64,000 nt of DNA from a virus (taxonomy: Duplodnaviria; Caudoviricetes). Of this stretch, positions 1 to 64,000 are shown piece after piece. The stretch is taken from IMG/VR virus record IMGVR_UViG_3300033073_000738, positions 57,015 through 121,014 of that record. The stretch is one strand, 5' to 3'. A model generated the notes under the pieces. That model saw only the letters and a program-made list of their open reading frames with translations. It had not been told where the DNA came from and ran no database searches. Made by a program: the position numbers and the translations under genes. Every line of letters begins with the position of its first letter. Position 1 is the stretch's first letter.

Positions 1-3000
1 TATACCATTTGTTATAGCGTTCTGTTTTCTTTCCTCAATACTTTGAATGATGTTCAATGTATTGGCATCACTCATGTTGCTGTTGATCTGCTTTCTGAAT
101 TCCTTATACTTACTATATTGTTCGTCACTGATTTCTATGGTCTTATTAAAACCAAACTCATTCAGGATATCATCTACAGTGTTGATGGACTTGTCTGCAA
201 GAACGTCTCTTACCTTTTCTTCGGCCACTTTATAGACATCACTTGACTTACCGCCCTCATTTGAGTCTTCATATAGATTCAAAATGAGTTCCTGTAACTC
301 TTTCTCATTTGCCTTATCTCGTGGGTTTTTTACATATTTCTCAGCAGCCTTGTTAATCTGAAGAGCAAAGATTCTCGACACACCCAGATTAATCAGCTCA
401 CTGGCTGTACTAAGTTGATTACGACTATACTTTTTAAGGTCATCATCACCAATGGTACCACTCGCAATCATGTTATCTATTGCCTCAGACTGACCAAAAG
501 TTGCATCAACATCAATAGGTACCTTTCTGTTTCGTTTGTTTACAGTGGTGCTAAAGTCCCTTTTGATCTCTGTGGCTAATACAAATTCTCCACGGAGGCT
601 ATTCAAATCAGCAGCTTTCTGTTTGAAATTCTCAAGCCTTGTCTTGATAATCTCTATATATCTTTCCCTGTCTTTGATGTATTGGTCTAACAAAGGACTA
701 CCGCTGCCAGCTACACTGGTCATGCGTTTTTTCAGTTCATCAACCCTTTTGTCAATAGCTTTACGATATGCGCTCTCAAAATAAGCTATCACCTCATCTT
801 TAAACGAAGGGTCAAGCTCCATGTCCAATACTTCAAATATCTTCTCAACAGCGTCAGTAATTAACAAGTTGGGCTTGTTGAATACGCTGTCGATAAACAA
901 CTTGATCTTCTTTGCATCCTTTGATATCTCCCTTCTCTCTAGTTCTTTGACGGCTTTACTTAACTTCTCTTTTAATGGCACTTTATATTTAGACTGCACA
1001 CCTGGCTCAAGCTGATTGATTAACAGTTGCATCTTAAGCCACAAAGCTTCTACAGCTTTTCTTGTCGCATCAGGAGAAGAAAGCAAAGCATTCATCTCAC
1101 TTATCAGATCGTTATACTGATTGACAAATTCACGTGAGGTTTCAGAAAGTGGTTTGCTTTCGTTACCACCTTGCTGGTTCTTTTTGTTACGTTCTGTCAA
1201 CTTGTTGACTATCTCATCAGCTTGTTTATCATCTATCTGACCACTGAGAATACCTTCCTCAAGCTTCTTCTCTATATCTGATTGAGGGACACCATCAGCA
1301 ATATCCTTAAGAATACTCTGAAAGAAGTTGACTTTAGAACCTCCACCGCTTTGTCCTCGTTGATTACCACCCGGACTACTACCAGGTTGTTTACCATCTA
1401 GATCAGCTAATTCTGCATCATACAAAACTTCCCCTTTTTTAGCAAGAATTTTTCCAGTTCCATATTCTTTTACCTCATCTTGAGAAATAACTTGTTTTAT
1501 AATATCAATACTAACATATCCTTCAGGAGTTAGTACTTCATTACTCATTAATGTTTCAATTCTAGTAGTAGTTTTACTACCATCAATTAAAACAATTATG
1601 GGATTTACAGCCTTTTGAAGAGCAGCTCTAATTAATGATCTCCTTCTTTCTATATCAGACAATGGTGTAGTTGCTGTAGATTGTTTACCATCAAATGCAG
1701 CTAACTTTGCATCAATTTCATTCTTAATTTTATCAGCAAGAATCTGACTATAAGACTTGTTTTTACCATTGATTACTTCATCTTTTCCAATTGAAGAATC
1801 TAATAGCTTATCTCCATAGAATTCTTTAGCTACTTCTAAAGCTAATTTTGCATCAGCTTCAGTATAACCATGCATCACAACCTGGTCACTTAATGCAGGA
1901 CCTTGAGCTTCCAGATCTTGAAATATCTTAACTCCCCCATTATAACCCCTCTCTTGAAGTTTCACCATAAATTCTTTAAGAACTTCTGGCGAAAAATCAT
2001 TCAGGTCTTTTAGAGAAAAATAGCTTTTATGCGTAACGCTATCATTATCATTTGTACCGTTGTTAATAGAGAAGAACAACCAAGAATTTGAATCCTTTGT
2101 GCCGGATAAGAGTCTTACATTTTTAGCAAGATATCTTTCTACTTGTGGTTTGTCCACAATAGACATCATTGCATTATAAAAACTATCAAATGCTTTCTTA
2201 GACTCCTCTGACAAAGAAGCTCTGTCAGCCTTCATCATCTCTGTTATCTCTTGAACACTTGTAGCGTTTCTATGTTTTACATTAGCTCTTAATTGACTAT
2301 CATCTATTTTTAGATAGTTCTTTATTGCATAATCTGCATACTCTTCCCTTGATAGCTTGGATAAATCAACACCTTCTTTCTTGGCTATTGCAGCAAGTTC
2401 ATAAGAAGCACTCCACCCTGTTAACTTTCTCCTTTTCTCTATTTCTGCTTTGAATGCAGGGTCATTCTCATTAATTATACTTGAGCTTGTAGGTTGTTCT
2501 TCTTCATCATTCTTCTCAGTTGTTTCTTCTGTCTTCTCTTCTGTTTTCTCTTCTTCTTCTTTGCCTACAACAGGCTCACCAAACTCTGCTTCATACAGCT
2601 GGTCCAGAATGTTATATATCAAATCTGTATCTTGGGCTACAGAAGCATCTTCCAACTCTTTGATAAGAGCACTGTGCTTGAAACGAAAATCAATATCGTT
2701 AAGAATAAGAGGCCAAAGTTTGTCATAGTTACTATTCTTCTCTTCCCTGTGTTTGAGCAATTTCTGATAAGCTTCTCCCATCAGTTTTGAATGTTCTAGA
2801 TGAAGATTCAAAAAGTTCTCTGGGTCAGCCAGGTAATTAAGATTCTTAATAGTAGTGCGCTGGTCTTTGTCCAGTCTATACAAATCACTCAGATCATTAA
2901 AAGCATCACGTAACTTATCTGCTTCCAAAGGCGGCAACAAAGCTTGCTCTTGGAACATATTCAGATAGTCAACAAATACTTTAGATGGTGTAGCCGGTGC

Positions 3001-5511
3001 AGATATTTGACCAGGTTCTATTTTTGTAGAAAGCTCTGCCCTCCATTTAGTTAATAGTTCCTGACGTTTCTTGTAGCTCTTGAGTTGATCACGCTGTTCA
3101 GGCGAGAGAACATCAGCACTACTCAACATTCTAATATTATCCTTAATGAGATTGAGCTCTCTCACTACAAACTCATCGTTTGTAAGAGTGTAGAAAGCAG
3201 GGTAAGACTGTGCACCTAAGTTCTCCTGGTTCTTAGAAAGAATATCCTTATAACGAGTGACAATGTCTTTGTGTGTATCCCGCATGAACACATAGTCTTC
3301 AAGAGCTTTGTTCCATGACAGATAACCAAACTCAGCTTTAATTCTCTCGTTAGTACCCTCTTTATATTGCTTGTAGTTATAAGGGTTGGGCATTCTACGA
3401 GATACATCATCTAGCTCCTTTACAAAATCTTTAGCTTTTGTTTTAAGAGAAGATACATAGTCAGCTGAAGCTTTTCTACCTAAACTATCTGCCTCAAATC
3501 CGTATGCTTCTTTAAACTCTTCATCAGTGAGATCTTTAGAAGACTGTTCCAACATGTCTAACATTGCATCAAGCTTACCGGCTTTATGTGCAGTCATGAC
3601 AAACTCTTGGAAAGCTTTGCGTTCAAGATTCTTAAAAGCATATGGATTACGTTCCATAGCTGCTCTCTTGAAACCTTCTGCTATCTCATTCTGATTTACG
3701 TATCCTTCAAGATTCCTATTGAATACTTGCATAGGACTATTAGCCCACTTGTTCAAAGAGTTAACAGTCTCCTGTAGCTTTTGCTCACGAGCTGCGTATT
3801 CTTTAGAATATATCTTTCTTTGGGCTAACCCAATACCTCTGTTCATCACTACAGAAGGAACACCAATGATAAATCCAGAAACGAATGTATCTAATCCTTC
3901 TAGACTCATTTGCTTACCCAAAGCTTTGCTCATAGCTTTACGGGATATACCCATCAAGTGACCCCAGTCATTACGAGCTTCTTCTGTAAGTGTAGCTTTC
4001 TGTTCGTAATAGCTTTGCCAATAGTCATGAGAAATACCCTGGGCATTTTCTTGAATACCCTCCCATGCAGAGTCTGCACCCCAACGGAACATATTGTTAC
4101 CCTTGCCTTTGAACCATTCTGCAGAAAACATCTTTACTTCAGATGCTTTCATAAATGGATCTTTGACCATTTTACTTCCGGCTTGTGCAGCCATTTTCTC
4201 TGTTTCTTTAGCAGCTTTCTTTTTAAAATACTTTGTCAACAGACTTTCTCCTGAAGACTTAGCAGAACGCATTATGATGTCATCTGCAATTGTACCTGCC
4301 TCTGCAGCTATTGCTTTAGACAGACCAAACCCGGAACGCAAAACGTTCCCCATGTTCAAACGATTCATTGCCAATAGAAGAGCAACGTTTGTAATACCGT
4401 TTGCATTGGAAACTTTCAGAGCATCTTCTTCTACAGCTTTACGCTCATCATCGTTCATATCTCTACCGTACTTCTCAAAGAACTCAAGCTCTTTGCCTTC
4501 TACATAGTCGGCATAACTTTGGGCACGTTCAAAACGAGCTTCAGATGCAGCAAAGTTGTATTCTTTAGTAGCCTTATAGAAATTGCCAAATGCTTTAATA
4601 GGACTTGTCTTACGCAGGTCGTTAAAAGTGTTGAACATCTTGGCAATCTTACTACTATCCAAATAAGCATTCTCAAACTTCATGATGTTCTTGAACGCTT
4701 TGTTCATTGTATACAGCTTCTCTAACGTGCCGGCAGTCTTTACAGCGCGTCGTGTGAGATTACCTATCTCTGCAAGAATAGATCCACCTACAGTACCTGG
4801 TGCTGTCAGTGCAGTGACTGCAGTCTCAAGAGCTGTTTGCTCTAAGAACTGAGCAGTTGTACCCAGGGTAAAACCAAATTGTTGTAAACCTCTAGAGAAC
4901 TTACCCATGTTAAAAGACCCCTCACGTTGCTCTTGAGTAAGAGGAACATAGTGGCTATTATTCACCTCATTAGATAACTCATTGAGTTTCAATAAGTCAT
5001 CTTTATCCATGGTGAGTGATAGAGCTTTATTAAGATCACCTTGTACTAACCCGGCCCACATATCAGCTTCTGACTTCCAGGCTTCGTTGTGTGCTATACC
5101 AGCTAGAGGGAGAATACCTTTTATACCTTGCCACAATTGACCAGACTTACCCAGTTCACGGGCATAGAGATCCTCGTTATCCCTATAAGGAATAAAACCT
5201 TCTGTTCTATACAGTGTGTCTTTGAAACTGTTATAGAGAGGGTCGAAGCCCGACTCTCTTGCATTAAACTTAATAGGAGTAAAAGCTTGTACTTCAGCTC
5301 GATTAGTAGGCACTTTAGAAAGCTGTCCCCTGATATAACTATCATAGTTAAAACTTCCACCTCCAGTTGCATTACCTGTTAGACCTGAAGAATAGCTGTT
5401 GAAGTCCACCTGAGGCATAGGCTCAGCTGGTATATAAGAAGGTAGCTGTTCAGGTGTCTGTATTTCCCCAGGTGCGTAAACGTTTTCTTGGGTGAGAATA
5501 GGGTCGGCCAT
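1..5511 (-). CDS. Giant virion/ejection (cargo) protein, N-terminal ~1837 codons, truncated by the window edge; position typical of crAss-like giant virion proteins that often include the virion RNA polymerase
   Basis: ATG at 5511 (MADPILTQEN...). No stop in the segments I translated (1-120, 1381-1440, 1621-2460); the ORF track lists nothing in this frame, consistent with no stop before the edge. Follows three large ejection genes. No RNAP DxDxD motif seen in the translated parts. Confidence 0.8.
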   Translation of the reverse strand, partial: MADPILTQENVYAPGEIQTPEQLPSYIPAEPMPQVDFNSYSSGLTGNATGGGSFNYDSYIRGQLSKVPTNRAEVQAFTPIKFNARESGFDPLYNSFKDTLYRTEGFIPYRDNEDLYARELGKSGQLWQGIKGILPLAGIAHNEAWKSEADMWAGLVQGDLNKALSLTMDKDDLLKLNELSNEVNNSHYVPLTQEQREGSFNMGKFSRGLQQFGFTLGTTAQFLEQTALETAVTALTAPGTVGGSILAEIGNLTRRAVKTAGTLEKLYTMNKAFKNIMKFENAYLDSSKIAKMFNTFNDLRKTSPIKAFGNFYKATKEYNFAASEARFERAQSYADYVEGKELEFFEKYGRDMNDDERKAVEEDALKVSNANGITNVALLLAMNRLNMGNVLRSGFGLSKAIAAEAGTIADDIIMRSAKSSGESLLTKYFKKKAAKETEKMAAQAGSKMVKDPFMKASEVKMFSAEWFKGKGNNMFRWGADSAWEGIQENAQGISHDYWQSYYEQKATLTEEARNDWGHLMGISRKAMSKALGKQMSLEGLDTFVSGFIIGVPSVVMNRGIGLAQRKIYSKEYAAREQKLQETVNSLNKWANSPMQVFNRNLEGYVNQNEIAEGFKRAAMERNPYAFKNLERKAFQEFVMTAHKAGKLDAMLDMLEQSSKDLTDEEFKEAYGFEADSLGRKASADYVSSLKTKAKDFVKELDDVSRRMPNPYNYKQYKEGTNERIKAEFGYLSWNKALEDYVFMRDTHKDIVTRYKDILSKNQENLGAQSYPAFYTLTNDEFVVRELNLIKDNIRMLSSADVLSPEQRDQLKSYKKRQELLTKWRAELSTKIEPGQISAPATPSKVFVDYLNMFQEQALLPPLEADKLRDAFNDLSDLYRLDKDQRTTIKNLNYLADPENFLNLHLEHSKLMGEAYQKLLKHREEKNSNYDKLWPLILNDIDFRFKHSALIKELEDASVAQDTDLIYNILDQLYEAEFGEPVVGKEEEEKTEEKTEETTEKNDEEEQPTSSSIINENDPAFKAEIEKRRKLTGWSASYELAAIAKKEGVDLSKLSREEYADYAIKNYLKIDDSQLRANVKHRNATSVQEITEMMKADRASLSEESKKAFDSFYNAMMSIVDKPQVERYLAKNVRLLSGTKDSNSWLFFSINNGTNDNDSVTHKSYFSLKDLNDFSPEVLKEFMVKLQERGYNGGVKIFQDLEAQGPALSDQVVMHGYTEADAKLALEVAKEFYGDKLLDSSIGKDEVINGKNKSYSQILADKIKNEIDAKLAAFDGKQSTATTPLSDIERRRSLIRAALQKAVNPIIVLIDGSKTTTRIETLMSNEVLTPEGYVSIDIIKQVISQDEVKEYGTGKILAKKGEVLYDAELADLDGKQPGSSPGGNQRGQSGGGSKVNFFQSILKDIADGVPQSDIEKKLEEGILSGQIDDKQADEIVNKLTERNKKNQQGGNESKPLSETSREFVNQYNDLISEMNALLSSPDATRKAVEALWLKMQLLINQLEPGVQSKYKVPLKEKLSKAVKELERREISKDAKKIKLFIDSVFNKPNLLITDAVEKIFEVLDMELDPSFKDEVIAYFESAYRKAIDKRVDELKKRMTSVAGSGSPLLDQYIKDRERYIEIIKTRLENFKQKAADLNSLRGEFVLATEIKRDFSTTVNKRNRKVPIDVDATFGQSEAIDNMIASGTIGDDDLKKYSRNQLSTASELINLGVSRIFALQINKAAEKYVKNPRDKANEKELQELILNLYEDSNEGGKSSDVYKVAEEKVRDVLADKSINTVDDILNEFGFNKTIEISDEQYSKYKEFRKQINSNMSDANTLNIIQSIEERKQNAITNGI

Positions 5512-5520
5512 GAAATTAAA

Positions 5521-8500
5521 TTAGTTGATGTTAATACCTTGCTTTTTCAGCTGTTCCTTCATACGTACTATAGAAGTCATAGCTTCTGGGTTAGCCTGTA
5601 CGTTAGCTTTGCGAGTCTGCTGATTCATCTCACTTACATGATATAGACTTCCATACATTACACGTAAGAGCTCATCTACATCTGTGCTTTCATCATGGTT
5701 TGTAATAGTAGTCGGTGTCTTTACAAACTCTTTAGTTTTAGGATCAAGTGTATAAACATAACTGGACACCTGGAATCCACCACCAGCAGGTAAGTGTTTA
5801 ATACTGAACTTACCCATCTTTAAATTATCCAAATAGTCAGGGCTCGAATAAGGAGCATCTCTAACCAATGTAGCAATAGGACTAAGTCCTGTAAAAATAT
5901 CACCAGGCTGCATACCAGGAGGTGCAGCCACTTTAAAAGTCTTCATGAATTTATCTACTGCAGCGTTCATATCTACATCTTCGTTAAGCTTGTCCAAACT
6001 TAAACCAAGAGATTCAGCAATAGTCTTTTTGTCAATAACAGGTTTATAAACAGGTCTACCGGCTTCTGTGTCGTAAGCATAAACGTCCAATGAGAAACCA
6101 TCTTTCTTTGAAGACATGTTAGGAAGATTACTTGCAACAGAACGCACAACTTTCATGAAACTACTGTCTTCTTTTAGATCAGCTTGACTGACTCCATAGA
6201 ATGAATTGTATCTGTTATTAAAATTGTCATCGCTAAACAACTGTGCCATAGCTACCTCAGCAGGTTCTGACAGACTTTTCTCGTTTCTTGCTGTATACCT
6301 TACAACACCATAGTTGAACATGTCATTTTTACGTTGAAAGTCAGGTGTGCTAAACTGCAAAGAAGGAGCCAGTCGTTCAAAGTCTTTATTATAATCTGCT
6401 CTCAATTCCTCAAGCTTTTGAAGCATTGGTTGGTTAATCATCTGACTCACCTCATTAACCTTACCATCTTTCAAACTAGTCATTAGGTTTGGTGAAGAAG
6501 AAAGGTGATTATATATCTTACCGTTTATATTGATTGTACTTGTGTATGTTCTTCCTGTTGTTCCAGAACCCAGAACATAAACACCATTATCTGACTCAGT
6601 ATTGATAGACCTTCTATTAAGAAGAATGTCAGAAACTTTTACGTTCTCCATTTGTCCATCTTGATTCCTCATAGGGATAGTAATTTCCCCCACTAACTCA
6701 TCTGCAGTGCCGATACGCAAATGACCATTTTCATTTACAGTATACCCTTTATACTTGTCCTGAGCTAAGATCTTCTCATCTACTTTTTTGGCATCAGCTT
6801 GCAGACCTCTGTATATATCGCCCATTGCGATTAGATTCTTAATATCTTCTGTCATACCACCCATGGCTTGTACATCAGCTTTATGCTCCTCAGTGGCCAT
6901 GTAGTCAACAGTATTCTTCTTAATAAAATCCAATACTTCTTTGTATGTCCAGTTATAGGTTCTACCTGGTTCCAGTTTTAACTGACCCTTATCAATAGCA
7001 TCCTTAAATATCTTATACTCCGGTGACTGATCATTCTTAGAAAAAAATGCTTTATCACCCATACCAGCTTTTACACCTTCATATAACTTATTTACAAAAG
7101 GAAGATTTATCTTGTTATTCAAAGTAGTTTCAAATACACGTATTGCTGCATCCCCTGCTATCTCATCTACTTTCTGATACATGTTTTTCCACTCTTCAGC
7201 TTTGGTCATCTTCATATTACTTTGAGGACCTCTGCCCATATAAAGAGGCGTGTCATCAACAGCTTCCCCTTTTGCTATTGCAGCTTTGCGAGCAGCTGTA
7301 CGAGCTTTTAAGTCAGCTATCTCCATTTTAGTATCGTTGTTCATATCAGCAACTTCCATACGAGCTTGAATACCCATACGAGCTGTCATTACATCCTGGA
7401 TACCTTTCCAAGCTGCATCTGCTTCTGACTTATGACTGTTCAAGAAGTTAGCCCTACTCTTAGCCCAACTACTTGCATATTGACCTACAATGGTGCTAGT
7501 ATAAGCTTCGTTGTACCCCTCAGATGTAGAATACAAATCAGAGTGTTTTTGATATACCTCTGAGTTCTTATCTTTCAAACCGGCTAATAGATCTGAGCTC
7601 TCCTTAAGTTTTGTCTTATAGCCAGCAATAGCTTCTGTATACTGTTTGATAATCTCTTCGTCATCAGCACTTAGACCCGCGCCGGTTGCTTCACGTTGAG
7701 CAACTATTGTACGTATCTTGGATTCAGCATCACCAATTGCAGAAGAGTATTCAGGTATTACTCCTTTCTCAAGAGACTCTTTTCTCTGCCTGATGATATC
7801 ATCGGCAACCATTTGTCTAGCTGCTGCTTTATCTCCGTTTGTTTGCTCTAAAGCTATTTCAAAAGAAGAGTGACCTTGTAATCTACCCATCATTTGTAGA
7901 TAAGCCCTGGCATCTGTACTAAGAGAACTTGTAAAGAAGTCAGTAAGAGGTAGTACACTTTCTTTGCCGTACATGTCTACCAGCTTATAACCACCGCCAT
8001 TGGGACTTTCTCTAACTTGTGCATTGGTAATACCCAGGTCTTTGATCATCTGGTCCATTTCCTTTGCTATATCAACCTTCTTTACATAGTTTCTGACATT
8101 CAATTTATCCAGCTCCTCGGGTGTGGAATTCTTGATATCACTGTTAAGATTGTTCAAATCCTGTATAGAAAATGGATTGTATTGTGCCCTCACCTTTTCG
8201 TCAGTGGAAGTACGCATCTGTTCACCAAATGCAATCTCACTTTGAGTCTTCTTTACAAGACCTATTTCTTTTACAAGACGTCCATCTTCCCAAAAGGGTT
8301 TGAAGACGTCATTTGCCATCTGTTGATTCTGAGGAAGAGATAAGTCTACAGTGGATAGATGTTGAATAGCCTGGTCAGCTTGTTTTAAAAACTGTTGACG
8401 TTTAGCCTCTCCATGACTAGAAAGCAATGGAGCATCAAGAATTCCACGATACATGGAATTAGCTTGACTCCAAGCTTGGTCATACCTGTTTTGCTTTAAA

Positions 8501-8589
8501 CGTAGTATATCCCCTATCGCTTCTATAGGTGGTGTGTATAGCTCGGTAGGAACGAAAGCTTCTTTAGCTGATACAAGATAACTTGGCAT
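5521..8589 (-). CDS. Large helical ejection/internal virion protein
   Basis: 1022 aa, helical/coiled-coil character; lies between the muzzle and the giant gene as in crAss-like cargo proteins; has its own promoter motif upstream. Confidence 0.65.
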   Translation of the reverse strand: MPSYLVSAKEAFVPTELYTPPIEAIGDILRLKQNRYDQAWSQANSMYRGILDAPLLSSHGEAKRQQFLKQADQAIQHLSTVDLSLPQNQQMANDVFKPFWEDGRLVKEIGLVKKTQSEIAFGEQMRTSTDEKVRAQYNPFSIQDLNNLNSDIKNSTPEELDKLNVRNYVKKVDIAKEMDQMIKDLGITNAQVRESPNGGGYKLVDMYGKESVLPLTDFFTSSLSTDARAYLQMMGRLQGHSSFEIALEQTNGDKAAARQMVADDIIRQRKESLEKGVIPEYSSAIGDAESKIRTIVAQREATGAGLSADDEEIIKQYTEAIAGYKTKLKESSDLLAGLKDKNSEVYQKHSDLYSTSEGYNEAYTSTIVGQYASSWAKSRANFLNSHKSEADAAWKGIQDVMTARMGIQARMEVADMNNDTKMEIADLKARTAARKAAIAKGEAVDDTPLYMGRGPQSNMKMTKAEEWKNMYQKVDEIAGDAAIRVFETTLNNKINLPFVNKLYEGVKAGMGDKAFFSKNDQSPEYKIFKDAIDKGQLKLEPGRTYNWTYKEVLDFIKKNTVDYMATEEHKADVQAMGGMTEDIKNLIAMGDIYRGLQADAKKVDEKILAQDKYKGYTVNENGHLRIGTADELVGEITIPMRNQDGQMENVKVSDILLNRRSINTESDNGVYVLGSGTTGRTYTSTININGKIYNHLSSSPNLMTSLKDGKVNEVSQMINQPMLQKLEELRADYNKDFERLAPSLQFSTPDFQRKNDMFNYGVVRYTARNEKSLSEPAEVAMAQLFSDDNFNNRYNSFYGVSQADLKEDSSFMKVVRSVASNLPNMSSKKDGFSLDVYAYDTEAGRPVYKPVIDKKTIAESLGLSLDKLNEDVDMNAAVDKFMKTFKVAAPPGMQPGDIFTGLSPIATLVRDAPYSSPDYLDNLKMGKFSIKHLPAGGGFQVSSYVYTLDPKTKEFVKTPTTITNHDESTDVDELLRVMYGSLYHVSEMNQQTRKANVQANPEAMTSIVRMKEQLKKQGININ

Positions 8590-8605
8590 ATTTCACAAGG
8601 GGGAT

Positions 8606-8621
8606 TACATTAATAATATAC
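8606..8621 (-). promoter_or_regulatory. Late promoter motif GTATATTATTAATGTA
   Basis: Identical 16-mer at 22987-23002; related copies upstream of four other minus-strand genes. Inverted repeat AAAGGTTTA/TAAACCTTT at 8634-8663. Confidence 0.7.
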
Positions 8622-8668
8622 TTAAAAAATCCTAAAGGTTTACCCTGCCATGGATAAACCTTTGAGGT

Positions 8669-11600
8669 TTATTGACCATAATCCATAGCTTCACTGAACC
8701 ATGGACTTGTCATATTAGATTGAAGATTAGCACCGGACCTCATCAGCATATTTCTTTGTTGACTGAGGTATCTCTGATATGCGTTCTCAACATCCATTTG
8801 CAACTTAGGATCGCTAGAAGCGTAAGCACTTGCATAACCCTTATTGTTCTTTAGAAACTCTTCCTTGGACATCATCATTGAATTATAACCCGTACCAGAA
8901 TAGTTAGAACCTAGAGGACGTCCTTTAGTGAAATTGAACTGATCCCACAATGGCCCAGATACAGCAAACTGAGGATACATCAAGTTGTACTTCTGCATTG
9001 TAGTTCTGTCATTCACCATTTTGCCGAAGTTCTTCATTACATCGTTGTACTTAAGATTTCTAGCAATGTCCATTTGTTCTTTGGTACGTATGTTATTGTC
9101 CCTAACCTGGTGAGCTTCTTTTGCCCTCATCAAAGAATCATTGTTGTAGATCTGATTGTTCTGTGCAAGTGTTTGATTACCTATCTGTAAATTCATACCT
9201 CTCACCCTTGCTGTTTCACCTACCAAACCTTCATTAAGTTGAGGATTGTAAGTTCCAGTGGCACGAGCTGCTTGAGCATTTGCAAACTGGTTCATATAGT
9301 CCATACGAGTGTTATTGGCTGACAGCATAGGGTCGTAGTTAGCCTCATCAAACATAGCTTGTTGACCAGTTAGATTAGGATTGATAGCTCTATCAAAATA
9401 TCCATTTACAGGTCGAGTAGCTGCCCAAAGCGTATTAGCTTTCTGTATAGCATTGTAAGGTAGATAATCATTTGGTCTACCAGGGGGAGGTGTATTAGTC
9501 TTACCCTGTGGTGGTGGTGTATTAAACTGTGGTACACCAGGTATAGTCGGTGGAGTTTTTACAGGGAAGTCTATACCTTGTCTTGTATATGGTATCTTAA
9601 CACCTTGTATAGTAGCGGGGTTGTAAAACTTAGGTGCCCTAAAATCCCACTTACCGTCTCTAAACTGATTCATCAGCTGCTCTTCAGTCAAGTTTGCTGT
9701 AGATGCATTCTGACCATAGAGCTGACGTCCTTTATTAGTTAAAGGAACTCCCTTTAGATAGTTAATCAAACGTTCACGTTTGTAAGGATCTGATTGAGCT
9801 TGTTCAACCATCCAGTTTTGCCATTCACCTATATCATTACCGCCTGTATATCCTTGGCGTTTGTAAAAATTAACAACGTCATCTACTGTTCCAAAGTCGG
9901 CGTCACTACGTTCATCATTAAGTTCTGGTGTGCGTTTTCTGTATTGACCTAGACCAGGTTGTTTATTATTGTCTTTACCTCCGCCACCACCAAATGTATA
10001 CCCACCATAAGCTGCAGTAGCTAAAGACTTATAGATATCAGGTTGTCCTTGAGGATAACCCTTAATTTGTTCCTGGCGGTCAGACAGCTGTGCAAGCATA
10101 TCGTTCTTACGTTGCATTGATATATTCATCGTGTTCTTAGTCAATGCATCAGTGTTGGGATTATCAAGAGCTTTCTTCTCCTTTGATGTATCAAACTTCT
10201 TTGATATCTCTGCATATGAATACCCAGCCTTCTTATAGGGCATTGTGAATTTCTTCAATACCTCAGCATCTTTCTCTTTAAGCTTGTGTGAAAAGATGTA
10301 AGCACCTTGTCCGTTCTTCTCAGGGTCAGGGTTCAGTTGTAGATTAGTCAACTTAGTACCGCCGCTGGATGCAGAGTGAGGGTCTCCAGATATCTTTTTG
10401 AATTCTAAAACACCGTCACCATCTACATCGCTTACATAAGTTTCTTTGTCTTCAGCCATGATAGCATATTGCTCACCATCCTGAAACTGATCTACAGGTT
10501 TCTCCGTCACTGTACTAGACATACTTTCTGTAGAGTCTTGTGGCATGTCTGCATAGATCTTACGTCTATTCAAATCAAGACCAAAGTTGGCTTGACCACC
10601 ATATGCCATTTGATTAAGAGGTGTGCTAGTGATTCTTATTTTCATACTTTGTCCGTTGTTATTTATCTCACCACCATTTGCATAAGTTGCAGTAGTTGTA
10701 CCAAAACCGTCGGTTACTAATTTGCCGGTCTTGTAGAAATTATACGCTCCTTGAGGACCAGAGAAATGCACCTTAGTCTTGATCTTATCTAACGAATCGT
10801 TTACGCCTAATTCATTCTTGATTTTAATAGCCGCCGGTGTAAGAGTATTAGCATCCCAATAGTCAAAAGCTTTTTCTTGAGCTTCAGGACTGTTAAGAAA
10901 ATCTTCTTTGCTAGTAACACCTGTCAGCTTAGATATCCATTCTTTGTGTTGACTCCATAAGAATTGATACTTACCTGCTGCAGAAGAAACAAGATGACCA
11001 TTTCTCAATGGTAGTGCTCTATAGTTACCACCGCTTTCTTTAGCTGCAATAAGCTCTTTGAAATCAGGAGAAGATTCAAACTTAGCTCCTGTAACAACAG
11101 GTGGGTTATCATCCTCTATTGGAGCTTGTTGTTGCTGTTGTTGATTCATATCACCAGCTACTGGCATAGGCATAGAAGGTGTAAACTCAGCCATTGTAGC
11201 ACCAGGTGCATACACATTGTCTACACTTAACCCTACCTCAGCTCTAAAAGGGTTGAAGTACTTTTGAGTCATCCCCTGCCAAGAGTTATAACCAGATATC
11301 TGATCAGGAATATCTTTATTACGCTGTGTACCAGATACTGCACGAATACCACGTGAAGTGACGTCAGGGCCCTGTTCTCCAAACATACCCATAGTAGATG
11401 TATTGTCCCACTGTTTACCGAGTGTTTCTCTACGGTCACGTCTGTTATTTATACCGTCTACAATGTTGCCCGCAAACTTACTGAGGTTATAAAGACTATA
11501 AGGATTACCGAACGTCCGCTTCATAGCGTTGTCAGAAATCTTATTAGCATCAGAAGCAGCTTGTTCGTCTTTAGAAGGCGGATGATATCCCCACTTTTGT

Positions 11601-11950
11601 TGAAACCAATTCTTATACTTGTCGTCAGATACCCCATATAGATTCTTGTCGTATGTCTCCTGGTAGTTCTTATCATTGTTATACCTATCCTGAATAGCTT
11701 GTTCTTCAGGATCTCTTTGTATGTTAACTATACCTTTATTTATAGCATCCTGTTGAGGACTAACCGCAGCAGCTGGTGCTTGTTGTTGCACTGGTTCTGG
11801 TGGTGGTCCTTCTAAAGAAGCATCAGCCCCTTCATTAATTTTAGCTTGTAAAGCTTTCCAATCAATTTGAGTAGGGTCAGTGGTTACACTCCCAGCATCT
11901 GCATAAGAGCGCATGTTCTTATTGGACCTACCAGTTATACGTATTTTCAT
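8669..11950 (-). CDS. Ejection/cargo protein with a lysozyme-like (lytic transglycosylase/muramidase) domain
   Basis: 1093 aa; IAAKESGGNY...SSAAGKYQF...FLNSPEAQEKAF matches lysozyme-fold motifs (catalytic E, GxYQF); Q/N/P-rich low-complexity segments. Confidence 0.7.
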   Translation of the reverse strand: MKIRITGRSNKNMRSYADAGSVTTDPTQIDWKALQAKINEGADASLEGPPPEPVQQQAPAAAVSPQQDAINKGIVNIQRDPEEQAIQDRYNNDKNYQETYDKNLYGVSDDKYKNWFQQKWGYHPPSKDEQAASDANKISDNAMKRTFGNPYSLYNLSKFAGNIVDGINNRRDRRETLGKQWDNTSTMGMFGEQGPDVTSRGIRAVSGTQRNKDIPDQISGYNSWQGMTQKYFNPFRAEVGLSVDNVYAPGATMAEFTPSMPMPVAGDMNQQQQQQAPIEDDNPPVVTGAKFESSPDFKELIAAKESGGNYRALPLRNGHLVSSAAGKYQFLWSQHKEWISKLTGVTSKEDFLNSPEAQEKAFDYWDANTLTPAAIKIKNELGVNDSLDKIKTKVHFSGPQGAYNFYKTGKLVTDGFGTTTATYANGGEINNNGQSMKIRITSTPLNQMAYGGQANFGLDLNRRKIYADMPQDSTESMSSTVTEKPVDQFQDGEQYAIMAEDKETYVSDVDGDGVLEFKKISGDPHSASSGGTKLTNLQLNPDPEKNGQGAYIFSHKLKEKDAEVLKKFTMPYKKAGYSYAEISKKFDTSKEKKALDNPNTDALTKNTMNISMQRKNDMLAQLSDRQEQIKGYPQGQPDIYKSLATAAYGGYTFGGGGGKDNNKQPGLGQYRKRTPELNDERSDADFGTVDDVVNFYKRQGYTGGNDIGEWQNWMVEQAQSDPYKRERLINYLKGVPLTNKGRQLYGQNASTANLTEEQLMNQFRDGKWDFRAPKFYNPATIQGVKIPYTRQGIDFPVKTPPTIPGVPQFNTPPPQGKTNTPPPGRPNDYLPYNAIQKANTLWAATRPVNGYFDRAINPNLTGQQAMFDEANYDPMLSANNTRMDYMNQFANAQAARATGTYNPQLNEGLVGETARVRGMNLQIGNQTLAQNNQIYNNDSLMRAKEAHQVRDNNIRTKEQMDIARNLKYNDVMKNFGKMVNDRTTMQKYNLMYPQFAVSGPLWDQFNFTKGRPLGSNYSGTGYNSMMMSKEEFLKNNKGYASAYASSDPKLQMDVENAYQRYLSQQRNMLMRSGANLQSNMTSPWFSEAMDYGQ

Positions 11951-11953
11951 AGA

Positions 11954-14900
11954 TTAAATGATATCAAATGAATACCCTTGTTTCTGAAGTTCAAAGAGTT
12001 GCTGAGGGTCAGTTATATTAACTTCTTCTCCAATAGAATAACCACCCATCTCAAACATTGGATAACCAGGACTTCTTAAACCTCTAGCAGGTATTTCAAA
12101 TCCACGTGGTGTAGGCATTGGTGGTGGTTCCGGTAAAAATCCTCTAGGTGTAACAGGTGGTGGTGGTGTTGTAGAATTAGGTAATCCTTTAGGAATACCA
12201 GGTAACCTTTTTGCACCAGGTAATTGCTCATATCTAGTATTTCTAAAGAGACCTCTACTACCCAATCCAAGTGCGATTAATTGAGCAGCTGACATTGCCT
12301 TATTAGCCCAACTTGGGTCATACATCATAGTAGCTCCTTGATTGCGCAGCCATGTAAAAGGACTATCTATAAGTTTTATAAAGTCGTTATCAGACTCTTC
12401 TGCAAAGAAATAAGGATCATTTGGATCAACATATTTTTGATAAGAATTAAGATCCTTTGCAGTTTGAGGATTTTGTGTAGATTTTCCTTTACCAACTCCC
12501 GTTTTATTCATCATATCTAAAAACGGATCAATAGTTTTTCCAGGTGCTTTAGGACGTAACATATTTCCGTCATTGGGATTATATGTAGGGTTCCTCATTA
12601 GTCCAAGCAACATACGATTCTGGTCAGCGGTGCCCTTATAGTTCTTAATACCAAATGTCTTCTCTGCCATGGCTTTGCGTGTAGCAAAGTCAGACTTCAT
12701 TCCAACACTGTTCAAATAGTCTACAATACTCTCAGAGCTAGGGCCACGTTTACCCGGTGACTTAACAGGTGCTGCAGTCATATTACCATTGGGTATAATA
12801 CCTCTCAGCTCAGGAGGTAAAGGTCTTTCACCACCACCAGGTATATCACTTGGTATCACTTCATTGATATAACCATCTTGGTCAACGGGACCAGCTACAC
12901 CGTATTGAGGATACATACCCCCATTGGAATACCATACTCCACCTGAATAGGTATCACCACCATTAGCATATATTGAGCCTCCACATGATAAACACCCTCC
13001 GTATTTATTTGATGGTAGGTTATCTTGACGCATTTTCATAAGTAGTTCTTTATTTTTAGTAGCAGAATAATCATAATCTTCAATACCGAGTCTTTGAGCA
13101 AGTTCAGCTCTGCTTCTTTTGTCTGAAGCCAAACCCCTTGAATTCATATAGTCAACAATAGATTCGGTTTGAAGATTACCTTGTCTATTTGTTCTTGTTT
13201 GCTGTCTTTGTTCCAATTGTTGTGGAACTACAGCAGTTGGCATATTTACAACAGGTTGACTATTAGTTGCAACACGCTGGGGCACTGAATAATCCCGGTT
13301 GTTTCCAGGTGTAACAATAACTTTTGTCAAAGGTGTATATTCCTCCCAATCAGCTTGTGGTCTTGTTCTCTCAAGATTCTGGTCAATATTTGCAAACACT
13401 TTACCGGCATATGAATTCTTGTCCAATAGTTTTGCTCTGTCACCATATTGACTATCTATATAATCATTTATTTCTTGGTTGTATTGCTCCTCTGTTTTAC
13501 CATCTTTACTTATTTCTTTCTCTGCTTCTTTCCGTAATTGCTTTATAGGATCTTTGGGTGTGCCACGATACATATAAGGAGTCCATCTACCGACACCACC
13601 TTTTAACTCATCAGCACTTACACCAGGTTTGCCAATCAATTTTGCAGACAATTCATCACCTTGGTTTTCCATCCATTGTCTGTTCTTAATATTAATAGCA
13701 GTCATTAACGGAAGTACCTTATCCCAGTTATAAAGATCTTTAGGAGATTTGATGTCAAACATTTTCTTTAGATCCTCTGGCACACTATTGAACTTAATCT
13801 GCCCAGGACCTATTGACCAACTCTTAGGTTTGAATATCTTCTCAATTACTCCTTCAGCACCAAAACCACTACCTGCTAATGTTCTGTCTTCCCATTTGTT
13901 TTCTTGACCTAACTCACCGAACGTATTAAGCAACTCATCATGTATGACGCTTTTTGGTACACCTAATTTTGTAACCAGCTCATTAACTCGATCTTGATTA
14001 TTAGCAAAATCAAAAAACTTTGTCATACCTTCTGGCGCATCACCAGCAAATGGGCTATCGTCTCTAAGCTTATAAGTATAATTTGGATCTACATATGTCT
14101 GATTTTGAATCATGTTTTCTTTATCAGCCAAAGCTTTAAGAACAACAGGATCTTTAGTAAAGTTTGTTAAATCAGGATGATATGGGTTAACCTTATAGAT
14201 ACTTGCTTGCCTCTCTTCTGGTGCACGTTTAGGGTCAAGCCATTCTCTTAGTTCGTCTTCTCTATAAGTTTTTTTCTTTTTACTGAAATTGTCAAAAAAC
14301 TCATGCTCACCGGTTGACTCATTTTTTCCTAAATAAATCTGAGCATGACTTGGGTAACGCTTCCCTTGATTATTCAAACTCTGTAAATGTTGCAGAACAT
14401 CACCTGCTTCTAGATTACCAAAACCCTTTACACCATATCCTTTATTAGGAAAGCCAAACTCTTTTGCTCGTTTAGCAAAATCAGTATTTGACCAAGTAAC
14501 AGTAGGGATAGCACCGGCTTCGTTAAGAACAGTACAAACACCACCTATACATCCAAATGCTTCTTCTCCCCTATTCTGTGCGGCTTGTCTAACGTTCTCT
14601 GGTATATCAACCCAGTTTTGACTATTGGCACGTTTATTAGCCATTTCAACTACTTTCTTAGCTAATGCACGACGTTTTTCATCTTCAGGATCAGTAGGTC
14701 CACCAGTCACAAAATATCTATCATTAACTAAAGAATAGGGATAAGCAATTCCCCCATACTCATACATACCCCCATAACCCATAGAAGCTCTAATCTTGGC
14801 TTCTTGTTCAAGCATCTCTCTTGTTGGTTTCTTACCACTACCTTTGTTCTCTCTGACATTATCCCACAGTCCCCTACGAGAGTAAGAACCATCAGCACGA

Positions 14901-14983
14901 CGTATCATTTGACCGCCATTGGCGTACATGTTCAGAATACTTTGCTCTAAAGCATCTCTGAGTATTTTACCATTTGAGCTCAT
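11954..14983 (-). CDS. Multidomain virion peptidoglycan hydrolase: NlpC/P60-type peptidase, possible lysozyme-like domain and two DUF3597-like repeats
   Basis: GCIGGVC...LEAGDVL...SHAQIYLG (Cys-His dyad); GQENKW...SIGPGQIKF; two SIVDY(M/L)NS.G..SD...R...A...GI..Y...A..N..LL repeats. Confidence 0.65.
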   Translation of the reverse strand: MSSNGKILRDALEQSILNMYANGGQMIRRADGSYSRRGLWDNVRENKGSGKKPTREMLEQEAKIRASMGYGGMYEYGGIAYPYSLVNDRYFVTGGPTDPEDEKRRALAKKVVEMANKRANSQNWVDIPENVRQAAQNRGEEAFGCIGGVCTVLNEAGAIPTVTWSNTDFAKRAKEFGFPNKGYGVKGFGNLEAGDVLQHLQSLNNQGKRYPSHAQIYLGKNESTGEHEFFDNFSKKKKTYREDELREWLDPKRAPEERQASIYKVNPYHPDLTNFTKDPVVLKALADKENMIQNQTYVDPNYTYKLRDDSPFAGDAPEGMTKFFDFANNQDRVNELVTKLGVPKSVIHDELLNTFGELGQENKWEDRTLAGSGFGAEGVIEKIFKPKSWSIGPGQIKFNSVPEDLKKMFDIKSPKDLYNWDKVLPLMTAINIKNRQWMENQGDELSAKLIGKPGVSADELKGGVGRWTPYMYRGTPKDPIKQLRKEAEKEISKDGKTEEQYNQEINDYIDSQYGDRAKLLDKNSYAGKVFANIDQNLERTRPQADWEEYTPLTKVIVTPGNNRDYSVPQRVATNSQPVVNMPTAVVPQQLEQRQQTRTNRQGNLQTESIVDYMNSRGLASDKRSRAELAQRLGIEDYDYSATKNKELLMKMRQDNLPSNKYGGCLSCGGSIYANGGDTYSGGVWYSNGGMYPQYGVAGPVDQDGYINEVIPSDIPGGGERPLPPELRGIIPNGNMTAAPVKSPGKRGPSSESIVDYLNSVGMKSDFATRKAMAEKTFGIKNYKGTADQNRMLLGLMRNPTYNPNDGNMLRPKAPGKTIDPFLDMMNKTGVGKGKSTQNPQTAKDLNSYQKYVDPNDPYFFAEESDNDFIKLIDSPFTWLRNQGATMMYDPSWANKAMSAAQLIALGLGSRGLFRNTRYEQLPGAKRLPGIPKGLPNSTTPPPPVTPRGFLPEPPPMPTPRGFEIPARGLRSPGYPMFEMGGYSIGEEVNITDPQQLFELQKQGYSFDII

Positions 14984-17900
14984 CTATAACTAGGTGTTAT
15001 TTTCTGATTAGATAGTTTAACTATAATTTTCAATCCATTACTTGTAACACGCCTCAACCATACCTTATTTGAGTGATGACGGAAACGTTTATGTTGCAGT
15101 GGATCTTTAGCATAATTTACATAGTCAGGGTTAACCCTAAAGTCTACACCATTAGCTCCTGTAATCATCATAGGGATGTTTACAGTGGAATCAAACTCAC
15201 CTCTGTTCTTTGTGATATCCCAAAACTCATTGAACCTGTACTTATTCTCTTCTTTAGAATATTGTATATTGATTGCCTCAGTGTCTATCTGAGGATAGCT
15301 CAATAGATCTAATGGGTTAATCTTACTTTTCAGGTTCAATTTCAACAACCCGGACACCTGCTCAGAGTTGTATATCATAGCCTGGTCAAACCCTTCATCA
15401 AGAACATGGAACTTATCTGAGCAGTCATTATGAAACTTATAAGCTTCCATGATATACTCTACACTTCTTATAGTGCTTACAGATTGACCGGTGCTTGTAA
15501 CAAACTCAATATCAAATGGATAATCTTTGCCGTAGAAATTACAGAACAGATCGCACCTGGAATTGTGTTTCCATATAGAATCATAGTTGACACTCATGAA
15601 ATGATTCTTACTTGGTAGCAAGAACGTGGGCTTCCAATCATGAAAACTTATGAATGACTTTCCTTTAGGGTCGTAGCTTATTGTCCAGCTTGCGTCTTCC
15701 CAATACTTCTCGTCAGTAAAATCACAATACACTTTCTCTTGTACTGTTATCGTAGTAGCTGGTTCTGTTTCAACAGTAATAGGGGCCGTTACAGTCTTTG
15801 TACATACCGGCTGATTACAAGTGGGGTTGTTCAATGTAAACCCGGTAGGGCAAGTATAGAGATTACTATTGAACTCTGTTACATTCCTTGTAGTGAATAC
15901 ATACTGCAAATTGTTGTAATTGGTCTGAGCATTCAGAAAATCCACTACAGACTGACCAGATGGTCTATTGCTTAAGTCATACACCTCACAACCAAACCCA
16001 GCTTTTTGACCGTCGTTATATCCTTCAAGTCTCAAGATGTGAGAACCCGCTGTAATTGTAACTGGATAGATGTGCAGATAGTTAAAAGTAGTTGTGGTAC
16101 CAGTCTGGTCTTCGAGAACCAGTACACCATCAAGTAGGAGTCTATATCTATTATCACCAGCAATTGCTACATGATACACTTTAGTCTGAGCAATATTTAT
16201 ACAAACGTCAAAACCTATCCAGGTACTTACAGGTGTGAGGTTAGAACCAGAATGATTGTAGTTGTTTAATTCTACACCATTCACAATATTCTGTCCCCAG
16301 ATTGCCAAACGATTTACAGGGCCGTTCCTGGTATCATCTAGATCTAAAGCTTGTTTCTGGTCGTTTGTAAGACTGCTCCAGTTAGCGGGGCTTGCTGTAC
16401 GTATCCAGAAAGGATTAGATGTACTTAACGCTGTATATCCTCCTGAAGTGCTAGATGTATTGTAAACACGAGTTCCCAGACTACCGTACACTTCATATGG
16501 TGTGCGACTCACTTTTGTAACAACGCCGGTTTGATCAGCATCAGCTGTAAATATCCTAACACATGTACCGTTCTGTAATGTATAACCAGGAGGACAATTT
16601 GAACCGTTCTTTACACACACAGTACCATTGTAAGTCCAACCTTTTCTACAAACTTTTTCTTGAGTACTACCCTTTACGTAATAGAACCCCTTGCCATCAT
16701 AGTATAGATCTTTACGCTTAGGTTTATAATCCTTCTTGCTAATGTAGATCATCTCATTGGTGTTGTCATATGTCATCTGAACACCAATGCCATTAACTGG
16801 GTTATCGTAATATGGATAATCAGGATATACTTTAAGAAGCTCACTTGGTAGATGTTTTGCAAACCACCATTTCATTCCGTTACGTGATATTTCATCCAGT
16901 TGACCACCAAACTGAAATACCTTACCCTGGTTCTGACTTGTCCAAAACACACCTTGAGGAGTAGCAATAACAGAATACTTATTCTGACAAGACCCATATT
17001 GATAACTTCTGTCAGCATTCACAACACTCTGCATTGGGGTACTCGAGTTAAGCAACCCTCCATCGCCTATATATACTTTTGTACCGGCGTCAGTCTGAAG
17101 AGTGTCTACACCAACAAACTGCATAGGACTGTCTTGCTCCATCATAAAGATAGCACCCGTCTTACCTATATTCTTTATAGAGGTGATTCGGTCACTAAAA
17201 TCCCTGTAGTTATTAGTAAGGAATATTCTCCAGTTGTCTTTCTTGTTCTCACTGGTTTGCTGCAAAGAGTAGGTAACCCTGTATGGAAACTTTGTAAAAC
17301 AAGTTTCATACATCAGCGGTGAGTAATCCAGGGGAAGTAAGAAACTCCAAGGAGTAAAGTTATTATACAGCTTGGTTGTAGAAAGTGAGTAATCGTACTT
17401 ATAGTAGTTACTGTCCTTAATTACATCACTTCTAAACAATGTTGACAGATCTGTGAATGTTCCAGCATCGTAATGTCTTTGCCCAGGATTCTCGCCCCAG
17501 TCTCTTTGAGCCAGGTTAACTTCACTTTCTACAAAGAAGTCACGTACACCGTTACAGAACAAATAGAAATAACCAGGTTTCTGATAAAAGAATCCTTCGT
17601 CAGGAGGATTACCATCATTCAAACGATGATAGTTTGATGCCTTATCTAGCATCTTATAATGAACTTGAGTAGTGTCAAGCCAATACCTGGGATAAGGAAC
17701 ATTATATCCTTCTCTGTAGTTATACTCAGTTTCATCATCCATGTTCACCATCCAGTCATTAAAGAAAAAGAATGGGTTCTTTTCGGTGAATCTGTTGATG
17801 TATGTGTCACCACCAAATATGATATCAGATGTATACTTTACAGTCTTGCTTGGGGTAGTATACTGAATGCAACTAAATGTCGGCATTTGAAGTATACTGT

Positions 17901-20502
17901 GCAGTTGTCCATATTGAGAATCTAGAGGAGTTTTCAATGCACCATATAAAGAGCTGATGTCGCTCTCTATGATTTGGTTCATCTCAATATTAGAGCCGGT
18001 AATAGTTCTGAACCCGGTCATTGTGTTCCTACTGTTATCAATAACAGTGGTTGAATCATTCAGAATACCGTCTATTTGAAGAACGACGCCGGTGTTCCTG
18101 TATAGATTATTAATAACAAACTCAGAACCAAATGTCTGAACATTCTGATCCATATAGTAGGAACTCTTAATAGTCTTTACAGCATCTACCTGGTCATATG
18201 GAAGAGAGTCATAATAAAATCCATGAGAGTTATACTGAGACGCATATTGTTTTCTAGGAATCAAACCTACCAACAAATGAGTCAGTTGAGCATGTGTTGC
18301 TTCAGTACATACAAAAGCAACAATTGTAGCCATTGCGTAATAGTTGGCTAGTTTTAAACCATAACCAACAGCGTCGACTACTGTTCCTAAAACACCACCA
18401 ATTGCACTACCAATAGGACCAAATGCTGAACCTATACCTCTTAAGATATTACCTACAGTTGTTTGCTTATACTCCGGCATTGTAGGAGTAATCATCACTG
18501 TAAAGGGTACATCTTTTGTTGCAGCAGTTGTTACAGTTGGCAGTTTGTCTCCGGCTTTAACACTAAGATTGTTTATAAAACCAACAATATCTAATATCTT
18601 CTGTATGAAGTCAATACCTTGACCTATCACCTTTGCTTTAGGATGCTTATAAGGATTCTCAAAGTAACCTAATGATTTACCAGTTTGCAGCTGGTAAACT
18701 TTAAGTTGACTCACAGACAAAAATGGCTTAGAGAATGTAGTTTCCGGCGAATGAAATGAAAATATATCCTTCCTATATCTTTCCTGGGGATCTACAGTGG
18801 TATCATTATAAGACCCCTTGGTGAACAAAGATCTATTGGTTGTAAGATAGTAATCAGGTCGTAAATCGTTATAAGGGTAGTTCTGGAAAAGTCCTTTGAT
18901 ATTAGGACGATCTGGTAGATCAAACTCTCTCATATTATTGAGCTGACCCTTAGCAACAATAGTCTTCTGCCCTTCCCTACTGCCTCTTAGTATTTCATAT
19001 CCTACAATAGATTCAATAGGGTTTCCATAATTGTCTACCGGAGTAAGTATATTATCAAACTTAACACCCAGAATAACTATATTCTGACCCTTAGAGTTAT
19101 AGTGATTCAACAGAGGGTTAACCGTTTGGTCAGGGAATTTGTGGTGTCTAATAGGTTTACCACAAAGCTCACCCCACACTTCAGGTTTGTTATCTATGTA
19201 ACGCTCTGTACTTTCCCAATAACCCATTTCTCCTTCAGCTATAACTGTACCACCGTCGGCCATTACAGTTTGTGTCAGAGAAGTAATGCCAGCTGTATTG
19301 ATATTAGCAAATATAGAAGCCTCGTCATTACGGGCCTCTCTACCAGGTATGTGATAACTTGCAGACTTGTCTCCTGTGTTGTATATCCAACGTATAAAGA
19401 AAGCATATTGCTCATCTCTCATATAGCCCGCGTTACTACCACCTTTCTGGTAATAGTCAGCGGGATATTGAACAGCTACCCACTTTGTCTTAATCTTATT
19501 AGCAATGGGCTGATAGTTGAAATCATATTTCCCGTACATACCCACCCTCATCAGATAGTTATTTACGGAATACATTGCATCAGACTTATCGTAGATCTGA
19601 CTCTTTAGTGGAATCAGAGAAAAAGGCACCTCTTCTAAACGGGGGTCTACGGTGTCAATTCTTACCCTAGTTTGATTAGTCGAGTAAAATCCAACTCTTT
19701 TAACAGTCTGTACAGCATTTGCAAAATAGATTACCACTAGTTCATACTCATCAAAATTGGGGTCTAAGTTTGTAATACTCACCTCTAAAGAACCAGAAAG
19801 ATTCAAGTGGTCAAACAAACTCTGTACATCACTTGGAGTGAAGTAATCAGTAACCCTTATCTCATTGATAGAATATGCAACAGCTACCTGGTAAGAACCA
19901 TTTGGAAGAGTACCAGCACTACGTCCTTTCTTAAGATCTATACAAGGTGTCTTGAGCAAAGGAGCAAGTCTAAGCTGCTCACAGTCAAGCTCTGTAGTGG
20001 GAGTTTCAATAATACAATCCCTGTTCTGTTTATCGTAGCTCTTAATTGTTTTATACGGTATCTCATTGAGATTCAGCACCCTAGAAGGATTCAGACCATC
20101 ATCCCAATACACTAAGTCTTCACAGCCAAAACGTTGTCTGGCTACACCATTGATCAAGTTAGATTTCTTAAAACCAAGACAAGGTGAATTCACTTTCTTC
20201 TGATAGAAGCAACGGCTTTCATCAAATACACCAATCTCACAGTTAGTGTCGTCAGTAGTGAATATAACCCACTGGTCATCTCTAAGAAGAATAGCACCGA
20301 TCAATGTATACGGCAGCTGTACACATTTAAGATTAGCTGGCTCATTACCCAGAACACCTACTTGACCATCGTGAGAGTTATTAACTGCATTACGTGCATG
20401 TGTCCATAACCCATCGCCAACGAAGGTATCATTAAAGTCTTTCACCATTCCTTTGGTAAAGGAATTTGTGACAGCCCCAGGATTTTGAGTATTCTCAGCC
20501 AT
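14980..20502 (-). CDS. Tail stabilisation (muzzle) protein with a PA14-like/Cys-rich insertion
   Basis: 1840 aa; NSFTKGMVKD N-terminus, GYMRDEQYAFFIRW, IRHHKFPD, GGDTYINRF, GSCQNKYS and WTISYDP...FISFHDWKP motifs are typical of crAss-like Tstab/muzzle proteins. Confidence 0.8.
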   Translation of the reverse strand: MAENTQNPGAVTNSFTKGMVKDFNDTFVGDGLWTHARNAVNNSHDGQVGVLGNEPANLKCVQLPYTLIGAILLRDDQWVIFTTDDTNCEIGVFDESRCFYQKKVNSPCLGFKKSNLINGVARQRFGCEDLVYWDDGLNPSRVLNLNEIPYKTIKSYDKQNRDCIIETPTTELDCEQLRLAPLLKTPCIDLKKGRSAGTLPNGSYQVAVAYSINEIRVTDYFTPSDVQSLFDHLNLSGSLEVSITNLDPNFDEYELVVIYFANAVQTVKRVGFYSTNQTRVRIDTVDPRLEEVPFSLIPLKSQIYDKSDAMYSVNNYLMRVGMYGKYDFNYQPIANKIKTKWVAVQYPADYYQKGGSNAGYMRDEQYAFFIRWIYNTGDKSASYHIPGREARNDEASIFANINTAGITSLTQTVMADGGTVIAEGEMGYWESTERYIDNKPEVWGELCGKPIRHHKFPDQTVNPLLNHYNSKGQNIVILGVKFDNILTPVDNYGNPIESIVGYEILRGSREGQKTIVAKGQLNNMREFDLPDRPNIKGLFQNYPYNDLRPDYYLTTNRSLFTKGSYNDTTVDPQERYRKDIFSFHSPETTFSKPFLSVSQLKVYQLQTGKSLGYFENPYKHPKAKVIGQGIDFIQKILDIVGFINNLSVKAGDKLPTVTTAATKDVPFTVMITPTMPEYKQTTVGNILRGIGSAFGPIGSAIGGVLGTVVDAVGYGLKLANYYAMATIVAFVCTEATHAQLTHLLVGLIPRKQYASQYNSHGFYYDSLPYDQVDAVKTIKSSYYMDQNVQTFGSEFVINNLYRNTGVVLQIDGILNDSTTVIDNSRNTMTGFRTITGSNIEMNQIIESDISSLYGALKTPLDSQYGQLHSILQMPTFSCIQYTTPSKTVKYTSDIIFGGDTYINRFTEKNPFFFFNDWMVNMDDETEYNYREGYNVPYPRYWLDTTQVHYKMLDKASNYHRLNDGNPPDEGFFYQKPGYFYLFCNGVRDFFVESEVNLAQRDWGENPGQRHYDAGTFTDLSTLFRSDVIKDSNYYKYDYSLSTTKLYNNFTPWSFLLPLDYSPLMYETCFTKFPYRVTYSLQQTSENKKDNWRIFLTNNYRDFSDRITSIKNIGKTGAIFMMEQDSPMQFVGVDTLQTDAGTKVYIGDGGLLNSSTPMQSVVNADRSYQYGSCQNKYSVIATPQGVFWTSQNQGKVFQFGGQLDEISRNGMKWWFAKHLPSELLKVYPDYPYYDNPVNGIGVQMTYDNTNEMIYISKKDYKPKRKDLYYDGKGFYYVKGSTQEKVCRKGWTYNGTVCVKNGSNCPPGYTLQNGTCVRIFTADADQTGVVTKVSRTPYEVYGSLGTRVYNTSSTSGGYTALSTSNPFWIRTASPANWSSLTNDQKQALDLDDTRNGPVNRLAIWGQNIVNGVELNNYNHSGSNLTPVSTWIGFDVCINIAQTKVYHVAIAGDNRYRLLLDGVLVLEDQTGTTTTFNYLHIYPVTITAGSHILRLEGYNDGQKAGFGCEVYDLSNRPSGQSVVDFLNAQTNYNNLQYVFTTRNVTEFNSNLYTCPTGFTLNNPTCNQPVCTKTVTAPITVETEPATTITVQEKVYCDFTDEKYWEDASWTISYDPKGKSFISFHDWKPTFLLPSKNHFMSVNYDSIWKHNSRCDLFCNFYGKDYPFDIEFVTSTGQSVSTIRSVEYIMEAYKFHNDCSDKFHVLDEGFDQAMIYNSEQVSGLLKLNLKSKINPLDLLSYPQIDTEAINIQYSKEENKYRFNEFWDITKNRGEFDSTVNIPMMITGANGVDFRVNPDYVNYAKDPLQHKRFRHHSNKVWLRRVTSNGLKIIVKLSNQKITPSYR

Positions 20503-20854
20503 GCTTTATTTCAAACTTTTTCTTGTCCAAACTTTTGTAAATAAACTCACTTACGTGCCCTGCAATCCATGCACCAGATTCATCGTCAGTTATATCTCTG
20601 TCTTCCATAACCCTATGCACAATATGAAAAGCCTCATGAGCTATTGTATTGTGAGTTATACATTCAGAATCAATAATCAGATAATACGTTGACATATCTG
20701 GAGACATCATAACACCTTCTGCTTCATCTTCAAACTCCTCTAATATCTTATGCTTTTTAAACAAGGAGTTCATCACTCCAAATATGTTATCCGTAATCAT
20801 CAATACAATCTTACATTCGTAAGTGGTCAGTTTTAGTGTACTTGTTTTTGTCAT
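20495..20854 (-). CDS. Small zincin-like (HExxH) protein, possible metallopeptidase
   Basis: TIAHEAFH...DDESGAW motif. Confidence 0.55.
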   Translation of the reverse strand: MTKTSTLKLTTYECKIVLMITDNIFGVMNSLFKKHKILEEFEDEAEGVMMSPDMSTYYLIIDSECITHNTIAHEAFHIVHRVMEDRDITDDESGAWIAGHVSEFIYKSLDKKKFEIKHG

Positions 20855-20857
20855 ACT

Positions 20858-21718
20858 TTACCATCCCTCAGTTGATTTGAACATATCATAATACTTATTG
20901 TACATTGCTTTTCTGTTGAGCTCCCATAGTTTATACATCTCGGCAAAATCAGGTGTATTAACAATACTCAGCGCGTTGTTTCTTGCAACCCTCAAACGCT
21001 GTTCTACCAGTTGCATCTTTTGAACTACGTCTTCACCATTCATATAGAGATTCTCAAGTATCCGCTGCTTCAATGCGTATTCATAATACTCATTGATCAT
21101 AGGGTGATCTAAAACCAGAAGATTACCATCGTCATCTTCCAAGGCTCCTTGGTAGTTGATGAACACCCTACCACTATCAAGCTTGGTGTAGATGAATCCA
21201 TTCTTTATATAACCTGCGAGATTAGAATCGTTAGGGCTGAAGTTCTTAACCCCGGATATCATCAATCTTTCAAAATGGTCGTATATCCTTGTTTCATTAG
21301 TTCTCTTCTCTACAACCTGTACATGGATATTCTCCCCTGTTTGACTCTCAATAGTGTAGGTCTTTTCACAGGTGCAATCCAGGTCAACATTACCGCATGT
21401 ACCACAGGTAGCAGGGTCAAGTATCACATCTTCTGTATGACGACCATGGAATCCTTTACTAACCACTTTATACTTACCGCACAGGTAAGCATAATTGAGA
21501 ACATAGAAATCATCCGGTAAACGAAGCTTCTTGTTCTCTACATCAAGCAACTTCTGTTTTGTACCATGTATACGTAACCCTAGGTCATAATTTACTTTCT
21601 GTGCAATCTTAATTAACTGCCCAGGCTCAATCATACCTTCATTGTTGTACAGATACAGATCTGCACTCACCTCGTCAAGAAGCTCATTGAATGTCTTATA
21701 TTTCAATTCAGTTTTCAT
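20858..21718 (-). CDS. Tail ring/tubular protein
   Basis: LRLPDDFY, GFIYT...GRVFINYQG...DDDGNLLVLDHP..EYYEY motifs; immediately upstream of the muzzle gene. Confidence 0.7.
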   Translation of the reverse strand: MKTELKYKTFNELLDEVSADLYLYNNEGMIEPGQLIKIAQKVNYDLGLRIHGTKQKLLDVENKKLRLPDDFYVLNYAYLCGKYKVVSKGFHGRHTEDVILDPATCGTCGNVDLDCTCEKTYTIESQTGENIHVQVVEKRTNETRIYDHFERLMISGVKNFSPNDSNLAGYIKNGFIYTKLDSGRVFINYQGALEDDDGNLLVLDHPMINEYYEYALKQRILENLYMNGEDVVQKMQLVEQRLRVARNNALSIVNTPDFAEMYKLWELNRKAMYNKYYDMFKSTEGW

Positions 21719-22389
21719 CGAAGTGCGTTTTGTTTGTCATTTTGTAAGTCACTAGGAAACTGTGCAACCCCGCTTAAATCTTTCAGTGTAGCAGCTTCCA
21801 ATTCACCAAACAAGTAATCAGGTACATTAAAAGGTTGGTCAGACCTTATACGACAATCATCATCTGCACAAGTGAAACCTTGAATGTCATCTTGGAATAT
21901 TCCTTCTATACGTACAGCGTCCCATTCCAGATTGGGGAAATAGATGTAGTCATCCAGAAACCAATAGTAAAGTGTCTTGTTATATTTGAAGTTCTTTGAG
22001 TTAGCTGTATGTATATACGTACTGGGAAGAATAGGTTGCAACTCATCACTACCATCCAGACTTGCTATAGTTCTGATCAATGGACCCCAATAACCCTGCA
22101 TAAACGTCGGCATCTTTTCTTTGGTCCTCTTGATTGTTATGTCACTCTTGATACCAGTGCAGCAAGCCATTACTTTGTCAACTTCTATAAGCTCGACAAA
22201 CTCAAGAGTTTGCATTACAGAAGTCATACCCAACAACTTTGATTTGGAATCTTCCCTCTTCAAAAGCCATTGCGCATTCTTCAATAAAAAAGAATAAAGG
22301 ACTCTATCTGTAAGAAAGAAGTCCTGTTTGGATGCTTTTATCTGGTTGCGTATCCTGGATACAATATTTCCTATAGTAGGTCTTGACAT
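21715..22389 (-). CDS. Tail ring/structural protein
   Basis: TIGNIVSRIRNQIK, LIEVDK..CC, YYWFLDDYIYFPN...IEGIF motifs; conserved position after the IHF-like gene. Confidence 0.7.
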   Translation of the reverse strand: MSRPTIGNIVSRIRNQIKASKQDFFLTDRVLYSFLLKNAQWLLKREDSKSKLLGMTSVMQTLEFVELIEVDKVMACCTGIKSDITIKRTKEKMPTFMQGYWGPLIRTIASLDGSDELQPILPSTYIHTANSKNFKYNKTLYYWFLDDYIYFPNLEWDAVRIEGIFQDDIQGFTCADDDCRIRSDQPFNVPDYLFGELEAATLKDLSGVAQFPSDLQNDKQNALR

Positions 22390-22390
22390 A

Positions 22391-22978
22391 TCAGTCTAAA
22401 TTAAACTCATCATAATTTTCGAGTAGTAACGTGTCGTCTTGAATTTTCTGATCTTTCTCTTTCTGATAGCGGAACAATCTGGACACCTTAGTCAGATTGT
22501 CTACCACTACATACTTTTTCCATTCTTTTGGGTAAGTTGCAGCCACTTGCCTTTTAAAAGATCTATATGCAACAAACCCCCATAAGTCATGATTCTTGAA
22601 TCTGTACTTTGTCTCAAAGTTTGTATAGAATATCTTGGCAACATGTTGGTCGCTTTCCCAATTCATGGTCTGCAAATGCACACCATACATCTCACTTTTC
22701 TTGTGGTCTATAGCAATGAGACGTTTTCTTCTTTCACATGTACCAATGAACATGTAACCCAACTGTTCCGGTAGCTCTACACCATCTCTGTATTCTATTA
22801 CCTTTTTCCAGATTGTCTCGTTAAAAAGGTTGATTACATTCTTAAACTGAGAGAAAGAAATAGATGAATACTTAGGGTTGTCTTGTTTGAACCTTTCAAA
22901 AAGTTCGCTATTCAATATGACCAGTCTAGAAGGACGATATCTAGGTGCATTAAGATCTGGTTTCTTGTAAGTCTTCAT
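22391..22978 (-). CDS. IHF/HU-like DNA-binding protein (crAss IHF_53-like)
   Basis: GVELPEQLG...F and W.F.A.R.FKR motifs; conserved position before the ring-protein genes. Confidence 0.65.
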   Translation of the reverse strand: MKTYKKPDLNAPRYRPSRLVILNSELFERFKQDNPKYSSISFSQFKNVINLFNETIWKKVIEYRDGVELPEQLGYMFIGTCERRKRLIAIDHKKSEMYGVHLQTMNWESDQHVAKIFYTNFETKYRFKNHDLWGFVAYRSFKRQVAATYPKEWKKYVVVDNLTKVSRLFRYQKEKDQKIQDDTLLLENYDEFNLD

Positions 22979-22986
22979 CAGGGTAC

Positions 22987-23002
22987 TACATTAATAATAT
23001 AC
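22987..23002 (-). promoter_or_regulatory. Late promoter motif GTATATTATTAATGTA
   Basis: Identical to 8606-8621; 8 nt upstream of the ATG at 22978. Confidence 0.7.
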
Positions 23003-23040
23003 AAAAAATCGACAAAGTTTCCTATCCAAACTTTAAAGGT

Positions 23041-24327
23041 TTAAACAGTATATGTAAGCTCACACACTTTGCCCTTGAGTAGATCGTGAATCTCCATTAC
23101 AGCTTGGCGTTTGGAACCAGTGTATTTATTGTGATAGTGCCAATAGTCTGTCTTACATAGACTAGGTAGATGCTTTATAGCAAAACCATGCTGCTCATCT
23201 TCTGTCACATACTCCATGGTTTTCTTCTTATGCCAGTGGCCTGTGTAGCAGGTTCTATACTGAGTATTACCCCATTCTTGGGAAAACTCTGTAGCATAAA
23301 CCAATGGTGTTGTCTTAGTGCTTACATCGCCGTGCTCAAAAGCAAAGAAATTCTCTCCCCAGGTGACCACCTTTCTTTCAGAATAGCCTACGTTGAATAA
23401 TATCTTACTACTATTAAAGCATTTAGACAGCGCATGGGCAAGATGAAAAGAACTCAACCTGTCATGGTTACCTGGCAAGTACAACACCTCAAGCTCATTA
23501 CAGAACTGGGAGATATGGTTTACACTCCAGTAGAGAGCATCAAATGCTGTTAGATAAGCATCTTGAGCTTTCATTTCGTTATCTACAACGGTGCCCTTGG
23601 TTGTCTGTCCACTAAACGTGTCCATGTTCAACAAGTCACCACCAAACACGTAGATGATTTTATGGAGCTTATGAGAATGATAGCCCCTTATGACCAGGTT
23701 AGACACAGCGTCTTTGAAGTCTTGTACGACACCCTCGCTACCCTCTTTACCAAAGTGGAGGTCCTGTATAGACAAAACCCCTATAACAGGGGCGTCATAT
23801 CGGTCATTGATATGCACCTCCTTTATAGGGGTGTATTGAGGCTTAAACTTATTTATAGCTTCTAATAGCAGATCCTTGGGTTCCTGCTTTATACGTGATA
23901 CCATTGCTGATATCAACCAGTGGTCCCGGTGCTGTTTGTTCCAATAAGACGACAGCTTCCATTTTGTCTCGTCAATCTTTAGAATGCGTATAATCTCTTC
24001 AGGACTCTTGGGCTCAACGACAGCTATTCCTTTGAGTTCAGCTGTACCTTCGTCAAGATTTTCTTTGAACTCAATCACTTTGTTCTTGTAATCCTGGGCA
24101 GCACCAAGAAGCTGCTCGTTAGGTTTAGTTACATCATTCTCTTCCAACTTGCTGGTAATAGCCTCCAGCATATATAGATCCAGGTCGTCTTCTAAATCAT
24201 TCTTAGCCACTAAAATTTTAGCCTTGATCTCTTGGTAATCTTCTAAAGAAATACCTAATTTTGTAGAACAATAACTGTCAGATCGTTTCCATTTTAAGGA
24301 ACCGTACACTAACTGAATGATATTCAT
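23041..24327 (-). CDS. Calcineurin-like metallophosphoesterase with an N-terminal helical/HTH-like region
   Basis: DLHFG, GGDLLNMD, PGNHD, EHGD and TGHWH give the full metallophosphoesterase motif set. Confidence 0.85.
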   Translation of the reverse strand: MNIIQLVYGSLKWKRSDSYCSTKLGISLEDYQEIKAKILVAKNDLEDDLDLYMLEAITSKLEENDVTKPNEQLLGAAQDYKNKVIEFKENLDEGTAELKGIAVVEPKSPEEIIRILKIDETKWKLSSYWNKQHRDHWLISAMVSRIKQEPKDLLLEAINKFKPQYTPIKEVHINDRYDAPVIGVLSIQDLHFGKEGSEGVVQDFKDAVSNLVIRGYHSHKLHKIIYVFGGDLLNMDTFSGQTTKGTVVDNEMKAQDAYLTAFDALYWSVNHISQFCNELEVLYLPGNHDRLSSFHLAHALSKCFNSSKILFNVGYSERKVVTWGENFFAFEHGDVSTKTTPLVYATEFSQEWGNTQYRTCYTGHWHKKKTMEYVTEDEQHGFAIKHLPSLCKTDYWHYHNKYTGSKRQAVMEIHDLLKGKVCELTYTV

Positions 24328-24413
24328 TGGATTGGGATTGGTATACGGGTTACTAAGTTCGTACTATTTGTAGAACTTATAGCTTTTTTATTGTTTTTTT
24401 ACCAACATCTATA

Positions 24414-24448
24414 AAAAATAATAGCCCCGTTGTAGAAACAAAGGGGCT
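24414..24448 (-). terminator. Intrinsic terminator after the FN3/Cys-rich cluster
   Basis: AGCCCC/GGGGCT stem with inner TTGT/ACAA pairing, followed by a U-rich tract on the minus strand. Confidence 0.65.
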
Positions 24449-24490
24449 TTGTTATGTCAGAGGAAACCAACAAAACCGCTGACTAATATA

Positions 24491-25813
24491 TTAGTTAGGT
24501 AATGCTGCGTTACAAGCTGTTCCACAAGTAGAGTAATGAATGTTATCTATAACATAACCAGGTCCAGAAGTACTTGTTGAAACCAGTTCATACACATAAA
24601 AACCATATTCACTAGCTGACGATAATGGCAAATAAAAATGACCAATTACAGGTGTTACACTAGTAGGTAACGCAACCAGGTAGTTAGTCTGAGTAGGTGT
24701 TGTGCTACAGGTACCAGCTGTACAAGCGTATACGTTAGCGTAATAGTTATTGTAAGTAGGTGATCCACAGCTCACTGTTCCAGTAGAATTGTAAACACAA
24801 ACGTTCTGAGTATAAGAAGTGGTTGTGCCGTTCACCAGGATAACAGACAATGTAGCTGAGGTAGCAGAAGAAACCGAGTTTACAGTTAAGACAGTTGTAT
24901 TAAATGTTACATATCCATTAGAAGGAACAGTGACGTCCACGTACAAAGTATTACTTGTACCTATAGATGCTGTACCAGTGGTGGATATTACATTTGAAAC
25001 TTCACTATCAGAAGCCCCTGTACTAGAAGAAATACTTCCCTGAAGTTGAGCACAATAACCTGATGCGTTATTTGTTAAAGATCCTGATGCAGATAGCTTT
25101 ACTCTCATAGTAGTGCCAGCAGGAGCATCTATCCTGTATACACCATATCCCAAAGAACAAGAAGTCTGAGTAATAGTTGGAGTGGGCACCGAACTACCAG
25201 ATGCACATGTCATTGCAACAGACCAGGTATCAGTAAAGCTTACATCAGTAACAGACTCCACTACTAACTTATACCAACAAGTTGTTGGAGTGAATGTAAG
25301 TGTACCCGTGTTGCCATTGCTTAAAGTAGCTCCCCAGGGCCCAGAATAACTAGCTGTACCTTTCCAACCAGATGTAGCCACTTCATTACCAGAAGGGTCA
25401 AATACGGCAAAACGATTAGGTTTGTCTACAGAGTCATAAGCAAGAGAGACCGTACCAGTTGCTGTAGAGCAGTCTAAAATATACTCACCGTAGTTATAAT
25501 AGCCATTGTGAGTATGACTCCCTGTAATAGATCCTGCACAAGTGTACATTGTGTTCTTAGTAGCTGTAACTGTTTGTTCAGTACTCACCTGGGAGTTATC
25601 ACAAACACTTTGTACAACAACATTGATGTCCTCACAAGCAGGTACTGATATAGTTACAGGACTACTAGTAGGGTTTGGACTCACTGTATTGTAAGTTATA
25701 GCACTAGCTGTTTTCCATTTCACAATGTAACCACCCGCAGGGGGTGTCACACTACCTGTGAAGTTCACAGTAAGTGTCTTAGTAACCGGACATGTACAGG
25801 AAGTAAAAGGCAT
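24491..25813 (-). CDS. Ser/Thr/Cys-rich beta-sandwich virion protein with an N-terminal FN3-like domain
   Basis: GYIVKWK...Y...V..VQSVC FN3-like pattern; T/S/G-rich. Confidence 0.6.
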   Translation of the reverse strand: MPFTSCTCPVTKTLTVNFTGSVTPPAGGYIVKWKTASAITYNTVSPNPTSSPVTISVPACEDINVVVQSVCDNSQVSTEQTVTATKNTMYTCAGSITGSHTHNGYYNYGEYILDCSTATGTVSLAYDSVDKPNRFAVFDPSGNEVATSGWKGTASYSGPWGATLSNGNTGTLTFTPTTCWYKLVVESVTDVSFTDTWSVAMTCASGSSVPTPTITQTSCSLGYGVYRIDAPAGTTMRVKLSASGSLTNNASGYCAQLQGSISSSTGASDSEVSNVISTTGTASIGTSNTLYVDVTVPSNGYVTFNTTVLTVNSVSSATSATLSVILVNGTTTSYTQNVCVYNSTGTVSCGSPTYNNYYANVYACTAGTCSTTPTQTNYLVALPTSVTPVIGHFYLPLSSASEYGFYVYELVSTSTSGPGYVIDNIHYSTCGTACNAALPN

Positions 25814-25823
25814 TTATAATGTA

Positions 25824-26282
25824 TTAACAGTTTGCAACTGAAGTAACAATACCTGCAGAGCTCACTTGATATACTTTAGTACCGTCTGAATAGAATCCTC
25901 CGGTAGTATAAGCTGTGGTCAAAGCTGAATCAGAATACACCTGTGTATTCACAGCCAATGTAGGAACAGCTGCATAGAATGTATAGATTCTGTTTGTGTT
26001 GGCACAAGCAGCAGCTGAGCTAGAAGGGTCCCTTGAAACATTAAATGTAGCAGGAACAATAACAGCAAATGTAGTTATTGCTCCATATTGACCGTTTCCA
26101 CAATCACCCTGGATTGTACCCTCATATGAAACACCTGCCCCAAGATTGTCTATTTGAAAAACATTTGTAGTGGGGTTAGGTACCCTTTGAGTATACGTTG
26201 CTGTACCTACTTGTCGGTACTTGACAATGTATCCATTTGTAGGGTTGTTGTTGGAGCTAAAACTAACTGTAATTGTAGCCAT
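25824..26282 (-). CDS. FN3-like domain virion protein
   Basis: GYIVKYRQVG...IDNL..GVSYEGTIQGDC. Confidence 0.65.
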   Translation of the reverse strand: MATITVSFSSNNNPTNGYIVKYRQVGTATYTQRVPNPTTNVFQIDNLGAGVSYEGTIQGDCGNGQYGAITTFAVIVPATFNVSRDPSSSAAACANTNRIYTFYAAVPTLAVNTQVYSDSALTTAYTTGGFYSDGTKVYQVSSAGIVTSVANC

Positions 26283-26294
26283 TGGTTATTATAT

Positions 26295-26924
26295 TTAACA
26301 AGTCACAGATCCTGTGGTATATGCTTTTATAATGGTAGTTGTTCCAGAAAGAGCAAGTGTAGGAGATGCAGAAACAACGAATGTAGTAGAGTCGGTAATT
26401 GAACTCACTGTTGTGTTAGCAGCAAAAGCACCAGTACCAGAATATACAAATACTGTCTGACCCACTGAAAGTCCTGTAGTGGATGTAACTGTCACTGTAG
26501 TTCCAGAAGACGTAGCTCCGGCTGAGCTGGTGTAAACAATAGGTCCCTTTATGAGAAATCCTGTACCGCTCATTAACTGAGGGGTATTCTCAATAGCACA
26601 GATTGTAGCAGTGTTTCCTGCAGTAACTGTACTGGTAGCCAAAGTTTCAGTGCCGTCCAAGTATTCTACAGTGGTAGAAGATTGAGCAGAGTTAACCAGA
26701 ATCGTATAAGTCTTGGTAACCACTGTAGTATTTATTGCTTTATAGAGCTTAATGATTACATCCTTCATTCTTTCTCCACTAGAAACACCTAAGCTTGGGA
26801 GATTGGGTCCAGTATATTTAACACACTTGCCATTAAGAATCTCCTCACAAGACTCTCCACTAGGGCAATCAGGAAGTGTGTATGAAACACTAGGAGGACA
26901 ATCATTACAAGGATTACAAGCCAT
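26295..26924 (-). CDS. Cys-rich N-terminus plus beta-rich virion protein
   Basis: CNPCNDC...CVKYTGPNLPSL; C-terminal TTGLSVGQTV...TTVSSI fibre-like motif. Confidence 0.55.
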   Translation of the reverse strand: MACNPCNDCPPSVSYTLPDCPSGESCEEILNGKCVKYTGPNLPSLGVSSGERMKDVIIKLYKAINTTVVTKTYTILVNSAQSSTTVEYLDGTETLATSTVTAGNTATICAIENTPQLMSGTGFLIKGPIVYTSSAGATSSGTTVTVTSTTGLSVGQTVFVYSGTGAFAANTTVSSITDSTTFVVSASPTLALSGTTTIIKAYTTGSVTC

Positions 26925-26945
26925 TTTAATAAAGTATAATAGAGT

Positions 26946-27179
26946 TTAACAATGTATGGTCATAGTTGCACTGGTGATCAAGTCCCCACTATTCACGCAG
27001 ACACCCGATATTCTAACGTTGTAATAGACGCCACAGCTCAGTCCTGTGATTGTATAGGTCCCAACTGTGTTAGCGACTTCAGCAATTAGATTCCATGTAT
27101 TAGACGTTTGTATCTTATACTGAATCTGTTGAGTAGTCAGTGTAGAATTAGGTGTCCAGGTAACTACTGCTGAAGCCAT
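26946..27179 (-). CDS. Single FN3-like domain protein
   Basis: VVTWTP...QIQYK...W...YTITGL..GVYYNVRISGVC. Confidence 0.65.
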   Translation of the reverse strand: MASAVVTWTPNSTLTTQQIQYKIQTSNTWNLIAEVANTVGTYTITGLSCGVYYNVRISGVCVNSGDLITSATMTIHC

Positions 27180-28414
27180 TAGCTAATGGTTGCAACAAGG
27201 TTAGTAATAGTGGTACAAGGAGCGTATATGGTCTTAACAGTAGACTTATTACAGAGCTGACCATTCTTAGATACGCAAGTCTCAATAGTAACTATATAAT
27301 TGAGTGACGCATTCAAACCAGCACCTGTCAGTGAAATAGATACACCACTGCTGTTTGCTTTGTTAGCAACCACCTGAATGTTTCCGGTGTACTTGGTGCC
27401 AGAGCTATCAGCAATTGTAATCTTACTACCAGCTTGGTTACATTCAGCAAACCCGGTAGGAATCGTAGTAAGACCATTAAAGTTGATGGTAACAGTATCC
27501 CTTGCTACGTTAGTTGTAGCAGTGAAATCAATCACAACAGTGTTACAATCAACAGTGTAAACGATAGTCTTAATATCAGACATAGCACCTCTCATGTCAC
27601 ATACTGTGAGCCAGAGATTATTAATGCTATCAGCAAGAGTAGTAGCTGTGGTTTTCCAACCAGAAATACCACTCATTGTACCTGTTTGACTAAGAGCGTT
27701 GAAAGATGAAAGCCCTGTGCATTGTTTAGCTGCAGCAGAGCTAATGCTTGTATTTGTACCAAGCACTCCTTTAAGACTACATAACTCTGTAGAAACTGTT
27801 TCTAATGCCACATCAAGATCTACTAAAGCAGAAGAACCGTTCAGACATTGAAGTGTCACCTGAGGAAGAGCATCTGCTGAAGTATTCTCAAGTACGGTTA
27901 CCCTGGTGTTAAGACCACTAATCAAAGTGGTGTGACTGTCAACAGTTGTTTTCAGGTCACATAGTTTATTAGCAAGTGTAAGTGTGTACTGATTGTGTAC
28001 CAGTTGAGTAACAGCTTGACCCTGAGCATTAGTATATTGCAGACAGCTGGGAAGAGTAAGTGTAGGTTCAGTAAAACTAGATCCTCCACCAGTGCCACCT
28101 TCCAATGCTACTGTCCTGGTATTCAAACAACATACTTTATCTATAATAAATTCCAATACCGCTGCCAGGGTCTTAGTAGTAGGAGCAGGATTGTAAGCGG
28201 TGCAGAAACCAACAAGACAAGTCAAATCTAAGTCAGATAGATCCAACTCAGTTTGAACTGTACATAGACTGGTCGCTACTTTATACACTACGTCAGACAC
28301 TGTATCACCCTTGCAAAGATTGATACAGGGCAAGTCAGCACCTTGCCATATTACACAATTAGAGGAGACAGGAGAACATCCCTGGTCAGCAGTATTGGAA
28401 GAAATTGGTAGCAT
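27179..28414 (-). CDS. Cys-rich coiled-coil virion fibre-like protein
   Basis: SSNCVIWQGADLPCINLCKGD N-terminus; heptad segments interleaved with Cys motifs. Confidence 0.55.
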   Translation of the reverse strand: MLPISSNTADQGCSPVSSNCVIWQGADLPCINLCKGDTVSDVVYKVATSLCTVQTELDLSDLDLTCLVGFCTAYNPAPTTKTLAAVLEFIIDKVCCLNTRTVALEGGTGGGSSFTEPTLTLPSCLQYTNAQGQAVTQLVHNQYTLTLANKLCDLKTTVDSHTTLISGLNTRVTVLENTSADALPQVTLQCLNGSSALVDLDVALETVSTELCSLKGVLGTNTSISSAAAKQCTGLSSFNALSQTGTMSGISGWKTTATTLADSINNLWLTVCDMRGAMSDIKTIVYTVDCNTVVIDFTATTNVARDTVTINFNGLTTIPTGFAECNQAGSKITIADSSGTKYTGNIQVVANKANSSGVSISLTGAGLNASLNYIVTIETCVSKNGQLCNKSTVKTIYAPCTTITNLVATIS

Positions 28415-28442
28415 AGGGTTAGAATTGACCGTAAATTATAGT

Positions 28443-28481
28443 CTACAATATAATATACATTTTTCCAAGTATTTCTCCAAA
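28443..28481 (-). promoter_or_regulatory. Promoter TTTG-N19-GTATATTATATTGTAG
   Basis: Same motif family; TTTG at 28478-28481 lies 19 nt upstream of GTATATT. Confidence 0.65.
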
Positions 28482-28483
28482 AT

Positions 28484-28513
28484 AAAAACCCCCAGTGTAG
28501 ATACACCAGGGGT
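28484..28513 (-). terminator. Intrinsic terminator
   Basis: ACCCC...GTGT-AGAT-ACAC...GGGGT hairpin plus a minus-strand U tract, 20 nt after the stop at 28534. Confidence 0.6.
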
Positions 28514-28533
28514 CCTAATCACTCAAAAAACTC

Positions 28534-29028
28534 TCAATTTGCGGACTCTGTCTCTTTGGTTGGTCGTAAAATCTTGTAAAAAACTTTATAATCTTCGTCA
28601 GTCTTGAAATCAAAATTTTCTATACGAAACGGATAGTGTTCAATATCTCGAGTTTCAGCCAACAGAGTTTCCATTTCAGCATTGAACTCAAGAAACTTGG
28701 GATTGATAACCTTGATCACATTGTCTTCTGCATCTTTTACCAAGTTGCCGTTTTCATCAACTTTGTCAACAGACATAGGGATTGTAATGCTATCATTATC
28801 TCCCTTCTCACCATATTTATTGATAAGCTCGTTTCTAAGCGTATCTACATTCTTTTTGTATTGCTGAATACTGTCAGACAGGTCATGTAACCAGTATTTT
28901 TGCAAGAGAGATATAGGATGAGAAATCAGACCCTTAGTAAGAACCTCACCGCTTTGAGGATTCTTTTGTCCGTTCAATTCACTATCTAATACATAAATTT
29001 CTCCAAGAGTGAGAGTGTGTTTAGTCAT
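28534..29028 (-). CDS. Hypothetical protein, possible tail-fibre assembly chaperone
   Basis: RNELINKYG...F.EF..E...LL pattern often seen next to fibre genes. Confidence 0.45.
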   Translation of the reverse strand: MTKHTLTLGEIYVLDSELNGQKNPQSGEVLTKGLISHPISLLQKYWLHDLSDSIQQYKKNVDTLRNELINKYGEKGDNDSITIPMSVDKVDENGNLVKDAEDNVIKVINPKFLEFNAEMETLLAETRDIEHYPFRIENFDFKTDEDYKVFYKILRPTKETESAN

Positions 29029-29047
29029 ATACACAAGGATTTTTTAC

Positions 29048-29073
29048 TCTACAAATATAAGGTCATTTGTAGA
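29048..29073 (-). promoter_or_regulatory. Bacteroidota-type -7 box (TATATTTG) embedded in palindrome TCTACAAAT-N8-ATTTGTAGA
   Basis: Perfect 9-bp inverted repeat; the same arms recur at 62783-62809. Confidence 0.55.
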
Positions 29074-29099
29074 CGTTAAGAAATAGAAAATATCAACAT

Positions 29100-29486
29100 T
29101 TAGGATATTTGTATAAATGCCTTACCTGCTACAATAGCAGAGTCTGTGATAGCCCAGTTTGTCTCACGTATAGCAGTGATCTGCTGAGCTGCGTCAATCC
29201 ACTCTTGATCGTCAGCTGCAACACCAGCTTGAATCTGAGGAGTGAGAAGTTGCATCATTTCAGTATTGATTCTATTAGCCTGACCTTCAGGCTTAGAAGC
29301 AATATTGGAAAATATTTTTACCAGGTCATAAACTGTAGTATTTACAGTTACAAGGTCATCATCTGCCATTCCTCCACATTGCATAGCAATACGTTTGATG
29401 AGGGTATAAAACTCTTCAGCAGAATAACGTTTGAGATCATTGGCTACAAAATAAAAATGCTTGGCTTTCAATTGTACGGGAATCAT
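29100..29486 (-). CDS. Hypothetical protein
   Basis: 128 aa ORF in the operon; no motif recognised. Confidence 0.6.
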   Translation of the reverse strand: MIPVQLKAKHFYFVANDLKRYSAEEFYTLIKRIAMQCGGMADDDLVTVNTTVYDLVKIFSNIASKPEGQANRINTEMMQLLTPQIQAGVAADDQEWIDAAQQITAIRETNWAITDSAIVAGKAFIQIS

Positions 29487-29504
29487 AGTATTAGGGTTTA
29501 AATA

Positions 29505-31196
29505 TTAAGAAAGAGCATAAAGAACATAACAAAGATCATCGGTGGCTCCCGATGTACCTACACTATCATAAGTTGTAAATGCCCAGGTGGTGCCGTTGTA
29601 ATACGCACATCTACCAGGAGCTGTGGGTGAACTAATGTCTACTACCACCCCTATCTTGTTACTGGAACTACCACTTGAATACTCAATAGCAATCCAATAG
29701 ATGGTACCAGCAGTCATCGTATAGGGTGATGCAAACGTGAAAGTATATTGTGTTTCTGTAGCAGATATAGTAGATGCTGATATTGCAGTGGAAGTAGCCA
29801 GTGCAGTACCAGTGGGTTTACCAGTAGTACCAAAGGTTCCTCCATCATCTGCAAACAAAGAAGCTGTAATATTACCAGTAGGTGAACCAGTAGCACGAAG
29901 GTTTACACTCACTTTGCTAAATGCTCCATCTATTCCTGTAAAAGATTGAGCCATTTTAGTGTTCTGTGTAGCAGCTATGTAGTTAAACTGGTCACCATTG
30001 AGATTGGCATCATAAGTATCAAAAGCTGCTTCTACCAAAGGTGTTGTATATATATAAAAACACATATCTTTTGTAGAAGGATAACTTAAATAAGTAGTTG
30101 TATTTAATACTTGATAAAATGAATTTCCAGTATATGATGATGAACTAGAATCATATTGAATTTGAAAGTAAGGATCTGTAGCAATATTTGCTACAGCACA
30201 ATCTATAACAATTGCGTAAACAGTTCCTGATGCAGCTAAAAATGGTGTTTCAAAATTAAATGTAACTAAAAAATTACCAGAAATTGGATATTCAGGATAT
30301 AAAGTAATACTATTTGATTGTGCTAAGAATGAACCAGTTGGTAAATTACCAGATGTCGCAAAAATTTTAGCACTAAAATCACCATTACCAGCGTTACCAA
30401 TTGAGTATATGACAAATCTATTTATATAAGCTCCAGTGCCTGTAAAAGTTATACCAGGATTTTGAATACCAGTTTGACCTATAACAACATAAGAATCTGC
30501 ATTTGACATATTGTATTTAATTGTACTATATGTACCACTTATACCATATAAATTAAAACATAAACTTGTAGAAGTAGTTGCTGTCCAAGCACCACCAGAA
30601 GTTGTTTTATAAGAAGCATTTCCTGCCACAAGACCAGCTGTACTAATAACACCTAAATTCATACTACCTGCTGCAGCTGTACCAGCATATTCACAAACAA
30701 TAAAATAGTTTGTTCCTGATGTAGTTTTATAAGGATCAAGAAATAAATCAGTTGCAACATAAAGTGCATCAGTAGGTACATATGCTGGAGATATACCAAA
30801 ACTTGTAGCTAAAGCAGCACCTGTTGGTACACCTGTTGATCCAAAAGTTCCACTATGAGCATATATTTTAAAATAAATTGTACCATCACCACTAAAACCT
30901 CTAAACTTGAAACTTACTGCTGATATATAAGAACCATCGCCTGTAAAAGATTGACCATAAGAATAATAATTTCCAGTTGCAGCTAATGTAACAACAGAAT
31001 CAACAATATCAAAACTTGTTAATATTATAACTTTTGAGTCTTTACAAAAGTCAAACTTTTGATTATCAAAAACAGTATCTACACCATCACCACTTCCTGA
31101 AAAATCTGCTGGTTTACCAAATGCAATATTAGCACCAGTACCTACTAGTAAAGGTCTTCGATAAGATTGACCAACTCCTGTACGTAATAGAGACAT
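29505..31196 (-). CDS. Receptor-binding/adhesin-like protein with three tandem beta-sandwich repeats (choice-of-anchor R-like)
   Basis: Three repeats of (G/A)QSFTG...G.PTG..LA.S...GT.Y.I....(D)(L/M)C(F/Y)..Y; strongly A/T-ending codons. Confidence 0.6.
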   Translation of the reverse strand: MSLLRTGVGQSYRRPLLVGTGANIAFGKPADFSGSGDGVDTVFDNQKFDFCKDSKVIILTSFDIVDSVVTLAATGNYYSYGQSFTGDGSYISAVSFKFRGFSGDGTIYFKIYAHSGTFGSTGVPTGAALATSFGISPAYVPTDALYVATDLFLDPYKTTSGTNYFIVCEYAGTAAAGSMNLGVISTAGLVAGNASYKTTSGGAWTATTSTSLCFNLYGISGTYSTIKYNMSNADSYVVIGQTGIQNPGITFTGTGAYINRFVIYSIGNAGNGDFSAKIFATSGNLPTGSFLAQSNSITLYPEYPISGNFLVTFNFETPFLAASGTVYAIVIDCAVANIATDPYFQIQYDSSSSSYTGNSFYQVLNTTTYLSYPSTKDMCFYIYTTPLVEAAFDTYDANLNGDQFNYIAATQNTKMAQSFTGIDGAFSKVSVNLRATGSPTGNITASLFADDGGTFGTTGKPTGTALATSTAISASTISATETQYTFTFASPYTMTAGTIYWIAIEYSSGSSSNKIGVVVDISSPTAPGRCAYYNGTTWAFTTYDSVGTSGATDDLCYVLYALS

Positions 31197-34100
31197 TAAA
31201 TAATCATTTGATAATTAACAAAAGATCCTACTCTTGGTGTTACAGTACTAGTTGTTCCACCAGATGCAAATTGTGGTTGAATAGTACCAGCAGTTGTAAC
31301 ACTCATTGCAAATCCTTCAATTATAACCATATTAGAAATAGTTGAAGAACCAGTGTTTGCTCCTGTTACTCCTAACGCAGCAAGTTGTTGTACAGCATAA
31401 ACTGCTGCTCTTGTATATGTTGCAGTGTCATTTGTTGCTTGTCCATTCCATTTTACAGTATAATAAAAAGTTGCAGCAGGTGTTGATCCTGTTACACCTA
31501 CTAATCCCCATCTAGAACCAACACCATTTGCTGTAGTTGAATATGGTATTACAAATTTAAAATAGTAGCTTTTACCAACTACTAATGGTAATTGTAAAAA
31601 TGTAAACGGAACTAATGTAGTGTTAGAACTAGCTGGCATTGTACCTGTAGTTACTACTTTAGTTTGAACAGCATTTCCTTGAGATATACCTCCTAGTAAA
31701 TACCATTGATTTGCTGCTACTTTTAACACAGTTGCTGCACTCCATTGTGCATTAATAGTTCTAGAACCAGTTGATGAATTTAGTGTAACAGTTCCATCGA
31801 ATGGAGCAAAACTAGTTGGTCCTGTTCCATATTGTGTAACCATTATTTGAGTACCAATTGGAAAAGGAACTTGTGCATTTGTTGGAATAGTAACTGTATT
31901 TGCTATTGTATTATCCATTTCAACAACTCTACTAACATCATCTAAAGCAAGAGTATATGCTGCAACACCTGTTTGTCTATTAAATAATACTGGACCTGCA
32001 TTAGGTTCAAAACTCCATACATTTGTTGTAATTTGAATAAGTCTAGCTATACCATAGTTTCCAGATATATAATAACCATTAGTAGTTGTTGATGTTGATG
32101 AACCTGCATATGCTGACGTTAATGTTACACCTGTTGTTGCAGGTCTAATAAAACATCTACCACTACCTGCACTTGAATTCATTCTTACATAAAAATAACT
32201 ACCAACAGAACCAAGACCAGTAGGTATTGTTAAAACACCATCACCATCTAATTGTAAATCAAGTATACCACCTAAATCACCAGTTGCAACAGCTCTAGAT
32301 GCGGTTGCACTAGTAAATGTAAAGGTAGTGCTACCACCTGCAGGAGTAGACCATGTACCATCTCCTCGTAAAAAAGTTGTAGAAGAAGGTGTACCAGTGG
32401 CTGATATTTTAGCCATAGTTACTGCACCATTATCTATAGTCCAAACAGTTCCTGTACTTGATACTGTAATATCTCCTTTATCTCCATCAGTTATACCTGC
32501 ACCACCTGTTGCATTCAGTGTACCTGCAGTAATAGATAAGTTAGTTCCAAGGTTAACCAATGTACCATCAGCTGCAAGAAGTTGACTTGATGTTCCCGAA
32601 ATATAAGAGATGGTACCTGTTACTGATTTTACAATTCCTGATCCGCCTGTTAAAGCAGCTTGTTTACTATTAAAATTATCATAGTCTGATTTACTAATCA
32701 ATCCAGCAGTAACACTAGTAGCAGATGCTAAAGGTATATTGAGTGTATGAGTACTAGTAACAGAACTCCAGTTAGGTGCTGTACCAGTTGTACCAGGTGT
32801 AGCAAATGTTTGTGTGGCAGCTGTTAATCCATTAAGTGATGTGATTGCTGCAGTAAGATAGACATTGGTATCTAGTGTAAATGTATTAGCAGCCGTCATC
32901 TTTACAAATGGTGCTCCTGATCCTGGATAAGACAACCCTGCTAAACTAGTTAAATTACTAGCTAAAGGTTGTGCACCTATTGAATTATAAGATATAGTGA
33001 CTGCTGTAGATCCATTGTACGTACTACCACTCGCAGCACCCGTTCCACTATTGTTAATAGTAAGTGCAGCTAAGTTATTACCTAAAGAAATACCAGAAAT
33101 AGTACTAGCAGCAAGATCTGTAATGGGTATACTAGAAATGTAGGATACTGTCGTACCACTCATCTTTACATAACCGGTACCACTTAATGCGGACTGGTAT
33201 GCTCCACTTCCGGCAAACTTTACAAAGGTGATAGCTGTTGTACCTACAGTTACCGCATCATTGGTACACACCCACGCACTGTCCTGGTTCGCTGTACCTT
33301 GTTCTACAAAACAATAAGAACCCGGAAATTCTACAGCAGCATCCATATCAGTAGCCCTGGACCATGCACTAGCTGCTACTATATATATCCCATTTTGGGA
33401 ACCCGTGGTCTGGTCTTTAACCAAGACCCGATCCCCTGCTACTACAGCTATCCCGTCAATGGTTTGTGTACCAGAAAGGGTGATGTTGGCAGTGGTAGCT
33501 ACTTTTACAGAAGCTTTGGGATCCAGCCCTTGTAAGAAACTATCCACCTCTGTTTTAGTATAGGCATCGGTGATACCGTATCCAGAAATAGTAGTAGGTA
33601 ATCCTGATGTAATAGCTGACCAGGCATGTGTGTGAGAAGCAGCGGCTGCTCCCACTGTAGAATAATCTATGGTTCTAGCTGCAGATCCATTGTAAGTTGT
33701 ACCAGCAACCGCACCACCTGTTGTATTGAATGTTATAGCATTGGTTACTGAACCTGCACTACCGGTTATACTTCCTGTAGAAGTAATATAACCACTGGGA
33801 TTGGTAGAATTATATGGAGTGTAACCTAGTGCTGTTGTAATATCTGTTGAACCTACTGCTGTGTTACCGGTGACTCTTCCCTTGGTGTCTAACGTGATCT
33901 TAACAAAAGAGCTGCCGGCACCTTGTGTAATTGTAGCAAGTGTGGTAGTGATAGCCGTTGTACCTGACCCAGTTACATCTCCAGATAAAGTGATGTTTTC
34001 ATTACCCGATATATACGTAGGGGTAAAGAATTCATAGGCTGTATTTCCAGCATTCCTACGTAAAAGCTGACTAGCAGTACCCGTAATGGCTGTTACAGCA

Positions 34101-35500
34101 GAGGTGCCGTTACCTACTAAAATACCTGTCAGTGTCGTAGCTCCTGTACCCCCTTGAGCTACAGTGACCGCAGCGTTGGTAGTAAGTATGGTAGCACTGG
34201 CATCAGGAAGTGTAAACGTTTTTTCTGCAGTAGTAGGTCCGGTAAACTTGGTAAATCCGTTACCGGTGCCTCCGTAAGTAGAAGCAATAATCTGCGTTAA
34301 ATCAGCTGACCCGTTAAAACTGTTTCCATAGATAGATCGTGCTGTTGTAAGTGTAGCTGCACTACCTGTGGTATTTGAACCAATAGTGGCAGGAAGATCA
34401 GCTCCAAGAATAGTACGAAAACTCGGTATTCCAGATGTCCCACTTGGTGCAGCCAAGAATGTGTTCTGCGTCTGGGTACTGAAATTAGAAGGCAATACAG
34501 AAAGCGTACCTCCCAAGGTTATTGTCACTGCACCAGAAGAAGTGTTTGAAGAAAGCACTATACCACTTACCGATCCTGATGCACTCACACTTGTAATAGT
34601 ACCATTAGACAACGCTATAGTAGTGCTGCCGTTGAAAAAATACAAAGCACCACCTGTATACCACAAGTCACCAGAAGTGGGTGATGTAACTGCAACTCCA
34701 GAATTAAATCTTATAGATGATTTGATACTTGTAGAAGCTGCTATTTCTAAATAAGTACCCGCACTTGGTGCAGCAGCTAGTCCTATACCTATAGAAGCAT
34801 TGGTAGAATCATATCTTAATGCAGACCCAAATGTAACGTTTGCACTGAATGTCTTAACACCGGTGATAGTTTCTGTGCCAGCTAAGTGCACTACACTAGC
34901 GTCGGTTGCTCCACCAAGACCTGCTAACGTATAGTTAGGAATGTTTAGAGCTCCTGTACCTGAGTTATACGTAGCTGCACCCGATGATCCTGTAGTGGTT
35001 AAAGATAGTGTAACACCGCTACCACCAGAAGGAATAGTTTGACTAGATAATACACCAGTATTAGTCACTACAACCATTCTAGTACCACTTCCAGATAAAT
35101 TACTTAATGTAATAATACCAGATAATGTTTTATCACCTGCAAACGTTTGAGTTCCTGTACTAACTAAACCTCTAGCTGTAGCTGATGCATCAGGTAAATT
35201 AAAAGTATGTACACTACCAGAAGAAGTAATTGTAAAATTAGTTCCTGTAGTAGATGTAGCAAATGTTTGTGTACTAACACTTAAACCATTTAATGATAAT
35301 AATCCACCACCTATACCAGATACATCTAGATTTATAGTGACATCACCAGTACCGCTATCTACACCAGTGGATGTTATAGACACACCTGTACCAGCAATAA
35401 TTTTTCTAATTACAGCTTGTGTAGGCGTTGTTGTATTTAGATCATATCTAATTATTGAACCACCTAATATATCTGTTGCACCGTCTATGTATTCTGCCAT
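31196..35500 (-). CDS. Long tail fibre protein
   Basis: 1434 aa from MAEY (ATG overlaps the upstream stop); G/T/S-rich; fibre modules such as GLDPKASVKVATTANITLSGTQTIDG...GDRVLVKDQ...NGIY, DGDKGDITVS and TIPTNAQVPFPIGTQI. Confidence 0.8.
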   Translation of the reverse strand: MAEYIDGATDILGGSIIRYDLNTTTPTQAVIRKIIAGTGVSITSTGVDSGTGDVTINLDVSGIGGGLLSLNGLSVSTQTFATSTTGTNFTITSSGSVHTFNLPDASATARGLVSTGTQTFAGDKTLSGIITLSNLSGSGTRMVVVTNTGVLSSQTIPSGGSGVTLSLTTTGSSGAATYNSGTGALNIPNYTLAGLGGATDASVVHLAGTETITGVKTFSANVTFGSALRYDSTNASIGIGLAAAPSAGTYLEIAASTSIKSSIRFNSGVAVTSPTSGDLWYTGGALYFFNGSTTIALSNGTITSVSASGSVSGIVLSSNTSSGAVTITLGGTLSVLPSNFSTQTQNTFLAAPSGTSGIPSFRTILGADLPATIGSNTTGSAATLTTARSIYGNSFNGSADLTQIIASTYGGTGNGFTKFTGPTTAEKTFTLPDASATILTTNAAVTVAQGGTGATTLTGILVGNGTSAVTAITGTASQLLRRNAGNTAYEFFTPTYISGNENITLSGDVTGSGTTAITTTLATITQGAGSSFVKITLDTKGRVTGNTAVGSTDITTALGYTPYNSTNPSGYITSTGSITGSAGSVTNAITFNTTGGAVAGTTYNGSAARTIDYSTVGAAAASHTHAWSAITSGLPTTISGYGITDAYTKTEVDSFLQGLDPKASVKVATTANITLSGTQTIDGIAVVAGDRVLVKDQTTGSQNGIYIVAASAWSRATDMDAAVEFPGSYCFVEQGTANQDSAWVCTNDAVTVGTTAITFVKFAGSGAYQSALSGTGYVKMSGTTVSYISSIPITDLAASTISGISLGNNLAALTINNSGTGAASGSTYNGSTAVTISYNSIGAQPLASNLTSLAGLSYPGSGAPFVKMTAANTFTLDTNVYLTAAITSLNGLTAATQTFATPGTTGTAPNWSSVTSTHTLNIPLASATSVTAGLISKSDYDNFNSKQAALTGGSGIVKSVTGTISYISGTSSQLLAADGTLVNLGTNLSITAGTLNATGGAGITDGDKGDITVSSTGTVWTIDNGAVTMAKISATGTPSSTTFLRGDGTWSTPAGGSTTFTFTSATASRAVATGDLGGILDLQLDGDGVLTIPTGLGSVGSYFYVRMNSSAGSGRCFIRPATTGVTLTSAYAGSSTSTTTNGYYISGNYGIARLIQITTNVWSFEPNAGPVLFNRQTGVAAYTLALDDVSRVVEMDNTIANTVTIPTNAQVPFPIGTQIMVTQYGTGPTSFAPFDGTVTLNSSTGSRTINAQWSAATVLKVAANQWYLLGGISQGNAVQTKVVTTGTMPASSNTTLVPFTFLQLPLVVGKSYYFKFVIPYSTTANGVGSRWGLVGVTGSTPAATFYYTVKWNGQATNDTATYTRAAVYAVQQLAALGVTGANTGSSTISNMVIIEGFAMSVTTAGTIQPQFASGGTTSTVTPRVGSFVNYQMII

Positions 35501-35907
35501 TACACTATGTTTTTCCACCACATCCAGCCCAGTAGCCTTACGATGCAGTATCTTAAATAGTTATCAAACTTGTTTGAGTTGGTTATATTGAGCCAGTAGA
35601 GCATCTCATCATCAGCTTGCTTTCTGGTCAAACTGTGTTTTTCCCGGTGTATGTACAGATAGTCATGTATGAGAAAAGCTATGAGTCCGTCATTAAAGGG
35701 TCTTACGATGCTCCACAACCACTTGGGCACCGTAGCCATGTCGTATACAAATCCTCTAGGTATAGAGATAATGTCACCGGTACTAAGTTGTACGGTGAGC
35801 GGTTGTATAATCATCCAATACTTGCTGCTTACATTGGAGTAGACATAAGACTGGATGATCAACAGATCCGTCATAAGTTTCCGTATGACATTGTTTTTAG
35901 TGATCAT
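35500..35907 (-). CDS. DUF1353-family protein
   Basis: IPRGFVYDMATVP...LIHDYLY...RKQADDEM...VRLLG motif. Confidence 0.8.
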   Translation of the reverse strand: MITKNNVIRKLMTDLLIIQSYVYSNVSSKYWMIIQPLTVQLSTGDIISIPRGFVYDMATVPKWLWSIVRPFNDGLIAFLIHDYLYIHREKHSLTRKQADDEMLYWLNITNSNKFDNYLRYCIVRLLGWMWWKNIV

Positions 35908-35922
35908 TAGTTATCTAACTTA

Positions 35923-38900
35923 TTACCAATGAGCGTTCCACACTGTACCATCCCATGTTTCAATTTTATTCGTTGTTGTGTTATAAATAGACAAACCAAC
36001 AGCTGGTGATGATATTGCATTTCTACTAGTTGTTGTCATTCTGGGTGGTAAGAATCCTTGTGTAGTAGAATCTATTTGTAAAGCTGCACTAGCACTAGGA
36101 CTAGCTACATTGGAAAGAGTTCCTGATCCACCTTTGATCCACCATCTAGATGTTAAAGTTTGGGTAGTTGTACCAGTAGTTGTTGCAGTAGATGTAGCAA
36201 AAATAACGTCTCCAGGTGTTCCTGTACCTGTACCTCTACCTGCGTTAATAGTGAAGCTTGCTCCAACCAAATCTGTACCTGTACCACTTGGTGCATAAAA
36301 GTTCAAATTTGCTGATGCAGGTGTTGTAACAAAAGCACCAGCACCAAAATAAAAATAGTTCATGTATGAAGCACTATTAAAACCACCACCAATAAAAGCG
36401 TGTGGGCTTGCAGTAGCAGAACCTAATGTTTTTGCTGCATCATTACCTTCATATCCTGTAGGCATCAAATGCAATGAATAAGACAAATTACTTGTCAAAT
36501 TTATAGCATCCGTACCTCCTATAATTATATTATTTACTCCTGTTGTAATACCTCTTCCTGTATTTCTACCAATTAAAATAGAACCTAATCCACCTGTAGT
36601 AATACTACTTCCTGCAGATACTCCAATACACACCATAGAATTATTGGCAGTACCGCTTACACTAGAACCCGCATATGGACCTATAAATATACTTTGAGGA
36701 GCTGTAGAGGTACCTCCAGCTGAAGTAGTTTCACCGTTTACACCTCCATCTATAACTATTTTTCCATTAGCTGCGTTATTAAATAATATAGTACCAGGTC
36801 TTAAAATAGTAGTGCTTATTGCTCCATTAACCTCTAACTTATTAACATTAGGTACTGAACCAGAAGCATATCCTATAGCAACATTACCTGTATTGTATTT
36901 TATAATAAGTCTTTCAGAAAGAGTCTGGAGATTGGTTCCTGAAGAAGTTATACTAGAGGTTTGAAATATAAGGTCGCCTCCATTAGCTGTACCAGTACCT
37001 CTACCTGCTGCTATAGTAAAATTACCACCAAAAATATCAGTACCTATACCACTTGGTGCAAAAAAAGTTATCGCAGAAGTTGAAACAGGATAACCATGAT
37101 TAATGAATGGAGCAGCACCAAAATAAAATTGATTATTAGCATTACCACTTGAATATCCACCTATAAACGTCCAATGATTTGTACTAGGATAATTATAGTT
37201 TGTTCCTTGAGTACTATTTTCACCTGAGGAGTTAATTACTAATATCCCACTTTGAGCACCAGTAAAAAGATATCCAACATTACCAATCATTACGTTTGCA
37301 CTTCCTGTTGATATTCCATTACCACCTAATCCAAAATAGTGATTATTTGTACCGCTTGTAAGAGCTCCACTTGCACTTCTTCCAACTATTGTGTTACTAG
37401 TACCAGTTATTGAATAAGAGTTAATTGGATTAATTATAACATTCCTAACAGCATCACTACCAACCATAGAAGATCCACCAATATAAATACTTCCATCAGT
37501 ACTACCATTCTTTATTATAATAGGAGTAAATGAAAATGTAGAATCAGCTATAGTAAGAGGTTTATTAAATTTAACTGCACCGTTTACCTCAAGTTTGTTA
37601 GTTGCAGAAGGTACTGTACCTATTCCAACACTACCACCTTCTATATATACATCACCACTACCTGCATGAAAAGCATAATGATTTACTACACCAGTTAGAC
37701 TATTAACAGTAGGTTTGTAATATATACCTCTAAGAATATGACCTGTTCCATCAGTATAAGCATATGTAGGTGTAATATTCAGTATATTGGTTACTATGTT
37801 ATTTTGAGTTGATAGAATTACACCTATTTTATCATAAGTTGTAGTTAGAGTAAATAAATTACCAATCTGATATGTTCCACTAGAACTTACCGTACCCCCA
37901 TACTTTGCCCCAAAATAATATACAGATTGCACTGATGAGAAAGAACCAAATCTCAAATCACCCATGAAACCTAATGACTTATATTGCATTGCACTATTAG
38001 TAGTATTGTGCTGTGTTGCATAAGTCACTCCATCATTAGTAACACCTATTTGCCCTTGATCAAAGAAATTAATAGTACCTGTATTTACCTGTCTACCAAA
38101 TATATGACCATCAGCTCTTATACCAGCATAGGATGAGACATTGGTTGCAAGAACTTGTTGACTATATGTACCTGTTGTCCAAGCTCCACCACCACTTCCT
38201 AAATCAACAATAGATGTGTTGTTAGAAGACATGGCAAAAGCATCTGTATACGGATTGTTGGCATTTGCAACAGGGTCTTGACCTGGAGCTAAATATCTTC
38301 TAAAAATTCGCCAACCAAATATTCCATTACCTGCATTTCCATTACCTATAGTGATAGTAACCTTACCTGTAGTTACACCAGTACCAAACGTTACTGCTTG
38401 TTCATTAGATTGTGTGGCAATTTGACCAGCCCAATCATAAAACACGACACGATAGTAATAAATACCTTCAACTAATACTCCTGTACCTCCTGTAGTTGAA
38501 GTTGAAGAAACAAGAGTTAGAGTTGGTGTAGGATTGGTAATATTTCCAACTGCTAAATATGTAGTATCTGTTACGTGAACAGTATTTATAAGAGTATTAT
38601 AACTTCCGTTAGCTGTGTATAGCTTTAACTTTTTAGATAGTCCATTGCCAAGACTAAATGTTTGATAACCACCACTGGTAATGAACAACTCATACGACCC
38701 TTGCTGAATGTAACTCCAGTAGTTACCATCAAAAGCTCCAACAGATGCACTAGAAGGACGTAGCACTATTTGCGTATTTCCAGAACCAGCATCTAATACT
38801 TGAAATACACCCGATTGATTAGCGTAGGTTCCAGAAAATGGATAAGTTGTATCACCGACAGAAAAACCGACAGCACCAACATACTTTGATCCTGTAACAC

Positions 38901-39606
38901 GTGCAGACCCACTTACATCAAACTTATATGATCCACTTGGAACAGCAGAATACCCTATATACGTACTACCTGAAGTAGTATTGAATAAGTTGTTACCTTG
39001 TACAGTCTGTATAGCAGTGAGAGCTCCTGCATTGGTGGTTACTGAAAAGTCAATTAAGAGAGCCCGACTGTTTGCCCCTTGTGTACCTGTATTTACAGGC
39101 ATAAGTAGATTAACTAATGTAGTAGTGAAACTACCGCTATTAGCTTCAGGTGTTGCAGAAGTAAATGTAAAGACTGATTGGTTACTCCCATAGCCTCCAA
39201 CATTATTTGTTGTAAATATCAGACTATTGGCATAAATAGTTTTGTTAGCAGAAGTAGAGCCGTTAAAAGAAAGAAAGTCATATAGGAAAACACCACCACC
39301 TACATTAAGCCGACTTTGAAATATCACACCTACAGAAGAAGTAGCACCGCTGAATGTAATAGTATTACCACCTAATGTAACAGTTCTATTACCTGTAAGC
39401 GTACCATCTATGTTATAAATGTTGGAACCCACTTCTGTCCAGGTAGAGGTAGTAGCATTATAGTAGTACACCTTCTTAGCGGTGGTGTTGTAATACAACT
39501 GACCATCCACCGCACCTGTAGGGGCAGCAGAAAGGTTGTGCAACACCGGACTGACCAATTGATTCTGGTCCAAATCTATATTGTGTAGGTACTTTTTTGT
39601 AGGCAT
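35923..39606 (-). CDS. Tail fibre/spike protein with beta-helical repeats
   Basis: 1227 aa; DGQLYYNTT N-terminus; N..IG..AG repeats; C-terminal SAALQIDSTTQGFLPPRMTT...GLSIYNTT motif. Confidence 0.75.
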   Translation of the reverse strand: MPTKKYLHNIDLDQNQLVSPVLHNLSAAPTGAVDGQLYYNTTAKKVYYYNATTSTWTEVGSNIYNIDGTLTGNRTVTLGGNTITFSGATSSVGVIFQSRLNVGGGVFLYDFLSFNGSTSANKTIYANSLIFTTNNVGGYGSNQSVFTFTSATPEANSGSFTTTLVNLLMPVNTGTQGANSRALLIDFSVTTNAGALTAIQTVQGNNLFNTTSGSTYIGYSAVPSGSYKFDVSGSARVTGSKYVGAVGFSVGDTTYPFSGTYANQSGVFQVLDAGSGNTQIVLRPSSASVGAFDGNYWSYIQQGSYELFITSGGYQTFSLGNGLSKKLKLYTANGSYNTLINTVHVTDTTYLAVGNITNPTPTLTLVSSTSTTGGTGVLVEGIYYYRVVFYDWAGQIATQSNEQAVTFGTGVTTGKVTITIGNGNAGNGIFGWRIFRRYLAPGQDPVANANNPYTDAFAMSSNNTSIVDLGSGGGAWTTGTYSQQVLATNVSSYAGIRADGHIFGRQVNTGTINFFDQGQIGVTNDGVTYATQHNTTNSAMQYKSLGFMGDLRFGSFSSVQSVYYFGAKYGGTVSSSGTYQIGNLFTLTTTYDKIGVILSTQNNIVTNILNITPTYAYTDGTGHILRGIYYKPTVNSLTGVVNHYAFHAGSGDVYIEGGSVGIGTVPSATNKLEVNGAVKFNKPLTIADSTFSFTPIIIKNGSTDGSIYIGGSSMVGSDAVRNVIINPINSYSITGTSNTIVGRSASGALTSGTNNHYFGLGGNGISTGSANVMIGNVGYLFTGAQSGILVINSSGENSTQGTNYNYPSTNHWTFIGGYSSGNANNQFYFGAAPFINHGYPVSTSAITFFAPSGIGTDIFGGNFTIAAGRGTGTANGGDLIFQTSSITSSGTNLQTLSERLIIKYNTGNVAIGYASGSVPNVNKLEVNGAISTTILRPGTILFNNAANGKIVIDGGVNGETTSAGGTSTAPQSIFIGPYAGSSVSGTANNSMVCIGVSAGSSITTGGLGSILIGRNTGRGITTGVNNIIIGGTDAINLTSNLSYSLHLMPTGYEGNDAAKTLGSATASPHAFIGGGFNSASYMNYFYFGAGAFVTTPASANLNFYAPSGTGTDLVGASFTINAGRGTGTGTPGDVIFATSTATTTGTTTQTLTSRWWIKGGSGTLSNVASPSASAALQIDSTTQGFLPPRMTTTSRNAISSPAVGLSIYNTTTNKIETWDGTVWNAHW

Positions 39607-39608
39607 AA

Positions 39609-40229
39609 TTAAGATAGATAAGCGAATCCAGAAACAGGTTTGCTAAAGCTGAGCACCAGGGTAGTCAACGTAGCACTGTCTACGTTTCCTATAATGTTCA
39701 CCCCACTGCTGTCAATGGTATAAAAGTTAGGCCTGAAACCAAGACCGTGGTTAATAGTCCAGGTAGTAGCAGCAGTCAATTGCTCGTATACAAACTGAGC
39801 AGTAGACCCCGTAGAAGTGTTGTTGATATTCACCGTAGGATTCAGATTGATCCGGGTAACACAACCACTGGCATTTACATCTATAATATTAGCTGCATTA
39901 CCACCTGGATAGTTGTAACCCAGACTAATACCTGAAGGAGCTACCTGTGTAGGACACTGATAGTATCCAGTTGAAGACAAACCCATAGTTGTATTGTTTT
40001 CCAAATAAGTGACAGGTAACCAAGTGGTATAAGACAGACTGGCTGTAGTGAGTGCACCTGCATCTTCATTAGCTTGCCAGTCCACAATCTGTTTACGCAT
40101 CAAGGCAGTATCTACAGGTGTGTATTGTTTAGCAGACGCTATACCATAACGTCTTTTCTTAAATATACCGGTGACCACCTCGGCAAACACCTTGTAGTGT
40201 TCTACCTTCTTAGGTAACAGATTTCTCAT
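39609..40229 (-). CDS. Virion structural protein
   Basis: C-terminal WTINHGLG..P...D..G....G...F..PVSGFAYLS fibre-type motif. Confidence 0.55.
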   Translation of the reverse strand: MRNLLPKKVEHYKVFAEVVTGIFKKRRYGIASAKQYTPVDTALMRKQIVDWQANEDAGALTTASLSYTTWLPVTYLENNTTMGLSSTGYYQCPTQVAPSGISLGYNYPGGNAANIIDVNASGCVTRINLNPTVNINNTSTGSTAQFVYEQLTAATTWTINHGLGFRPNFYTIDSSGVNIIGNVDSATLTTLVLSFSKPVSGFAYLS

Positions 40230-40231
40230 TT

Positions 40232-40366
40232 TTACTGTGTATTAGGTGTACTGAGCTGTTGCTCATAAATAGGAAGACAAGTTGAACATACTTGAGCTCC
40301 ATTAGATGCTGTACGAATTTGACATCCGCAAGTAATCTGCGAACCGCAATTTGGACATGTAGACAT
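40232..40366 (-). CDS. 44-aa Cys-rich microprotein (MSTCPNCGSQITCGCQIRTASNGAQVCSTC...)
   Basis: Read manually. Fills the gap between two genes; six Cys in CxxC, CxC and CxxC arrangement; A/C-rich initiation context. Confidence 0.7.
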   Translation of the reverse strand: MSTCPNCGSQITCGCQIRTASNGAQVCSTCLPIYEQQLSTPNTQ

Positions 40367-40377
40367 AGTATTGGTTT

Positions 40378-40923
40378 TTATTTACAAGAATTGGTCAATT
40401 TGACCAGTTGTTTCTGTGCATATAAAAGAAGCTCCATCCCTATAGCTGGATCATGGCAATATTCTACTTTGACTTTAGCTGCGTCAATGAAATTCTTGAT
40501 GAGATTGAGCTCCTCTAACTCTTCCTTTACATCGGCGTCTGGCTCACATGCATCAAGTTCTAAACGACAAAGTTGTTTGAAATACAAGTTGTTTGTCTGA
40601 GATACCCTGAGATGCTGATACTCTACATATACATTACTATTAGGGCTTACTGAATAGCGTATGGTGTAAATACCATCTGGTATCTGACCTGCACTTTCAG
40701 AGCAACCCGTGGTTTGTATACCCAATGTACAACCGTTAAGAACCAAGTTGAAGTTGGGCAGAACATCAATATTCACAGGTACGTTGAACCCTGGGGAAGT
40801 GATCTGTAAAAGACCACAGTCTACAGCCAAATCATTGCTGTATAGACTTGTATCAAAAACCCGAAGAACACTGGTGTTGTTCGTTTCAGGGACTTCTAAA
40901 CTTAGAATATGTTTATTCGCCAT
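40378..40923 (-). CDS. Putative virion structural protein
   Basis: 181 aa; IPDGIYTIRYSV motif; first gene after a promoter. Confidence 0.55.
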   Translation of the reverse strand: MANKHILSLEVPETNNTSVLRVFDTSLYSNDLAVDCGLLQITSPGFNVPVNIDVLPNFNLVLNGCTLGIQTTGCSESAGQIPDGIYTIRYSVSPNSNVYVEYQHLRVSQTNNLYFKQLCRLELDACEPDADVKEELEELNLIKNFIDAAKVKVEYCHDPAIGMELLLYAQKQLVKLTNSCK

Positions 40924-40967
40924 GTATGTAAACTTGATATAGTTATGGGAAATTTAATGTAGAGGTT

Positions 40968-41006
40968 CTCAATAATAATATACCCAAAAATGACCACTTC
41001 TCCAAA
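40968..41006 (-). promoter_or_regulatory. Promoter TTTG-N19-GTATATTATTATTGAG
   Basis: Same motif family with the 19-nt spacer. Confidence 0.65.
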
Positions 41007-41010
41007 AACA

Positions 41011-41050
41011 AAAAGGGAGACGGACAGTTAAAGTCCATCTCCCAATTTTT
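41011..41050 (-). terminator. Intrinsic terminator (possibly bidirectional)
   Basis: GGGAGACGGAC/GTCCATCTCCC stem flanked by A and T runs. Confidence 0.7.
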
Positions 41051-41066
41051 ATAGGATACCTATTAA

Positions 41067-42719
41067 TTAGAAGGTTTCCAATGTTACAGCAGTACCACCT
41101 TGAGCAGCATTTGCAGTGCCGACTACCCAGTTAGTAAAGTTGGTAAGTCCTGTACCGGCTGCAGCAATAGAACCAGCAGGAAGATAAATCTGAATCAAAT
41201 ACTGATCAGTATCAAACATTCCAGTAGGATTGTTAAACCTAGGAACACTGTGAAGAATCAGAATCTGATCATAGTATGAAGAACGGCTAACAGAACCAGT
41301 TACAGAAGAGTTGAACATAGGATTCTGCTCAATTTCCCTCATCCTGAAACTATCTACGCGGCTGCTGTCAGGAAAAGCTTCTTGACGATAACGTCCTTCA
41401 AGAATCAAATCACGTAATACAGTTTCACCGTATCCAGTTGCTTGTGAAGGAGCTTGTAACTCAACACCATGACTAGAAAGATAAGGAGAGGTGGCACTTG
41501 TATTTGCAACAAACGTAGTGCTTAAGTTAGTATTATTAAGCTCATCTACTACAGATGCATATATAATCACAGGCTCAAGTTCATACTTGTCTGTAGGAGT
41601 AAAAGTAGCATTACCAAAAACAGTATCTACATAACCACCAGTAAGCTCCATAAAACATTCGCCAATAGCTGCAGAAAAGTTACCAGTTTGAGCGGAGTTA
41701 TCAGCTTCTGTGGTTAAAATCAGAGCTCCTGATGTAGCTGCAGCAATTGTTTGAGCAGTTCCTACAGTGCCATTTGTCAAAATGGTTGTACCAGGAATAT
41801 AAGTAGCGGTTCCTGCAGTTGCAACTCCGTTTTCTGTAGCTGAATAAGTATCAAGATACATTTTGTATACAGTTGCTGTAGTTGCTACAACGGCAGTATG
41901 TGGAGGAAACTTAACAGTAACACTTACGTTGCTTGATACTGCAGTAATAAAAGAGTTAGCCGGAAGACCTGCACCAGTAATCCTCATACCAACATATGCA
42001 CCGGTTGTACTAGCTGTAGGGATTGTAATCTGTGTAGTAGATCCGCCTGTACCAGCACCTGATGCAGTAATAGAAGCTTTGTAAACGTAAGTCCTAGCTT
42101 GAACTATTTGATTAAGCAAAGGGGAACCGTTGATTTGCTCTTTCCAACCAAGCATAACAACACTTGGGTCTCTCCATACGTTTGCTGCAGTTGCACCAAC
42201 AACACCAGTATAAGCATCCAAAGTGCGATACAACTGATGATTCAAAAACCTAAGAGCAGGTGAACCTTTAACATCAAGACGAAGGCGGTAAGTTTGGTTA
42301 ACAGCTACAAAAGCACTAGCATTTACCCTAACAACTTGGTTAAGTGGTGTTTTAGATTTGATTGCAATCACACGATTTACATACCTAGGATTGATGATCT
42401 TTGACTTGATAGACTCTTGATATCCACCATGAGCACCAATCTTGTCGCTGTAACCACTTGATTTGTACCATGAACCCATGGCCAAATAATAAGGCTGAGC
42501 TGTGTAACCACTACCAGTGCTGTAAGGAGCAACGTTAGTAGCAATAGTTGCACCATTGTTGTATACCAAATTTTGGTTAGCAGCTACCCTGACAATACCA
42601 AGTTGACCGGCAAGCAGAGCATTTGTACTTGCAGCAGCATTTGCTACAGTCAAGTCAAGAGTTGATAGACCATTAGGTCCGATAAAAAACGCTTTTTTGT
42701 AAGCATGTGGGAAATACAT
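41067..42719 (-). CDS. Structural protein (crAss gene 73-like; probable auxiliary capsid protein)
   Basis: MYFPHAY N-terminus, YRLRLDVKGSPALRFLNH, ILHSVPRFNNPTG; conserved position after gene 74. Confidence 0.65.
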   Translation of the reverse strand: MYFPHAYKKAFFIGPNGLSTLDLTVANAAASTNALLAGQLGIVRVAANQNLVYNNGATIATNVAPYSTGSGYTAQPYYLAMGSWYKSSGYSDKIGAHGGYQESIKSKIINPRYVNRVIAIKSKTPLNQVVRVNASAFVAVNQTYRLRLDVKGSPALRFLNHQLYRTLDAYTGVVGATAANVWRDPSVVMLGWKEQINGSPLLNQIVQARTYVYKASITASGAGTGGSTTQITIPTASTTGAYVGMRITGAGLPANSFITAVSSNVSVTVKFPPHTAVVATTATVYKMYLDTYSATENGVATAGTATYIPGTTILTNGTVGTAQTIAAATSGALILTTEADNSAQTGNFSAAIGECFMELTGGYVDTVFGNATFTPTDKYELEPVIIYASVVDELNNTNLSTTFVANTSATSPYLSSHGVELQAPSQATGYGETVLRDLILEGRYRQEAFPDSSRVDSFRMREIEQNPMFNSSVTGSVSRSSYYDQILILHSVPRFNNPTGMFDTDQYLIQIYLPAGSIAAAGTGLTNFTNWVVGTANAAQGGTAVTLETF

Positions 42720-42762
42720 AATTAAAAAATTAAGGGGTTAATAAAAATATAAACAAAAAATT

Positions 42763-43176
42763 CTATTTTAAGAAAAGCAATTTGTACTTGATACTGTTGA
42801 TTGTACTCTTGATGTTATCCAGATCGTTTACAATCTCAGAATATGGCATATCATTTTGTAATGCACTGACCATTTCCTTCATCTCACGGAGATAAGCCAA
42901 GCCTTCTTGTACACTATTAAGTGTCCTGGGTGCTTTATCTTCGTATTCTAACAGCTTCTCTGCAGCACCTTGGAAAGCTTCAGCTAAATCATCAGCGTGA
43001 TCTGGTAGAGCGTCATACAGCTCATTCAGAGCTTTGTGACCAGCATAAGAACCAACACCTGTAATCTTAAGATGAAGCTTGTGGATACTTGTCCTGGCGT
43101 TCATCAATTCAGATATACAAGCAGATGTTTTGCTCTCTAGAGATCCTCCATTATTTGGACGTTGTAATTTCATCAT
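42763..43176 (-). CDS. Dps/ferritin-like protein (DUF5856-like)
   Basis: HKLHL...SYAGHKALNELYD...DDLAEAFQG...KYKL four-helix ferritin-like motif. Confidence 0.75.
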   Translation of the reverse strand: MMKLQRPNNGGSLESKTSACISELMNARTSIHKLHLKITGVGSYAGHKALNELYDALPDHADDLAEAFQGAAEKLLEYEDKAPRTLNSVQEGLAYLREMKEMVSALQNDMPYSEIVNDLDNIKSTINSIKYKLLFLK

Positions 43177-43178
43177 AA

Positions 43179-43880
43179 TTAACTATTACGTTGACTATTT
43201 TGCAACTCACGTTGATATTGAGACATGCTCTCTATATCACCAGCTAAAATTGCAGCAGCTTCATCAATAAGGATTTCTACAATATCATCAGTAAAACCAC
43301 ATATCTGATCTGTTTTAAAAGTGCTACCTGTAGCAGGATTGACGCACCCTTTAAACTGTACATCTGTAGGTCGTTTGTAGTATGTCAGATTTGTTGAGGT
43401 GACCTTGAACTTATTGTCAGTATAGACCCTCACTTTGTTTCCGACCAGTGTAGCAAATGTCTCAGCCCATTCAAAGTTTGGTTGTCGTAGACTATCTCTT
43501 AACAACACTCCTACATTGGCTTCTTCAGCCTCATATACTGTAAAACTTCTGGGCGGACAACATTCTGCTTCACCATTTGCATCCACTCTTACAAAATGTA
43601 GATAGTTATCTGGAAGTACCTGGCTTTCAAAATACCTGTCTTGTTTGGTCATTATCATATCCATCTGAACCAAAAGTTGCTGCAGGTCATCTATCAAACC
43701 ACTGGATTGTTCAGCACCCTCTTTACGAATGTTCATACCATAAAGCTGTCTCCTGGTCCACTCTAGCTGCGCTTTGTTGAAAGCTTCTTGGACCATCCAA
43801 CATTCAATGTTGTCATAATCCATGCTAGCCAACTTATTGAGCCTTTGCTTTATTTTTATTTGTAAGAGGTTGTTGTTCAT
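43179..43880 (-). CDS. Ring/head-tail connector protein (crAss gene 74-like)
   Basis: FNKAQ, LPDNYLH, Y(Y)KRP, EILIDEAA motifs; position. Confidence 0.7.
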   Translation of the reverse strand: MNNNLLQIKIKQRLNKLASMDYDNIECWMVQEAFNKAQLEWTRRQLYGMNIRKEGAEQSSGLIDDLQQLLVQMDMIMTKQDRYFESQVLPDNYLHFVRVDANGEAECCPPRSFTVYEAEEANVGVLLRDSLRQPNFEWAETFATLVGNKVRVYTDNKFKVTSTNLTYYKRPTDVQFKGCVNPATGSTFKTDQICGFTDDIVEILIDEAAAILAGDIESMSQYQRELQNSQRNS

Positions 43881-43886
43881 AGTTTA

Positions 43887-44900
43887 TCAGACATTCCAGT
43901 ATTTTTCTACCTTTTTAGTAAGATTCATAAGAATTTCCTCGTTCAAAGGATTCTTCAAAAACTCTGCTACATCTGCTGATGTTCGTCCCATCATTGTGCT
44001 TGTTTCCATATGGTATACAAAACCGTCAGCTTTACTTGCTATAAACTTGTAATAGGTAGAATCTTTTACAATCGTTCTGATTTTCAAAGTCTCCATATCC
44101 AAAGACACAGCATCTAAGAAACGTTCAGCTGTGCGTCGTTTATCTTTTTCAATCAGATCTCCGTTGATGTATTTGTCCATGTTGTCATAGATAATATCAT
44201 TAGGAGTTGACTTTTTGTATTGAGCTGAGTTTGGATCCAGAATCTTAGCCACATAGAACAGCTTGTTCTGATTCTTATCAAACAGTTTCTGAAGCTCAGC
44301 CAGGGCTTTGTTACGAAGTTTCTTAACCTCTGTCTGAATTGATGCTGTTTCTTCAAGCCTATCTAGATAAAACTTAGGTACAATAGGTGACTTTCTTGCT
44401 TCATCCAAACTCTTAGCGACCATTGAAAACCCACCTGCTTCAATCGCATACATCCTTATAAGATCGTATGGGTCTTTATCAGGCTCCAAAAACACAGGCT
44501 CATTACCGCATCGTATCTTGATTTTATCCCAAAACTCGAAATTGTCAGCTTTGAGCAACTTTACCTTGTTCCAGAAATCTTTATCATTTGGGTCAATCAC
44601 ATTTGCAGCTAGTTCTTTTTCTAATTGACAAACAACTTGGCGAATCTGTTTGATTTTAGCTTCTTGTTCATCAGGAGAAAGCAACTTCACTTCTGGTGCA
44701 AACTCATTTAAACCGGTTATGTAACGTTTGATTCCATTGATTTCTAAACAAGCAAGTTGTTCTTCATGAAAAGCTCCATCAAAAAGACTCAATCCATATT
44801 TCTGCAAACCCATGTTTTCCAAAATAGGATCAAAATAAGGACGAATAGCAATTGTGGACCTTTTGTTTTGAGGATACTTTTCTACAATAGTTACACTCAT
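43887..44900 (-). CDS. Conserved crAss-like protein (gene 75-like)
   Basis: RYITGLNE, FWDKIKI, FLKNPLNEEIL motifs; position downstream of MCP. Confidence 0.7.
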   Translation of the reverse strand: MSVTIVEKYPQNKRSTIAIRPYFDPILENMGLQKYGLSLFDGAFHEEQLACLEINGIKRYITGLNEFAPEVKLLSPDEQEAKIKQIRQVVCQLEKELAANVIDPNDKDFWNKVKLLKADNFEFWDKIKIRCGNEPVFLEPDKDPYDLIRMYAIEAGGFSMVAKSLDEARKSPIVPKFYLDRLEETASIQTEVKKLRNKALAELQKLFDKNQNKLFYVAKILDPNSAQYKKSTPNDIIYDNMDKYINGDLIEKDKRRTAERFLDAVSLDMETLKIRTIVKDSTYYKFIASKADGFVYHMETSTMMGRTSADVAEFLKNPLNEEILMNLTKKVEKYWNV

Positions 44901-44954
44901 CTTTTGGTTTTTTTGGTTTTATTATAACAATGTCTAAATACTAGACAGATCTTT

Positions 44955-47762
44955 TTATGCTTGAGCTTCAGTCCAAGAAATACGACCAAATACTCCTGCA
45001 CCATTGCTAATCAAAGCTGTAACTACAACTGTAATTACATCTGGACCATCAGGATATATTTGTGAGTTAACAGCAGTACTACCACCTCCAAGAATTGAAT
45101 TACTCAAATCTCTAACTTTTGTTAAATCATAAGAACTTACACCGTATGTAGTAGTACTAGATGAGTTTACATAAAAACCGTACACCACTTCACCACCGCT
45201 TACTGTCCTTGATGCTCCATGTACACATATTTGAGCAAGGGAAGAACCACCTACGTTAACCCATGGATCAGCTGCACTCACTGTACCATTAATTACTAAT
45301 TGTATCAAATAGTTACCTGCAGCATATATTCCAATACTTTGAAGAGAAAGCTGCATTCTATTGATTAACTCTTTAACTCCAAAAGCATTTGCACTACCGT
45401 TATCTACAGAAGGTGCTAACCTAATAGACATTAGAGCAAATCGCTGAAGTGCAGTACTTACCAGTAATGCAGTTGTTGTACCTGATGTAAATATAAATTG
45501 TTTATCATCATCAAAACGTCCATCCATAATTACTGAGCTACCCCAGTGTGATATAATAGGAGCAAATGTGGGTGCTAATGATTCAACTGATGTAGGAGCT
45601 GTAGCTGAATAAGTAAATGTTTGACCAGTAGTACCAGTACCCATTGGAGGAAATATCACACCTGTTGGGTTAAGTGTAGTACTTGCACTGCTAAATGTTA
45701 CAGTATTTGCAGAAACCGACGCGATATAAGTACCATCAGGAAAAGAGGAAGATATTACACGCATACCTGCTTGTAAATTTGTTGCAGATGCAACTGTACC
45801 TACATTAGATCCTATTGCAATAGTAACTGCAATACCTGATGCTTCACCAGCTTTTGAATGTGTACATCCTGTAAATGATGTACTAGTTTTACCAGTGTAA
45901 TTTATATAGTCATATGTACCAGCACTATTTCTTAATAAGATTGCTCCGCTATTAGCAAATCCTAAAGTACTAACTACGTTTATAGTAGCATCTGCTGGAT
46001 TTACAGTAGCTGTTGTAGTTGTTACATAAGGAAATGTACTAGTTTCATAACGTGCTGGAATATTTCCAGTACGCATATATGCTTCATAGTTTACATTATT
46101 ATTAGCAATTTTATGAACATAAGTGATAACACCATTAGTTCCTCTTAATCCCCATCGTATAGCACCTGCTCCATACCAAGAGTAATCAATAAAGAACATT
46201 TGCATTTTGGTAAGATCCACAGTAAATCCTGAAGGACCTGTACCATCCATTTTATCTACGTTCCAACTAGATTGTGGTATTTTAGTATCCACTGTTTTTG
46301 TAATTACAGCGGAAGCTGGTGCAGCAATACTAGGGCCTCTATAAGAAGGATTGATGGTCATAGAGGTATCAGAAGCAATAGAATGCACTCTGTAAGAAGC
46401 TCCTTTGATTACAATATAATCACCAACACTCAATTGTTTAGAAAATACTGTATTAATACCAGTTACAGCATTGCTACCGTTTGTTACAGTAGCTGTACCT
46501 GCAATTTGGTAAGTGGAAGCTCTTCTTACAACATAAAGAGTAGTTCCGTCAAACTCAAAAAACAGACCGTTTTGATCGTCAAACAAGCCAAGCTTTACAG
46601 AGCCACCGGACCAGCTATTAACTGATACGTTATATGTACCACTAGCTGTTGTTACACCAGGAGCTCCTAAAGCAGTATAAGTAAATGATGTAGGAGATAC
46701 GACGTTTGTTACAGTAAATGTACCATTGTAAGCTCCTTCATTGCAACCATTCACTATTATAGTAGCTCCAACTTGTAAGTTATGTGCCTCCTTGGTATTT
46801 ACAGTGATTGTGGTACCAGAAGCTGTAATCAGATCGGGTGTAAAAGAAGGTTTCATTATAGAACCCGTAGAAAACTGGATTCCTTTACCCGACTGATACC
46901 TGAAATACTTTCTGGTCTGACGGATCAGTTGTTCGTATTTAGATTGAGCATTAGAAGAGAATTTAACACCTCCATCGTAAGCTCTATGTAATGCACTACC
47001 TTGAGGACGATTGTATATCAATCCACCTGTAGGAGCAGCTGCAGGAGCAGTCAAACAGTAATATTCAAATACTGTATCACTTACTATACGTGCTACACAC
47101 CAACTACCATTTGCATTAGCTTGTGATGTATTTGTTACACTAATTTCATTTCCAATAGCTAGACCATGCGGAACTGTAGTTGTTACACGGATGAGTGTAC
47201 CAGCAGTCCATGTAAATGTTGGTGCACCACCTATAGCAGCACCGGTATAAATAAATCCTTGATAAAGATTGGTCACACCAGCGTTTAGAATTGATCCTGT
47301 GGTTGGAGCCGGATATTGTGCAGTATAAGTGAAAGTAGTTCCTGTTGCATTTGCAATAAACAATCCATTAGCTCCCATAAAGGTTGCATCCTGAATATAT
47401 ACAGGTGTACCAGCTGTTATAGAAGTTCCTGTTGTAATACTTATAACTCTAGATCCAGCTGTACTACTAATTGCAGTGACAGCAATAGGAGTTTGTATGT
47501 TGTAATAAGCAAAAGGACGATTATTAGTCATATTCAATGTCTCCCACTTAGTAGGTTGTGTACCATACTCAAAGTCGGTATCAATCAATGCTTGTGGAGA
47601 TGAAATCCTCATTTTTTGAACGGGATCTGTATACTCTTCAGCTGTCTGTATATTAACAGGCAAAGAATTATACTTAGACAAACCCACTCCGTTTAAAGTA
47701 ACATCTTTAAAAGTAGAAGAGGTATACGTTCTTATAATGATATCATCAGATTGTTGAGACAT
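44955..47762 (-). CDS. Large beta-rich virion protein, candidate head fibre/decoration
   Basis: 935 aa; DPVQKMRISSPQALIDTDFEYG, repeated T...H(G/N)L..G..I.V...NG modules, IDYSWYGAGAIRWG; A/T-ending codon bias. Confidence 0.6.
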   Translation of the reverse strand: MSQQSDDIIIRTYTSSTFKDVTLNGVGLSKYNSLPVNIQTAEEYTDPVQKMRISSPQALIDTDFEYGTQPTKWETLNMTNNRPFAYYNIQTPIAVTAISSTAGSRVISITTGTSITAGTPVYIQDATFMGANGLFIANATGTTFTYTAQYPAPTTGSILNAGVTNLYQGFIYTGAAIGGAPTFTWTAGTLIRVTTTVPHGLAIGNEISVTNTSQANANGSWCVARIVSDTVFEYYCLTAPAAAPTGGLIYNRPQGSALHRAYDGGVKFSSNAQSKYEQLIRQTRKYFRYQSGKGIQFSTGSIMKPSFTPDLITASGTTITVNTKEAHNLQVGATIIVNGCNEGAYNGTFTVTNVVSPTSFTYTALGAPGVTTASGTYNVSVNSWSGGSVKLGLFDDQNGLFFEFDGTTLYVVRRASTYQIAGTATVTNGSNAVTGINTVFSKQLSVGDYIVIKGASYRVHSIASDTSMTINPSYRGPSIAAPASAVITKTVDTKIPQSSWNVDKMDGTGPSGFTVDLTKMQMFFIDYSWYGAGAIRWGLRGTNGVITYVHKIANNNVNYEAYMRTGNIPARYETSTFPYVTTTTATVNPADATINVVSTLGFANSGAILLRNSAGTYDYINYTGKTSTSFTGCTHSKAGEASGIAVTIAIGSNVGTVASATNLQAGMRVISSSFPDGTYIASVSANTVTFSSASTTLNPTGVIFPPMGTGTTGQTFTYSATAPTSVESLAPTFAPIISHWGSSVIMDGRFDDDKQFIFTSGTTTALLVSTALQRFALMSIRLAPSVDNGSANAFGVKELINRMQLSLQSIGIYAAGNYLIQLVINGTVSAADPWVNVGGSSLAQICVHGASRTVSGGEVVYGFYVNSSSTTTYGVSSYDLTKVRDLSNSILGGGSTAVNSQIYPDGPDVITVVVTALISNGAGVFGRISWTEAQA

Positions 47763-47781
47763 AGTTGTATTATAAATTTGA

Positions 47782-47837
47782 ACCTGTTAAGAGCTGCAAG
47801 CTCCCTAGATGATCAGTCTAGTATGCGTACAACAGGT
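47782..47837 (-). ncRNA. Mini tRNA-like three-way-junction RNA lacking a D-arm
   Basis: CCUGUUG/UAACAGG stem, 8-nt linker, CUAGA-CUGAUCA-UCUAG arm, GGAGC-UUGCA-GCUCU arm. Confidence 0.5.
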
Positions 47838-47850
47838 AGAGGGTAAAAAG

Positions 47851-47909
47851 ACTTAGACTAGTGAGGGTGTTTTATCCAACTAAGTTGGTAGCTGCTATCC
47901 TTTCTAAGT
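47851..47909 (-). ncRNA. Candidate structured RNA
   Basis: ACUUAGA/UCUAAGU closing stem enclosing a CCAAC-UUA-GUUGG hairpin. Confidence 0.35.
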
Positions 47910-47935
47910 ACTGTTACTGTATACATATACCAGAG

Positions 47936-47959
47936 CCCCAGGGATTTTAACCCCTGGGG
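47936..47959 (-). terminator. GC-rich hairpin just after the MCP stop (attenuator or mRNA stabiliser; no U tract)
   Basis: CCCCAGGG/CCCTGGGG inverted repeat. Confidence 0.55.
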
Positions 47960-47972
47960 ATGATATTATATA

Positions 47973-49595
47973 TTAGAATGAACCACCAGTCACAGGGTTC
48001 CTCATGACAATCTTCAATACCTTGGTGGGGTCTTTAACCCAGATAGCCGGCATTGTTTGAGTCATGTAAACTCGGTAACCGTTGAAGTTTCCAGAAGACT
48101 GGAATCCTTGGGTACGACCCATGTAGTCCATAGTACCGTTTTGGTAGAACCACTTAAGTTGATTGTCCCAAGAAAGCTTCAGCAAGAAGATATTATCGTT
48201 AGTGTTATCGGTAATATCAAAGATGATGAAGTTGTAAGAAGACAGAGGGAAACCATCAATGATGGGGTTCTCAATGTCATTGGTGTGAATGTTGTCAAAC
48301 GCAGGGTTAAGAACAAACTGAACATTAGCCAAGAAAGGAATAATGTACTGAGTGTAAGCATAACCAAAGTTGAGGTCCATACCTTTACCACTGATAGCTC
48401 CAAGCTCGTGAGCGTTGAGAACCAAACCAGAGTTTACAGCCTCTTTCTTAATTGCTTCATTCACCAGTTTCATACCGCCCATACCGGTTTGTACAACCAG
48501 CTTGCGCTTGGGATCAGGTCCTTGAAACTCCACCTTACCGTTGAAGAAGTTGAAGATCTCAGATTTGAACAGATCCAGGTTGAAACTAGACTTATTGTAA
48601 ATACGTTTAAAGGAGTTATCAAGCTGTTTCCACAGACCTACAGACAAACGAATGTCATCAGGACCGTCTTGCTTAATCTTACCACCTTGTCCCCACATGA
48701 GATAGTTCTCAATGTCGTTTGCAATCTTGGTAAGGTGAGCAGCTTCCAAAGTAGTAAGGAAAGAACGAGTAAGCTGACCAGACTGATAAGCTTTCTTTAC
48801 ATAGTCCTTACCCATTTTAGCAGCCATAGTTTCCAGACTAGTAACAGAAGGATCGTCGTTAGCTCCAAAATTCCTCCAAAGCTCAATTACAGGTACACTA
48901 CCATCAGCTTTCATACCACCCTTCATCATCAGGTCAGCACGAGAAGAGATAGAATAATGTACGTGAGCTTCAGCACCACCTACGTAGTTGTAGAATTCAC
49001 GGAAACCAGAAGACACGTTACCGATGTCAGAGAAACGCTCTCCGTATTCTCCACGGGCAGAACCTTTACGGAAGTACTTAGTACCAGCACGAAGAAAGTT
49101 CTTGTTAATAGCAGTACCGTTAGAGTTATTTACCAGCTGTACGGTGTAGATAAAACCATCACCTGCGGGAATAATCTCATCCATAGGAGAAACATACAAT
49201 TCAACACCGTTATATTTGTCATAAGTGATGATATCACCATGTCCAAAAAAACGTTTGTTGAATTTTACCCTGAATTGAGAACCATCAATACCTCTGGTAT
49301 CACTGGTAGGTTCAAGGTCTTCAACAATGTAAGGGAGATCTTGAGCAACTGGGATTTGCCATTTGTACTCTCCACGAGCATTGTCTACAGAAATAACGTT
49401 TTTACCACCGAAACTGGACATTTGGTACAGGGGCATTTCTACCTTCTGTGCCATAGCCCACAGATCAACTGGACCGAGGTCAGTTGGTTCTGCTGATTTA
49501 AGCAGGTTAGAAAGGTGGTAAGAATCTACGTGTGAACTAGTTGTATAGTTTGTATCCCGTAGAAAGATACCATTGTTTAAAACTGGTGTTGGCAT
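47973..49595 (-). CDS. Major capsid protein
   Basis: 540 aa; directly after the scaffold-like gene; YLMWGQGG, GLWKQL, MPAIWVKDPTK motifs of crAss-like MCP; strongly biased codons. Confidence 0.9.
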   Translation of the reverse strand: MPTPVLNNGIFLRDTNYTTSSHVDSYHLSNLLKSAEPTDLGPVDLWAMAQKVEMPLYQMSSFGGKNVISVDNARGEYKWQIPVAQDLPYIVEDLEPTSDTRGIDGSQFRVKFNKRFFGHGDIITYDKYNGVELYVSPMDEIIPAGDGFIYTVQLVNNSNGTAINKNFLRAGTKYFRKGSARGEYGERFSDIGNVSSGFREFYNYVGGAEAHVHYSISSRADLMMKGGMKADGSVPVIELWRNFGANDDPSVTSLETMAAKMGKDYVKKAYQSGQLTRSFLTTLEAAHLTKIANDIENYLMWGQGGKIKQDGPDDIRLSVGLWKQLDNSFKRIYNKSSFNLDLFKSEIFNFFNGKVEFQGPDPKRKLVVQTGMGGMKLVNEAIKKEAVNSGLVLNAHELGAISGKGMDLNFGYAYTQYIIPFLANVQFVLNPAFDNIHTNDIENPIIDGFPLSSYNFIIFDITDNTNDNIFLLKLSWDNQLKWFYQNGTMDYMGRTQGFQSSGNFNGYRVYMTQTMPAIWVKDPTKVLKIVMRNPVTGGSF

Positions 49596-49630
49596 GTGCC
49601 TTTAAGTTTATAGGGTTAGGAATTAAAAAA

Positions 49631-50860
49631 TTAACGTTTGAATATATTTGTAGGACGAGCAATTTTTCTTGTCCTATTATCTTCATCATCTTGCTGTGCA
49701 GAGAAGTTCTTTCTAGACTGTTCTGTCTTCAATTGCCTTACAGTTTGCTCTACCGCTTCGTTTTTACCTTGTTTCTGAAGCTGAGCCCTGTAACTTGTAG
49801 GATCAGAAAGCAACCAAAGAGCTTCTGCAATCAACGGATAGTTTGGTTCATGATATTGGTATTTCTCCAAATAATACCCAAGCTGATTAGTTGTTCTACC
49901 ATTGTTTGTAGGGTAATTAAACTGAGTGAGTCCAGAATACAGCTGAGCTTGAATCTTTTTATCTAGTTTCAAACCGTTTAATTCAGCTGGGCGAAGAGCT
50001 TCAAAGACGTTTTGCATATAAGCTTGTGCAGCTTGTTGCTGTTGTCGTTTACGTTCTTCCTGTTCCAACAGCTGAGCTTGAACAATCTGTTCTTGCATGT
50101 GGTCAAGCTTAGGTTTAAACTGTTTAGCTTTTTTCTCAAGAGCGTTAATGTCTTTCCATTCATTAATCTGCTCTTCTATTTCATCACTGTTTTCACCCCT
50201 AGCACGGAGATACTGTCGAACAATAGCTTCCTGGTCGTTTTCATTAGTAGGGTCCATTTCTCTCACTTGTTCTACACTAGCCAGTGCTTGAAACAAGCCC
50301 TTGAGATCTTGACCACCATCTGCTACATACTTAGCAGCATATTGAAGCTCATCCGGTAAACTTGCAAAGAACTCTTGTGGTGTTTGTGCAGCCACCTCTT
50401 GACGCATATTGTCAATGTTAGCTTGCCACAACTCATCTATATCTTTCTCGGAAAGACTACCCAAATAGTCATCAAGTGACTGTTTTGACTCATCGTAGTC
50501 GTCAAATGCAAACATTTCATTTGACTCAATCCGCTTTTTAAAGAACTCTACCAGGCCACTTTTCTCAGTCTTGGGACGCCCTGGACTTTTCTTTTCTACA
50601 TCGTCTTTGAGGTCCTCATCAAGCTCCTCAAATAGATTTGTAGACTTATCGGTTCCACGTGAAACATCTTCATTTGTAGAATCCTCTTTAGATTCATCCA
50701 AAAAAGACATGTCAGCTTTTGGTGTGGAGAGAATGTTTGGTTTCTTATCATCTTGAGCAGCTGGGGTAACGATGCTTTCTGCACCAGGTACCCCAAGCCA
50801 ACTATCAATGTCGACATCAACTGTAGCGACATTTGTACTTACGTTGGTTGTAGTTTCCAT
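49631..50860 (-). CDS. Acidic scaffold-like protein (crAss gene 77-like)
   Basis: D/E-rich N-terminus and coiled-coil; located between portal and MCP. Confidence 0.7.
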   Translation of the reverse strand: METTTNVSTNVATVDVDIDSWLGVPGAESIVTPAAQDDKKPNILSTPKADMSFLDESKEDSTNEDVSRGTDKSTNLFEELDEDLKDDVEKKSPGRPKTEKSGLVEFFKKRIESNEMFAFDDYDESKQSLDDYLGSLSEKDIDELWQANIDNMRQEVAAQTPQEFFASLPDELQYAAKYVADGGQDLKGLFQALASVEQVREMDPTNENDQEAIVRQYLRARGENSDEIEEQINEWKDINALEKKAKQFKPKLDHMQEQIVQAQLLEQEERKRQQQQAAQAYMQNVFEALRPAELNGLKLDKKIQAQLYSGLTQFNYPTNNGRTTNQLGYYLEKYQYHEPNYPLIAEALWLLSDPTSYRAQLQKQGKNEAVEQTVRQLKTEQSRKNFSAQQDDEDNRTRKIARPTNIFKR

Positions 50861-50892
50861 AGTCGGGATTGTGTGGTTTTATTGTTTTCTTC

Positions 50893-50908
50893 TACAATTA
50901 GAATATAC
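50893..50908 (-). promoter_or_regulatory. Late promoter motif GTATATTCTAATTGTA
   Basis: Variant of the shared motif, upstream of gene 77/MCP. Confidence 0.6.
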
Positions 50909-51003
50909 AATTTTAAACCTCACGAATTTACTTTGGAGAACTACTAAAGACCCAAGCTGCGGATTATAGAGCTATTCCTAAAAAGTTTAGTTTGGAGTGA
51001 TGT

Positions 51004-53754
51004 CTACTTTTTACCAGAGTCTGATTTTTTGACATCATATTTGTTCTTATTCTCCCTTGCCACCTCAAGATTTTTCTGAGCTATCTCACGTTGAACCTGG
51101 AGTTTTTCCTTATCAAGATTTAGCTTTTGGTTATTAAAAGCATTCTTGTTAACCTCTTGCTCACGTTTGAGGTTCATCTGGTCCTGATAATTACGCTGTT
51201 GCTGTATCTTTTCAAGTGCATCCTGGTAGTCAGATTGCTTATTCTCATTGAGATCTACCATGGCTCCATAACCAGCTGACCTAATCTCAGCAACTGTGAT
51301 ATCTTTTTGAATCATCTTGTCGTCACGCTCTGCAGCAGCTTGAATATCCATCTGCTTCTGCTTCTCTTGAGACTGAATCATCTCCTGTTGCATTTGCTGT
51401 TGTTGCTGCAATTCAGCTTGCTTCTGAGCTTGTATACGTTCTTCTGCTCCTTTCAATACGCCGGTGAGCTCACCAATAGACTCAGCTTTGATAATATTAC
51501 CCAGGTCAAATATGGAAGCACCACTTGTATTGTTATTCAACGCAAGCTGGCGCAGCTGCTCCATTACCTGACGTTGATTAGTCTTCGTTGTACAGAAGAT
51601 ATTGAAGTCGCGCAGTAGGAGATCTGTACCGTTTATCTGGAAATTCACCTTCTCATCCATTGAGGTGATATATTGCAACCTCAACGAGGGCTTTTTACTA
51701 TGGTAGTATTGAGCAAGATCTGTACGCATCTGATGCACACGAGGCATCAGGTAGTCTGAGTGCTGTATAAAATACTGCTCAGTTTGAGCATAAGAAGCAT
51801 TCATAGCTTGCTCTACAGCAGTGGCTGTTTGTTGTTGCGCTATCTGAGCACCCATACGTTGTGGATTCAGACCTATCACCTCAAAAGCCTGGTTCTTGAA
51901 ATAAGTGGCCAGTTGTATCCTGCTCATCAAACGATTAGTCTGCTCCAGATTGAGTACTTGGTAGTGCTGAAAGTTCAGCGCGTTCTCTGTATTAGTAATA
52001 GAAGTGTCCAGAGGAAGCATCTGAAAGTTCTTCATGGCCACATAAGCTTTAGCTAGGTTGTTCTTTCCCCAGTCTTCTCCCATAGAGTGACGAGGTAGAG
52101 CATTCTGGTCAAGCATAATAACTGTGCCGAGTTCATCCACCAGGATATCAGCTATCTGATTGTTTACGATGTTAAAACCAATCTGATAGGGTTTCATGAG
52201 ATCAACTAATGAAACTGAACGGGTGTTTCTATCCCCGAACACAGAACCCTCTACAGGAAGTTTACAACCGTAGAGAGTATTGTCCCCTTTAAACTGAAAA
52301 GGAACACGTCCGGGCTTTCCCCCATTCAATCCCAAATAGATAGGGTTGATTCCACCAGGGTTATTCATACCCCAGAAAGCTGGTCTATTAGGACCTATTT
52401 TTATACCACCCCATACTTCGTTAATCCAGATCCAATCTATGTGCTCACCAAAAATCAGGTTGTCTTTGGTTTTCTCTTTGTAAACGTTTGTATTGTACAA
52501 AGGCTTACTAATGGGTTTGTACTCTTCAGAAACAATGTCTTGTGTGAGCTCACCATTAGCATTTATTGTAGTGAGATGACCAATCTTACGTTGGCTTTTC
52601 CAGTAGATAGTGCTCACCCTTAGGAACTGAGCTTTACCATAATCAATGGTGTCCTCAGAATCTGATAGGATCCATTCTACAATGTCACCGGTGCCAAACT
52701 TACTGTCGTACAAACTCATGTATTGTCTGTACTGAAGACTCGGCATCTGTGTATTCCACTCATGACTCTTAGTTGCGTCATAATAACTACCGTCATTCTG
52801 GTATCCCTGTATAGCATAGCCGGCGGAACGAACTGGATATACAGCTTCTAGAGATTCTAATTGTTCTTGGGTCATCATCCACCCATACTTGTCTATGACG
52901 TCTGACACACTCATCATGTCCATCTTACCCACCCAGTTACCTTGTGAGATGTAACGAGTGTCAGGAGATTTATGATAGAATGTCAACGCAGGGTTCCATA
53001 GTTCAATTTCGTAGTCGTTCTCCATCATGTTGAAATGCCAGAATTCACGATCTACTGTGAGCATATCTCTAAAGCCACGCTCTTCGAGCTCTTGCATTTT
53101 AAATCGCTCTTCATCAACCCTCATTTGATGTGTGGCCCACTCTTCTACCATTGACCTGTAGTCTTTCTTGAAAAACTGCTCTATCTCAGGTAGAGATTTC
53201 AATGCCTCGGGACTAAGAGCTTGCTGAGCTTCTTCAGAATCTGGAGCCAAACCTTGTTGCATCAGTTGCATCATCACCTTCTGCTGAGCTTGTTGCATCA
53301 ACGTCTGCTCAATCATCATTCTCTTTTCCTCAAGCATCTCGTTGTAAGAGATGTCATCTATTGCCCTGAATACAATCTTAGAAGAACGCTTGCTGAATTC
53401 ATTTGCCAAAACGTTTATAACGCTAGGTATAATAGGGTAAAACTTTAACTCAAGTGCGGAAACGTCCTCTTTTGTAAGAGTGTCTATAAGCTCAGCTGCT
53501 TCGTTATCTTCTTCAACAATGTAATCTGTCTTGTCAATAATACCCTTAGCCAACTTATAATTCTTCAAGATCCTACGAGCATTTCTACGAAGCTGCTTCA
53601 TACCTTGAAACTCTAGCCAATCAAGGTTATGTGCACGCCATTCGTCATCCTTTTCTTTTTCAGTTAGAAATTGAATAGGTTGGGTAAGAGTACCCATCTT
53701 TTTATACTCAGCCTTTTTACCGGCTTTGAGGTCAAGGGCATTATATAGTTGCAT
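51004..53754 (-). CDS. Portal protein
   Basis: 916 aa; YPIIPSVINVL..E, WIWINEVWGG.KIG, CKLPVEG, SLVDLMKPYQ motifs and a Q-rich C-terminal coiled-coil; follows TerL. Confidence 0.9.
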   Translation of the reverse strand: MQLYNALDLKAGKKAEYKKMGTLTQPIQFLTEKEKDDEWRAHNLDWLEFQGMKQLRRNARRILKNYKLAKGIIDKTDYIVEEDNEAAELIDTLTKEDVSALELKFYPIIPSVINVLANEFSKRSSKIVFRAIDDISYNEMLEEKRMMIEQTLMQQAQQKVMMQLMQQGLAPDSEEAQQALSPEALKSLPEIEQFFKKDYRSMVEEWATHQMRVDEERFKMQELEERGFRDMLTVDREFWHFNMMENDYEIELWNPALTFYHKSPDTRYISQGNWVGKMDMMSVSDVIDKYGWMMTQEQLESLEAVYPVRSAGYAIQGYQNDGSYYDATKSHEWNTQMPSLQYRQYMSLYDSKFGTGDIVEWILSDSEDTIDYGKAQFLRVSTIYWKSQRKIGHLTTINANGELTQDIVSEEYKPISKPLYNTNVYKEKTKDNLIFGEHIDWIWINEVWGGIKIGPNRPAFWGMNNPGGINPIYLGLNGGKPGRVPFQFKGDNTLYGCKLPVEGSVFGDRNTRSVSLVDLMKPYQIGFNIVNNQIADILVDELGTVIMLDQNALPRHSMGEDWGKNNLAKAYVAMKNFQMLPLDTSITNTENALNFQHYQVLNLEQTNRLMSRIQLATYFKNQAFEVIGLNPQRMGAQIAQQQTATAVEQAMNASYAQTEQYFIQHSDYLMPRVHQMRTDLAQYYHSKKPSLRLQYITSMDEKVNFQINGTDLLLRDFNIFCTTKTNQRQVMEQLRQLALNNNTSGASIFDLGNIIKAESIGELTGVLKGAEERIQAQKQAELQQQQQMQQEMIQSQEKQKQMDIQAAAERDDKMIQKDITVAEIRSAGYGAMVDLNENKQSDYQDALEKIQQQRNYQDQMNLKREQEVNKNAFNNQKLNLDKEKLQVQREIAQKNLEVARENKNKYDVKKSDSGKK

Positions 53755-53998
53755 CTTTACTTTCTTTTATAAGCTGTTCCAGTACTTGTCCGGCAAAGCT
53801 TGACGATGTATTAGTATAGGTTCCAAACGAATAAGGCTGAATCCATTGTGTAGTGGTTCCTGGTGTCGACATAGGTATTTTATCAGGTTGCTCTTCTTCT
53901 AAAAGCAACAAAGCTTCCTCAAGGGTGAGAGAGCTTTCTTTTATTAACCTACTTAAAATGGTAATTTTCTGCTTGTGCAGAGTAGATGGTACTTCCAT
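53741..53998 (-). CDS. Hypothetical protein
   Basis: 85 aa between TerL and portal; LTLEEALLLL motif. Confidence 0.55.
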   Translation of the reverse strand: MEVPSTLHKQKITILSRLIKESSLTLEEALLLLEEEQPDKIPMSTPGTTTQWIQPYSFGTYTNTSSSFAGQVLEQLIKESKDATI

Positions 53999-54001
53999 AG
54001 G

Positions 54002-56197
54002 TTAGCGTAGATTTTTAAAAGCGTTTCTAGGAGGCCCCTGTTTTGTTGTAGAAGACCTACCCATATGTCTGAAAGGGCCCCAATTTAATTTACTGATTTT
54101 TTGAGAGTTCTCCAAGTTTTGGTTTGTATGCTCTACACGTTTACTATAGCCTCTATTTGACTGTTGTATTTTAGCAAAAGCAATTAGAGAACAGAATGCA
54201 ACCAACCGGTCAACGTTTAACCCGTCGTAGTAAGCTTGCATCTCTTTTAAAAGCATTGGGTCTGGGATGCGTTCCACCCCATAAGTGGTCTTAACTATCG
54301 TGCCGTCAGACTTGGTTTCAACGTCGAGCTCCTCTTTGATGTACTCGACCCCGTAGGAGAGCAAATTTCCCTTGAAAATTGTACCTACGTTCTTCCACCC
54401 ATATTCTTGGAAAACGTTCCTATTGGCTCCCAGATCCTTTAAAAAGGCTATCATGTCCTTGGGTACCAGGTAACGTTGCTTTTTACGGGAAATCATATAC
54501 TGAATGAACAGGGCAACGTTGTTTTCCACCACTGTCCAGGCGTTGTACCATTCTATGATGATTTCAAGACGTTCGTGTGTCTTGTTGATGTCGTCAAACC
54601 TACCGCACCAACTGGCTACAATACCATCCCTTTCTATATGATTTTCTACTTTACCGTCTCCCCCATCTTTAATAACTTCTACAGGGTTTTTGTAGACATA
54701 TATAGAACATAGAGATTCTGATGTTGTAGTTTTACCCTCTCCTACAGGATCTACAGAAGCGTAATACATACCAAATTGAGGGTCTTTAACCGGACGCTCG
54801 TAAATACATATGACACTTTCTTTATCCTCGGTCTTCTTAGAAATAGGAAACTCCATGATTGGTGTCTTCCTACTGGGTTTATCTACTATCTTACCGTCTG
54901 CGTTTCTGGACAGCTCTAAGTATTCAACTGAATACATCTTATCTGATATCCTCTGTAGTTGTTTAGAAACAAGATGTGAAGGAAACTTAGATTCTCTTCT
55001 GGTGGCAAAAGCCTCCATTATGTTTCTGGGATGCTGAGAAATCTCAAGCTGATAAGCCTCCGGTGTAAGATTTCTTTTAGCTTTTTCAAACTGCTCATCC
55101 AAAGCTTCTAAAGCTTCTTTAACCAAAGAATTGCCGTATTGATCTATATACGGAGGCATACTCCATTGTTCTGGTATGAACAACCCTGTTGTACCCACTG
55201 CACCGTCGCTGTCTATAAGATTGGAATCAACACCATAAAATCCATTCTCTTCGGGGTGGTATATATATTCTTTTAGCGGACCGCACTGGTCCAAGTCACC
55301 CACTGAACCAGCTGCTATAAATTGACCAGTGATGATATGACCAGACTTCAGGGCCGGTTTTATGAACCCATATGTGTCATTCATTTTAGGGGCAATACCT
55401 GCTTCTTCATGAAAGAAATAACTAACAGGACCACCGACACCGTTTGTAGGGTCTTTTTCGAATGTATAACCGGCTATAGTAGATTTTAAGCCTTTGTAGG
55501 TGTCACGTCCGTTGATTCTCACCTTGATCTTCTGCTCCCAGGCAAATATCTTTTCAGGTTCAGAAGGACGATACCATGCTGTATGTTCGTTGAGAAAGTT
55601 CTTATATTCATTGAGAAACTTCCAGGATCCTTTTTCGTTTATGTAGTCTTTTGCAGAAGCTCCCATTTTAAGTACAGCACCTTCTTCAAACCAATAGGTG
55701 TTAATGAGCTTTGCCATGTGGAAATAAGAGGAAGCTATCTGACGTTTCTTAAGAATGATGGCATGTTTGTAGTTGAGCTCAGCTAGATGCTCATATAAAG
55801 CCATGTGATACTGGGCATCTCTCACCTTGGCAAAGTCAAACCGCTTTTCTTCCTTGTCGTATATGGGAAGAAAGTTGAGCCACATGTAATAATCCCTGGT
55901 GATGTACCAGGATTTGCCCTCATTATTAACGATAATACCGTTTCTGCACTTGTTCTTCTGGTCATCCCAGTAGGATATAAAGTCTTTTGTCTTAACCGGT
56001 GCCGCACAATAGAAGCCTTGTTTCTGAAACTTTCTACCTTCTGAATTGAATACAACACTACTGTTGTCAAACTCATATTGACCTGGCTCTTTAAATATAG
56101 ACAGCAAATAGTCCCGGAATTCCTCCCGGGACTTGAAAGCTGTCACGCTCCATGAGCCGTTTTCATAGGTAGAGATTTCTTTAAAATTATTGCTCAC
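54002..56197 (-). CDS. terL: Terminase large subunit
   Basis: LKKRQIASS (Walker A variant), FFHEEAG (Walker B), YYASVDPV (RNase H-like nuclease), VENN, NVDRLVAF. Confidence 0.92.
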   Translation of the reverse strand: MSNNFKEISTYENGSWSVTAFKSREEFRDYLLSIFKEPGQYEFDNSSVVFNSEGRKFQKQGFYCAAPVKTKDFISYWDDQKNKCRNGIIVNNEGKSWYITRDYYMWLNFLPIYDKEEKRFDFAKVRDAQYHMALYEHLAELNYKHAIILKKRQIASSYFHMAKLINTYWFEEGAVLKMGASAKDYINEKGSWKFLNEYKNFLNEHTAWYRPSEPEKIFAWEQKIKVRINGRDTYKGLKSTIAGYTFEKDPTNGVGGPVSYFFHEEAGIAPKMNDTYGFIKPALKSGHIITGQFIAAGSVGDLDQCGPLKEYIYHPEENGFYGVDSNLIDSDGAVGTTGLFIPEQWSMPPYIDQYGNSLVKEALEALDEQFEKAKRNLTPEAYQLEISQHPRNIMEAFATRRESKFPSHLVSKQLQRISDKMYSVEYLELSRNADGKIVDKPSRKTPIMEFPISKKTEDKESVICIYERPVKDPQFGMYYASVDPVGEGKTTTSESLCSIYVYKNPVEVIKDGGDGKVENHIERDGIVASWCGRFDDINKTHERLEIIIEWYNAWTVVENNVALFIQYMISRKKQRYLVPKDMIAFLKDLGANRNVFQEYGWKNVGTIFKGNLLSYGVEYIKEELDVETKSDGTIVKTTYGVERIPDPMLLKEMQAYYDGLNVDRLVAFCSLIAFAKIQQSNRGYSKRVEHTNQNLENSQKISKLNWGPFRHMGRSSTTKQGPPRNAFKNLR

Positions 56198-56456
56198 GTG
56201 TTAGTTGATCAATTAGGGACGGATTACCATTAGTACGTTGTATAATTTCTACCAGAGTGGAGAAAGACTTGCTTCTAAGAATGCTCTTGTCAGCAATGTT
56301 TCCCCAGTAACCTAGATAACTATCCCGCGGAATAGCATTCCAGAGTTTTGTGTGATGATTGTAATGAAAGACGAAGTTGTATAGGGCTCCATCTTTGTCT
56401 GTAACATCAGCATCCGGTGTGTTTTCCAGGTCAGTGTATATTTCGTTCTTACTCAT
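56187..56456 (-). CDS. Hypothetical protein
   Basis: 89 aa from MSKNEIY; LYNFVFHYNHHTKLWNAIPR motif. Confidence 0.6.
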   Translation of the reverse strand: MSKNEIYTDLENTPDADVTDKDGALYNFVFHYNHHTKLWNAIPRDSYLGYWGNIADKSILRSKSFSTLVEIIQRTNGNPSLIDQLTREQ

Positions 56457-56461
56457 AGATG

Positions 56462-56995
56462 TTATTTGTAGCAGTCGTAAGGTCCATTTACAATAAGACA
56501 ATTGTTTCTAAGGCTGTCCCAGATAGGTTGTACACTACCATTTTCCTTAATACACTTGTCATACAATTCTTTTTTCACCCATTTTTCATTGTTCCATTTA
56601 ATACCAGAAGCATCGCCAAAGTAGAAATATGCAGCACCAGATAGAGAGATGAAGAGAAGAACATTGTATAAAAGAATCCTTGTATCAAGAAACTCAGGGA
56701 ACCAGCTTGCATATGTGTACTTGCCAATAAGAAGAGCAACAAATGCAATAAATAGAATAATAGCTGCGCAGACCGTCAACACCCTGTCTTCACGTTCATT
56801 TGCCCAGGTGACAGACTGTCCCCATGTAGGAGCTATTTGATAATAGGTGAGTTTCTCTTGAACGGGGTCATGAGCTCCTGGTAGAAGCACCCAATCACCA
56901 GCTTCAGTTTTCTGATCATGAATAACATTGTCAGGTGCGGTTCCACAAGAAACCATAACACTGATAAAAACGATTGCAAGAATCCAATTTTTCAT
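56462..56995 (-). CDS. Lipoprotein-signal membrane protein with two TM helices
   Basis: MKNWILAIVFISVMVS-C lipobox-like signal and two further hydrophobic segments. Confidence 0.65.
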   Translation of the reverse strand: MKNWILAIVFISVMVSCGTAPDNVIHDQKTEAGDWVLLPGAHDPVQEKLTYYQIAPTWGQSVTWANEREDRVLTVCAAIILFIAFVALLIGKYTYASWFPEFLDTRILLYNVLLFISLSGAAYFYFGDASGIKWNNEKWVKKELYDKCIKENGSVQPIWDSLRNNCLIVNGPYDCYK

Positions 56996-57018
56996 ATTTG
57001 TAGGTTTAAGTTAATCTG

Positions 57019-57176
57019 CTGTAAGGGGAGGAATCGAACCTCCACGTGGTCTTTAGGAACAGCACAAAGTGGGTGGTCAACCCCTGCAGTCACTTGCTGC
57101 TATATGCTGTCTTTATCAGAGAAAAACCCACACCCCCGAGACAAGAGGGTACGTCTGCCAATTTCGTCACCTCACA
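57019..57176 (-). tRNA. Atypical tRNA-like RNA, anticodon GUC (Asp), 89-nt variable arm
   Basis: Acceptor UGUGAGG/CCUUACA; D-arm ACG-AAAUUGGCAGA-CGU; anticodon arm CCCUC-UUGUCUC-GGGGG; T-arm GGAGG-UUCGAUU-CCUCC. Confidence 0.75.
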
Positions 57177-57258
57177 AGTTGGACTGTTCAAGACATATGT
57201 GACATACACCATCTTCATTTAGCAATACATCATGTATGTTGCAAATGTCTTTTTCCAT
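57172..57258 (-). CDS. 28-aa CxxH/CxxC micro zinc-finger peptide (MEKDICNIHDVLLNEDGVCHICLEQSNL)
   Basis: Read manually. Starts 2 nt after the upstream stop; its TGA lies inside the tRNA-like acceptor stem. Confidence 0.55.
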   Translation of the reverse strand: MEKDICNIHDVLLNEDGVCHICLEQSNL

Positions 57259-57260
57259 AG

Positions 57261-57647
57261 TTAATAATTGAATGTCAACATCTTTACTGCATTCATCTGA
57301 GCGTTTAAGACCTCACCGATTGTATGCTCGAATAGTTTTATTCTCAAATAAGATGAACTACGACGCCCTTCATTGTAGTGCTCATTGAGTAAATCAGCCA
57401 ATTCCGCACATAGTTCTTTTGCTCTTTGTACTTTAGGGTCACCTGAGGGATTGAATGTTAGCCCTACTAGTTGCTGTCCAAAAGTCAATTCTGGTGTTTG
57501 ATCCATATTTGTTGGTTTTAATTTTTTATAAGGACAATGTTTACAATTGTTGTTACAGCATTTACCACGCTGAAGATGGTATTCTTCTGTAAAGACCACC
57601 ATATCTCCGTCCATGTAATAGTGTACATCCTTGATAAACTCTTTCAT
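57261..57647 (-). CDS. DUF5522-like Cys-rich domain fused to an Acb2/Tad1-like helical-hairpin domain
   Basis: VFTEEYHLQRGKCCNNNCKHCPY, then TFGQQLVGLTFNPSGD...AQMNAVKMLTF. Likely start 57647 (TAATG overlap); internal ATG at 57506. Confidence 0.6.
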   Translation of the reverse strand: MKEFIKDVHYYMDGDMVVFTEEYHLQRGKCCNNNCKHCPYKKLKPTNMDQTPELTFGQQLVGLTFNPSGDPKVQRAKELCAELADLLNEHYNEGRRSSSYLRIKLFEHTIGEVLNAQMNAVKMLTFNY

Positions 57648-57712
57648 TACCGGTTGTTCTTTATCCATTGATAAATGGAGTTGATAATGTTCTGCACAAG
57701 ATTGTCATGCAT
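57647..57712 (-). CDS. 21-aa micropeptide (MHDNLVQNIINSIYQWIKNNR)
   Basis: Starts 2 nt after the thermonuclease stop; its TAA overlaps the next ATG. Confidence 0.4.
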   Translation of the reverse strand: MHDNLVQNIINSIYQWIKNNR

Positions 57713-57714
57713 CT

Positions 57715-58068
57715 TTATAGAATGTACTCTATTGCATACCCGTTGTCTACCAGCCACTGATTTAAGTGAAGGCTGTAGTCTTCACCACAATAGATGTCAA
57801 CCAGGGGTCGACCATACTTGTCCAGTTCACGAGATACTATCTTGATTTTAGATCCCGCTGGTAAATGCTCTTCTGTTTTAGCCTTGGCTTCTTTAGCAAG
57901 CTCTCTCACCTGTTTGTCTTTTGCTTTCAGCTCTGGTGTGTTAATACCATAGAATCTGCACGTGGATTTCCAGAAAATAGTAAAGCCCAGGTCAATGTTG
58001 AGCTCTACGGTGTCACCGTCTACTGTACGTAGTACGGTGGCTTCATAGGTGTATAAATTGTGTGTCAT
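57715..58068 (-). CDS. Thermonuclease (SNase-like)
   Basis: RTVDGDTV, RFYGINTPE, DKYGRPL, LNQWLVDNGYA. Confidence 0.9.
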   Translation of the reverse strand: MTHNLYTYEATVLRTVDGDTVELNIDLGFTIFWKSTCRFYGINTPELKAKDKQVRELAKEAKAKTEEHLPAGSKIKIVSRELDKYGRPLVDIYCGEDYSLHLNQWLVDNGYAIEYIL

Positions 58069-58071
58069 AGG

Positions 58072-58584
58072 TTATTGGTCGTAAGCGAGACTCTGCCCTC
58101 CTCTCACTGTAGATTGTTGTTCTTCCTCAAGGTCTCTAAGAGTGCCCTTAAAACTCTGTCTGATTGCTTCAAACTTTGCCGCTGCATTAACAAGTGCTGT
58201 GATATTACCATCTCTACCATGCTCAATCTCTGTGGTCTCCATATACTTAGCCAAACGGTCAAGCATACTTTTGATACCTGCGTAGGCCCTATATGTGGGA
58301 GTTTCGTAGAGCTTCTTGCATAGTTTAATAGCCTCGGTAATAAGATCGTCATCAGTTGAAAAGTCTGCGTCAATCTCTTTAAGAACAAGCTCCTCTTTAT
58401 CTGTTTCAGGGACATCAAAAAACGGGTTCAAATCAGGGTTGGGACAAGTCATGTAGAACACGTAAGCATACACTTTGGTAGCTTCTTCTCCATAGTTGTC
58501 CATAATAGCTTTTAAACTACTCAAGGTGTAGCAGTGTTCTGAGGGCATCACCTTGCCGTTTAGTATATCAAATAGTCTTACCAT
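58072..58584 (-). CDS. Conserved crAss-like protein, candidate terminase small subunit
   Basis: 170 aa from MVRLFDI; helical; C-terminal VRGG motif; upstream of TerL. Confidence 0.45.
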   Translation of the reverse strand: MVRLFDILNGKVMPSEHCYTLSSLKAIMDNYGEEATKVYAYVFYMTCPNPDLNPFFDVPETDKEELVLKEIDADFSTDDDLITEAIKLCKKLYETPTYRAYAGIKSMLDRLAKYMETTEIEHGRDGNITALVNAAAKFEAIRQSFKGTLRDLEEEQQSTVRGGQSLAYDQ

Positions 58585-58828
58585 CTTGTTTCCATGTTGA
58601 TGGGACATCTACGTCCCAACTGTTGCCGTTCATAGGGTTATCATAGATTCTGATATCATCAGAATAATAGTGTTTTACATAGCCTCCTCGAAGTCTTACC
58701 ACCCAGGTGGTGTTGACGTTTACACCATAGTCGATCATCAAATAAGCTTCTCCTTCACCGTGTGGTGTTAATACAGGAAGAGGGGTGGCAAATTCATGAA
58801 CTGTAGATCTATTTGTACTCATATTCAA
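58568..58828 (-). CDS. Hypothetical protein
   Basis: PLPVLTPHGEGEAYLMIDYG...WVV small beta protein. Confidence 0.6.
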   Translation of the reverse strand: MNMSTNRSTVHEFATPLPVLTPHGEGEAYLMIDYGVNVNTTWVVRLRGGYVKHYYSDDIRIYDNPMNGNSWDVDVPSTWKQDGKTI

Positions 58829-59456
58829 GGATTTTACCTACTAAGTCAGACCGGTGGTTTTCTTTGAGCTTAATCCATTTGATCTCTTGTATCTTTTTAG
58901 AGAGTTCAATAGCATAACTCAAACCGTTGTATTCGTCTTTGATATCTTTCTGCTCGTTGTCCCCATTGACAATTATCTTACCTGTCTTTCCCAATCTCGT
59001 AAGCACGGCTAACATCTGAGCTTTAGTCATATTTTGTGCTTCTTCCACAATAAGAACATCATCTATGGTTTTACCCCTTATGAACTGCACCGGCATGGCT
59101 GTCACTTTCTTATCATTTACCAGCTCTTGCACCCGGGTTTTATCAATACATTTCTGAAGGTTCTCTATAAAAGCTTCCAGATAGGGGTTGAATTTCTCAT
59201 CAAGGTTTCCTGGTAGTAAACCAAGGGATGCTCCCACTTCTATAGTTGCCCTGGTTACAAGTATCTGATCGATCTGTTTCTGAAAGAGAAAATCAAGAGC
59301 AACTTGAGCACTTACAAGAGATTTGCCGCTACCAGCTCTACCCGTAATAATTACAATCTGGTTTTCCCTAATAAGCTTCTTGGCTTCCTTTTGTTCATCA
59401 TTCAATTGTACACCAAACTTTATCTCATTCTTCCTCACTCTATTGGGCTCTTTCAT
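58809..59456 (-). CDS. phoH: PhoH-family ATPase
   Basis: GRAGSGKS Walker A, FIRGKT, IVEEAQN, LTRLG, GDNEQKD, HRS. Confidence 0.92.
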   Translation of the reverse strand: MKEPNRVRKNEIKFGVQLNDEQKEAKKLIRENQIVIITGRAGSGKSLVSAQVALDFLFQKQIDQILVTRATIEVGASLGLLPGNLDEKFNPYLEAFIENLQKCIDKTRVQELVNDKKVTAMPVQFIRGKTIDDVLIVEEAQNMTKAQMLAVLTRLGKTGKIIVNGDNEQKDIKDEYNGLSYAIELSKKIQEIKWIKLKENHRSDLVGKILEYEYK

Positions 59457-60289
59457 TAATAATGTGGTTTGATTTTATCCCTGTTAGCGTCCAACCATTG
59501 TAAGAGAGCCATCACCTCTGCTTTTAAATAGCGTAGCTGATAAGGCACCACTTCTTTAACAATTGGTTCGTTGTTGCTATCCAGGGCCGGTATAGGGTTA
59601 CCCCATTTGTCTTTGCCAACCTCTTCAAACAATATGTGATGTATGATGAGCGTTCCTGGTTCCAATCTGGGATTGTGTTTTAGTATCATGTACATGTACA
59701 GACTAAGCTGTAATGTGTAATGGTTGAGATTACAATCGTCCAAGTGACTCACCGGAGGAAGCATCTTAGTTGTAACCCCTTGCCAGTTTGTAAATCCCTC
59801 GGTCTTTATCTCTTTATTGGTCTTATAGTCTGTTATATGCACCTTACCATTTATCACCTCTACCAGGTCAGACTGACCACATATCCCCATTGACTTCAAA
59901 TACACCATATGCTCTGGGTATACACCCTCTGAAAGCTTCTGGTCAGGGGATATTTTAACCCCCTCTACTTCAACAGGTTTAAAAACTTTCACCGTTGTAC
60001 CCAGGCGTTCTATGTTATCTAATGCACACAGGTCAGATTCACGTTGATTGTGGTACCAGGTACCAAGTGTTGTTGCTCTTAATGCTTCTTGTTTCCAGGC
60101 TGTCTTAATCTCATCTGGCGACAACCCATACCACTTTGATTTCTTATTCTTTGAAGACTTCTCTGCAATTTTATCAGCCTCAAAAGGCTGCTTAAACTGG
60201 GAGATGAACGTAGTGGCTGAAATCCAATCCCTCGTATCTTCTTTATTAATACTTGTGTATTTGTGATCGTGAGCTGTGAACTGTATCAT
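59456..60289 (-). CDS. PD-(D/E)XK superfamily nuclease
   Basis: GTWYH, ICGQSDLV...ITDYKTNK, YTLQLSLY. Confidence 0.85.
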   Translation of the reverse strand: MIQFTAHDHKYTSINKEDTRDWISATTFISQFKQPFEADKIAEKSSKNKKSKWYGLSPDEIKTAWKQEALRATTLGTWYHNQRESDLCALDNIERLGTTVKVFKPVEVEGVKISPDQKLSEGVYPEHMVYLKSMGICGQSDLVEVINGKVHITDYKTNKEIKTEGFTNWQGVTTKMLPPVSHLDDCNLNHYTLQLSLYMYMILKHNPRLEPGTLIIHHILFEEVGKDKWGNPIPALDSNNEPIVKEVVPYQLRYLKAEVMALLQWLDANRDKIKPHY

Positions 60290-60614
60290 ATCCTATAGGG
60301 TTGGTTTTTACAAATGAGATGCTTTCAATGACGTCTTTTGCTGAGTGAAACGTGGCGTAGAAACGTCCAGAATACTTGTCAAACACGATGCACCTCGATT
60401 TCGCAATCTTGTTCTTAGCTGTTACATATTCTTCTACAGATGTGATGCCGTCCTTCTTGAACCATTTTTGTACGTGAAGTTGCTTAACGTTCACTTCCTT
60501 GGCTGAGGGGTAGCTCTCACCATCATCTGTCTTCTGAAATACCAGCTTTTGTTTTGTCACAGAATGAACAATTGACAATTGAATGTTATCCTGTAGGGTT
60601 TGGATCTTGGGCAT
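60246..60614 (-). CDS. Hypothetical protein
   Basis: 122 aa ORF in the operon. Confidence 0.55.
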   Translation of the reverse strand: MPKIQTLQDNIQLSIVHSVTKQKLVFQKTDDGESYPSAKEVNVKQLHVQKWFKKDGITSVEEYVTAKNKIAKSRCIVFDKYSGRFYATFHSAKDVIESISFVKTNPIGYDTVHSSRSQIHKY

Positions 60615-60618
60615 AGAT

Positions 60619-60957
60619 CTAAAGACCTAATTTTTGGTTTATCATATCTTCTTCCTCTTGCGTCACAATAGCTTTCCAATGACCTTTAGGGCAATCTGAG
60701 GAAAGTGACCTTGTCTTTAGGTTAAGAGAACACCCGCAACCACCCAGACGTTTGTCGCAACATGGGGCTGTACCCGGTACTAAACACCCCCCGTCATCTT
60801 CAAATGAAAAGAGCTCTGTTGGACACATTCTACATATGGACATGCGTGACTCAGCTACCTGCTCTATGTCCTCCCGTCTGAATATATTATTCTTGAGCCC
60901 CTCTAGTATCTGGTTTTTGTTCTTCCATATCTGTATTATGTTCTCTTTTAGACTCAT
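60619..60957 (-). CDS. Cys-rich, probably zinc-binding protein
   Basis: RMSICRMCP...CC...CGCSL..K.R...CPKGHW. Confidence 0.65.
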   Translation of the reverse strand: MSLKENIIQIWKNKNQILEGLKNNIFRREDIEQVAESRMSICRMCPTELFSFEDDGGCLVPGTAPCCDKRLGGCGCSLNLKTRSLSSDCPKGHWKAIVTQEEEDMINQKLGL

Positions 60958-61321
60958 ATACTGTCTTTTTATGAAGTCGTATGAATTCCTTTTTGTCTTT
61001 CTCTTTCTCCAACATCTTCTTCATGTTGTTCAGGTTGTACAGATTTTCAGCTGTACGAAACCTGGCGTTTATGAGTTGCAACCCTTTCATGTTGTTGCTT
61101 TCATCTAAAGCTTCTATATTCTTGATACGGTCTTCTATCTTCCAGTGTTTGATAACAAAGTCACCTAGGTGGGGGACGTTTATACGTTGATGTCTTAGTG
61201 TTGATACACTCATTCTTACTTCCTGGTAGAAGTAGGAGATGATGTCATGAACCAATTCTTCAGAAACGTTAAGCGTTGCTGCCACCTCGGGAATAAGTTC
61301 TTTAGCTTTTACCGGCTTCAA
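60887..61321 (-). CDS. HU/IHF-like DNA-binding protein
   Basis: KELIPEVA..LNVS..LV..II...RINVPHLGDF matches the HU/IHF N-terminal pattern. Confidence 0.6.
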   Translation of the reverse strand: MKPVKAKELIPEVAATLNVSEELVHDIISYFYQEVRMSVSTLRHQRINVPHLGDFVIKHWKIEDRIKNIEALDESNNMKGLQLINARFRTAENLYNLNNMKKMLEKEKDKKEFIRLHKKTVYESKREHNTDMEEQKPDTRGAQE

Positions 61322-61673
61322 CAGCTAGGAATTTATAGTTGACCATTATGTTTCCAGAAGCCAGTAGTTTCAAAGAAGGGTTGACATAGATCTTCTTCTT
61401 GTTCTTACCCTCTTTCATAATAAGCTTCTTCTTCTCCACCTTAGAGAGACAGTTGCGTACACTCTGTATAGAAGAGAATATCTTTTGCTCAAAAGCTTTA
61501 TTACAAAATGTGGTGAGTTCTGCCTCACCTTCCATGGCTAAAAGGGTGAGACAGTCAAGATCTGACTCACTTACAGCTATCTTGTACAGATAGCAATGTG
61601 TCATGAGCTGGTATTTGACAATATCCCATAGGGACATTATTGATTTCTTCTCTAATTGGTTTACTACGGCCAT
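61302..61673 (-). CDS. Winged-helix-like DNA-binding protein
   Basis: 123 aa from MAVVNQ; SIQSVRNCLSKVEKKKLIMK...IYVNP pattern. Confidence 0.5.
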   Translation of the reverse strand: MAVVNQLEKKSIMSLWDIVKYQLMTHCYLYKIAVSESDLDCLTLLAMEGEAELTTFCNKAFEQKIFSSIQSVRNCLSKVEKKKLIMKEGKNKKKIYVNPSLKLLASGNIMVNYKFLAVEAGKS

Positions 61674-61674
61674 A

Positions 61675-62106
61675 TTATATTTCCATCTTAAAAAACATGT
61701 ATTCTTCCCCTGTACCAGACCAGTTTTTATAGAGATAGAGGGGAACAGCACCTAGATTTTCAAACACGTGCCAACTGTCTCCTTTACGTGCTTCACCTAC
61801 AAAGAGCTCATAGCTTGAACTTTCACCCCATTCTAGCATGGTGTTTATAAGCTTTGTAGCAAGACCTTTTCTACGATAGTCGGGGTGAATTGTAATAGAC
61901 TCCCCTTGTAGGACATTAGCACTGTCCCAGGATACAATGAGTTCACCTACAAGCTTCTCTTTATCTTTTAACCAAAACCCCTGGCATTTCTTGTTCTCTT
62001 CTAACATCCAGAGTTTATAGGTGTCATCCCATCTGATGTTCTTTGGATGATGCTTTTCAAATTCAAGAGTGGGTGTATAATTCCTCAGCTTGTAATGAAC
62101 GGTCAT
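61675..62106 (-). CDS. GNAT-family acetyltransferase
   Basis: ITIHPDYRRKGLATKL acetyl-CoA-binding motif A; FENLG motif B. Confidence 0.85.
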   Translation of the reverse strand: MTVHYKLRNYTPTLEFEKHHPKNIRWDDTYKLWMLEENKKCQGFWLKDKEKLVGELIVSWDSANVLQGESITIHPDYRRKGLATKLINTMLEWGESSSYELFVGEARKGDSWHVFENLGAVPLYLYKNWSGTGEEYMFFKMEI

Positions 62107-62432
62107 TTTTTCTTCAGTTTCTTACTTTGCTCTGGTTTAGGAATAAGTATCTCTTCACCCACTTCAATACCAGCTTCTTTCATTTCGGGGTTACTATCTA
62201 GATCTTCTTGTGTAACTACGTGGCTTTGCATACCTCCCCCACTATACTCTGTTCCTTTCTCTTTAGGGTTGGTGAGCTGCTCGATAAACATAATAGCTCT
62301 TAGTTCTTCAGCCCTGGCTGTTGCTATATTACTGCTCAGCTCTTGTAACTCAGCCTGGAGCTTCTTCACTTCAATCATCTCTTGCAGAGAGGCTATGATT
62401 TCCTCTCGGGTTGGTAGTTTTTCTTCTGACAT
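62103..62432 (-). CDS. Hypothetical coiled-coil protein
   Basis: 109 aa; HVVTQEDLDSNPE...GIEVGEEI C-terminal motif. Confidence 0.6.
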   Translation of the reverse strand: MSEEKLPTREEIIASLQEMIEVKKLQAELQELSSNIATARAEELRAIMFIEQLTNPKEKGTEYSGGGMQSHVVTQEDLDSNPEMKEAGIEVGEEILIPKPEQSKKLKKK

Positions 62433-62435
62433 TCT

Positions 62436-62738
62436 TTAAAAATTAAGGTCTTCGTTATCTGGTGTAATAGATGTCACATCATCGTGGTAGTTCATAAACT
62501 TCTTCTTGAAATCATCAAACTTGGTGTCGATGATGTAGGCATCTCCATTCTCTGTAAACACTGTTGTACAACCAAACAAATGGTTGTCGTCGTCATCAGA
62601 CGTCAACTTAATAGCAATGACTACATCCATGTGAAAAGCAAATGGCATCCACTTGCCGGGGTCGTCTTCTAAACCCATTAAATCTAGTTTCTCTGGATCC
62701 ATTGTATGGCAATGGAGCTGACAGCTGTGTACATTCAT
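62436..62738 (-). CDS. Hypothetical acidic protein, first gene of the late block
   Basis: 100 aa, directly downstream of a promoter motif. Confidence 0.6.
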   Translation of the reverse strand: MNVHSCQLHCHTMDPEKLDLMGLEDDPGKWMPFAFHMDVVIAIKLTSDDDDNHLFGCTTVFTENGDAYIIDTKFDDFKKKFMNYHDDVTSITPDNEDLNF

Positions 62739-62751
62739 AGGGAAATAGTCT

Positions 62752-62809
62752 TACACTAATAATATACAAAATAAGTTTAAACTCTACAAATTTATCAGTT
62801 ATTTGTAGA
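62752..62809 (-). promoter_or_regulatory. Promoter TTTG-N19-GTATATTATTAGTGTA overlapped by palindrome TCTACAAAT-N9-ATTTGTAGA
   Basis: Motif at 62752-62767, TTTG at 62787-62790, palindrome arms at 62783-62791 and 62801-62809. Confidence 0.65.
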
Positions 62810-63041
62810 CTTCCCTATAGAAGATATAGACATCAGTGTTTACAACTAAGGGTCATAAAACACAAAAACCCAGCCCGTTAGTGTAACAGACTGGGTCATT
62901 TTCTGTGTTAGAGGATGAGGGTGATACCTAGCCAATCAACCCCCCATCGAATCGAACGACGATGGTACCCCCACATGATCTGTATATGACCGAGTAAATA
63001 CACTGATTCTACGAATCCTTTATGAATCTAAACTATTTATT

Positions 63042-63290
63042 ATGTCTAGATTTTTAATTAGCTATGTCTACATGGATTATGACTACGACTACGAACAAGG
63101 ACACATTCTTGTACCAACAATAGGTACAAGAATAATTAATCAAAAGTCAAAAGCTAAGGCTATTGACTTTATGGCGCTTAGAGAAGGTAATTGGATCACC
63201 GATATTAAAGCGCACTTCTTAAGACCAGGTAAGCCTAAGAAGAAAAAGAGAGTAAGAAAATTACCTGAATATCTTGACCTTCCCTTCTAA
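63042..63290 (+). CDS. Hypothetical early-region protein
   Basis: 82 aa followed by a hairpin and T tract. Confidence 0.55.
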   Translation: MSRFLISYVYMDYDYDYEQGHILVPTIGTRIINQKSKAKAIDFMALREGNWITDIKAHFLRPGKPKKKKRVRKLPEYLDLPF

Positions 63291-63341
63291 TAGAGGGGAG
63301 GGTCATACCCTTTTATTTTCCTAACCAATAAATATACAAAC

Positions 63342-63518
63342 ATGAAGTATGTTATCAAGTTCTCAGCACAGACAGTATTATTTGTATTGATTATGTTACT
63401 AGGCTTCTATCCATATTATATATGGAATGCTAAGAAACATGAAGACCATGACATATTAGTCTCTGACTATTGCCGGTGCTTCAGAAGATTCAAGAGTCGG
63501 TTCTTGTTAGACCGCTAA
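63342..63518 (+). CDS. 58-aa single-TM membrane microprotein
   Basis: Read manually: MKYVIKFSAQTVLFVLIMLLGFYPYYIW...; A-rich leader; followed by a GAGAGAGA/TCTCTCTC hairpin. Confidence 0.55.
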   Translation: MKYVIKFSAQTVLFVLIMLLGFYPYYIWNAKKHEDHDILVSDYCRCFRRFKSRFLLDR

Positions 63519-63624
63519 GACACGAGAGAGAGAACATCTCTCTCTTCTTGACCGAGTATTCCACCTGCTTTCGCAAACGCCTTTATAATATTAGAGAGTG
63601 ACAAAACACTCTCGCTCCCTAACT

Positions 63625-63873
63625 ATGAACAACAATGTTCAAAAAATAAAAAACTTTCTTCAGGTTGAACCTGAGGGAGGTTTCGACCTGACTCCAGACT
63701 CTATAGGGGATGGAGCATGGGAATTGTGCATAGTAATGCATAAAATCCCATGTGGTATAGTTGATTCCATTACTCTCACAGGGAGTAATGGAACTCATAG
63801 TCCCGCTGACGACCTATGGGGTCAGTGGGACAACATCTACTTCCAGGCAACTGGTCGTAGATGGTTTAATTAA
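63625..63873 (+). CDS. Hypothetical early-region protein
   Basis: 82 aa from ATG 63625, followed by a terminator. Confidence 0.55.
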   Translation: MNNNVQKIKNFLQVEPEGGFDLTPDSIGDGAWELCIVMHKIPCGIVDSITLTGSNGTHSPADDLWGQWDNIYFQATGRRWFN

Positions 63874-63903
63874 AAGAGCTGGCTGATTAAGTCAGCTCTT
63901 TTT
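63874..63903 (+). terminator. Intrinsic terminator
   Basis: AAGAGCTGGCT/AGTCAGCTCTT stem plus T run. Confidence 0.75.
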
Positions 63904-64000
63904 ATCCTTTATTATATTAGATTGAGAGTGGTGTATCCGTTGCTTTAGGCATTGAAAGGAACACTCTCAACCCAAGGGTTCGCAACCCTAAACAATGCAA

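Follow-up and report, generated by a model that had tools for sequence, protein, structure and literature searches.

The spacer that follows the major capsid gene in a clade of uncultured freshwater crAss-like phages carries a small element that, by comparative sequence analysis, belongs to a conserved, pseudoknotted RNA family that is phage-specific and holds a fixed position in the late operon. The element was found in a window of 64,000 nucleotides (the whole stretch of DNA analysed here), which is part of a 121-kb IMG/VR phage record. Its four helices, including the pseudoknot, all show compensatory changes among homologues and make up a well-supported RNA fold that appears to be new. The proportions and polarity of the predicted fold are those of the upper half of a tRNA (the acceptor and T-arm), of which the element is a mimic rather than a tRNA itself. 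We count more than 100 distinct homologues, on more than 150 phage or metagenome contigs, that preserve the structure.

Results

Genomic setting of the element

All of the large open reading frames (ORFs) of the window are on the minus strand, as are all of the features described below, for which window coordinates are given. The major capsid protein gene (47973..49595) was recognised by Pfam PF23898 Crass_capsid (E = 1.5e-31) and by PHROG 11589, major head protein, and upstream of it are a 409-aa ORF and a 916-aa portal gene. The element (47778..47837) was delimited as a 60-nt match to a covariance model and sits in the 210-nt spacer that separates the capsid gene from a 935-aa virion structural gene (44955..47762; PHROG 5838, E = 1e-288). 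The ATG of the 935-aa gene lies 15 nt past the model match and 17 nt past the conserved C of the element's tail. This gene is a lineage-specific insertion, and in most relatives its slot is empty or occupied by other ORFs.

The syntenic anchor on the downstream side is p339, a 337-aa gene in the window (43887..44900) that encodes 337-339 aa in the family. It has a hairpin of its own (44931-44947) and an A/C-rich leader, both of which stay with p339 where ORFs have been inserted. No Pfam or PHROG family was found for p339, and the only match among PDB sequences was at chance level (E = 0.34, FEN1 region). The AlphaFold model of p339 is good only for residues 190-337. Foldseek returned nothing at E ≤ 0.001, the best match being a 60-residue resemblance to the RecA C-terminal domain. 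Taken over Pfam, PHROG, PDB and Foldseek, these searches found no recognisable RNA-binding fold in p339.

Anatomy of the element

The element opens with the 5' strand of an acceptor-like outer helix, P1 (A1-U7, 47831..47837), which pairs with A50-U56 (47782..47788). A joiner (G8-C17, 47821..47830) follows, three nucleotides of which, G12-C13-A14 (47824-47826), form the 5' strand of the pseudoknot. Next comes an anticodon-like side arm, P2 (47805..47821), with a stem of 4-5 bp and the loop CUGAUCA, which contains the palindrome UGAUCA (47810-47815). The cap hairpin, P3 (47789..47805), has a 5-bp stem (G33-G37 with C45-U49) and a 7-nt loop, CUUGCAG (47794-47800), inside which U40-G41-C42 (47796-47798) supply the 3' strand of the pseudoknot. 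The 3' strand of P3 abuts that of P1 with zero nucleotides between them, and the element ends in a single-stranded tail, U-C-A-A (47778..47781), for which the family consensus is U-C-W-A. The strand order is P1-5', PK-5', P2 hairpin, P3-5', PK-3', P3-3', P1-3'.

Because P1 and P3 share an unbroken 3' strand, they form a single stack of 12 bp (7 + 5) capped by the 7-nt loop. The total of 12 bp is preserved in lineage L045 although the junction is shifted there (6+6), and lineage L058, which has no joiner, retains the 12 bp as a simple hairpin that still carries the 7-nt loop and the UCUA tail. The P3 loop consensus, Y-U-NGC-A-R, is a U-turn signature resembling that of an anticodon loop. Across the family the length of the element ranges from 47 to 61 nt, and about ten letters of its junction and loop are near-invariant. 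U9 and A10 of the joiner are invariant in the 38-sequence alignment (A1); U9 is missing in L003, L045 and L020. In the tail, U is found in 78% of sequences, C in 94%, U or A at the third place in 94% and the final A in 86%, and a G at position -2, which could pair with the tail C, occurs in only 1 of 107 sequences. The sequence upstream of the element is unconstrained and the sequence 3' of the tail is A-rich. The strong conservation of the joiner (U9, A10) and of the loops could equally reflect a protein partner or catalysis.

Comparative evidence for the fold

The minimum free energy structure given by RNAfold was the same three-helix fold for the element alone and within the 251-nt spacer. 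For one sequence, a fold this stable is within the range of chance (z = -1.89; 10 of 200 shuffles do as well), and our certainty about the fold comes from the comparative data, not from single-sequence energy. Working only from an alignment of 38 homologues, RNAalifold returned three helices: an outer one of 7 bp, a side arm of 4 bp and a cap helix of 5 bp whose loop has 7 nt. Compensatory changes were present in 14 of the 16 pairs of that structure. When the structure with the pseudoknot was applied to 64 distinct homologues, 96.1% of pair cells were paired, compared with 32-43% when the partners were slid, and double changes were seen in 18 of 19 pairs. None of 500 shuffles reached any of the pairing measures for these 64 sequences, among which there are compensatory changes in all seven P1 pairs and covariation in all four P2 stem pairs and all five P3 pairs.

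The element had first been described, from the letters of the window alone, as a D-armless mini-tRNA-like RNA, and every part listed in that description was found on the minus strand (47837-47779): the helix CCUGUUG/UAACAGG, an 8-nt joiner, the stem CUAGA/UCUAG around CUGAUCA, the stem GGAGC/GCUCU around UUGCA, and UUCA. The conservation and covariation in relatives by which that description was to be judged are both present, and its three helices are real. Two points of the drawing did not stand, as the pseudoknot had been overlooked and the register at the junction was one pair off. Covariation sets P1 at A1-U56 to U7-A50 and P3 at G33-U49 to G37-C45, and in the earlier register 90% of cells are paired. 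The junction pair (columns 46-62 of alignment A2) is GC in 28 sequences, AU in 24, GU in 10 and unpaired in none. Within helices there are about 23 G-U cells compared to 2 A-C cells, plus 7 A-C at one register-shifted pair. Since G-U cells far outnumber A-C cells, the gene-sense RNA is the strand that folds.

The pseudoknot

The pseudoknot pairs the joiner triplet GCN with N'GC, the middle three letters of the cap loop, and holds the cap closed. Its pairs were counted as GC 61 and CG 61 and, at the variable position, as AU 47, GC 9, CG 4 and UG 1. The middle pair is also altered in L036, where GUA faces UAC, and in L061, L003 and L045 the partners are ACG and CGU. In a blind test, IMG/VR elements were selected by the loop letter alone and the joiner letter was then read. 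The complementary joiner letter was found in 52 of 52 distinct sequences (A in 37 of 37 with UGC loops, G in 10 of 10 with CGC and C in 5 of 5 with GGC). The anticodon-like triplet of P3 (UGC, CGC, GGC, UAC or CGU) varies in step with its joiner partner.

The side arm and its palindromic loop

P2 is optional. It is absent in L032, L047, L049, L059, L060, L062 and L072 and in L056 and L239 all that stands in its place is a hairpin with a UUCG or UUUA tetraloop. Counted together, the lineages in which the arm is missing or a tetraloop number at least ten. Where the loop has 6 nt or more, it always holds a palindrome of 4-6 nt despite changes in its sequence. The great majority of sequences have the loop N-UGAUCA. 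The GAUC core is preserved in the variants UGAUCG, AGAUCA and CGAUCA, and more than 50 distinct sequences share it despite variation in the loop letters on either side. Four independent replacements of the P2 loop, UGGCCA (L007), GUUAAC (L040), GUAC (L036) and GGCC (L044), are palindromes as well.

Because the loop changes yet stays palindromic, the property that is conserved is self-complementarity. The original prediction had read the arm as an Ile anticodon (GAU) and had offered, as one function, a decoy against anticodon nucleases; neither idea suits an arm that is dispensable and whose loop is conserved as a palindrome only. Its suggestion of kissing dimers fared better, as the palindrome persists through changes among GAUC, GGCC, UUAA and GUAC, and a self-complementary loop that is maintained through sequence change is the behaviour looked for in a kissing loop. 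No second copy of the loop hexamer that might serve as a partner in cis was found near the element. By nearest-neighbour energy, a dimer (-46.2 kcal/mol) would be favoured by about 12 kcal/mol over two monomers (2 x -16.9 kcal/mol). We infer from the loop and from this calculation that the RNA may dimerise through P2.

The dimerisation site (DIS) of HIV-1 is a kissing loop of this kind. Like the DIS, the element has a hairpin loop of 7-9 nt with a 4-6-nt palindrome and unpaired flanking letters, and its palindrome is preserved through double substitutions (GAUC to GGCC, GUAC or UUAA). Unlike the DIS, the element lies in the late transcript of a dsDNA phage, its arm is dispensable in some lineages and its dimer is a prediction.

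Relation to tRNA and to known RNA classes

The D-stemless tRNA-like layout of the original prediction was upheld in its general outline: a stack of 7 + 5 bp, a 7-nt loop, a joiner that pairs with the loop and an N-C-N-A tail. As in a tRNA minihelix, the 7-bp helix sits on a 5-bp helix with a 7-nt loop, and the 3' strand is continuous while the 5' strand is broken after base pair 7; covariation supports this stack, and the plain 12-bp hairpin of L058 displays it in isolation. The joiner pairs with the cap loop as the D-loop of a tRNA does with the T-loop, the optional arm stands at the place of the anticodon arm, and the N-C-N-A tail is single-stranded.

The differences from tRNA are equally clear. 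The elbow of the element is a 3-bp Watson-Crick pseudoknot; there is no D-stem, variable loop, encoded CCA or T-loop consensus, and the element is detected neither by a tRNA scanner nor by an Rfam model. The loop that had been called T-like reads Y-U-N-G-C-A-R and not U-U-C-R-A, the T-loop consensus; it carries a U-turn signature instead and is occupied by the pseudoknot. No conserved anticodon arm presents an anticodon, and where a tRNA has its discriminator and CCA, the tail is U-C-W-A with only one C conserved.

That tRNA scanners would miss the element had been foreseen. ARAGORN finds 0 genes in the window, and with standard and relaxed thresholds it reports nothing on the sense strand. 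In metazoan-mitochondrial mode its calls were on the complement strand only, with 5 calls in 300 nt when loosened. The Rfam search that the original prediction had suggested produced no match: cmscan with Rfam 15 gave no hit at gathering score in the window and none at E ≤ 10 on the element (47700-48000). The ribozymes of Rfam (twister, pistol, hatchet, hammerhead and others), its riboswitches and its small RNAs gave no match to the element.

Several known classes were considered and rejected. HDV-like ribozymes have a nested double pseudoknot, with P1 crossing P2, and a catalytic C in J4/2 before the 3'-most strand. In the element there are zero nucleotides between P3-3' and P1-3', there is no J4/2 site for a catalytic C and there is no Rfam match, which excludes an HDV-like or theta topology; the twister and pistol topologies differ from it in strand order. 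The prohead RNA of phi29 is about 120-170 nt long, has two mutually complementary loops and is encoded near the genome end. The element has no Rfam match to RNAs of this type, measures 47-61 nt, has one self-complementary loop and lies in the middle of the late operon of a crAss-like phage. The Mu-gpT-DE RNA motif of Rfam, found downstream of Mu-like major head genes, is likewise a conserved structured RNA just after a capsid gene, but its model does not match the element, and both the phage group and the fold are different. The element is similar in size to the HDV-like and theta ribozymes (Kienbeck et al. 2024, PMC10879173) and shares with them a pseudoknotted fold; its strand topology differs from those of HDV, twister, pistol and hammerhead, and some of its members have no joiner.

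Distribution

For comparison, 80 IMG/VR loci were used whose capsid proteins are 79-91% identical. BLAST among these relatives picked out the element as a discrete conserved block with the same ends as had been drawn originally, and a covariance model (R1) was built from 38 distinct copies. The model scores the element at 80 bits (E = 9e-20), which is its sole significant match in the 121-kb genome, so that this genome holds one copy only. Around 58 of the 80 capsid-related loci have one copy, located 3' of the capsid gene and on the same strand.

The search was widened with a degenerate DNA pattern. In IMG/VR, 70 of 78 pattern matches passed the model, and in metagenome contigs the same pattern gave 80 matches, 25 of which passed. 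Among 185,000 bacterial genomes there were 92 pattern matches, 80 of which were scored and 1 passed. This lone match is on a 5-kb contig in a 'Micavibrio' metagenome-assembled genome (MAG) recovered from a lake time series; the contig is most likely phage DNA binned in error. The 70 model-confirmed phage contigs have a same-strand capsid gene upstream in all 68 cases in which the contig reaches that far, and same-strand p339 downstream in all 66 that extend to it. A second capsid query, used for a wider search, returned mostly the same contigs again. The sequence occurs in sequencing runs from freshwater or aquatic sources, the best of which are freshwater DNA runs; four runs labelled as RNA consist of contigs and are probably DNA. 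On the evidence of these searches, the element is confined to one clade of freshwater crAss-like phages and occurs as one copy per genome.

A DNA search of a phage collection with the capsid region gave no match. By protein, the nearest cultured relative is Leptolyngbya phage Lbo-JY46 (capsid 29% identity), in which the capsid spacer is 64 nt and the element was not found. Our literature search found no description of the motif. Candidate structured RNAs from IMG/VR are the subject of PMC10690425, the main text of which does not describe the motif; that study drew on the same data source for objects of the same kind, and the family may be among its 8,495 unnamed DNA-virus candidates.

Structured modules and transcription of the capsid spacer

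The element shares its spacer with other structured modules. In the window, a post-capsid hairpin, T1 (CCCCAGGGG / CCCUGGGG; 47936..47959), is followed by no U-tract, and a second structured RNA module, M2 (about 47851..47909), lies just upstream of the element. For M2, RNAalifold on 13 distinct sequences gave 15 pairs, 8 of them with compensatory changes. In the family, the spacer runs from the capsid stop codon through T1, optional ORFs that are small or homing-endonuclease-like, optional M2, an optional hairpin H3, the element (E), optional inserted ORFs and a hairpin, H5, to the A/C-rich leader and the ATG of p339. H3, which has a conserved GAUAGUAUC apex, is absent from the window, and as a repeated promoter or terminator motif the apex sequence is not enriched in the window (16 matches vs 17 expected).

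In a sister clade (about 80% capsid identity) that does not have the element, a canonical terminator is followed directly by the leader, and in L058 the position of the post-capsid hairpin is taken directly by the element. At least 6 T in the 10 nt after the post-capsid hairpin were found at 20 of 21 loci without the element compared to 7 of 34 with it (raw locus counts, kinship ignored). Rfam gave nothing on 20 loci without the element, and scans for sigma-70 promoters and terminators around the element gave nothing above shuffles. The element itself was rejected as an intrinsic terminator: its U-C-W-A tail is followed by A-rich sequence and not by a U-tract, and the terminator scan finds none.

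The loss of most U-tracts in the element clade suggests that late transcription probably continues across the spacer. In the window and in L025, L037, L038 and L042, 11-17 nt separate the element from the next ATG; a promoter would not fit there, and the element must be inside the downstream message in those lineages. Together, the U-tract contrast and the close start codons indicate that the element is transcribed within the late polycistronic RNA. Over the whole family, the next start codon is anywhere between 11 and more than 1000 nt away, and lineages differ in the gene that follows. As ORFs can be inserted on either side, the element is strictly neither the 3' end of the capsid message nor one 5' UTR.

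Discussion

A proposed boundary mark in the late message

We consider the most likely function of the element to be the marking or protection of a boundary in the late message. Our fuller interpretation is tentative: the element may serve, between cistrons of the late transcript, as a mark for processing and stability that RNase P possibly cuts and that is able to dimerise. A processing signal was among the three functions first put forward for this RNA, the others being the decoy and a packaging-RNA-like element, and it is the one that we favour. RNase P is known to cut at tRNA-like signals in MALAT1 (mascRNA), in the tRNA-like domain of tmRNA, in the C4 RNA precursor of phages P1 and P7 and in the tRNA punctuation of mitochondrial transcripts. 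Like these, the element lies between functional units within a longer transcript.

The events might run as follows. With the post-capsid hairpin mostly without a U-tract in the element clade, transcription would read through the spacer, and the element would act in cis as an intercistronic mark. The joiner-loop pseudoknot would take the place of the D-loop/T-loop elbow, and the N-C-N-A tail that of NCCA. The shape would be recognised by one of the host's tRNA-processing enzymes, RNase P being the most plausible candidate, and the cut would fall at the 5' edge of P1. Cleavage there would leave the capsid message with the upstream hairpins (M2, H3) at its 3' end, and the downstream message would begin at or close to the compact knot, which would protect its 5' end. 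As an accessory, when the late RNA is abundant, the palindromic P2 loops of two copies might kiss or extend into a duplex and add stability.

In our estimate the most specific version is doubtful, namely that host RNase P takes the element for the top half of a tRNA and cleaves it at the 5' edge of P1. Recognition by RNase P would be a guess from geometry, as the cap loop departs from the T-loop consensus and the tail offers a single C in place of CCA. The element is also dispensable, as the sister phages manage with a terminator and a leader, which speaks against the reading we favour.

Alternative explanations

Among the alternatives, the one that survives best is an operator, at which a phage or host protein would tune translation or decay of the following gene, as in the control exerted by T4 gene 32, by RegA and by coat proteins of the MS2 type. 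Loop and joiner letters are conserved beyond what pairing needs, the element is often 11-60 nt before a start codon, and a palindromic loop could suit a dimeric protein. We nevertheless regard an operator as unlikely, given that the start codon can be more than 1000 nt away and belongs to different genes in different lineages, that neither the start codon nor the leader is ever part of the fold, and that p339 has no recognisable RNA-binding fold.

Somewhat lower in our ranking, and also unlikely, is a free-standing small RNA, or part of one, that acts in trans, possibly as a dimer, whether as an anti-defence decoy, a regulator of host RNA or a cofactor of assembly or packaging like the pRNA of phi29. 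With ORFs inserted on either side of it, the element behaves like a module of its own; it travels with M2 and H3, and its loop is self-complementary. Yet no promoter and terminator bracket it, its tail is no terminator, and in several lineages an ATG follows within 11-17 nt. It has no similarity to pRNA or to an Rfam small RNA, and sister phages with the same virion genes dispense with it.

A new small self-cleaving ribozyme, which would cut the late transcript without protein, either in the joiner or at or beside the element's 5' edge, seems to us improbable. A compact pseudoknotted fold of 47-61 nt with about ten near-invariant letters and unconstrained upstream sequence would be in keeping with one. 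Against it, no known ribozyme model matches, the strand order is unlike that of HDV-like, twister or pistol ribozymes, and the joiner is not conserved throughout: L003, L045 and L020 have lost U9, and L058 retains helix, loop and tail with no joiner at all, which argues that the joiner is a brace rather than an active site.

We are just as sceptical of a signal at the level of transcription, either an RNA that confers resistance to terminators (like put of HK022) or an attenuator after the capsid gene. The position, after the most highly expressed gene, is a classic one for attenuation, the element clade has lost the U-tract terminator and in L058 the element stands in place of the post-capsid hairpin; however, no U-tract follows the element, there is no consistent downstream terminator to suppress, and neither the pseudoknot nor the palindromic loop would play a role in such a signal.

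That the element works as a mini-tRNA, or as a decoy that soaks up anticodon nucleases of the host, is very improbable. The overall layout like that of a tRNA without a D-arm and the anticodon-loop signature of the P3 loop would suit it, but ARAGORN finds nothing on the sense strand, Rfam has no tRNA or tRNA-like match at E ≤ 10 and there is no encoded CCA. The arm that would carry the anticodon is lost or a UUCG or UUUA hairpin in many lineages, with a loop that is otherwise always a palindrome, and the alternative triplet, in P3, is buried in the pseudoknot and co-varies with its partner.

Finally, a feature of the DNA (a palindromic protein-binding site, a restriction or methylation site or a cruciform) or a chance fold can be all but dismissed, for even though P2 is near-palindromic as DNA and the loop cores GATC, GGCC, TTAA and GTAC are common restriction or methylation sites, the palindrome is broken by one to three unpaired letters in most sequences, G-U pairs are tolerated on the gene strand only, compensatory changes fall in four separate helices including the non-palindromic pseudoknot, and 79 of 80 bacterial pattern matches fail the model that 70 of 78 phage-contig matches pass.

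Implications

If the boundary mark that we favour is correct, the element would be, to our knowledge, the first case in a dsDNA phage of a minimal imitation of the top of a tRNA, without an anticodon, that punctuates a late polycistronic message. Its nearest parallels would then be mitochondrial tRNA punctuation and the cut that separates MALAT1 from mascRNA, and it would show how little of a tRNA a processing enzyme requires. The natural deletion variants, without the side arm or without the joiner, make the family easy to test. The conserved self-complementary loop raises the possibility, rarely documented, of RNA-RNA dimerisation in a phage message. More broadly, the capsid-gene spacer of these uncultured freshwater crAss-like phages emerges as a stack of undescribed RNA modules (M2, H3, E and H5).

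Structured modules surrounding the element

The conserved pseudoknotted RNA element that follows the Crass-type capsid gene is accompanied by further structured RNAs. A second conserved structured RNA, M2 (window 47851-47909, minus strand), precedes the element by about 14 nt and occurs in a subset only of the element-bearing spacers. M2 consists of three stacked stems with large internal loops, and both the architecture and the sequences of the internal loops (GGAUAGCAGCYACC, GGMUAAAACACCC and CACUAG) are conserved. Compensatory changes were seen at 8 of the 15 pairs among 13 distinct sequences. M2 had no match in Rfam.

A smaller hairpin, H3, is missing from the window; it was found in many relatives, 8-12 nt upstream of the element (locus L001, about 4757-4775; L023, about 4683-4699; also L021, L049, L067 and others). 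The arms of H3 covary. Its conserved apex, GAUAGUAUC, contains TAGTAT, which is similar to a -10 box and stops 9 nt short of the element. A C-rich tract (CCCYC) is present 5' of H3, or else directly 5' of the element.

The post-capsid hairpin T1, located at 47936-47959 on the minus strand of the window and at the equivalent position in L001-L164, differed between the two clades. In the sister clade without the element, T1 was a canonical U-tract terminator at 20 of 21 loci, whereas the hairpin of the element-bearing clade was longer and irregular, with a U-tract at 7 of 34 loci.

A variant form of the element

In three loci (L027, about 5959-6010; L030, 4765-4812; L004, 4767-4820) the joiner of the element is enclosed by a 3-bp hairpin, the GUA loop of which pairs with UAC of the cap loop. 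This loop-loop contact is even closer to the kiss between the D-loop and T-loop of tRNA.

Insertions in the capsid spacer

The capsid spacer is a hot spot for insertion. Inserts were located at 4701-5660 in L027/L028, at about 4752 in L057 and between T1 and M2 in L002, L005, L010 and L054. Some of the spacer ORFs contain repeated helix-turn-helix-like segments and look like free-standing homing endonucleases; others encode a predicted membrane peptide of about 63 aa or a tiny Lys/Gly-rich product. Despite ORF insertions before it, the conserved 337-339-aa gene always retained a TATAAT-like box, its own upstream hairpin H5, the arms of which covary, and a leader that is rich in A and C and lacks a Shine-Dalgarno sequence (AAAACCAAAAAAACCAAA). 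This region occupies window 44901-44954 (minus strand) and the same place in relatives.

Genomic context

The sole "bacterial" genome with the element was a Micavibrio MAG of a lake time series, in which the element lies on a contig of 5148 bp (JBIICJ010000153.1). This contig most likely derives from one of the element-bearing phages and was mis-binned.

ARAGORN called one odd "tRNA-???", its anticodon given as two letters (at), close to the left end of the 121-kb phage record (G000:C1:682-751) and outside the window. Across the whole record AGCT was over-represented (878 observed, 424 expected) and GATC showed a mild deficit only (319 against 424). Other short palindromes were strongly depleted, namely GCGC (24 observed, 167 expected), CGCG (19 against 167), GGCC (46 against 167) and TCGA (112 against 424), a pattern that suggests restriction avoidance.

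Follow-up and report, generated by a model that had tools for sequence, protein, structure and literature searches.

Some phages encode tRNAs that let them escape or disarm defences directed at tRNAs; described cases include T5 tRNAs acting against PARIS and retron PtuAB, as well as anticodon-loop variants (PMC10264068, PMC11464382, PMC11555353). Mukai et al. (2017, PMC5389517) described allo-tRNAs, class-II-like molecules that combine G73 with an extended variable arm and have anticodons other than those of serine, with GUC one of the most frequent. The closest described proteins are the phage sponges Acb2 (PaMx33 Acb2, T4 Vs.4) and Tad1 (PF24729), and phage anti-defence islands are known in which Acr/Aca, Tad and Acb genes are co-localised between core genes. 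We analysed a 64,000-nt stretch of DNA from a virus of the Caudoviricetes (IMG/VR record IMGVR_UViG_3300033073_000738; hereafter the window), for which an initial annotation had proposed a compact accessory island at positions 56187-58068, between a "TerS-like" gene and TerL. The items that it listed were all found in place and tightly packed, and every gene of this segment, like both flanking genes, lies on the minus strand (Table 1).

Table 1. Features of the segment upstream of TerL and of its flanks, in window coordinates.
Feature	Position	Strand	Evidence
Large terminase TerL, downstream flank of the hotspot	54002..56197	-	phrog_6681, E 1.6e-66
Core 89-aa gene, counted from its ATG	56187..56456	-	overlaps TerL start
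177-aa membrane lipoprotein, accessory cargo	56462..56995	-	read from sequence
158-nt class-II-type tRNA-like RNA	57019..57176	-	covariation-supported cloverleaf
28-aa CxxH...CxxC zinc-knuckle-like peptide	57172..57258	-	one homologue, L006
128-aa fusion: DUF5522 Cys-rich module (CX3CX2C) and Acb2/Tad1-hairpin-like C-domain (~residues 48-128)	57261..57647	-	DUF5522 match; distant C-domain homology
21-aa peptide gene (MHDNLVQNIINSIYQWIKNNR)	57647..57712	-	synonymous differences vs L006
SNase-family (thermonuclease-like) nuclease, 117 aa, accessory cargo	57715..58068	-	PF00565, phrog_452
Conserved 178-aa core protein, upstream flank	58072..58608	-	55-95% identity in relatives

The TerL protein was 72-85% identical to that of 80 IMG/VR relatives and 25-27% identical to the TerL of crAss-like and Flavobacterium phages. 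The host of this phage is probably a member of the Bacteroidota. In 78 of 84 relatives, the gene immediately preceding TerL was the 89-aa gene, which had no family match in Pfam, PHROG or NCBIfam; it is a core gene, translationally coupled to TerL, and not accessory. At the other flank, the 178-aa protein likewise matched nothing in Pfam, PHROG or NCBIfam, its AF2 model (pLDDT 69) had no Foldseek match, and an Atlas search returned viral hypothetical proteins only, leaving the "TerS-like" label of the initial annotation without family or structural support.

Between these flanks, the segment is a hypervariable accessory-gene hotspot with swappable cargo. Among 84 non-redundant relatives, the flank-to-flank interval varied about 20-fold in length and held 26 architectures with shuffled cargo order, such that the order of parts differed in nearly every genome compared; in 65 loci, 8-2413 nt separated the end of the 178-aa gene from the 89-aa gene, or from TerL in loci where the 89-aa gene was not detected. 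The idea of an accessory island therefore held, and the island also contains families known from counter-defence: Tad2-like genes (PF11195, 82-87 bits) occurred in the intervals of relatives L078, L030 and L051, and a standalone Acb2_Tad1_hairpin gene (46.8 bits) in that of L009, all above the Pfam thresholds. Because such genes occur in relatives' intervals, the region is plausibly a counter-defence hotspot. Against this reading, counter-defence genes are usually early genes, whereas this island is located in an apparent packaging and structural operon.

The fusion protein begins with a DUF5522 module (E 1.2e-16), and its start codon overlaps the stop of the 21-aa gene by 1 nt (TAATG); an alternative start that would give 135 aa is not conserved, since L006 carries a stop at that place. 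Its C-terminal ~80 amino acids scored 14.8 bits against PF24729, below the gathering threshold of 27, and matched a relative's protein that passes PF24729 (L009:1617-1823) with a BLASTP E of 1e-8 and 35% identity. Homologues of this C-domain are mostly standalone (>700) and in other contexts, forming 1104 clusters at 50% identity, while other members are fused to WDGH, RyR, crAss001_48 or methyltransferase domains. PF24729 was the sole recurrent Pfam match on the shared domain (14 of 31 members), and reached E <= 1e-3 in 5 of 68 members of a second set. The AF2 model (pLDDT 89.8) has one short helix followed by a long helical hairpin, and T4 Vs.4/Acb2 was its top VIA structural match (Z 6.9, rmsd 2.8, 63 residues), tied by unrelated helical hairpins; Foldseek gave no significant match. 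Compared with T4 Vs.4 as a single sequence, the family profile gave no alignment, and it found no match in a PDB sequence search. The family's invariant QRAKEL motif is similar to NRVKEL, the Acb2 sequence that surrounds K26, a ligand-binding residue. A homodimer was predicted with an ipSAE of 0.77, versus 0.01 for the best control, in three runs that shared 100% of contacts with a partner pLDDT of >= 90; in calibration, the mark was reached by 20 of 30 proteins solved as one-chain pairs and by 1 of 23 proteins whose solved structure is a single chain. Homology and modelling together suggest that the C-domain is a distant relative of the Acb2/Tad1 hairpin and probably an oligomeric nucleotide-signal sponge.

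The SNase matched PF00565 (E 2e-10, 41.5 bits, cut-off 21) and the phrog_452 endonuclease (E 9e-28). Its sequence contains the motifs DGDT, R-x-x-G-I-N-T-P-E and DKYGR, with Asn in place of the SNase Asp40, and the enzyme may be weakly active. It was present in 13 of the 84 intervals, alongside a sponge-family gene in 10 of them; three intervals had the SNase only, one a sponge gene only and 70 neither (Fisher p = 1e-9, relatedness ignored). With 10 of 11 sponge-bearing intervals containing the SNase, this was the one non-random pairing left among the cassettes. The 21-aa ORF begins 2 nt past the SNase stop and had no family match, but all nine of its nucleotide differences from L006 are synonymous in frame, and it is therefore a real coding gene. 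Two nucleotides past the stop of the fusion begins the 28-aa ORF, also without a family match, the TGA stop of which falls in positions 3-5 of the tRNA-like RNA; its sole homologue retains C6, H9, C19, C22 and the C-terminal CLEQ.NL at ~60% nucleotide identity. The lipoprotein has a signal peptide ending in VMVSC (lipobox VMVS|C) and two hydrophobic helices, all read from the sequence, and had no family or Atlas match. It occurred in 7 of 84 intervals (39-62% identity), each time with the tRNA-like RNA directly upstream.

The tRNA-like RNA is the most unusual part of the segment. It has U1:A72, G2:C71, a 3-bp D stem, a canonical T arm, a 7/5 acceptor/T-stem configuration, G73, an anticodon loop UUGUCUC (GUC, U37, C38) and a multi-helix variable arm of 89 nt. 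ARAGORN did not call the window copy and no Rfam model covered it; ARAGORN labelled 85-96-nt homologues as tRNA-Asp(gtc), and the Rfam tRNA model scored 39.1 bits on the copy of L052. Covariation across 33 homologues supported the cloverleaf, with 97.7% of cells paired, compensatory changes in 19 of 25 pairs and none of 500 shuffles as good. At least 120 viral contigs had the RNA, which was present in 61 of the 84 intervals; 48 of 116 further contigs, belonging to other phage lineages, carried it with no TerL or TerS-like neighbour of this phage's clade. Among 81 distinct copies, the variable arm measured 15-247 nt (median 76 nt), with covarying P1/P2 in the long arm; GUCUC in the anticodon loop, including U37, was invariant, and position 33 was U in 69 copies. 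Some homologues have D-loop insertions with a second GUCUC loop.

The identity set of E. coli AspRS comprises G73, G2:C71, G34-U35-C36 and C38, all of which are invariant here, and the RNA might thus be the phage's working tRNA-Asp, or else a serine-charged, allo-tRNA-like class-II missense tRNA, that supplements or replaces host tRNA next to protein genes that are unrelated morons. The full cloverleaf covariation and the acceptance of shorter homologues as tRNA by ARAGORN and Rfam favour this, and we regard it as a doubtful possibility, as we do its variant in which the altered anticodon loop and large variable arm would let the RNA escape a host tRNA-cleaving defence. However, nearly every decoding tRNA has a purine at position 37, whereas U37 is invariant in this RNA and 12 of 81 copies lack U at position 33; for ribosomal substrates, we know of no precedent for variable arms of 76-247 nt or for D-loop insertions with a second GUCUC loop; and the first pair is U1:A72, whereas the SerRS identity set has G1:C72. 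Because of the pyrimidine at position 37 and the variable position 33, efficient decoding is a less likely role for the RNA than mimicry of tRNA-Asp to engage a tRNA-binding protein. Precedents for an atypical working tRNA do exist, in phage tRNAs whose anticodon-loop changes evade anticodon nucleases (PMC10264068) and in allo-tRNAs that join a class-II-like body to a GUC anticodon (PMC5389517).

The arrangement of cargo around the RNA might instead reflect selfish mobile cassettes, in which free-standing nucleases home to the highly conserved tRNA-like gene and drag cargo with them, with no selection for counter-defence. Two unrelated nuclease-type genes occur directly upstream of the RNA, with a stop codon often within its first 5 nt; cargo flanks the RNA on either side, the SNase block being on opposite sides in the window and L006; and no piece is shared more widely among relatives that co-occur than the RNA's 5' half. 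We consider this explanation improbable, as it does not account for the enrichment of sponge families in the cargo, we know of no homing endonucleases with the SNase fold, and the second nuclease, in relatives (~200 aa, PD-(D/E)xK-like), was recognised by eye from a motif and had no family match. The initial annotation had proposed that sponge protein, RNA and small peptides are one co-selected anti-defence unit, with the RNA as a putative tRNA decoy, expressed with terminase, portal and capsid triggers, a co-expression that the tight packing might suggest. The 1-2-nt gaps or overlaps, the 28-aa ORF ending inside the RNA, and the presence of the RNA in all 11 sponge-bearing intervals versus 61 of 84 overall (Fisher p = 0.03, relatedness ignored) are consistent with this, as is the joint occurrence of SNase, fusion, RNA and lipoprotein in the window, L006 and L199; L009 has a standalone Acb2-like gene in place of the fusion, and L190 has Acb2-like and DUF5522 genes separately. 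However, independent assortment largely refutes the combined unit, which we regard as very improbable: 50 of 61 RNA-bearing intervals have no sponge gene and the RNA is often the sole cargo, it recurs in the other phage lineages noted above, part order is shuffled, and the sponge family, with its >1000 clusters, is mostly found elsewhere. The cargo consists of independent cassettes, not one combined machine.

The explanation that we favour, and consider reasonably probable, is a hotspot of exchangeable cassettes, several plausibly counter-defence, in a divergent freshwater crAss-like phage. The C-domain, behind a fused DUF5522 CX3CX2C module that would be a small metal-binding unit, would most likely self-assemble and sequester nucleotide signals of the kind used in CBASS, Thoeris, Pycsar or type III CRISPR immunity. 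The SNase usually accompanies whichever sponge is present, Acb2-like or Tad2-like, probably acting in the same conflict or travelling in the same cassette, and the lipoprotein would probably be a membrane moron for exclusion or envelope functions. The RNA is a separate, far more widespread element around which cargo accumulates; it folds as an L-shaped class-II tRNA and is presumably released from a polycistronic transcript through RNase P and enzymes that process 3' ends.

Like Acb2 and Tad1, the C-domain is a phage protein of ~80 aa in which a short helix at the N-terminus precedes a long antiparallel hairpin of helices and helix 2 opens with an R-x-K-E-L motif, similar to the sequence near Acb2 K26; self-association is predicted, homologues are widespread in phages, and in other genomes its interval contains Tad2-like genes and a bona fide PF24729 gene. 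It differs in scoring below the Pfam threshold, with ~10-14% identity to the solved structures, in a conserved TFNPSGD loop without a described counterpart, and in the DUF5522 module fused to it in the window. The RNA resembles allo-tRNAs in its long variable arm, its G73 discriminator, its class-II body with a GUC anticodon and its questionable part in normal decoding, whereas their acceptor/T-stem configuration is 8/4 or 9/3, and the RNA is phage-borne, with invariant U37 and a far longer, multi-helical variable arm. Defence-evading phage tRNAs are likewise phage-encoded and tRNA-shaped, with non-standard anticodon loops, and the RNA stands in a genome with few or no ordinary tRNAs; those are, however, normal-sized decoding tRNAs, for which neither a giant variable arm nor a D-loop insertion has been reported, and no tRNA-Asp-targeting defence is linked to the window RNA. 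With phage anti-defence islands the locus shares conserved flanks, extreme variation in length and content, small genes in close packing and a cargo that includes recognised sponge families, but it differs in its position immediately before the TerL gene of a crAss-like phage, in its organisation around a conserved tRNA-like RNA gene, and in having a nuclease as the near-constant companion of its sponge genes.

The initial annotation proposed that the tightly packed genes lying upstream of TerL act together as a single combined RNA-plus-protein anti-defence unit. The seven elements that it listed between 56187 and 58068 are real, and all were read in the sequence. We compared this neighbourhood across 80 loci collected with TerL (72-85% identity), which together with loci from a pattern scan for the tRNA-like RNA gave 84 non-redundant intervals. 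The 178-aa gene, the 89-aa gene, TerL and portal formed the core of the related loci, and the content between the 178-aa and 89-aa genes was variable: the interval that starts where the 178-aa gene stops and runs to the 89-aa gene (in loci with no 89-aa gene detected, to TerL) ranged from 8 to 2413 nt, with 26 architectures among the 84 intervals. The RNA was the sole cargo of 24 intervals, 15 were empty, 10 held a relocated PhoH gene with the RNA, 9 held the RNA with a ~200-aa PD-(D/E)xK-looking gene, and the remaining intervals held mixtures of cargo. The gene set of the window was found again in two related loci, L006 and L199, and two others, L009 and L190, resembled the window but carried the Acb2-like gene standalone, unfused to DUF5522. 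Gene order differed each time among these five, that of L006 being ZnF28 (the 28-aa CxxH...CxxC ORF), RNA, lipoprotein, SNase, peptide and fusion. The RNA occurred in 61 of the 84 intervals, and 50 of those 61 had no sponge gene of either the Acb2-like or the Tad2-like family. The pattern scan placed it in at least 120 viral contigs; among the matches listed, 48 of 116 new loci had no nearby TerL or 178-aa gene of the window clade, and no shared protein neighbour of the RNA emerged from these 116. All 11 sponge-bearing intervals did carry the RNA, relative to a base rate of 73% (p = 0.03, relatedness ignored). The separate assortment of the components, and their differing order among relatives, contradicts the single combined unit; the parts of the island do not form one unit.

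Positions and layout of the features discussed (genes of the island in the order 58068 to 56187)
Feature	Position	Strand	Remarks
PhoH-like ATPase gene	58809-59456		upstream of the 178-aa gene
Alternative-frame ORF, 104 aa	58104-58418	minus	inside the 178-aa gene
SNase-family nuclease, 117 aa	first gene from 58068	minus	PF00565, 41.5 bits (cut-off 21); phrog_452
21-aa ORF	starts 2 nt past SNase	minus	
Fusion, 128 aa	1-base overlap with stop of 21-aa ORF	minus	DUF5522 (E 1e-16) and ~80-aa C-domain
28-aa CxxH...CxxC ORF (ZnF28)	2 nt past fusion	minus	
tRNA-like RNA, 158 nt	57019-57176	minus	starts within last codons of 28-aa ORF
Depth peak over 5' half of RNA	57092-57182		four freshwater/aquatic runs
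Terminator-like site	57129-57153	minus	anticodon arm followed by GGGUUUUUCUC
Lipoprotein, 177 aa	23 nt past tRNA-like RNA	minus	
89-aa gene	down to 56187	minus	end overlaps TerL start
TerL	54002-56197	minus	PHROG family 6681
Portal	51004-53754	minus	PHROG family 6547
Acb2_Tad1_hairpin protein, 68 aa	L009:1617-1823		
PD..(D/E)xK-like protein, ~190-220 aa	L031:5090-5731; L091:6060-6710		also in 11 other intervals
D-loop-insert RNA copies	L021:5199-5367; L022:247-415; L048:2867-3035; L035:5406-5575; L034:4790-4956; L049:5535-5701		
Aberrant tRNA-like gene, 117 nt	G000:C1:481-597		RF00005, 31.4 bits
Aberrant tRNA-like gene, 70 nt	G000:C1:682-751		2-nt 'anticodon' by ARAGORN
Class-II-like tRNA, 88 nt	L202:1501-1588		ARAGORN Val-gac, poor anticodon stem

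The resemblance of the island to a counter-defence locus, also noted in the initial annotation, was borne out by the cargo of the same interval in relatives, which included Tad2-like proteins (PF11195, 82-87 bits; L078, L030 and L051) and the Acb2_Tad1_hairpin protein of L009, besides RyR-domain, DUF6428 and glycosyltransferase-like proteins. With hypervariable content, conserved flanks and recognised counter-defence families among its cargo, the region is a phage accessory or anti-defence hotspot, a known kind of locus. The label 'TerS-like' that had been given to the upstream 178-aa gene found no support: the protein had no Pfam, PHROG or NCBIfam match, Foldseek with its AF2 model (pLDDT 69) gave no TerS or other match at E <= 0.001, and the protein Atlas returned viral hypothetical proteins only. 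A 104-aa alternative-frame ORF inside this gene was 'conserved' in 31 relatives; the simplest explanation is that conservation of the overlapping gene carries this ORF along, and gene callers could be misled by it.

The window is the final 64 kb of a 121-kb virus record with an estimated completeness of 93% (CheckV), and its large genes all lie on the minus strand. Because TerL was only 25-27% identical to the TerL of crAss-like and Flavobacterium phages, the phage is, as judged from this protein, a divergent crAss-like phage, and the same TerL relatives point to a probable Bacteroidota host. Public runs containing the stretch were labelled freshwater, aquatic, riverine or lake metagenomes; none of them was listed as RNA, and the single 'RNA-Seq' library is probably DNA. 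A blastn search with the region matched none of 50,697 genomes of isolated phages. To our knowledge there are almost no experimental anti-defence data for crAss-like phages, and for environmental members of this group the locus offers a concrete map, drawn by comparison, of one counter-defence hotspot.

Both micro-ORFs of the island were supported as genes by comparison of the window with L006: the nine substitutions that separate the two 21-aa ORFs were all synonymous, and the 28-aa ORF kept its four Cys/His ligands despite DNA that was only ~60% identical. The annotated 135-aa start of the fusion was not conserved in the same comparison. Searches of PHROGs, NCBIfam and PADLOC gave no match for the peptides, the fusion C-domain, the lipoprotein, the 89-aa gene or the 178-aa gene; PADLOC recognised the SNase alone, through an SNc-containing model. 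The lipoprotein had no usable match in the protein Atlas. A scan for terminators and promoters did no better than chance (4 vs 2.2 +/- 1.2 and 6 vs 9.3).

The strong pairing within the hotspot was that of the SNase with a sponge gene. Counting either sponge family, both genes were present in 10 intervals, the SNase only in 3, the sponge only in 1 and neither in 70 (Fisher p = 1e-9 over the 84 intervals, relatedness ignored), and the two were mostly adjacent, in either order. Staphylococcal nuclease has the catalytic residues Arg35, Glu43 and Arg87 and the Ca-binding residues Asp21 and Asp40; the motifs DGDT, R..GINTPE and DKYGR were recognised by eye in the window SNase, in which Arg, Glu and Arg were kept and Asp40 was replaced by Asn. 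The locus marks an SNase-type nuclease as a recurrent partner of Acb2-like and Tad2-like genes alike, and this tracking of sponge genes is a new variant.

Two further genes recurred beside the RNA in relatives. The PhoH-like gene was relocated into the hotspot in 12 of 84 relatives (L019, L035, L036, L060, L089 and others), where it stopped 6-10 nt short of the RNA. The PD..(D/E)xK-like protein (motif ..PDL...G[VI]K[TG]..) had no match in Pfam, NCBIfam or PADLOC, and its gene lay directly upstream of the RNA, often terminating within the first 5-10 nt of it.

The fusion scored below the gathering threshold of the Acb2/Tad1 hairpin family (PF24729, 27 bits), with 14.8 bits (E 0.033; 15.3 bits in a scan of its own genome); on this family the L009 protein scored 46.8 bits and T4 Vs.4 71.4 bits. 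The C-domain was 35% identical to that PF24729-positive L009 protein (BLASTP, E 1e-8), and PF24729 was the only Pfam family that recurred on the shared domain of the C-domain family. Since the family profile and the single T4 Vs.4 sequence gave no alignment in hhalign, the link of the C-domain to bona fide members is transitive. The family profile found nothing among PDB sequences, and Foldseek with the C-domain model found nothing significant. The AF2 model (pLDDT 89.8) consisted of a short helix followed by a long helical hairpin (H9-14, H24-46, H53-78). VIA re-ranking placed T4 Vs.4 first (7uq2_A; Z 6.9, rmsd 2.8, 63 residues) and gave Acb2 (8h2x) Z 6.0, both level with unrelated hairpins, and the fold is therefore compatible with that of the Acb2/Tad1 hairpin family, in which two long antiparallel helices follow a short N-terminal one, without discriminating for it. 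A predicted homodimer reached an ipSAE of 0.77, compared with 0.01 for the best control, on a tool whose mark was reached by 20 of 30 proteins solved as same-chain pairs and by 1 of 23 solved as single chains. Contact agreement was 100% over three runs, partner pLDDT was at least 90, and the interface involved helices 25-81 and left the N-terminal region free. This model supports self-binding without demonstrating it. Sponges of the Acb2/Tad1 family are hexamers whose ligand pockets lie between N-terminal regions, and they capture gcADPR or cyclic oligonucleotides, which protects phages from Thoeris or CBASS.

In Acb2, Y11 and K26 bind the ligand (PMC10312549). The QRAKEL motif of the C-domain family, with its invariant K30, resembles the Acb2 NRVKEL motif around ligand-contacting K26. 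Stacking could fall to F18, which is invariant, and F9, which is nearly so, but their spacing is off from that of Acb2 by at least 3 residues. On the basis of the L009 homology, the recurrence of PF24729, the hairpin model, the predicted homodimer and the QRAKEL motif, we treated the C-domain as a probable distant member of the Acb2/Tad1 superfamily. The family had more than 700 homologues, mostly standalone proteins of 75-90 aa, and comprised 1104 clusters at 50% identity (E <= 1e-3), so that the locus would add a large divergent branch (more than 1000 such clusters) to this sponge superfamily. DUF5522, which carries a CX3CX2C motif, was seen either fused to the Acb2-like domain or as a separate gene within the same interval; other family members were fused to WDGH, RyR, crAss001_48 or methyltransferase domains. 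The putative sponge domain of this branch is often C-terminal in fusions with DUF5522, RyR, WDGH and other domains, and the DUF5522-sponge fusion would be a new variant. Among the long members (P0153, P0206 and others), the Acb2-like domain was often the C-terminal module, behind WDGH, RyR, crAss001_48-related or methyltransferase partners, and RyR-domain genes also neighboured Acb2-like genes in L190 and L194.

The most unexpected part of the locus was the tRNA-shaped RNA, which standard finders overlook. ARAGORN called no tRNA in the window, and Rfam gave no RF00005 match to the window RNA, only a match of 17.6 bits to tRNA-Sec over its 3' part. Homologues of 85-96 nt were called by ARAGORN as tRNA-Asp(gtc) with a long variable arm, and the 109-nt copy in L052 reached 39.1 bits on RF00005. 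In an alignment of 33 copies all five helices were supported: 97.7% of cells were paired, compensatory changes occurred in 19 of 25 pairs, none of 500 shuffles was as good, and sliding the 3' partner by 1-3 columns lowered the paired fraction to 42-60%. The acceptor stem had 7 bp and the T stem 5 bp, four of the five T-stem pairs showing compensatory changes and the fifth being invariant. Invariant positions were U1:A72, G2:C71, U3:A70, U8, G9, the D-loop GG, G34-U35-C36-U37-C38, the T loop and G73. In all 81 distinct copies C74 followed G73, with CCA encoded in only 3, and all 81 had U37; position 33 was U in 69, G in 6, A in 4 and C in 2. A pattern that fixes GTCTC had been used to gather some of the copies; those obtained without it had the same loop.

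Length variation was confined to the variable arm (15-247 nt, median 76 nt), except in a subclass with an extra D-loop hairpin of 19-22 nt, the loop of which has the same GUCUC(AG) as the anticodon loop. That a single RNA presents GUCUC in two loops suggests that this motif serves as a binding site. The window subclass had an 89-nt arm with a basal stem GUGG/CCAC, a conserved internal loop (CUGAUAAAG facing CCUAAAG), a covarying second stem (ACAGAA:UUCUGU, ACAGCA:UGCUGU, CUAGA:UCUAG, UCUGA:UCAGA, CAGGA:UCCUG), optional hairpins and a conserved GG(G/A)UUGACCA(C/U)C element. RNAalifold on 12 long copies, in which the 3' strands were misaligned, did not recover the arm helices, and P1 and P2 were therefore read straight from the sequences. 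The single-sequence folding energy of the window RNA was unremarkable (z = -0.36).

Several observations concern the surroundings of the RNA. In the window and L006 only, the anticodon arm runs into GGGUUUUUCUC and was therefore scored as an intrinsic-terminator-like site; the U run is absent in other lineages. Such a site could limit how much transcription passes on into the lipoprotein and TerL genes, or it could have arisen by chance. Over the 5' half of the RNA, summed contig depth rose to a 2- to 10-fold peak flanked by loose ends, and this piece was common to many co-occurring phages in differing contexts. The same virus record carried two more aberrant tRNA-like genes outside the window, at locus L001, the longer of which has ~51 nt in place of an anticodon loop; the phage seems to carry only non-standard tRNA-shaped RNAs. 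The class-II-like tRNA of L202 (G005, the genome of L004) shares its 3' end with this longer gene, and a duplicated 3' fragment, ACAGGTTCGAATCCTGTTCTGACTAC, lies about 330 nt downstream beyond a small inserted ORF, an arrangement resembling the trace of an insertion event in a tRNA gene.

What the RNA might be was weighed against several readings. That the 89-nt insert is an intron was rejected, as it falls short of the length of a group I intron, sits at the variable-arm position, and belongs to a series of graded lengths with covarying stems; a tmRNA or YrlA-type mimic was likewise rejected, the anticodon arm being intact. The AspRS identity set of E. coli consists of G73, G2:C71, G34-U35-C36 and C38, all of which were conserved in the RNA family. 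A decoding-competent tRNA has U33 and a purine at 37; the pyrimidine at 37 and the variable 33 of this family speak against efficient decoding. Genes upstream of the RNA (ZnF28, SNase, PD-(D/E)xK-like) often have their stop codons at RNA positions 3-5 (UGUAA, UGUAG, UGUGA), so that RNase P, should it excise the RNA, would sever their messages at the stop codon or ahead of it. The phage's own genome had no RtcB and no CCA-adding enzyme.

Our most far-reaching proposal, which we consider rather improbable, is that these RNAs form an undescribed, widespread family of phage tRNA-Asp mimics, serving as non-decoding baits or inhibitors of a host protein that reads the GUC loop, and that the hotspot would hence join RNA- and protein-based counter-defence in one locus. 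The expanded, structured variable arm, with a second GUCUC hairpin in the D loop of some lineages, would make the RNAs non-decoding; candidate targets would be a tRNA-cleaving defence nuclease, AspRS or a queuine-type modifier; and a hotspot grown around the RNA would gather a nuclease and interchangeable signal sponges. The family offers a directly testable case of whether phages use tRNA mimics, besides tRNAs, against tRNA-directed immunity.

A tRNA-Asp-like RNA with a giant structured variable arm, and so widespread, is a new variant. Among described RNAs the allo-tRNAs, some of which are GUC species (PMC5389517, PMC7609411), come closest. As in allo-tRNAs, the family combines a long variable arm (15-247 nt) with an invariant G73 and a non-serine anticodon, here invariantly GUC; it differs in its acceptor branch, which is 7/5, whereas that of allo-tRNAs is a 12-bp branch of 8/4 or 9/3.

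Follow-up and report, generated by a model that had tools for sequence, protein, structure and literature searches.

Introduction

The RNA analysed here resembles tmRNA, YrlA, the stable RNAs C and D of phage T4 and the allo-tRNAs, i.e. tRNA-shaped modules that stand outside standard decoding and some of which are phage-encoded or lie beside tRNA genes. tmRNA and YrlA are not known to have an anticodon arm, and in YrlA, which is Y-RNA-like, the ends of the RNA form a Ro-binding stem. Unlike these two, the RNA described below is a complete cloverleaf, and its ends form an acceptor stem rather than the Ro-binding stem of YrlA. In the allo-tRNAs, too, a long arm occurs together with an anticodon that would not be expected (PMC5389517); their acceptor and T helices are 8/4 or 9/3, whereas the architecture of the present RNA is 7/5.

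The recognition elements relevant to this RNA are described for bacteria. Aspartate identity consists of G73, G10, the anticodon bases G34 U35 C36 and C38, leucine identity needs A73, and serine identity comprises G73, C72, G2-C71, R4-Y69, C11-G24, a large variable arm and G30-C40; Leu-type tRNAs can be made to accept serine by replacing A73 with G (PMC9976931). The bacterial GatCAB determinant is U1-A72, with base 36 not being read, and D-loop size acts as an anti-determinant: the extra D-loop base of tRNA-Asp hinders GatCAB, and once tRNA-Asp is given U1-A72 and lacks U20A, the enzyme amidates it almost as well as it does tRNA-Asn (PMC1635274). There are precedents for organisms that possess AsnRS and yet retain GatCAB to make asparagine (PMC4206432).

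The RNA gene reported here combines such elements in that marks by which one amino acid is recognized, Asp, are placed on a body typical of another, Leu. It lies in a 64,000-nucleotide stretch (positions 57,015 to 121,014, hereafter 'the window') of the 121,014-bp IMG/VR virus record IMGVR_UViG_3300033073_000738. Its body is closest to tRNA-Leu, its anticodon loop to tRNA-Asp and its acceptor end to tRNA-Asn and tRNA-Gln, and it departs from each of them in defining features. Our literature search found no description of such tRNAs in phages or crAss-like viruses, the RNA family is absent from Rfam 15, and it is apparently undescribed.

Structure of the RNA gene

The gene encodes a complete cloverleaf with the following parts, RNA position i lying at 57177 - i in the window.

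57019-57176, minus strand: complete 158-nt RNA gene
57170-57176, minus strand: 5' strand of the acceptor stem, UGUGAGG, pairing with CCUUACA at 57020-57026 (7 bp, one G-U)
Between acceptor stem and D arm, minus strand: U8 G9, read from the sequence
57151-57167, minus strand: D arm, with a 3-bp stem ACG/CGU and the Leu-type loop AAAUUGGCAGA
57133-57149, minus strand: anticodon arm, with the stem CCCUC/GGGGG and the loop UUGUCUC at 57138-57144
57140-57142, minus strand: anticodon GUC, followed by U37 and C38
57044-57132, minus strand: variable-arm domain, 89 nt, between anticodon and T arms
57027-57043, minus strand: T arm, GGAGG-UUCGAUU-CCUCC
57019, minus strand: discriminator G73, followed by CAG in place of CCA

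A first-pass annotation, made from the sequence alone, had described intact cloverleaf arms with a discriminator G and no encoded CCA, a D loop of Leu/Ser/Tyr type on a 3-bp stem, and an anticodon loop UU-GUC-UC with a pyrimidine at position 37, and all of these are borne out by the sequence at the positions given there. In the window copy the first acceptor pair is U1-A72 and the second G2-C71; G4-U69 and C11-G24 are also present, C72 and G30-C40 are absent, and position 10 is A, so that G10 is missing. In the D loop, A14, G18, G19 and A21 are conserved in the alignment of relatives described below.

With bacterial tRNA-Asp(GUC) this RNA shares the 7/5 acceptor/T architecture, the Asp identity set save G10 (the GUC anticodon, C38 and G73), a standard T loop and the D-loop bases G18 G19. 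In contrast to class I tRNA-Asp, however, it is a class II molecule with a Leu-type D arm and a variable region of 89 nt, where tRNA-Asp has 4-5 nt; it has U37 in place of a purine, A10 in this copy, and U1-A72 instead of G1-C72 (PMC1635274). Bacterial tRNA-Leu (RF00005) offers the same 3-bp D stem, a D loop AAAYUGGCAGA, a variable arm at the corresponding site and, likewise, two bases left unpaired ahead of the T stem; against this stand G73 in place of the essential A73, the Asp anticodon GUC and an arm that is 4-5 times longer and contains internal loops and a junction rather than being a simple hairpin. Finally, U1-A72 together with G73 is a feature of the GatCAB substrates tRNA-Asn and tRNA-Gln, but tRNA-Asn differs in its anticodon and in having a smaller D loop than the Leu-type loop of 11 nt found here, and the present RNA is predicted to be a non-decoder.

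Standard tools do not recognize this gene. Neither default ARAGORN nor ARAGORN in -mt mode makes a call at its position, and no tmRNA is reported. There is no Rfam match at the gathering threshold, and up to an E value of 10 Rfam returns only a partial tRNA-Sec-like match (17.6 bits, E 1.4), with no match to a group I intron or a YrlA-type family. The ARAGORN and Rfam check proposed in the first-pass annotation thus yields neither a standard tRNA nor an Rfam family. The folding energy of the single sequence is also near that of shuffled sequences, with z scores of -0.36 for the whole RNA and -0.66 for the arm; being unexceptional, it leaves the case beyond chance to rest on sequence comparison.

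With a lowered threshold, ARAGORN proposes a tRNA-Arg(CCU) with an 84-nt intron. This model has an anticodon stem of 3 bp, its 'anticodon' is taken from the CCUAA of an internal loop that is conserved in the variable arm (see below), and relatives read GCUAAC at this site, i.e. the model is not conserved.

Phage context and phage relatives

The source virus record is estimated to be 93% complete. All large open reading frames are on the minus strand, and portal and major head protein are recognizable alongside the terminase. The two phage genes to which reference is made below are:

54002-56197, minus strand: TerL, a recognizable terminase
58072-58584, minus strand: conserved 170-aa open reading frame, separated from the RNA gene by two inserted genes here

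TerL is approximately 26% identical to its counterparts in gut crAss-like phages and crAss-like Flavobacterium phages, which places the source virus among the distant crAss-like phages, its host probably being a member of the Bacteroidota. Approximately 820 nt separate the RNA gene from TerL, which lies downstream of it and in the same orientation; the RNA gene is flanked by a DUF5522 gene and a small open reading frame of no recognized function; an SNase-like nuclease, the 170-aa open reading frame, PhoH and an exonuclease follow farther upstream. A blastn search of the region against a collection of cultured phages gave no match. Over the whole phage genome ARAGORN finds no ordinary tRNA gene, which argues against simple codon supplementation. 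Nor does the phage genome contain a Ro60/TROVE or an RtcB gene. The Y-RNA-like scaffold that had been suggested in the first-pass annotation, from which the acceptor stem formed by the RNA ends also differs, is not supported, and neither is its suggestion of a splicing or RtcB substrate.

In IMG/VR, relatives of this TerL are accompanied by homologues of the RNA in the corresponding position, with nhmmer E values down to 5.8e-35. TerL-linked loci and a pattern scan of IMG/VR together provided 80 distinct phage sequences of 84-171 nt on crAss-like phage contigs. The covariance model that had been proposed as a check was built from the core cloverleaf with the window copy of the RNA in its seed (model R1), and among TerL-linked loci from 81 sources it found 42 members scoring 60-99 bits, as opposed to 24-35 bits for ordinary tRNAs. 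The window RNA, itself part of the seed, scores 92.5 bits compared to 24-55 bits for ordinary tRNAs, the nearest outgroup being ordinary tRNA-Leu at 33-55 bits. Phage relatives are found clustered with tRNA genes for Met, Leu and Cys, and in one phage subgroup a second hairpin is inserted into the D loop, with a loop that repeats the sequence GUCUC. ARAGORN labels the shortest phage relatives, at 85-96 nt, as tRNA-Asp(gtc).

Of 71 related phage loci, 48 have a homologue of the 170-aa open reading frame no more than 500 nt away from the RNA, with a median distance of 30 nt and directly upstream of the RNA in the loci inspected. It has no match in Pfam, PHROG or the PDB, and its AlphaFold model (pLDDT 75) gave no fold match. 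Its adjacency to the RNA may be plain synteny among related phages.

Conservation of the core

An alignment of 17 diverse phage members (A1) shows the core cloverleaf to be paired in 340 of 340 cells, with compensatory changes in 12 of 20 pairs. None of 500 shuffled alignments was as good, and slid controls were paired at 45-63%. Extraction of these sequences required pairing of the acceptor and T stems and left the D and anticodon stems unconstrained; it is these two stems that hold 7 of the 12 compensatory pairs, and all five pairs of the anticodon stem covary.

Conservation extends to unpaired positions. The sequence GUCUC at bases 34-38 is present in 77 of 80 distinct phage sequences and in all 126 distinct sequences of the bacterial relatives described below; the exceptions are two phage copies with GUUUC and one with GUCUA. 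U37 occurs in every member of the family. Base 33 is U in about 90% of members, including the window copy, while all four bases occur across the family. G73 is followed by C in 80 of 80 phage sequences and is present in 138 of 139 bacterial copies. U1-A72 is found in 40 of 42 long phage forms and, again, in 138 of 139 bacterial copies, and G2-C71 in 42 of 42 long phage forms. With the exception of G10, which is not conserved (the window copy and most long phage forms have A10), the Asp identity set is therefore essentially invariant in the family. By contrast, two elements of the Ser set vary: many members have U11-A24 in place of C11-G24, and G30-C40 has not been maintained. These comparisons show the window RNA to be an intact gene, with the whole L-forming core of a class II, Leu-type tRNA, and the phage copy of a real, conserved RNA family.

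The presence of part of the Ser identity set raises the question of charging by SerRS, which would make the RNA a deliberate mistranslator or a serine carrier in which, as in other natural tRNAs, body identity and anticodon disagree. The window copy does have G73, G2-C71, G4-U69, C11-G24 and a large arm. It has A72 where the Ser set has C72, however, and the family-wide variation at 11-24 and 30-40 just mentioned does not fit either. Moreover, SerRS does not read the anticodon, and the conservation of GUC and C38 would be left unexplained. We consider serine charging improbable.

The same conservation pattern bears on whether the RNA could be a working elongator tRNA that decodes GAY as Asp, e.g. 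a variant isoacceptor that its altered loop (U37, variable base 33) and bulky arm protect from a host anticodon nuclease or from stress-induced cleavage. In favour of such a role, the nucleotides of the tertiary fold and the Asp anticodon are all conserved, ARAGORN takes the short relatives for tRNA-Asp(gtc), the phage gene can occur in tRNA clusters, and the two GUUUC copies carry GUU (Asn) on the same body, as if the meaning of the anticodon mattered. What argues against it are the invariant pyrimidine at position 37 and the non-fixed base 33, which to our knowledge are very unusual for decoders, as well as arms of up to approximately 100 nt and the additional D-loop hairpin of one subgroup, for which we know of no precedent in ribosomal tRNAs. 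A decoding RNA of this kind would be an exception to the rules that govern position 37, base 33 and arm size. With further counter-evidence from the bacterial loci (see below), we consider this role unlikely, and position 37, base 33 and arm size support the earlier view that this is not a standard decoding tRNA.

The variable arm

The 89-nt variable region had been described in the first-pass annotation as structured, and the helices named there, i.e. GUGG/CCAC, ACAGCAUA/UGUGCUGU, GCAG/CUGC and GGG/CCC, are present within 57044-57132, with RNAfold recovering most of them. Sequence comparison resolves the arm into the following elements, which are defined by alignment, RNAalifold and pair counts.

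57128-57131 with 57046-57049, minus strand: helix P1, GUGG with CCAC
57118-57120 with 57050-57052, minus strand: helix P1b, UCU with AGA
57112-57117 opposite 57053-57056, minus strand: asymmetric internal loop, GAUAAA opposite CUAA
57103-57111 with 57057-57066, minus strand: helix P2
57086-57100, minus strand: lineage-specific hairpin GCAG-CAAGUGA-CUGC, the window copy's own, 5' of the conserved junction
57071-57084, minus strand: conserved GGGGUUGACCACC

For the analysis of the arm, 42 long phage forms were aligned (alignment A3), and RNAalifold returned three conserved helices. P1 occurs as GUGG/CCAC, GUAG/CUAC, GAGG/CCUY, GCAG/CUGC or GAUG/CAUC and P1b as UCU/AGA, ACU/AGU, AGG/CCU or CGG/CCG, whereas P2 terminates in an invariant AUA/UGU. 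In these long forms, RAUAAA opposite CUAA constitutes the internal loop that separates P1b from P2, and P2 encloses a junction consisting of the invariant GGGUUGACCAC plus lineage-specific hairpins. The window copy has all of these elements, i.e. P1, P1b, the RAUAAA/CUAA loop, P2 with its AUA/UGU end and the GGGUUGACCAC junction. Over the 14 pairs of the three helices in the 42 long forms, 97.6% of 588 cells are paired and 10 of the 14 pairs show compensatory changes; none of 500 shuffles was as good, and slid controls were paired at 34-47%. The variable arm is a conserved, folded domain of multiple helices.

These data support the earlier proposal of an extra structured RNA domain, and the absence of covariation in the arm that would have marked a decayed pseudo-tRNA is not what is observed. 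Decay, an integration scar or an intron-containing tRNA might be suspected from the failure of default tRNA finders and Rfam, from a folding energy no better than that of shuffled sequences and from the intron model of relaxed ARAGORN. Yet every helix including those of the arm shows strong compensatory covariation, hundreds of relatives are intact and the intron model is not conserved, which makes this explanation extremely improbable.

Among the 80 distinct phage sequences the arm spans 15-102 nt, and its lengths form a nested series. An 84-nt RNA has a 15-nt hairpin, in a 95-nt RNA the arm hairpin carries CUGAUAAAG in its loop, a 110-nt RNA has an inner hairpin added to the variable arm, and phage RNAs of 141-171 nt carry the full arm domain. 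Apical loops of phage copies are palindromic. Nothing in this series points to splicing, as the short forms of 84-95 nt make full cloverleaves by themselves and the additional sequence is nested within the loop of the variable arm. The same nesting, along with the lack of a group I match, agrees with the first-pass statement that the insert is no group I intron and lies outside the anticodon loop. Since short phage forms exist without the conserved arm domain, this domain cannot be essential for the core function of the RNA.

Chromosomal copies in Bacteroidota

A collection of species-representative bacterial genomes was searched with a 28-nt pattern that covers the D arm through the anticodon loop. 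At least 120 stretches match, and all matches listed are in Bacteroidota genomes; listed carriers include Pedobacter, Chitinophaga, Saprospiraceae, Cyclobacterium, Spirosoma, Algoriphagus and Persicobacter, the last of which has five tandem copies of the RNA. The matches listed comprise at least 139 complete copies with at least 126 distinct sequences of 107-192 nt, and their arms have the same architecture and motifs as those of the long phage forms. Model R1 finds the family in 14 of 151 evenly sampled Bacteroidota genomes, and two further copies that are cut by contig ends bring this to approximately 16 of 151.

A normal class I tRNA-Asp with the loop CUGUCAC is also present in the five RNA-bearing host genomes examined for it. 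As these hosts keep their normal tRNA-Asp, the RNA is an extra gene.

The chromosomal copies have a characteristic neighbour. Pfam identified an Lrp/AsnC-family regulator adjoining the RNA in two of five genomes inspected, and among the 120 bacterial loci listed, 75 have an Lrp/AsnC-type gene within 600 nt of the RNA, usually at a distance of 130-350 nt. The regulator is on the strand opposite to the RNA in every listed case and is located upstream of the RNA 5' end, i.e. divergently, in the loci checked. In a search of 61 Bacteroidota genomes, close orthologues of this regulator (77-93% identity) were found in six, with the RNA directly beside the regulator in six of six, two of these RNAs being cut by a contig end; none of the 55 remaining genomes has the RNA. 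This co-occurrence of 6/6 versus 0/55 shows that in bacteria the RNA and the Lrp/AsnC-family regulator form a two-gene cassette. The Lrp/AsnC or feast/famine family of regulators senses amino acids. From its sequence, the regulator can be placed at the level of this family, and we do not give it the name AsnC. Other bacterial neighbours of the RNA vary and include TrmB, HflX, a pseudouridine synthase, cytochrome bd and a LacI-type regulator.

The neighbours of the phage RNA (DUF5522, the SNase-like nuclease, open reading frames of no recognized function and TerL) include no Lrp/AsnC regulator. The inspection of homologue neighbourhoods suggested in the first-pass annotation was thus informative in bacteria, where a regulator adjoins the RNA, while in the phage the RtcB and Ro60 genes it had named as examples are absent.

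These loci weigh on two of the alternatives. An RNA whose hosts own a normal tRNA-Asp, and which has a private Lrp/AsnC regulator, is unlike ordinary tRNA genes, and this counts further against a decoding role. The second alternative is that the RNA stays uncharged and, as a mimic or sponge, sequesters a protein by which the anticodon loop of tRNA-Asp is read, such as an anticodon nuclease of the colicin E5 kind, AspRS or a modification enzyme; phages would use it as a decoy. GUCUC is indeed the sole invariant single-stranded element of the family, its repetition in the D-loop hairpin of one phage subgroup resembles a multiplied bait, and phages carry the RNA without the regulator. A loop decoy, however, has no need for G73, U1-A72, G2-C71 and a full elbow, which are as conserved as the loop itself. 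An exact copy of the host loop CUGUCAC would be expected of a decoy, yet A37 is always replaced by U; the existence of copies on chromosomes, next to an amino-acid-type regulator, does not readily fit, and no nuclease or immunity gene is linked in the loci inspected. For the nuclease decoy as originally proposed we found no positive evidence, and we judge a decoy of any of these kinds to be distinctly unlikely.

Proposed function

The RNA probably does something other than routine protein synthesis. The reading we prefer, with a probability of roughly 0.45 on the evidence of sequence conservation and gene neighbourhood, is that of a non-decoding tRNA-like RNA that can be read by AspRS, is tied to amino-acid metabolism and has been captured by phage. 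Such an RNA would be matured in a tRNA-like manner by RNase P, 3' trimming and CCA addition. Aspartyl-tRNA synthetase would then recognize GUC, C38 and G73 and charge it with aspartate; given the GUC anticodon, a discriminating AspRS could charge this RNA. U37, the non-fixed base 33 and the bulky arm would exclude it from routine decoding, which suggests an amino-acid-linked role off the ribosome, i.e. as a carrier or a sensor. The phage copy, located without a regulator in a tRNA-gene slot upstream of the terminase gene, might impose this function on the infected cell whatever the amino-acid signal of the host. A point against Asp reading is A10 in place of G10 in the window copy and most long phage forms.

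In the most specific version of this proposal, GatCAB, reading U1-A72, would amidate the bound Asp to asparagine. The RNA would be a dedicated non-decoding carrier, charged by AspRS and amidated by GatCAB, from which asparagine would be freed or passed on to another acceptor. In bacteria, its private Lrp/AsnC-type regulator would switch it on when the amino acid is scarce, and phages would have captured the RNA, dropped the regulator and often also the arm, and would run the reaction during infection. We consider this version doubtful. The Leu-type D loop, which is larger than that of tRNA-Asn, may count against amidation by GatCAB, and the gene content of the carriers, given at the end of this section, does not single out asparagine.

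Should the RNA be charged and not decode, it would be a further example of the few tRNA-dependent reactions known outside translation, and of a cofactor of this type being borrowed by phages. The carrier version, if true, would make it the first tRNA-like RNA that is solely a metabolic cofactor, and the first of this kind to be carried by a virus. We know of no RNA in which a mixture of identity and body, a conserved arm domain of 40-100 nt and a feast/famine regulator of its own occur together. The family spans many genera of a single major phylum as well as the crAss-like phages of that phylum; and although tRNA genes are among the best-catalogued of all genes, it escapes ARAGORN and Rfam. 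As a consequence, the gene goes unrecorded when genomes of Bacteroidota and their phages are currently annotated, or its short copies are wrongly labelled as tRNA-Asp.

As to asparagine, AsnB-type synthetases are present in four of five RNA-bearing genomes, which weakens the need for another source of this amino acid; hence, no pathway gap demands the RNA. AsnA does not discriminate, being found in 0 of 14 carriers and in 4 of 151 sampled genomes overall. GatB is present in 14 of 14 RNA-bearing genomes of the phylum scan, but as it also occurs in 126 of the 151 sampled Bacteroidota genomes (83%) regardless of the RNA, its presence is not specific. In the five carriers tested closely, GatB, AsnRS and GlnRS are all present.

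Variation in the apical palindrome and the loops

The variable arm of the giant-armed RNA, the 158-nt tRNA-Asp-like RNA of the window, can carry an additional apical element, which the window copy lacks and which was located in the alignment of 42 long phage forms (A3):

after GACCAC and before the 3' strand of P2, the inner conserved helix of the variable-arm domain: optional apical element

In phage copies this element is nearly always a perfect palindrome with flanking A's, e.g. GCGCGC, GCAUGC, GUGCAC, UGUGCACA, GUUGCAAC or GCUUGCAAGC. Palindromes of at least 6 nt occur in 43 of 52 phage copies versus 15.5% of shuffles, with the phage sequences being related and the counts therefore not representing independent events. 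No palindrome enrichment of this kind was seen in the bacterial copies of the RNA. Because six-base palindromes are unable to form hairpins, it is conceivable that phage copies could dimerize by loop–loop contacts through these elements.

Variation also affects the loops of the tRNA-like body:

L112:6056-6149 (-) and L138:108-201 (-): 94-nt phage copies with GUU, i.e. an Asn anticodon, together with U37 and C38
L154:490-642 (+): 153-nt copy with GUCUA, i.e. A38
L041:3411-3580, L022:2645-2814, L011:2681-2850, L048:3535-3701 and relatives: phage copies of 167-170 nt with a D-loop hairpin plus the giant arm

The first three are rare variants on the same body. In the 167-170-nt subgroup, the D-loop holds an inserted hairpin, GGGUU-GUCUCAGUUAU-GACCC, in whose loop the anticodon-loop motif is repeated; in the L048 and L033 copies, CUCAGC takes the place of this repeat.

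Other tRNA-like genes of the same phage

Outside the window, the record of the same phage (G000:C1) contains two further tRNA-like genes, the first of which belongs to a second family with relatives elsewhere:

G000:C1:481-598 (+): member of the second tRNA-like family
L124:9980-10112 (-), L124:4588-4706 (-) and L133:9734-9830 (+): its relatives
G000:C1:682-751 (+): third odd tRNA-like gene, 70 nt, found by ARAGORN

The second family combines an acceptor stem AGUCAGK...CCUGACU and discriminator A73 with a D arm that matches the Leu type exactly (GCGGAAUUGGUAGACGC); the T arm is normal, and at the anticodon-loop position a GAGUA/UACUC stem closes a 47-nt insert with two hairpins. Its middle part is hypervariable among phages, and the phage's own member scores 39 bits with R1, the covariance model of the giant-armed family core. 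In the ARAGORN drawing of the 70-nt gene, the anticodon loop has 6 nt and no anticodon is assigned; ARAGORN found no canonical tRNA gene in the phage genome.

Genomic neighbourhood in phages and bacteria

Three genes lie upstream of the giant-armed RNA in the window:

57261-57668: DUF5522 gene
57715-58068: SNase-like gene
58072-58584 (-): 170-aa ORF, 55-88% identity in related phages

A homologue of the 170-aa ORF, whose product is helical and gave neither a family nor a fold match when these were sought, lies no more than 500 nt from the RNA at 48 of 71 related phage loci (median distance 30 nt), ending 4-75 nt before it in the loci inspected. The DUF5522 and SNase-like genes, which separate RNA and ORF here, look like an insertion.

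In Chitinophaga sp. E66 (G001, the genome of locus L224), the Lrp/AsnC-family regulator gene divergent from the RNA, gatB and glnS each appear in this assembly as two neighbouring frames, and two in-frame TAA codons interrupt the asnB-type gene, which suggests indel errors of the assembly rather than biology. The Persicobacter diffluens chromosome carries an array laid out like one of tRNA genes:

L226:6437-7247 (-): five tandem copies of the giant-armed RNA, here 123 nt long, spacing 172 nt
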